DNA of 18,629 nucleotides from contig CAWJRJ010000004.1 in assembly GCA_963845245.1 (NCBI GenBank), positions 1 to 18,629 of the forward strand. The letters are read 5' to 3'. Below are positions 1 to 18,629 of the stretch, piece by piece. Both the position numbers and the translations under genes were made by a program. The first letter of the stretch is position 1, and the number at the start of each line of letters is the position of its first letter. The stretch comes from Nitrospirota bacterium (GTDB lineage: Bacteria; Nitrospirota; JACRHJ01). The notes under the pieces were generated by a model that did not search any database, was not told the origin of the DNA, and saw nothing but the letters and a program-made list of their open reading frames with translations.

Positions 1-15
1 ATGTTGGCTCCTTGA

Positions 16-1105
16 GCAACTAATTCTCGTATTGCTAAGGCCGACCTGTTCAAGGTGGTAGATATTATAAAGAAGAAGAAAAAATCCGACATCGTAGTCC
101 TGGCATCAGGCGACCCCAACCTCTACGGCATAACAGGATATCTCCTGAAGAATTTCGGCAAGGAAAACCTTAACATAACCCCTGCCGTAAGCTCGATGCA
201 GTGGGCCTTTGCCATGGCCAAGGAGACTTGGGAGGACGCGGAGATCGTCAGTGCGCACGGGCGGGGTGTCGATGAGGTGCTCAAGGCAACCCTGATGCGT
301 GACAAGGTCGGCGTGTTCACCGACGATAAGAACAGCCCCGACAAGCTAGCCGCCGCGCTTATATCCGCTGGTATCGGCGAGAGGAAAGTCTTTGTCTGCG
401 AGAACCTCGGCATGGATAGCCCGAAGTTGTTCGAGGGAACCTTGGAGGAGACCGTATCAAAAAGGTTCTCTCCGATGAACGTGATGATAATAAAGAAGGA
501 AAAGGCAGCCGAGCCAGCCGGAAAACCGTATTCCAAATCGCTCGGAATACCGGATTTCCAGTTCGCGCACCGGGAGGGCATGATAACGAAGGGCGAGGTA
601 CGGGCCATCGCGCTCTCCAAGCTCCGTCCAACCAGTGGGAATATCATGTGGGATATCGGCGCGGGCAGCGGATCTGTCTCGATCGAGGCTGAACCGCTTA
701 TCGCCCCGGGCAAGGTATTCGCAATAGAAAAAGACCAGAAACAGCTTGCGTTCCTCAAGAAAAACATCAGTGAAGTTTGCGGCCAACAGGGTCGAGCCGA
801 TAGGCGGGGACGCCCCGGAGGCGCTGAAACCCCTGCCGGATCCTGATATTGTATTCATCGGCGGCAGCAGCGGGCAACTCGCGGAAATACTTGACTACAT
901 AGATACAAGGCTCAAGAAGGGCGGCAGGCTTGTCGCAAATACCGTAACCCTTGAGAATTTCACAGAACTGGTCGAGTTCATGAAGGCCCATAACTATGTC
1001 TTTGAAGTTACCACGGCAAGCGTCGCCCGCTCGAAGGAGCTCTCACAGAAACATTTCATGATAGCGGCCAACCCAATAAATATCATCCTAGGCATAAAGA
1101 CTTAA
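16..1105 (+). CDS. cbiET: Fused cobalt-precorrin-7 C5-methyltransferase / cobalt-precorrin-6B C15-methyltransferase (CbiE-CbiT, CobL-like); 5'-incomplete and split by a +1 frameshift at about 769
   Basis: Frame 1 has CbiE motifs (VVLASGDPNLYGI, PAVSSMQWAFA, SAHGR, VCENLG) and CbiT motifs (MITKGEVR, WDIGAGSGSVSIE). Frame 2 from 770 continues with VKFAANRV..GDAPEAL..LPDPDIVFIGGS..GGRLVANTVTLE..AANPI. In-frame TGA at 13-15; the usual CbiE N-terminus is not visible. Confidence 0.9.
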
Positions 1106-1134
1106 AATCGTTTTCTTGATATCACCGTTTCTTT

Positions 1135-1178
1135 GCCGCCGCTATTCTTTTCGTAAAGAAAGCGGCGGTTTTGCTTTT
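1135..1178 (+). terminator. Rho-independent terminator after cbiET
   Basis: CCGCCGCT(A)TTCTTT-TCGT-AAAGAAAGCGGCGG stem-loop followed by TTTTGCTTTT. Confidence 0.75.
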
Positions 1179-1180
1179 AG

Positions 1181-1208
1181 TTGATTTTTTGCCCTCAGAT
1201 GCTATACT
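1181..1208 (+). promoter_or_regulatory. Sigma70-type promoter for cbiL
   Basis: TTGATT (1181-1186), 16-bp spacer, extended -10 TGcTATACT (1200-1208). Confidence 0.6.
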
Positions 1209-1239
1209 AACTTCCTTTTGAGATAAGCGAGGGTATTCA

Positions 1240-1947
1240 ATGGCATCTGGCAAGATATACGGTATCGGCGTCGGCCCGGGCGACCCGGGCCTGCTTACGG
1301 TAAAGGCTGTCAAAATTTTGACTGATGTCCCGGTGGTCTGTGCGCCAAAGGCGGCGGACGACGCGGGAAGCTTCGCGCTGTCCATTGTCGGGGGCTACAT
1401 AGACACCTCCCGCCAGAAGGTCATCACCCCGCTGTTCCCGATGAGCATGGACAAGGCGGTGCTGGACAAGGCGTGGTCGGACGCTGCCGAGCTTGTGGCG
1501 GCGGAACTTGCCGCAGGGCGGGATGTCGCATTCCTTACCCTTGGCGACCCGTCGCTTTACAGCACCTACTCCTATATCCTGTCAAAGATAAAAAACCTTA
1601 TCCCGGGCCTTGAGAACGAGATTATACCCGGTGTCAGCTCCATATCGCTCGCGGCGGCAAGGGCGGGGGTTGACCTCGCTCTAGGCAACGAGCGGCTTGC
1701 CATCATGCCTGTCGGGCGCGACATGGAGAGCCTCAGGGAACCGCTGTCACATTATGACACCGTCGTGTTGATGAAGGTGAACAAGAGCTTCGGGAAGCTC
1801 GTCTCGCTGCTTGAGGAGATGGGGCTTATTTCAAAGGCCGTTTATGTCACCCGGTGCGGGACGGACAAAGAAAAGATCATCCGCGACCTGAAGAGCATCG
1901 GCGATAACGAGCATGACTATCTATCGTTGGTAATAGTGAAGAAGTAA
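1240..1947 (+). CDS. cbiL: Cobalt-precorrin-2 C20-methyltransferase
   Basis: GKIYGIGVGPGDPGLLTVKAV, FPM, VAFLTLGDPSLYSTY, IPGVSS, VVLMK, YLSLVIV; GAGG SD upstream; position in a cbi cluster. Confidence 0.93.
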   Translation: MASGKIYGIGVGPGDPGLLTVKAVKILTDVPVVCAPKAADDAGSFALSIVGGYIDTSRQKVITPLFPMSMDKAVLDKAWSDAAELVAAELAAGRDVAFLTLGDPSLYSTYSYILSKIKNLIPGLENEIIPGVSSISLAAARAGVDLALGNERLAIMPVGRDMESLREPLSHYDTVVLMKVNKSFGKLVSLLEEMGLISKAVYVTRCGTDKEKIIRDLKSIGDNEHDYLSLVIVKK

Positions 1948-1989
1948 TTACAGTGTCTGGTGATGCTTATTCGAAAGGCATCAATGTGA

Positions 1990-2050
1990 GAGGTATTCAG
2001 TAAGTTGACTTTGTACGGGTATCATCGTTCAAAGGCTACTTACTGACCTC
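1990..2050. repeat. 61-nt imperfect inverted repeat (long hairpin) in the cbiL-cbiF spacer
   Basis: GAGG/CCTC, TCAGTAAGT/ACTTACTGA, CTTTG/CAAAG and ACG/CGT arms pair in register. Confidence 0.75.
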
Positions 2051-2103
2051 GAATCTTTTTGATGACTTGAGAATAAATTTCACCAGCCAAAAGGGAGTTT
2101 ACT

Positions 2104-2857
2104 TTGAGTAATATATTTTTCCTCGGCGCTGGCCCGGGCGACCCGGACCTTATGACGATCAAGGCCAGAAAAGTTCTGGAACAGGCCGACCTGGTAATCT
2201 ATGCCGGGTCGCTGGTGAACCCGGAGCTTCTGAAGTTCGCCAAGCCCGGCGCGGAGATAAAGAACAGCGCCACGATGGAGCTTGACGAGATGGTCGCGGC
2301 GATGGCCAGCTTTGCAAAGGCGGGCAAGGTCGTCGCACGGCTTCATACCGGCGAGCCGAGCCTGTACGGCGCAATCGCGGAGCAGATGGAGGAGCTGGAC
2401 AAGGCGGGGCTCGATTACGAGGTCGTCCCCGGCGTTAGTTCCGCATTCGCCGCCGCCGCCGCGCTCAAGTGCGAGCTGACCCTGCCGGAGGTGAACCAGA
2501 CGGTCATCTTCACGCGACTTGAGGGCCGCACCGGCGTCCCTAAGAAGGAGTCGCTTTCCTCCCTTGCATCACACGAGACGACGATGGTGATATTCCTGTC
2601 CATCGGCAACATAGACAAGGTGGTCGAGGAGCTTCTGACGGGCTTCCCGAATACGACACCGGCGGCTGTGGTGTACAAGGCGTCCTGGCCCGAGGAGAAG
2701 GTCGTGCGCGGGACACTCGCGGATATCGCGGACAAGGTGAAGGCGGAGGGCATCTCAAAGACCGCGCTGATATTCGTCGGCGAGGCAATTGGGCGGCAGA
2801 TGAAGGCGTACTCGAAAGCTTTATGATAAAGACTTTAAGCATGAGTACAGGAAATAA
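2104..2857 (+). CDS. cbiF: Cobalt-precorrin-4 C11-methyltransferase. As written the ORF stops at 2826, but the conserved C-terminus continues in the +1 frame to 2857
   Basis: FLGAGPGDPDLMTIKA, IYAGSLVNP, VARLHTGEPSLYGAIAEQM, ELTLPEVNQTVIFTR, YKASWPEE; TTG start with AAGGGAG SD. Removing one A at 2815-2817 gives SKLYDKDFKHEYRK*. Confidence 0.93.
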
Positions 2858-2891
2858 ATAAAACGATGGAAAATTCCCGAAAAAAACAAGA

Positions 2892-3193
2892 ATGCAAAGG
2901 ACGGAAGTGTTGCCCACATTGTCGAATGAGCTAGATTTAGCATCTATACTGACAACAGGCATCCAATAAGCGATTTAGTTAACTCAACGAGATGGGGCAA
3001 TACTGGAAAGTTGAATAGATACTTTGGGTAAATAATTTGTTGCAACATTGGTGGTAAATCTTGAAAGCGAAGACAGCAAATAATTCGGATTTATAAAGCA
3101 TGTCGCGCGCGGGGTTTTAGTTAGGCGCTTTAATCGGCTCTTGTTATAGGGTGGTTAGTGAGCAAATTCAAAAAAGAAAAAGGCAGCAGATGA
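2892..3193 (+). pseudogene. Frameshifted, diverged paralog of the 3265-3567 Zn-ribbon membrane gene
   Basis: Read across indels it gives MQRTEV-CPHC..ELDLASIL.NRHPISDLVNSTRW...IIC-QH(C)...FGFI...WLVSKFKKEKGSR*, collinear with MPKTEVCPHCLKTIDLTPILRNQSPIRALFVPAKW...IICPHC...FWFI. Confidence 0.7.
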
Positions 3194-3265
3194 ATAAACT
3201 CGCCCGTCATCGCCATAACCAAAAACGGCTCTTTGCTTGCTGGTAAGATAGGTAAGGCTTGCTAA
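3190..3265 (+). pseudogene. Duplicated 5' stub of cbiG (MNKLA[+C]VIAITKNGSLLAGKIGKAC*)
   Basis: 3209-3251 is 41/43 identical to 3586-3628 of cbiG, and both differences are synonymous (ACC/ACG, GCT/GCC). One extra C at 3203-3205. Its TAA overlaps the next ATG (TAATG). Confidence 0.9.
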
Positions 3266-3567
3266 TGCCAAAGACTGAAGTTTGTCCACATTGTTTAAAG
3301 ACGATAGACCTGACACCGATATTGCGCAACCAGAGCCCGATACGCGCTTTATTTGTCCCTGCAAAATGGCTAAAATTATTTAGGTTGGTAGAGAATTATG
3401 ACCAGATAATCTGCCCGCATTGCCAGCAGACATATCAAACCAATAAAGCCAGGTTCTTCTGGTTTATCACGCCCAAGAACATGGCGCTTATTATATTGAT
3501 AGTCCCAACGGTCTATATTGCATTGAAAGTTCTTCAGTGGATAAAAGAAGTTGGAGTTCTATTTTAA
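3265..3567 (+). CDS. Small hypothetical membrane protein with two CPHC (CxxC) motifs, putative Zn ribbon plus a C-terminal TM helix
   Basis: 100-aa ORF from ATG 3265; CPHC...CPHC; hydrophobic ALIILIVPTVYIAL; stop abuts the cbiG ATG; AT-rich relative to the flanks. Confidence 0.7.
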   Translation: MPKTEVCPHCLKTIDLTPILRNQSPIRALFVPAKWLKLFRLVENYDQIICPHCQQTYQTNKARFFWFITPKNMALIILIVPTVYIALKVLQWIKEVGVLF

Positions 3568-4620
3568 ATGAGAAAGTTGGCAGTAATCGCCATAACGAAA
3601 AACGGCTCTTTGCTTGCCGGTAAGATAGCCAGATCATACAAGTCTGCGGACGTATATCTGCCGAAGGAGTTCGCCTTGCCGGGTTGCAAGGTTATCAATG
3701 GTGGTTTGGCGGAAGAGGTCGGGCGGATATTCGGGAAGTACAAGGCCTTTGCCTTTATAACGGCAACCGGTATTGCCGTCAGGATGATCGCGCCACATCT
3801 GAAGGACAAGAAGACCGACCCGGCGGTGGTGGTGATGGATGAGAAGGGGGAGTACGTTATAAGCCTTCTCTCCGGCCACATAGGCGGGGCGAACGAACTT
3901 GCAAAAAAGATTGCTAAGTTGATCGGCGGGCAGGCGGTGATAACCACCGCGTCGGACGTGCAGGGTTCAATCGCGGTGGATACGCTGGCCGGGATGCTCG
4001 ACTGCGCGATTGAGGACTTCGATGCCGCGAAGCGCGTTACCGCCGCAATTGTGAACGGCGGCAAGGTTGCCGCGTATTCGCACATCGATATCGCGGGCAG
4101 GCTGGACAGCATAAACGCGGACATCGAGTTTTACAAGACTGCTGAGGATGCGCTGAAGGCGAAGGCGGACGCGGCGATATTAATCACGCCGTACCTGTTG
4201 GAAATAAAGAAGCGTAAGCCGGTCGCGGTACTTCGCCCGAGAGTTCTTGTGGTCGGGATGGGTTGCAACCGTGGCACGTCCGAGGAAGAGATAGAGCGCC
4301 TCTTTATTGATACTCTGGACGATGCGCGACTCTCTCCGATGTCGGTTAAGTTGGTTACATCGGTTGAGGACAAGAAGGACGAGGTAGGGCTTTTGAGCTT
4401 CGCGAAGAAACGGGGCCTGAAGATAAAATTTTTCACAAGGGAGAGGCTCCTTAAGGGCAAGACGCCTTCGGGGGCATCCGAGACTGTATTCAGAAACTTG
4501 GGGGTATACGGGGTATGCGAACCGGCAGCCCTTCTTGCGGCGGGGGCAAAGAAACTCCTTGTTGCAAAGAAGAAGACAAAGAACGCGACGATAGCAATCG
4601 CAGAGGCTCGCTCAAAGTAA
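3568..4620 (+). CDS. cbiG: Cobalt-precorrin-5A hydrolase
   Basis: ATGIAVRMIAP, DKKTDPAVVVMDE, ISLLSGHIGGANELA, VITTASD, VGMGCNRG, GVCEPAAL. Confidence 0.95.
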   Translation: MRKLAVIAITKNGSLLAGKIARSYKSADVYLPKEFALPGCKVINGGLAEEVGRIFGKYKAFAFITATGIAVRMIAPHLKDKKTDPAVVVMDEKGEYVISLLSGHIGGANELAKKIAKLIGGQAVITTASDVQGSIAVDTLAGMLDCAIEDFDAAKRVTAAIVNGGKVAAYSHIDIAGRLDSINADIEFYKTAEDALKAKADAAILITPYLLEIKKRKPVAVLRPRVLVVGMGCNRGTSEEEIERLFIDTLDDARLSPMSVKLVTSVEDKKDEVGLLSFAKKRGLKIKFFTRERLLKGKTPSGASETVFRNLGVYGVCEPAALLAAGAKKLLVAKKKTKNATIAIAEARSK

Positions 4621-5351
4621 TAGGCATCGGGCCTGGTTCTGCGGACTACATGACGCCGAGGGCCAAGTCAGCGATAGAGTCCAGCGATACCATCGTCGGC
4701 TATATAACATACATCAAACTTATTCCTGAGCTGCTTGAGGGCAAAGAGGTGGTATCCACCGGTATGAAGGCCGAGGCCGAACGCTGCAAGGAGGCGGTAC
4801 GGCTTGCGGCCGAAGGGCGGAGAGTCGCGTTCATATCGAGCGGAGACCCTGGCGTATATGGCATGGCGGGGCTTGCGCTTGAGGTGATAAAGGACGCATA
4901 CCCGGTCTACATACCTTTCGACTTCGAGGTCATTCCTGGACTTCCGGCGGTATGTTCGTCCGCGGCATCGCTTGGCGCGCCCCTTATGCATGACTTCGCG
5001 GTGATATCGCTTTCAGACCTGCTGACACCCTGGGAACTTATTAAAAAGCGCCTCCACGCGGCGGCATCGGCCGACTTCGTGATATCGCTTTATAATCCTC
5101 GGAGCAAGGGCAGGCCGGGCCTGCTTGAGGAGGCGCGCGGCATCATAATGGAGCACAGGCCGGGTGAAACCCCGGTGGGCATCGTGAAGGATTCGCGCCG
5201 CGACGAGGAAGAGGTGATCCTGACGACGCTTGCCGAACTGCCGTTTGACAGGGTGGATATGACGACGATGGTAATCATCGGAAACTCCAGCAGTTACCGC
5301 TTTATGAACTATATCGTCACCCCGCGCGGATACAAGGGGAAGAGGTTCTAG
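4602..5351 (+). CDS. cbiH: Cobalt-precorrin-3 C17-methyltransferase; start uncertain (frame open from ATG 4515, homology begins at about 4605)
   Basis: GSLKVIGIGPG, IVGYITYI, ISSGDPGVYGMAG, GAPLMHDFAVISLSDLLTPW, ADFVISLYNPRS, VDMTTMVIIGNS, VTPRGY. Confidence 0.92.
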   Translation, partial: RGSLKVIGIGPGSADYMTPRAKSAIESSDTIVGYITYIKLIPELLEGKEVVSTGMKAEAERCKEAVRLAAEGRRVAFISSGDPGVYGMAGLALEVIKDAYPVYIPFDFEVIPGLPAVCSSAASLGAPLMHDFAVISLSDLLTPWELIKKRLHAAASADFVISLYNPRSKGRPGLLEEARGIIMEHRPGETPVGIVKDSRRDEEEVILTTLAELPFDRVDMTTMVIIGNSSSYRFMNYIVTPRGYKGKRF

Positions 5352-5362
5352 AGACTTTTAGC

Positions 5363-5391
5363 TTTACAACAGGGGCTTTAATACCTATAAT
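5363..5391 (+). promoter_or_regulatory. Sigma70-type promoter
   Basis: TTTACA-17 bp-TATAAT. Confidence 0.7.
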
Positions 5392-5433
5392 CCCGTGGTA
5401 CGGATAAATAAACAAACAAAGGAGGATTGAATC

Positions 5434-5547
5434 ATGCGTATGAGAAACAGGGAGATAGCCAGGAGAAGGCACAGAAGGGACCAGGCCCTAAAGCTTCGTA
5501 AGCGCGAGGCGATAGAGGCGGCAAAGAACACAGTCAAGAAGAAGTAA
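5434..5547 (+). CDS. 37-aa Arg/Lys-rich small protein (MRMRNREIARRRHRRDQALKLRKREAIEAAKNTVKKK), resembling DUF6800-type peptides; not in the ORF track
   Basis: Strong SD AAAGGAGG at 5418-5425, ATG 5434, own promoter, TAATG overlap with the next gene. Confidence 0.8.
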   Translation: MRMRNREIARRRHRRDQALKLRKREAIEAAKNTVKKK

Positions 5548-6074
5548 TGCCCGAGGGCGCGGCATTCTGGTTGACCGGCCTGCCAGGCTCCGGCAAGACA
5601 ACGCTGGCGCTGGCGGCAAAGAAAGAGGTGCCGGGCTTAGTCATCCTGCACATGGACGAGATGCGCAGGGTTGTCACGCCCGTGCCGACATATAGCGGCG
5701 AAGAGAGAGACCATCTGTACATGGCCCTTGTCTTCGCCGCTATTGTTTTGACAAGAGAAGGCCACGATGTGGTGGTCGACGCCACGGCAAACCTCCGCAG
5801 GTGGCGCGATGGGGCCAGGATGCGGATAAAGGATTTCCACGAGATATATATCAAATGCCCTATCGATTTGTGCCGGGACAGGGAGAAGACGCGGGTAGAC
5901 GAGTTTGCACCGCGCGATGTATACAAGAAGGGCGAGGCTGGCTGGCCGGTGCCGGGCGTGAACGTGCCGTATGAGGATCCTCTCTCCCCTGAGCTTACAA
6001 TAGACTGCGGCAGGTTGACACTAGAGGAGGCCGCATCCGTGCTGGTGGGCTACATAAAGAAAGTCAAACATTAA
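5547..6074 (+). CDS. Adenylyl-sulfate (APS) kinase-like P-loop kinase
   Basis: FWLTGLPGSGKTT Walker A, EIYIKCPIDLCRDRE, VYKK, VPGVNVPYEDPLSPEL; diverged from canonical CysC at LDGDNVR. Confidence 0.8.
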   Translation: MPEGAAFWLTGLPGSGKTTLALAAKKEVPGLVILHMDEMRRVVTPVPTYSGEERDHLYMALVFAAIVLTREGHDVVVDATANLRRWRDGARMRIKDFHEIYIKCPIDLCRDREKTRVDEFAPRDVYKKGEAGWPVPGVNVPYEDPLSPELTIDCGRLTLEEAASVLVGYIKKVKH

Positions 6075-6081
6075 TTCCCCC

Positions 6082-6110
6082 TTGCCCTTTCTCCTCAAGC
6101 TTGATAGAAT
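6082..6110 (+). promoter_or_regulatory. Sigma70-type promoter placing +1 at or near the envC ATG
   Basis: TTGCCC-17 bp-TAGAAT with extended TG; ATG at 6118. Confidence 0.55.
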
Positions 6111-6117
6111 CCACTGC

Positions 6118-7302
6118 ATGTTATCGAGAATGCTGATAATTTCCGCCACCCTGCTTTTCATGCTCACTGTTACCATTCCCGCGTACGCCGAAGAAAAACC
6201 CTCAAAGGCCAAGACCCAGAACGAACTCCAGAAGATCCAGGAACAATTGAAGGGCGTGAAGAAGAAGGAGAAGGAGGCCGCAAAGCAGGAGCGCTCCGTC
6301 CTGACCGACCTTGAGAATATGGACCAGAACCTTGAACAAAAACGCGCCGAGGTCAGAAAACTGGAGGGCAAACTGAACGGGGTCAGCCGGGAGATAGAGG
6401 GCTCGTCGTCCGAGATGGAGAAATACGGTTCCAAGGTGAAGACGAAGGAGGCCGACCTGGCCAACAGGATAAGGGCGATGTACAAGACCGAGCGCGCGGG
6501 GGGGGCGTGGGTACTCCTGGTCTCAGGGGACTATGGCTCACTCCTAAGACGGTACAAATACCTGTCCATAATGTCAAGGCGCGACAAGGCTATGATGGAG
6601 GCCTACAAAGGCGACCTTGAAAAAGTGGCCGATTACAACGATAAGCTAAAAGACCAGCGCAAGGAATACGATAAGATAAAAACCGCACGCGACGCCGAGG
6701 CTGCAAAGGTGCAGGCGCAGGAGGCTGAAAAGAAGAAGCTGCTCGCCTCGATCAGGGAGAAAAAGGGCCTTTACGAAGCGATGGCCCACGACCTCGAGGA
6801 GTCTGGCCGCAGGATGCGCGACCTGCTGAACCGCCTTGAGGTGGAGAAAAAGGCAAAGCCCAGCCCGGGCAAGCCCGCTGCACCGGCTGTAGTTGTCCCT
6901 GCCCTGACTGCCGGGCTCGACTGGCCGGTATCCGGGAAGATAATAAGCTTTTTTGGCAAGCAGAAACACCCGGAATATGATACCTATATCTTCAAGAACG
7001 GCGTGGAGATACAGGCCCCGGCCGGTTCCGATGTCAGGGCGATCGACGGGGCGGTTGTCGCCTTTGCGAGCTTCTTCAAGGGGCTAGGCCAGGTGGCGAT
7101 TTTAAGGCATGGCGGCGATATGTACACAGTGTATGCGCACCTGGCTGATGTAAGGGTAAAGGCAGGCGACAAGGTCGGAAAGGGGCAGGTCATAGCGTCC
7201 CTTGCCGATACAGGCTCGTCGACAGGACCGACACTATATTTTGAGGTCAGGAAGGGGGCCGAACCCCAGGACCCGGTAAAGTGGCTCAAGAGGAAAAAAT
7301 AA
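6118..7302 (+). CDS. envC: Murein hydrolase activator EnvC-like protein (signal peptide, long coiled coil, degenerate M23/LytM domain)
   Basis: Hydrophobic N-terminus ending in AYA; long coiled coil; WPVSGKIISFFG, KNGVEI (HxxxD lost), YAHL, LYFEVR, DPVKWL; typical envC-ctpA synteny. Confidence 0.85.
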   Translation: MLSRMLIISATLLFMLTVTIPAYAEEKPSKAKTQNELQKIQEQLKGVKKKEKEAAKQERSVLTDLENMDQNLEQKRAEVRKLEGKLNGVSREIEGSSSEMEKYGSKVKTKEADLANRIRAMYKTERAGGAWVLLVSGDYGSLLRRYKYLSIMSRRDKAMMEAYKGDLEKVADYNDKLKDQRKEYDKIKTARDAEAAKVQAQEAEKKKLLASIREKKGLYEAMAHDLEESGRRMRDLLNRLEVEKKAKPSPGKPAAPAVVVPALTAGLDWPVSGKIISFFGKQKHPEYDTYIFKNGVEIQAPAGSDVRAIDGAVVAFASFFKGLGQVAILRHGGDMYTVYAHLADVRVKAGDKVGKGQVIASLADTGSSTGPTLYFEVRKGAEPQDPVKWLKRKK

Positions 7303-7310
7303 AAAAAACC

Positions 7311-7339
7311 TTCATATAAAACGAATTATAAGGTATAAT
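7311..7339 (+). promoter_or_regulatory. Sigma70-type promoter for ctpA
   Basis: TTCATA-17 bp-TATAAT with an upstream A tract. Confidence 0.55.
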
Positions 7340-7354
7340 TTAAAGGCGTGGATA

Positions 7355-7387
7355 GACAGGCCCCCGGCTTTTCGGGGGCGTCCTTTT
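7355..7387 (+). terminator. GC-rich hairpin with a short U tract (envC terminator or ctpA leader structure)
   Basis: GAC(AG)GCCCCCG-GCTTTT-CGGGGGCGTC-CTTTT. Confidence 0.5.
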
Positions 7388-7442
7388 GGCAGGCAACGCA
7401 CTGTTTTGAAGTTCCAGCCTGGTTGAAAACGAGGAGGGGTAG

Positions 7443-8831
7443 ATGAGTTTCAAAGAAAGAGCAAGAAAAAGCGCACCATGGATACTCGTGGTCATATTCG
7501 TCATGGGTGTGCTAATGGGGACCGGCATGGCGCGTTACAGCCAGGCCGACAACGAGACTTACGACAAGCTTAAGATTTTCTCTGAAGTCCTGTCATTGGT
7601 CCAGAAAAACTATGTGGAGGAGGTAAGCTCCAAGGACCTTATATACGGGGCCATCAAGGGAATGCTTAATAACCTCGACCCGCACTCCTCGTTTATGACC
7701 CCTGAGATGTACAAAGAGATGCAGGTGGACACAAAGGGCGAGTTTGGCGGGCTTGGCATCCAGATCGGCGTTAAGGACAGGATGCTTACTGTCATAGCGC
7801 CCATAGAGGACACGCCGGCATACAAGGCGGGTATCAAGGCGGGGGATAAAATAATAAAGATCGACGGCGCCGCCACAAAGGACATGACGCTGACCGAGGC
7901 AGTGGAAAAGATGAGGGGCCCCAAGGGTACATCCGTCGTTATCAGCGTGCTTCGCGATGACTTCGCCCAGCCGAAGGACTTCAAGATCACCAGGGATGTA
8001 ATAAAGATAAAGAGCGTGAAGTCCAAGATACTGGACAGCGACATCGGTTATGTAAGGATAAGCCAGTTCCAGGAAAAGACGGACGAAGACCTGCAAAAAG
8101 CGCTCAAAGAGTTCGACGAGAAGGGCGTTAAGTCCATAATCGTAGACCTCAGGAACGACCCGGGCGGTCTCCTCAATATGGCCGTAGACGTGAGTGGCGA
8201 GTTCCTGCCCTCAGGCAAGCTGGTTGTGTATATAAAGGGTAGGAACGGCGAAAAAGACGAGTTCTTTACAAACAACTCGGCTCCGCATACTACGCAGCCC
8301 ATCGTTGTACTGGTCAACGAAGGGTCGGCTTCTGCATCGGAGATCGTAGCCGGATGTCTACAGGATTGGGGGCGCGCAGTAATTATGGGCACCCAGACCT
8401 TTGGCAAGGGTTCGGTCCAGACTGTAATAGGCCTCTCGGATGGTTCCGGCCTCAGGTTGACTACGGCCAAATACTATACCCCGAAGGACCGTTCCATACA
8501 GAATACCGGCATAAAGCCTGACATAGAGGTTAAACAGCCGGAACTCACAACAAGCAAGAAGATGGAAGCGGGTAACCCGCATATGCTCCGCGAGAAGGAT
8601 CTCGAAAGACACCTCGGTAACGAGACAGTAAAGCCTGAAAAGAATGAGGAGCCGGTTAAGGATGGCGGGACTGCTCCCAAGGAGCCCAAGATTAACGAAA
8701 CTCCGGAAAATACCGTACCGCCTGAGCCGATTGAGAGAAGCGAAGAGGACGACTATCAGCTTCAGCGTGCGAAAGACCTCCTGAAGGGGCTTACAATACT
8801 AAAAGGTATGCCCGCCGCCCAGCATAAATAG
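7443..8831 (+). CDS. ctpA: Carboxyl-terminal processing protease, S41A family with PDZ domain
   Basis: N-terminal TM/signal; LDPHS, GEFGGLGI, DLRNDPGGLL, SASASEIVAG, TFGKGSVQ, LTTAKYYTP, GIKPDI, DYQL; SD GAGGAGG. Confidence 0.95.
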   Translation: MSFKERARKSAPWILVVIFVMGVLMGTGMARYSQADNETYDKLKIFSEVLSLVQKNYVEEVSSKDLIYGAIKGMLNNLDPHSSFMTPEMYKEMQVDTKGEFGGLGIQIGVKDRMLTVIAPIEDTPAYKAGIKAGDKIIKIDGAATKDMTLTEAVEKMRGPKGTSVVISVLRDDFAQPKDFKITRDVIKIKSVKSKILDSDIGYVRISQFQEKTDEDLQKALKEFDEKGVKSIIVDLRNDPGGLLNMAVDVSGEFLPSGKLVVYIKGRNGEKDEFFTNNSAPHTTQPIVVLVNEGSASASEIVAGCLQDWGRAVIMGTQTFGKGSVQTVIGLSDGSGLRLTTAKYYTPKDRSIQNTGIKPDIEVKQPELTTSKKMEAGNPHMLREKDLERHLGNETVKPEKNEEPVKDGGTAPKEPKINETPENTVPPEPIERSEEDDYQLQRAKDLLKGLTILKGMPAAQHK

Positions 8832-8855
8832 GTTAGGGTGAAATATAGTCTGGAC

Positions 8856-8886
8856 AAGGGGCAAGCATTGCTTGCCCCTTTCTTTT
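8856..8886 (+). terminator. Rho-independent terminator after ctpA
   Basis: AAGGGGCAAGCA-T-TGCTTGCCCCTT perfect inverted repeat followed by TCTTTT. Confidence 0.85.
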
Positions 8887-8940
8887 GGCTGTCGTAAAAC
8901 TTCTTTTTTATTTTTTGCTATACTTGACTAAAATTTCCCC

Positions 8941-8968
8941 TTGATTTTTATTTTTTCTGTGGTATATT
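8941..8968 (+). promoter_or_regulatory. Sigma70-type groESL promoter
   Basis: TTGATT-16 bp-TATATT with extended TG, directly upstream of CIRCE. Confidence 0.65.
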
Positions 8969-8977
8969 TCATTGTCG

Positions 8978-9004
8978 TTAGCACTCACTGTGAATGAGTG
9001 CTAA
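8978..9004 (+). promoter_or_regulatory. CIRCE element (HrcA operator)
   Basis: Perfect TTAGCACTC-N9-GAGTGCTAA upstream of groES. Confidence 0.97.
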
Positions 9005-9043
9005 TAAAAGTTTATACAAACCAAACATGAAAGGAGAACAAAT

Positions 9044-9304
9044 ATGGGATTCAAGCCGTTGGGAGACAGGGTGTTTATCAAGTTTTTAGAGGAGATGGAG
9101 AAGACAGCAGGAGGCCTTTATATCCCGGACGCAGCCAAGGAAAAGCCCCAAAGGGGCAAGGTTGAGGCCGTCGGCAAGGATGTCGAGGAAGTCAAGGTCG
9201 GCGATGTCGTCCTTTTCGACAAATACTCCGGAAGCAAGATAAACGTAGACAATGAGGATTACCTCATCGTGAAGGAAGAAGAAGTCCTGGGAATAATCTC
9301 GTAG
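9044..9304 (+). CDS. groES: Co-chaperonin GroES (short 86-aa form)
   Basis: [50 protein letters not shown]. Confidence 0.97.
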
Positions 9305-9334
9305 TTTAAAAATTATATTAAAGGAGGATGATAA

Positions 9335-10981
<1,647 letters not shown>

Positions 10982-10994
10982 AATATCCTTTCTG

Positions 10995-11024
10995 AGGTCC
11001 CCCCTAACAAGGGGGGCCTTTTTT
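10995..11024 (+). terminator. Rho-independent terminator of groESL
   Basis: AGGTCCCCCCT-AACA-AGGGGGGCCT followed by a T tract. Confidence 0.85.
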
Positions 11025-11039
11025 CTAAAAGGTTATTAT

Positions 11040-11324
11040 ATGGAACCAAAGAAACAACCAAGGGTCCTGGTATTTTCCACGCCGACATGTGGGTACTGCT
11101 CCAAGGCCAAGAGGTTCCTTAAGGCAAACGGTATAAAGTTCAGGGACATAGATATATCGAAGGACCCGGATGCAGCGAAGGATGCCAAAAGGATAAGCGG
11201 CGGGACATCCGTGCCGGTGATAATGGTAGGTAGCACCGTTGTGATGGGCTTTGACAAGTCAAAGCTTGAGAGGCTTCTTGGGTTAAAGAAAAAACCTGCG
11301 ACGGAAGATGAGGATGCCGGCTGA
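11040..11324 (+). CDS. Glutaredoxin-like protein (NrdH/YruB type)
   Basis: VFSTPTCGYC, GIKF.DIDI, SVPVI, GFD; ATG 11040 (the ORF-track extension overlaps groEL and its terminator). Confidence 0.9.
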   Translation: MEPKKQPRVLVFSTPTCGYCSKAKRFLKANGIKFRDIDISKDPDAAKDAKRISGGTSVPVIMVGSTVVMGFDKSKLERLLGLKKKPATEDEDAG

Positions 11325-11350
11325 GCCGACAAACAGGAATTATTTTTTGT

Positions 11351-11379
11351 TTGACAAGAATAACAATTTAACTTAAACT
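11351..11379 (+). promoter_or_regulatory. Near-consensus sigma70 promoter overlapped by a TTGTT-N10-AACAA palindrome
   Basis: TTGACA-17 bp-TAAACT. Confidence 0.7.
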
Positions 11380-11424
11380 TGCTTTAAATTATGTTACCAA
11401 TGTTAACTTTAGATAACAAACAAT

Positions 11425-11447
11425 AAGGGCCCTTAAAGGGCTTTTTT
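11425..11447 (+). terminator. Terminator-like hairpin about 40-60 nt downstream of that promoter and 10 nt before the ferredoxin start
   Basis: AAGGGCCCT-TAA-AGGGC followed by TTTTTT. Confidence 0.65.
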
Positions 11448-11457
11448 CGTATTCAAG

Positions 11458-11622
11458 TTGTATAAGATAACAGATATATGTGACGGGTGTGGGGTTTGCG
11501 CTTCTTCCTGTCCGCTTGACTTGATTGTAAAGGCAGGGGATGCATACGAGATATGCATCGGTTGCAACGTCTGTGGCTCATGCTCCGCCCTGTGTCCCAG
11601 GGGAGCAATTAAACGTATATGA
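11458..11622 (+). CDS. 2[4Fe-4S] ferredoxin, 54 aa (MYKITDICDGCGVCASSCPLDLIVKAGDAYEICIGCNVCGSCSALCPRGAIKRI); not in the ORF track
   Basis: Two CxxCxxCxxxCP motifs, YKITD start and CP.GAI end typical of clostridial-type ferredoxins; TTG start, TGA 11620-11622. Confidence 0.88.
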   Translation: MYKITDICDGCGVCASSCPLDLIVKAGDAYEICIGCNVCGSCSALCPRGAIKRI

Positions 11623-11638
11623 AAGGGAGGGGTTTGTC

Positions 11639-11965
11639 ATGGGTGAGAAGTCTTTAAAGGTTACAAGCGGGACTTGGGACGGTGAGGTAATGCAGGCACA
11701 GGGGCTGGTCCTGGTGGATTTTTGGGCGGTATGGTGCGGGCCCTGCCAGATGGTCGGACCGGTGGTTGAGGAGCTTGCCGGTGATTATGAGGGCAAGCTG
11801 AAAGTCTGCAAGCTCAATACGGACGAGAACCCCGACATAGCGAGCAAATACAGGATAATGGGGATACCGACTTTGATGTTTTTCAAAAACGGCGCAGCGG
11901 TCGACCAGGTGGTGGGTGCAGTTCCCAAGGCGCAGTTGAAATCAAAGATAGATTCTCTTCTATAA
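11639..11965 (+). CDS. trxA: Thioredoxin
   Basis: VLVDFWAVWCGPC, KLNTDENP, IMGIPTL.FFKNG, VGA.PK; SD GGGAGG before ATG 11639. Confidence 0.96.
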   Translation: MGEKSLKVTSGTWDGEVMQAQGLVLVDFWAVWCGPCQMVGPVVEELAGDYEGKLKVCKLNTDENPDIASKYRIMGIPTLMFFKNGAAVDQVVGAVPKAQLKSKIDSLL

Positions 11966-12057
11966 TAGTAGCATACTTGAAAGAGAACCCCGTCCGATAG
12001 TAGCTTTAGCTAAAAAGAAGCCTTTTTAACCTAGGCACTACGTGAAAAAGGTGTTTC

Positions 12058-12717
12058 ATGAAAACGGTCGCCCAGAAGATTAAGGATGCTATAAACAGGA
12101 AGGGCTTTTCTACTGTAAAGGAATGCGCTCAGGCACTCGGTCTGCCGTATGAACTGTTAAGGAAGGTCGTTGGGGAAGACCATATACCAAAGGACGAGCA
12201 GCTCCTTGTATATGCCAGAAAACTGGGTATCGAGCCCAGAGACCTCCTTTTTACCGCGTATCACCAGAAAGCCCCGGCCGAATTCAAGGAATACTTTGAA
12301 AACAAGGTGATCAGGGAAACGCCGGTCGCACAGAACAGGATACCCTTGATTAATTTTGTCCAGGCAGGCGGCTTCGGCTCAGGCACTGATCAGTATCCCT
12401 ACCCCGGCGTGGCCGAGGAATATGTCGAGACGGACCTCCAGGGCAGGTACCTTTTCTCCATGCGTGTGAAAGGCGACTCGATGGAGCCGCTGTTTTTCGA
12501 AGACGAGATTATTATAATAGACCCGGAGATCCAGCCTCAACCAGGCGACTATGTGATAATCAAGAAGGACGATGAAGAAGAGGCTACATTCAAGCAGCTG
12601 AAAAAATATCGGGGCGTCTGGGTAATGCACCCTCTGAACCCGCGGTTTGAAGACATAGAGATGACCAAGGACATGCGGATAGTAGGCAAGGTCATAAGAA
12701 AACAAAGAGACTTTTAG
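12058..12717 (+). CDS. XRE-like HTH plus S24 peptidase (CI/LexA-like) transcriptional regulator
   Basis: N-terminal HTH-like region; IPLINFVQAG (Ala-Gly cleavage site), RVKGDSMEP (Ser), EATFKQL (Lys), HPLNPRF, IVGKV. Confidence 0.88.
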   Translation: MKTVAQKIKDAINRKGFSTVKECAQALGLPYELLRKVVGEDHIPKDEQLLVYARKLGIEPRDLLFTAYHQKAPAEFKEYFENKVIRETPVAQNRIPLINFVQAGGFGSGTDQYPYPGVAEEYVETDLQGRYLFSMRVKGDSMEPLFFEDEIIIIDPEIQPQPGDYVIIKKDDEEEATFKQLKKYRGVWVMHPLNPRFEDIEMTKDMRIVGKVIRKQRDF

Positions 12718-12721
12718 TAAC

Positions 12722-12745
12722 AGCCGCCTTCGGGCGGCTTTTTTT
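12722..12745 (+). terminator. Rho-independent terminator
   Basis: AGCCGCC-TTCG-GGCGGCT followed by a T tract. Confidence 0.9.
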
Positions 12746-12781
12746 ATGTTATAATTGTTTTAAATACAAAGGGAGGGACCA

Positions 12782-13282
12782 ATGCGAAAAATGATGATCC
12801 TCTGTCTTATGTTGCTTCTGCCGGTTGCTTCCTTTGCCGCTGAAGGTTACGCGGTGCCCGATCTTTCAAAGGCCACTGTTATTCTTGATGAGAACCAGTA
12901 TATAGGCAACACTACCCCTCCCACCGAGGTCAATATCAAAAGCTACAAAAAACCTGACGGAAACATGGTCAGGGTATACAGCATAGGCGGCCGCATTTTC
13001 CGATACGACGTGGATACCAACGGCGCCTTGCCTTATGAATACCGGCTTATAGATACGACTGGCAACGGCGTCTTTGATACCAAAGAGCCCATGGTAGGGC
13101 AGATGATAGTCAAGGAAAAGGGGATGAAGTATTATATTGATCTGGGCACTGAGCCAGGCAAGGAATACCGGTACAGTTACGAGAATGCCGAAAAGCCAAG
13201 TATCAGAGAGGAGAAAGAACTCCTGATGGGATATCAGATTTTCATCCCTCAGTGGGTTCTGGTGAGGTTTAATCAGCCTTAA
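12782..13282 (+). CDS. Secreted or periplasmic hypothetical protein
   Basis: SD GGGAGG; signal peptide MRKMMILCLMLLLPVASFA; extended -10 TGtTATAAT at 12747-12755. Confidence 0.8.
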   Translation: MRKMMILCLMLLLPVASFAAEGYAVPDLSKATVILDENQYIGNTTPPTEVNIKSYKKPDGNMVRVYSIGGRIFRYDVDTNGALPYEYRLIDTTGNGVFDTKEPMVGQMIVKEKGMKYYIDLGTEPGKEYRYSYENAEKPSIREEKELLMGYQIFIPQWVLVRFNQP

Positions 13283-13296
13283 CGATACAACGAATC

Positions 13297-13331
13297 AAGG
13301 GCCGGCCGAAAAGCCGGCCCTTATCTTTTTT
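13297..13331. terminator. Terminator between convergent genes (possibly bidirectional)
   Basis: AAGGGCCGGC-CGAAAA-GCCGGCCCTT followed by ATCTTTTTT. Confidence 0.8.
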
Positions 13332-13341
13332 CAAATACAAA

Positions 13342-14991
13342 TCAGCCCAGTATAGCCTTCAAGTCTTCTTCCGGTGTCGTGATCGGCTTTATAGCAAACT
13401 TCTCAACCAGCACGTCCAGCACAGCCGGAGTTACGAACTTCGGCAGGCTCGGCCCAAGCCTTATGTCCTTTATTCCCAGATACAGGAGCGTCAGGAGTAT
13501 GCTTACGGCCTTCTGCTCATACCATGAAAGCACCATTGAGAGCGGTAGGTCATTGACTCCGCAGTTGAATGCCTTAGAGAGCGCCACCGCGATCTGTATC
13601 GCCGAATAGGCGTCGTTGCACTGGCCGATGTCGAGCAGCCTCGGTATCCCGCCGATGTCGCCGAACTCAAGCTTGTTGAAGCGGTACTTGCCGCATGCCA
13701 GCGTAAGGATCACGCAGTCATTCGGCACAGCTTTCGCGAAATCGGTGTAGTAGTTCCTGCCGGACTTTGCACCGTCGCATCCGCCCACCAGAAAGAAGTG
13801 ACGTATAGCCTTCGCCTTCACCGCGTCTATCACCTTGTCCGCAACGCCCATCACCGTATTCCTCGCGAAGCCAGTCAGTATAGTCTTGTCCTCGCCGTCG
13901 GCGGCGAAGCCCGGAGCGGCAAGCGCCGCCTCTATGACAGGCGTGAAGTCCGTATTTGACACATGCGTTACGCCAGGCCATGCCACAAGGCCAGAAGTGA
14001 AGATGCGGCCTTTGTAACCATCCTTGGGCTGCTGGATGCAGTTGGTCGTCATGAGTATCGCGCCCGGGAACGCGTCGAACTCCTTTACCTGGTCCTGCCA
14101 TGCGCCGCCGTAGTTGCCGGCGAGGTGGCTGTATTTTTTAAGCTCGGGGTATCCGTGGGCGGGCAACATCTCGCCGTGGGTATACACGTTTATGCCCTTG
14201 CCCTCGGTCTGCTTCAGGAGTTCTTCGAGGTCCTTCAGGTCGTGGCCCGAAACCACTATCGCCTTACCCTTTAGCGGGTTGATCCGCACCGGTGTCGGGA
14301 CCGGGTGTCCGTATTCACCCGTGTTGCCCGCGTCCAGCAGCTCCATGGCCTTGAGGTTCAATTCGCCCGCCTTCAGGCACATGCCAAGAAGGTCGCCAAC
14401 TGCGGGTGACTCGACATTCAGGAAGTCAAGCGCCTCGTGTATGCCCTGATAGAGCCCGTCGTCATGCTGCCCCATTATGTATGCGTGGTCGGCGTATGCA
14501 GCCACGCCCTTTATCCCGTAGGTCAGGAGTTCCTGCAGGCCCGCGACGTCCTCGCCTAGCCTGGCCTTGCGCCCAACTATCGACACGGCTTCACCCTGGG
14601 CGAGCAGCCCGGCCATATCGGATGCCGGAGTATACGTGGCTGCGCCGTTTAGTGTCTCAGGTGTCTGGCCGGCATTTTTGCATGCATCTTCGTATAGACC
14701 TCGGGCCCTGTCGCGTATCGTAGCCGCCCGGCCTATCAGGCCCTTTATTCTTGCATCGTCGAAGTTGACATTAGTAAGGGTGGAGAAAACGGCCTCCGTC
14801 GTGAAGACGTCCACATCCTTATCCCTGACGCCCATCTTTCCAGCCCTGCTTGCATATGCCGCAACGCCTTTTACTGCATGGAGCAGCAGGTCCTGGAGCA
14901 CGCTCGTCGTCTCCTCTTTGCCGCACACCCCTTTGACCGTGCACCCCGCCCCCTTTGCCGACTGTTCGCACTGATAACAGAACATTCCCAT
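13342..14991 (-). CDS. hcp: Hybrid cluster (prismane) protein / hydroxylamine reductase, class I-type Cys spacing
   Basis: MFCYQCEQ with Cx2Cx8Cx5C, SGHDL, YTHGEMLPAH, TTNC, LVGGCDG, LACGKYRF, GQCNDAY, SWYEQKA; SD GAGGAG on the minus strand. Confidence 0.98.
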   Translation of the reverse strand: MGMFCYQCEQSAKGAGCTVKGVCGKEETTSVLQDLLLHAVKGVAAYASRAGKMGVRDKDVDVFTTEAVFSTLTNVNFDDARIKGLIGRAATIRDRARGLYEDACKNAGQTPETLNGAATYTPASDMAGLLAQGEAVSIVGRKARLGEDVAGLQELLTYGIKGVAAYADHAYIMGQHDDGLYQGIHEALDFLNVESPAVGDLLGMCLKAGELNLKAMELLDAGNTGEYGHPVPTPVRINPLKGKAIVVSGHDLKDLEELLKQTEGKGINVYTHGEMLPAHGYPELKKYSHLAGNYGGAWQDQVKEFDAFPGAILMTTNCIQQPKDGYKGRIFTSGLVAWPGVTHVSNTDFTPVIEAALAAPGFAADGEDKTILTGFARNTVMGVADKVIDAVKAKAIRHFFLVGGCDGAKSGRNYYTDFAKAVPNDCVILTLACGKYRFNKLEFGDIGGIPRLLDIGQCNDAYSAIQIAVALSKAFNCGVNDLPLSMVLSWYEQKAVSILLTLLYLGIKDIRLGPSLPKFVTPAVLDVLVEKFAIKPITTPEEDLKAILG

Positions 14992-15095
14992 TTTTTTCTC
15001 CTCTCGGTGACGTATATCCAGACTGCCTTGTTAATGTGACTGAAAGGTTAGCACGTATGCGGATGGCGTACACAGGAGATGGGTCAAGGAATTAC

Positions 15096-15109
15096 ATGAT
15101 TTTAATCAG
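15096..15109. promoter_or_regulatory. Putative Crp/Fnr-family binding site upstream of hcp
   Basis: aTGAT-TTTA-ATCAg versus the consensus TTGAT-N4-ATCAA; candidate minus-strand extended -10 TGcTAACCT at 15053-15045. Confidence 0.5.
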
Positions 15110-15179
15110 CTAATGGGAGATGATATGTGGATTGCAGACGAGTTCGATTATTAAGCTCGGTATAACGCTTATAATATAT

Positions 15180-15208
15180 TTGACTTTGATATAACATACA
15201 TTTATGAT
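15180..15208 (+). promoter_or_regulatory. Sigma70-type promoter for the patatin gene
   Basis: TTGACT-17 bp-TATGAT. Confidence 0.7.
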
Positions 15209-15260
15209 TGTTTTACATCTATTATTATCAGCTTATTGTCTCTTGAAAAGGGGGAGGGCT

Positions 15261-16229
15261 ATGAGAAAGATACTGTCCATTGACGGCGGCGGAATCAGGG
15301 GTATCATACCTGCGATGGTCCTGTCCGAGATCGAGAAACGTACAAAGAAGCCTGTCTGCGAGCTCTTCGACTTGATTGCCGGCACGTCCACCGGAGGTAT
15401 ACTTGCTCTTGGCCTTACGAAACCCAACGGAGGCGGTAGTCCGGCATACTCGGCTGGCGATATGCTATCAATGTACGAAAAGCACGGCGAAGATATATTC
15501 CACTGCACTTTGTGGAGAAAGTATCTTTCATATCTGTTAGACTCGAAATATTCTTCGGAAGGCATAGAAAAAGTCCTCGAAGAATATTTTGGAAAGTCCA
15601 GGCTGAGTGAGGCCCTAACCGACATCATCATTACGAGCTATGAAACGGAAAAGCGGATGCCGTTCTTCTTCACAAGCAGGGACGCGCGCGACCCGGGCAA
15701 AAAAGAGCTTTATGACCATCCTATCGTATCGGTAGCACGGGCAACGTCCGCCGCGCCGACGTACTTCGAGCCCTTCAAGATGCCTACACGTGACAAAAAT
15801 TTTGCAGGGCACTACACATTAATTGACGGCGGAGTGTTTGCTAACAACCCGGCGGTATGTGGCTATTCAGAGCTTAGGGCGAATCACCCCGATGAGGGCG
15901 ATTTTCTGATGGTCTCGATCGGCACAGGCGAATATACCAAGAAGTTTCCATACAAGGAGGTAAGTGACTGGGGCAAGCTTGAATGGGCCATTCCTATCCT
16001 GGACATAGTCTTCGACGGGGTGAGCGATACCGTGAGCTACCAGATGGAGCAGATCCTTCCTGACAATGGCGGAGGCCGCAGATACTACCGCTTCCAGGCC
16101 ACACTTGACGAAGAGGACAGCCTCGACGATGTCACGCCCGAGAATATAGCCAGGTTAAGGGATTACGGCAAGGCTATAATAGCCGAGAACGGACCATTGA
16201 TAGAGGAGCTCTGCGCCGCCCTGTTGTGA
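15261..16229 (+). CDS. Patatin-like phospholipase
   Basis: ILSIDGGGIRG, AGTSTGG (GxSxG), ATSAAPTYF, IDGGVFANNP, SIGTG; SD GGGGAGG before ATG 15261. Confidence 0.93.
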   Translation: MRKILSIDGGGIRGIIPAMVLSEIEKRTKKPVCELFDLIAGTSTGGILALGLTKPNGGGSPAYSAGDMLSMYEKHGEDIFHCTLWRKYLSYLLDSKYSSEGIEKVLEEYFGKSRLSEALTDIIITSYETEKRMPFFFTSRDARDPGKKELYDHPIVSVARATSAAPTYFEPFKMPTRDKNFAGHYTLIDGGVFANNPAVCGYSELRANHPDEGDFLMVSIGTGEYTKKFPYKEVSDWGKLEWAIPILDIVFDGVSDTVSYQMEQILPDNGGGRRYYRFQATLDEEDSLDDVTPENIARLRDYGKAIIAENGPLIEELCAALL

Positions 16230-16270
16230 TATAATTAGATATATGAAAAACATAGAGTGGAGGTTTGACT

Positions 16271-16648
16271 ATGTTTGACATCAGGGTAAAACACGTGCTT
16301 GACGAGAAAGGTCCTTTAGACGGCTACAGGACGATGGTAGACAATAAAGTGCCGAGCGGCTATGACGAGCACAAGCTGCACATCGATATGTGGTCCAGGG
16401 ACGCCCTGCCGAGCAACAGGGCGCTTGAGATACTCCAGACTACAGGCAACTGGAATCTGTTTGAAGAAGTTTACTTCAAGGAGCTGGAAAAGGAGAAAGA
16501 CCTGCCCATCATGGCGATACTTGAGAAGGCAAAACATGGCACTGTGACGCTGCTTCACAACTCGGACAACAGCGAACGGAACAACGCCATGGCGATGCGG
16601 GATTACCTTATCAGCAAGGAGAAGGAGCTGTTCAAAGAGGCCGCCTGA
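16271..16648 (+). CDS. Divergent DUF488 (YeaO-like) family protein
   Basis: Collinear with the YeaO pattern: I.VK, DGYR.MVD, IDMW..D.LPS, F...Y..EL, TVTLL, NNA..M.DYL; SD GGAGG at 16259-16263; extended -10 TGaTATAAT at 16227-16235. Confidence 0.75.
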   Translation: MFDIRVKHVLDEKGPLDGYRTMVDNKVPSGYDEHKLHIDMWSRDALPSNRALEILQTTGNWNLFEEVYFKELEKEKDLPIMAILEKAKHGTVTLLHNSDNSERNNAMAMRDYLISKEKELFKEAA

Positions 16649-16671
16649 TCCACGCCGCAGATTCGTATTTG

Positions 16672-16700
16672 AAGCCGCACGTAGGTGCGGCTTTATTGTT
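16672..16700 (+). terminator. Rho-independent terminator
   Basis: AAGCCGCAC-GTAG-GTGCGGCTT followed by TATTGTT. Confidence 0.7.
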
Positions 16701-16718
16701 GCATTCACCCGAATATCT

Positions 16719-16747
16719 TTGACTTTGATATCACAGCTCACTATCAT
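16719..16747 (+). promoter_or_regulatory. Sigma70-type promoter with +1 very near ATG 16756
   Basis: TTGACT-17 bp-TATCAT. Confidence 0.65.
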
Positions 16748-16755
16748 ATTTTCAC

Positions 16756-17364
16756 ATGAAGATATCAGTTATCCTCGCACACCCCTCAAAGGGCAGCTTT
16801 AACCACGCTATAGCGGATATTGCCGCCAAGGTCTTGCAGGATGCCGGGCATGAGGTCTGCTACCACGACCTCTATGCAGATGGGTTCGACCCCATACTGT
16901 CTGCGGGAGAGATACCCAAGGGCGCAACGTTTGACCCTCTGGTGGGAACGCACTGCGCCGAGATCGCGTCCGCCGACGGCATAATCATCGTGCACCCGAA
17001 CTGGTGGGGCCAGCCGCCCGCGATACTAAAGGGCTGGGTGGACAGGGTGATCCGCCCCGGCGTGGCCTACGAGTTCATCGAGGGCGATACCGGCGAGGGC
17101 GTGCCGGTCGGCCTTCTGAAAGCAAAGTTCGCGCTCGTCTTCAATACCTCGAACACCGAGGCAAACCGTGAGCTCGAGGCCTTCGGCGACCCGCTTGAGA
17201 CCATTTGGAAGAACTGCATCTTCGGCCTGTGCGGCGTCAATAATTTCAGGCGAAGGATGTTCGGGGTGGTGGTCACGAGCAGCCTTGAGGAAAGGCAGGC
17301 GTGGCTGAGGGAGGTTGAATATATGCTCAACATTAGCTTTGATCCAGATGAAATCGGGTTATGA
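16756..17364 (+). CDS. Flavodoxin-fold NAD(P)H dehydrogenase (quinone), MdaB/KefF-like family
   Basis: ILAHP..GSFNHAI, DLYADGFDP, ADGIIIVHPNWWGQPPAILKGWVDRV, GLLK, FNTS. Confidence 0.9.
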   Translation: MKISVILAHPSKGSFNHAIADIAAKVLQDAGHEVCYHDLYADGFDPILSAGEIPKGATFDPLVGTHCAEIASADGIIIVHPNWWGQPPAILKGWVDRVIRPGVAYEFIEGDTGEGVPVGLLKAKFALVFNTSNTEANRELEAFGDPLETIWKNCIFGLCGVNNFRRRMFGVVVTSSLEERQAWLREVEYMLNISFDPDEIGL

Positions 17365-17371
17365 CATCCAG

Positions 17372-18418
17372 ATGAATACGCGTATTAAATTTATTGACAG
17401 CCTGCGAGGTATTGCAGCGATATGTGTGATGTCTCATCACTACCTGATTGCTGGTATACCTAATGTTATATTTGTGTCTGAAAGGTTTGACTTGGGGATA
17501 TTTGGCGTTTCTGTTTTTTTTATATGTAGCGGATTTGTTATTTCCGCGTCTATAGAGAAAAACGGAGACTTGAAAATTTTTTGGGTAAGGCGATTTTTTC
17601 GGATTTATCCGCTGTATTGGTTTAATATCGGTATATGGTTGTGTTTGATTTATATCCTGAGGCTGGGTAAATTTAACGACGTGTCTTTTGAAGCGCACCC
17701 GGTCAGCGCTGTCCTCGTAAACATGACATTACTACAGAAATTCTGGGGTGTTGATTACCTTGTGCCATTATACTGGACATTATCCATGGAGATAGTTTTC
17801 TATATTATCTTTTCTATATTGCACAAAATAGGTGTTCTCCGACAAACGGTATTAATCGCACTCTTTTTTCTTGGTGCAGGTATTATTGCAGATGGACTGA
17901 TCCCTATTTTTTACGGACCTCATAATATCAAGCTCTTTAGTTATCTTGGGATGATGTTCATGGGCATGGTATATTACAGGGCCTACACAGGCGATGTAAG
18001 CAGGAAGACAGTGAATTACCTGTTACTATTGGCGTGTGTCATGGAAATTATCACAAACTTGCGGTATGCTGCGGGTACGGAGAATGCGTTCGTTGGGGTT
18101 GGTATGTTGACCGCCCATGTCGGAGCCTATATTTTCTTTGCAGCAGCCCTCAGGACGCGTGGACAAAAACCTTCCGCGTTCATATCATATGTGGGTTTGA
18201 TCAGCTATTCTGTCTACTTAATGCATCTGGTGGTGTTATCGTTGATCCCAAAGATAGGAAACGGCTTGACGGCTATACCTATCTGGATAGCTTTATCTCT
18301 CGCGTTATCCTCGATTACATATTTTTGTATCGAGAGGCCTGGCATTAAACTTGGGCGTAAAATTACTTCCAGGTTATCAATGAAAGAAGCAGACGTATTA
18401 CCGGTAACTCTTAATTAA
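17372..18418 (+). CDS. Acyltransferase-3 family membrane O-acyltransferase (OafA-like), AT-rich
   Basis: IDSLRGIAA.CV..HH, GVSVFFICSGFVI, FW.RRFFRIYP, WTLSMEIVFY, GLISYSVYLMH, IERP; many TM segments; start could be 17348 or 17372. Confidence 0.9.
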   Translation: MNTRIKFIDSLRGIAAICVMSHHYLIAGIPNVIFVSERFDLGIFGVSVFFICSGFVISASIEKNGDLKIFWVRRFFRIYPLYWFNIGIWLCLIYILRLGKFNDVSFEAHPVSAVLVNMTLLQKFWGVDYLVPLYWTLSMEIVFYIIFSILHKIGVLRQTVLIALFFLGAGIIADGLIPIFYGPHNIKLFSYLGMMFMGMVYYRAYTGDVSRKTVNYLLLLACVMEIITNLRYAAGTENAFVGVGMLTAHVGAYIFFAAALRTRGQKPSAFISYVGLISYSVYLMHLVVLSLIPKIGNGLTAIPIWIALSLALSSITYFCIERPGIKLGRKITSRLSMKEADVLPVTLN

Positions 18419-18481
18419 CTCATTGGTGTTTTTTGTTTTAACAGCATACCTCATTACTCATTTAAAGCAAGCAGAGTTAGA

Positions 18482-18511
18482 TTGACTCCCCATACCTCCA
18501 TATAGTAAAAT
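18482..18511 (+). promoter_or_regulatory. Sigma70-type promoter for uvrB
   Basis: TTGACT-18 bp-TAAAAT; SD GGAG at about 18520. Confidence 0.55.
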
Positions 18512-18534
18512 TATCTTTTGGAGATCAAGCAGTC

Positions 18535-18629
18535 ATGCGCAAGTTCAAGCTGGTATCGGACTTCGTCCCGAAAGGCGACCAGCCCCAGGCGATCGAGGAG
18601 CTGACGGAAGGCGTAATACGGGGCGACAA
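18535..18629 (+). CDS. uvrB: Excinuclease ABC subunit B, N-terminal fragment running off the window; not in the ORF track
   Basis: [31 protein letters not shown] matches the UvrB N-terminal F.L.S.F.P.GDQP.AI..L motif. Confidence 0.92.

Follow-up and report, generated by a model that had tools for sequence, protein, structure and literature searches.

Two versions of a small accessory gene, one decayed (A) and one intact (B), lie between cbiF and cbiG in the window (the whole 18,629-nt stretch of DNA that was analysed), and a relic of the start of cbiG separates them. Our best reading of this locus is a known kind of recombination footprint, made by donor DNA from a related strain, and not a new mobile element. 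Specifically, we give a probability of roughly 55% to a history in which B and six codons of cbiG entered a chromosome that carried A; one join would have been homologous and the other illegitimate, and A would have been displaced together with the former gene start.

We compared the contig under study (C4) with a second contig of the same bin that is about 90% identical to it (C28), with a metagenome contig from another assembly (L019), and with further relatives introduced below. The order of features on C4 is as follows.

2104..2826, + strand: cbiF, precorrin-4 methylase type (Pfam TP_methylase, E 4e-53)
2858..2891, + strand: spacer before A; similarity to the spacer and gene start of contig L020 covers its final 13 nt plus the first third of A
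2892..3193, + strand: copy A, decayed gene of a family with two CPxC motifs (zinc ribbon) and a transmembrane (TM) helix; family matches in three frames
3190..3208, + strand: relic segment I, ancestral-type cbiG start (ATGAATAAACTCGCC...) with a 1-nt insertion specific to C4; 15 nt as in relatives G006, G001 and G008
3209..3265, + strand: relic segment II, corresponding to codons 7-24 of cbiG; it closes with TAA, the final base of which is the A of B's ATG
3265..3567, + strand: gene B, intact, 100 aa; two CPxC knuckles, an inserted helical region and a C-terminal TM helix
3361..3585, + strand: tract nearly identical in C4 and C28 (4 differences in 225 nt)
3568..3585, + strand: recoded start of cbiG (MRKLAV type), found with B in all sequences that carry B
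3568..4620, + strand: cbiG, whole (Pfam CbiG_N, CbiG_mid and CbiG_C)

The layout, the coordinates and the coupled or abutting junctions described in the initial annotation all held on re-inspection. The ATG that opens the 76-nt relic (3190-3265) overlaps the stop codon of A (TGA, 3191-3193), the pentamer TAATG at 3263-3267 joins the relic frame to the start of B, and the ATG of cbiG directly abuts the stop codon of B (TAA, 3565-3567). The unit period is 372-378 bp, with repeat spacings of 377 and 372. Upstream of A, a 1-nt insertion near 2815-2817 removes from CbiF of C4 the final 11 residues common to C28, L020 and other genera; the ancestral stop is at 2855-2857, and CbiF of the relatives ends in ...HEYRK. 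The end of the spacer and the start of A match the single-unit allele of L020 at 75/106 positions (blastn, E 1e-8), and the alignment of C4 with L020 extends from cbiF to 2982. A Pfam scan of 17 large ORFs found cbi genes only around the site, and no toxin gene. No Rfam family was found in the window, nor was any promoter- or terminator-like site on the + strand of 1900-3900.

The near-identity of the cbiG repeat, with synonymous differences only, had been singled out in the initial annotation and stands. Positions 3209-3251 and 3586-3628 are identical at 41 of 43 sites, both differences being synonymous third-position changes (ACC/ACG and GCT/GCC), and BLAST aligned the repeats that flank B (3206-3251 and 3583-3628) at 43/46 identity (E 1e-15). 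The relic is composite. Its first 18 nt differ from the gene by seven mismatches and an indel, the following 45 nt (3586-3630 in the gene) by four mismatches only, and from codon 7 on relic and gene are nearly identical; the discontinuity at nt 18 has p = 0.009 for a boundary chosen post hoc. Over its first 15 nt the relic matches the cbiG start of G006, G001 and G008 exactly (ancestral type), and the working cbiG start is recoded in all four B-linked genes (C4, C28, L019 and L020). Relative to C4, the recoded 18 nt are identical in C28 and differ at 2/18 positions in L019 and 4/18 in L020, compared with 8-10/18 for the ancestral type. The tract of high identity between C4 and C28 stops exactly at cbiG nt 18/19 and is followed by 12 differences in 49 nt (Fisher p = 3e-7).

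Derivation of the recoded start from the cmk start beside the G006 homologue of B was considered and rejected, as the two starts have different numbers of codons ahead of the shared TCGCCATA. A role of the relic as a translated leader of B, in the form of a conserved ORF, is likewise not supported: its frame is open from a TTG start in L019, it is startless in C28, and its ATG in C4 is out of frame with the cbiG-like part because of the 1-nt insertion, which was found only in that contig. About six of ten relic changes in C4, C28 and L019 fall in third positions, a lean that was read by eye and is not significant.

Copy A has no ORF of at least 40 aa on the + strand. Family proteins align with it colinearly across three frames, best of all P0005 with two HSPs (E 1.7e-6), and shuffled versions of A reached the real best HSP in 0/2000 cases for P0005, 1/2000 for P0003 and 26/2000 for B itself. 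The family HMM scored 10.1, 5.9 and 5.7 on the three forward frames of A, whereas 1800 shuffled frames reached 7.5 at most. A global alignment of A (302 nt) with B (303 nt) gave 185/302 identical nucleotides (61%) and a score of 29, against a shuffle maximum of -7. The observation of the initial annotation that the two genes are strongly divergent next to a near-identical cbiG repeat was borne out. On these comparisons, A is a decayed member of B's family.

A retains the outgroup-type residues P-I-S-D-L and F-G-F-I-K, which are absent from all B alleles, and the two genes must therefore have been divergent already when they were joined. Because the relic is only 4-5/45 away from cbiG while A has outgroup states, the split of A and B is older than the relic. 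The relic is young, and A and B were already old alleles at the time of joining, which resolves the puzzle of a near-identical relic between unlike genes. The four alleles of B are mosaic, with dN/dS of 0.24-0.48; their dS is 0.12-0.39, whereas the initial 570 nt of cbiG have a dS of 0.51-0.72 across these six pairs, and B is thus younger than its flanks.

These data bear on the commonest source of such layouts, an in-situ tandem duplication of the small gene together with the first 72 nt of cbiG, followed by decay of the upstream copy and gene conversion of the relic. Duplication would account for two homologous genes of near-equal length, in the same order and with a constant period. We nevertheless consider it improbable, since A and B share 61% of their nucleotides whereas the relic core is 91-95% identical to cbiG, since A has states of distant family members that every B allele lacks, and since the relic opens with 18 nt of ancestral type that match the adjacent gene at only 11/18 positions and are not a copy of it. 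Nor was the required conversion (concerted evolution) seen: the relics of C4, C28 and L019 differ mutually by 5/45, and in both C28 and L019 the relic is further from the cbiG of its own contig (8/45 each) than from that of C4 (4-5/45). The argument of the initial annotation against simple duplication and decay is supported, and simple tandem duplication is rejected.

The number of units varies among the surveyed relatives (zero, one or two). The genus-level sample comprises six contigs and one species representative, and the junction evidence consists of assembled contigs; no sequencing run matched more than 0.08 of the sampled words. Three of the six contigs (C4, C28 and L019) have two units and share an identical relic-B junction (...TGC TAATG CC...), and L019 additionally holds the tail of A upstream of its relic. 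The other three are single-unit contigs, with cbiF, B and cbiG and without a relic. L020 has a 36-nt spacer between cbiF and B; in the contigs of runs X1 (7260 nt) and X3 (409 nt), cbiF is joined directly to B, and in X3 the cbiF stop TAA and the ATG of B overlap to give TAATG, the pentamer also present at the end of the relic. Zero units were found in four of the seven other family genomes with a readable junction (four related genera), where the cbiF stop overlaps the cbiG start. G004 and G008 carry other genes at the cbiF|cbiG junction, with an ancestral cbiG start and no relic noticed. An intact A followed by a cbiG of the MNKLA type, the predicted A-only haplotype, was not seen among the six genus-level contigs. 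There is one relic per locus, and the identical junction in the three two-unit contigs points to a single event and not to repeated targeting. C28 has unrelated DNA where A would be; its upstream 600 bp ('Y') could not be shown to be a further decayed family member (weak tblastn matches, E 0.004-0.005; HMM score 3.1, below the shuffle maximum of 4.8).

On the recurrence of the junction we also reject an assembly chimera of two strain haplotypes, which the initial annotation had offered as its alternative. The bin does hold two versions that are about 90% identical (C4 and C28), with a contamination of 5.2%. However, C28 has the relic-B junction too, as does L019, an independent metagenome contig in which the tail of A precedes the relic. 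Relic and gene share no exact match longer than 20 nt, and the sequence after the relic does not continue into cbiG, unlike what a graph jump would produce. We regard a chimera as hardly credible.

The data show the structure, its single origin, the variation in unit number, the pattern of divergence and the breakpoints; from these we infer the following route, donor and order of events. The cbiF-cbiG junction of the genus hosts a small accessory gene for a membrane-anchored zinc-ribbon protein, and haplotypes would have held strongly divergent versions of it, an A type with the ancestral cbiG start and a B type with the recoded start. In the ancestor of C4, C28 and L019, a donor segment comprising the TAA-ATG before B, B itself and the first codons of the donor cbiG would have entered the A-carrying chromosome. 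The right join would be a homologous exchange within the conserved part of cbiG from codon 7 onward (ATCGCCATAAC...), where a conserved 11-mer is the first good homology available for ordinary recombination, and the left join an illegitimate one onto codon 24 of the resident cbiG. Two routes would give the same product, homology-facilitated illegitimate recombination (HFIR) or single-crossover integration of a circularised donor fragment. Either would leave cbiG whole and shift the resident A and the first 24 codons of the resident cbiG upstream as dead relics. A would have decayed afterwards and, in C28, been replaced later by other DNA; the unrelated sequence in its place there calls for such a second replacement event. 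The proposal of the initial annotation that recombination brought in B along with a new start for cbiG is thus retained, with the event placed inside the first 24 codons of cbiG.

Besides the unseen A-only haplotype and the second replacement in C28, further points weigh against this history. On one linear chromosome, classical HFIR does not by itself duplicate the target, and the model needs either a template switch or a circular intermediate. The C4-C28 tract also ends at cbiG nt 18/19, for which a fixed recombination site would be the simpler explanation. Finally, the same genome contains three further low-GC inserts flanked by direct repeats (44-66 nt) of the end of a neighbour, which hint at a more regular process than one-off accidents. 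One of them is 2 kb long and flanked by the 3' end of a tRNA-Val gene, another is a single gene between repeats of 66 nt from the uvrB 3' end, and the last is flanked by a 57-nt terminator-like repeat. The uvrB- and terminator-flanked inserts have homologous cargo (39% identical, E 1e-43). No integrase was found inside the three inserts.

Such a regular process could be a site-specific cassette integration with a recombinase supplied in trans, in which cbiG from codon 7 onward would serve as an att-like core and each cassette would bring its own gene start, in the manner of islands at tRNA genes or gene ends. The direct repeats flanking B have the geometry of attL-insert-attR with a regenerated gene end, two independent boundaries coincide at cbiG nt 18/19, the other repeat-flanked inserts provide possible parallels, two of them with homologous cargo, and in G241 a 59-nt direct repeat flanks a family member and its neighbour. 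We judge this explanation quite unlikely. No recombinase or integrase was found among the 17 large ORFs of the window or inside the other inserts, 2700-3800 contains no inverted repeats, and B is the sole gene of the insert, which together argue against the att-site mode favoured in the initial annotation. Because the flanking repeats differ from site to site, there is no common att. One relic per locus and one junction sequence in three contigs indicate a single event, and the regular stacking of cassettes suggested earlier is not upheld. The different junction genes of G004 and G008 with their ancestral starts also count against it, and the conserved 11-mer also offers ordinary recombination its first good homology. 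Features of integron cassettes are likewise absent, with no inverted repeats (attC) in 2700-3800 and no intI or other integrase in the window.

Some integrative elements restore the end of the gene into which they insert, among them e14 at icd and islands at tRNA genes. The cbiG locus resembles them in the direct repeats of the target end that flank the insert and in the replacement end with synonymous differences, and the tRNA-Val insert is an example in this genome. It differs in having no integrase and no arm or inverted-repeat sites, and in an insert that is one 303-nt gene. As the target is a 5' end, the insert must also bring the context for translation initiation.

In HFIR, one homologous anchor and one illegitimate join together insert foreign DNA beside a conserved gene, and recipient DNA is usually lost in the insertions that have been described. 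Its occurrence in transformable bacteria is the subject of de Vries and Wackernagel (2002), Prudhomme et al. (2002), Meier and Wackernagel (2003) and PMC3240628. The likeness at cbiG is a homologous anchor combined with an illegitimate join beside a conserved gene; unlike the described cases, 54-72 nt of the recipient are duplicated here, and it is this duplication that makes a circular intermediate or template switch necessary.

Sequential displacement ('orphan') arrays occur at T6SS effector-immunity, Rhs and CDI loci; other papers on the subject are Jackson et al. (2009) and Poole et al. (2011). In its passages on T6SS effector-immunity arrays and Rhs loci, the paper of Kirchberger et al. 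(2017, PMC5361080) proposes HFIR for the same geometry and knows of no integrase. As described in those passages, an incoming module recombines through a piece of the conserved neighbour, the resident variable gene and a truncated copy are displaced, and the number of modules varies between strains (PMC5361080). The cbiG locus shares a truncated copy of the conserved neighbour between modules, versions that are divergent and not recent duplicates (61% identity, outgroup residues and lower dS of B), and a differing module number (three two-unit contigs, three one-unit contigs and four zero-unit genera). Unlike these arrays, its orientation is mirrored, in that the 5' end of a downstream housekeeping gene was duplicated and the old module pushed upstream; the site lies inside a biosynthetic operon without a toxin gene; and the displaced A is decayed and not a working orphan, with one displacement seen. 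Nothing on gene-start relics in housekeeping operons was found in the literature searched, which is not proof of their absence from print. The natural intermediates with zero, one and two units show how an accessory gene can be inserted ahead of an operon gene that stays whole, while the former start persists as a datable scar. Should such gene-start relics be widespread, they would offer an inexpensive way to locate hot spots of recombination and to tell in which direction genes flow in uncultured lineages.

We then considered what B might encode. No Pfam family scored above its cut-off, PHROGs gave weak matches to families of unknown function alone (best E 1.1e-4), and a Foldseek search against the PDB returned nothing at E 0.001 or better. 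The AF2 model of B has a pLDDT of 72, with the TM helix after the second knuckle. A LITAF-like zinc ribbon, suggested by an Atlas lead with a score of 0.94, was rejected as B has no PF10601 match at E <= 0.01; weak PF10601 matches occur in two of 12 family members. In LITAF-like proteins the hydrophobic stretch sits between the two knuckles, whereas in B the TM helix lies beyond the second. B shares two CPxC knuckles with CpXC (PF14353) and generic zinc ribbons, and differs from CpXC in its lack of an above-cut-off match and in its C-terminal TM helix; two of 12 family members reach the CpXC gathering score. CpXC is a family of no known function. A search with an alignment of closer family members found two metagenome loci and none among genome contigs. 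A scan of genome contigs with P0005 gave 66 loci and was set aside, as all matched its unrelated N-terminal extension (residues 1-83) alone.

In an unlikely broader picture, A and B would be orphan genes of an immunity type, directed against an Rhs toxin that acts on membranes, and the cbiF|cbiG stack would be an immunity array in a housekeeping operon; more generally, the module of B and six recoded cbiG codons, and the other single-gene low-GC inserts between 44-75-nt copies of the end of a neighbour (uvrB, a terminator, tRNA-Val), might follow a regular, integrase-independent route in which cassettes loop out via their flanking repeats and re-enter related genomes by a single crossover. If the link between cargo and Rhs immunity were true, orphan-immunity arrays would extend beyond toxin loci. 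Nothing on CpXC proteins as immunity proteins was found in the literature searched, which again is not proof of absence from print. The family has ten loci in eight of 401 genomes. The G006 homologue has no direct repeat around it. At one of the ten loci, in G048, the family member (99 aa) sits in the immunity slot of an Rhs toxin locus, 2 nt behind the Rhs gene, which offers a lead on a candidate function; the tip of this Rhs protein is glycine-rich and hydrophobic.

Rereading the sequence reproduced to the base the layout that the initial annotation had described between cbiF and cbiG, namely two successive units of a small gene followed by a cbiG start. The window is the entire contig C4, which belongs to a metagenome bin that is 90% complete with 5.2% contamination, and the features of interest are as follows.

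Features of the cobalamin locus in contig C4
55-5351: anaerobic cobalamin pathway genes, including four tetrapyrrole methylases and cbiG with three Pfam domains
2104-2826: cbiF
2892-3193: broken gene A, whose TGA overlaps the ATG at 3190
3190-3265: relic of the cbiG start, opening with the ATG at 3190; its frame closes with a TAA that overlaps the ATG of B
3265-3567: gene B, intact, 100 codons; its TAA abuts the ATG of cbiG
3568-4620: cbiG

The 741 nt between cbiF and cbiG have a low GC content (0.38-0.44 vs 0.57-0.67 in the flanks). The relic and the cbiG gene are identical at 43 of 46 positions (E 1e-15), and both differences in the 43-nt core of this repeat (41/43) are synonymous, third-position changes. 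A scan detected no promoter- or terminator-like sites on the + strand around the insert, which is therefore probably transcribed by read-through as part of the operon. Near its 3' end (2810-2826), the cbiF gene of C4 contains one extra A (TCGAAAGC, compared with TCGAAGC in C28, the second contig of the bin, and TCAAAGC in the metagenome contig L020). The resulting in-frame TGA cuts off the C-terminal 11 residues (..YDKDFKHEYRK), a stretch that the family conserves; this shortening is either genuine or an artefact of homopolymer sequencing error. A 110-nt repeat lies in the low-GC spacer before cbiF (1967-2076). Contigs C17 and C14 carry copies of it at 95% identity, and it aligns in both orientations with the corresponding site of C28, which indicates a palindromic, MITE-like element.

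C28 is colinear with C4 across 14.7 kb at ~90% identity (37-14715 in C4, G000:C28:3-14949). Because two such versions of the region are present, the bin mixes two related populations, and either C4 or C28 is probably a co-binned relative. In C28, cbiF is followed by unrelated DNA of low GC content (600 nt) and then by the relic, B (93% amino acid identity) and cbiG. Another metagenome contig, L019 (86% identical), begins within the tail of A and continues with the relic, B and cbiG, and the sequence of the relic-B junction is the same in all three contigs. This recurrence of the relic-B structure in C28 and L019 leads us to reject a chimeric assembly, the alternative that had been raised for C4. 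No public sequencing run was found to hold the window (best share 0.08).

Single units were also found. L020 contains cbiF, a 36-nt spacer, B and cbiG with no relic, and cbiF is joined directly to B in contigs of relatives from two sequencing runs (X1 record 1, 7260 nt; X3 record 7, 409 nt); in X3 the TAA of cbiF overlaps the ATG of B as TAATG. We then searched 12 genomes from the rest of the family, found cbiG in nine, and could read the junction in seven besides the bin. In four of these seven (G006, G001, G010 and G002), cbiF and cbiG overlap, stop on start. The spacer of G007 (L011 1350-1495) holds a 145-nt palindromic element with the arms CATTCTGAGC and GCTCAGAATG. The remaining two genomes, G004 and G008 from two other genera, carry homologous genes for a signal-peptide protein before an ancestral-type cbiG start (610 and 1150 nt). 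These low-GC genes (L013 100-880; L018 1830-3160) are different from B's family and encode proteins with a hydrophobic tail that are 42-49% identical to each other, neither with a Pfam family. An informal look at both junctions noticed no relic.

Gene A has no open + strand frame of at least 40 codons. Proteins of the B family match it colinearly, but the matches are spread over three frames. The top match is P0005, a distant member of the family (two HSPs, E 1.7e-6), and in 2000 shuffles of A the real score for P0005 was never reached, compared with 26 times in 2000 for B itself. The family HMM scored 10.1, 5.9 and 5.7 on the three forward frames of A, and no shuffled frame out of 1800 scored above 7.5. 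Global alignment of A with B gave 185/302 identities. The B alleles (C4, C28, L019, L020, P0002 and P0003) have in common the derived residues S-P-x-R-[AG]-L and F-F-W, and at these positions A agrees with distant members (P-I-S-D-L; F-G-F-I-K). On these sequence comparisons A is a decayed relative of B and not a recent copy. Since the 13 nt before A and its first third align with the spacer and gene start of L020 (75/106), the two genes sit in one and the same slot.

The relic starts with ATGAATAAACTCGCC, the sequence that also opens cbiG in G006, G001 and G008, and all four B-linked cbiG genes open with a recoded start (MRKLAV, MRALAV or MKTLAV). The relic and gene of C4 differ by seven mismatches and one indel in the first 18 nt and by four mismatches in the next 45 nt (Fisher p = 0.009, with the boundary picked after the data had been seen). 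Over these 45 nt, the relics of C4, C28 and L019 are five differences apart mutually and 4-5 from the cbiG of C4, and those of C28 and L019 each differ from their own cbiG at eight positions. Because the relics are closer to each other and to the cbiG of C4 than to their own cbiG, they have a single origin and bear no trace of conversion. Purifying selection acts on B (dN/dS 0.24-0.48), and its synonymous divergence is 0.12-0.39 vs 0.51-0.72 in the first 570 nt of cbiG for the same six pairs. Its alleles are mosaic, the 3' third of L019 being common to L020 and not to C4. Between C4 and C28 we counted four differences in 225 nt (3361-3585) and then 12 in 49 nt, with the break at cbiG nt 18/19. 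Judged from the alignments, the relic preserves the resident, ancestral cbiG start, B always travels with its own six cbiG codons, and the split between A and B is much older than the relic. The part of B encoding the TM helix (3466-3566) falls into two allele classes, C4 and C28 vs L019 and L020, that differ at roughly one position in three, while similarity persists over its 5' two thirds.

Simple tandem duplication was rejected on the unequal divergence together with the outgroup states of A, and duplication plus conversion on the absence of concerted evolution. The pattern fits entry of a donor segment into a chromosome carrying A. This segment would begin at the TAA-ATG before B, include all of B and reach into the donor cbiG start. 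The right-hand join would be homologous, in the conserved stretch starting at cbiG codon 7, the first 11 nt of which (ATCGCCATAAC) are identical in four of six other genomes compared, G002 and G010 each having a single mismatch. On the left, the join would be illegitimate and lie at resident cbiG codon 24. A circularised donor fragment and one crossover would give the exact product, including the duplicated codons 7-24; a template switch would give the same product, and the two routes are indistinguishable here. The locus is a variant of an already known kind of recombination scar. Its geometry is that of the displacement model for Rhs tips and orphan immunity arrays, in mirror image (PMC5361080).

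The interpretation in the initial annotation is supported in part: gain of B by recombination that regenerated the gene start stands, but its integrative cassette system was not borne out. An att-like, recombinase-driven process may act at the cbiG start, and a genome-wide search of the bin for local direct repeats hints at something more regular, in that three more low-GC inserts are bracketed by copies of a neighbour's end. Nothing requires such a process, however: no recombinase was found among the 17 large ORFs of the window and no inverted repeats in 2700-3800, and there is only one relic-B junction.

Other repeat-flanked low-GC inserts in the bin
G000:C17:277783-278776 (L088): uvrB insert; final 66 nt of uvrB with its stop codon repeated 928 nt downstream, 86% identity; cargo a low-GC gene for a 245-aa signal-peptide protein, with palindromic hairpins at its bounds
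G000:C18:122039-123299 (L089): terminator-repeat insert; 57-nt terminator-like hairpin repeated, 96.6% identity; low-GC gene for a 352-aa protein
G000:C19:27982-30024 (L090): tRNA-Val insert; 44 nt of the 3' end repeated 2 kb downstream, 97.7% identical; low-GC gene for a 494-aa membrane protein, no integrase

The changes between the uvrB end copies are mostly synonymous. The C17 and C18 cargoes are homologous secreted-protein genes (39% identical, E 1e-43). No empty sites were found for any of the three inserts.

The B family is rare, with three relatives among 5.8 billion clustered proteins, nine representatives (E <=0.001) among 1.84 billion proteins, and members in eight of 401 genomes of the phylum. 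The AF2 model of B (pLDDT 72) predicts that the two CPxC hairpins form a zinc ribbon, and adds a helical insertion and a TM helix (70-99). No solved fold matched this model and no Pfam family matched B; CpXC (PF14353) was reached by two of 12 family members. Most members sit between unrelated housekeeping genes, as in G006, where EPSP synthase and cytidylate kinase are encoded on either side. The beginning of this G006 member is overlapped by a hydrophobic ORF of 59 aa (L004 1712-1891, minus strand), and in C28 a 38-aa TM ORF immediately follows cbiF; these small hydrophobic ORFs may point to two-gene modules. In G048 (C7; L094/L098), the family gene begins 2 nt downstream of an Rhs gene (PF03527, PF05593). 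The C-terminal tip encoded by this Rhs gene, ~150 residues long, is hydrophobic and rich in glycine. Beyond the family gene come, in this order, an orphan Rhs fragment, an IS with an IS30-like transposase, and a gene with a Tlde1 domain. By gene order the family gene is in the slot of an immunity gene, and we treat the candidate role as a lead only, since it concerns one locus of ten. In G241 (L095 1422-2420), 59-nt direct repeats that are 93% identical flank a family member together with a YcxB-like gene.
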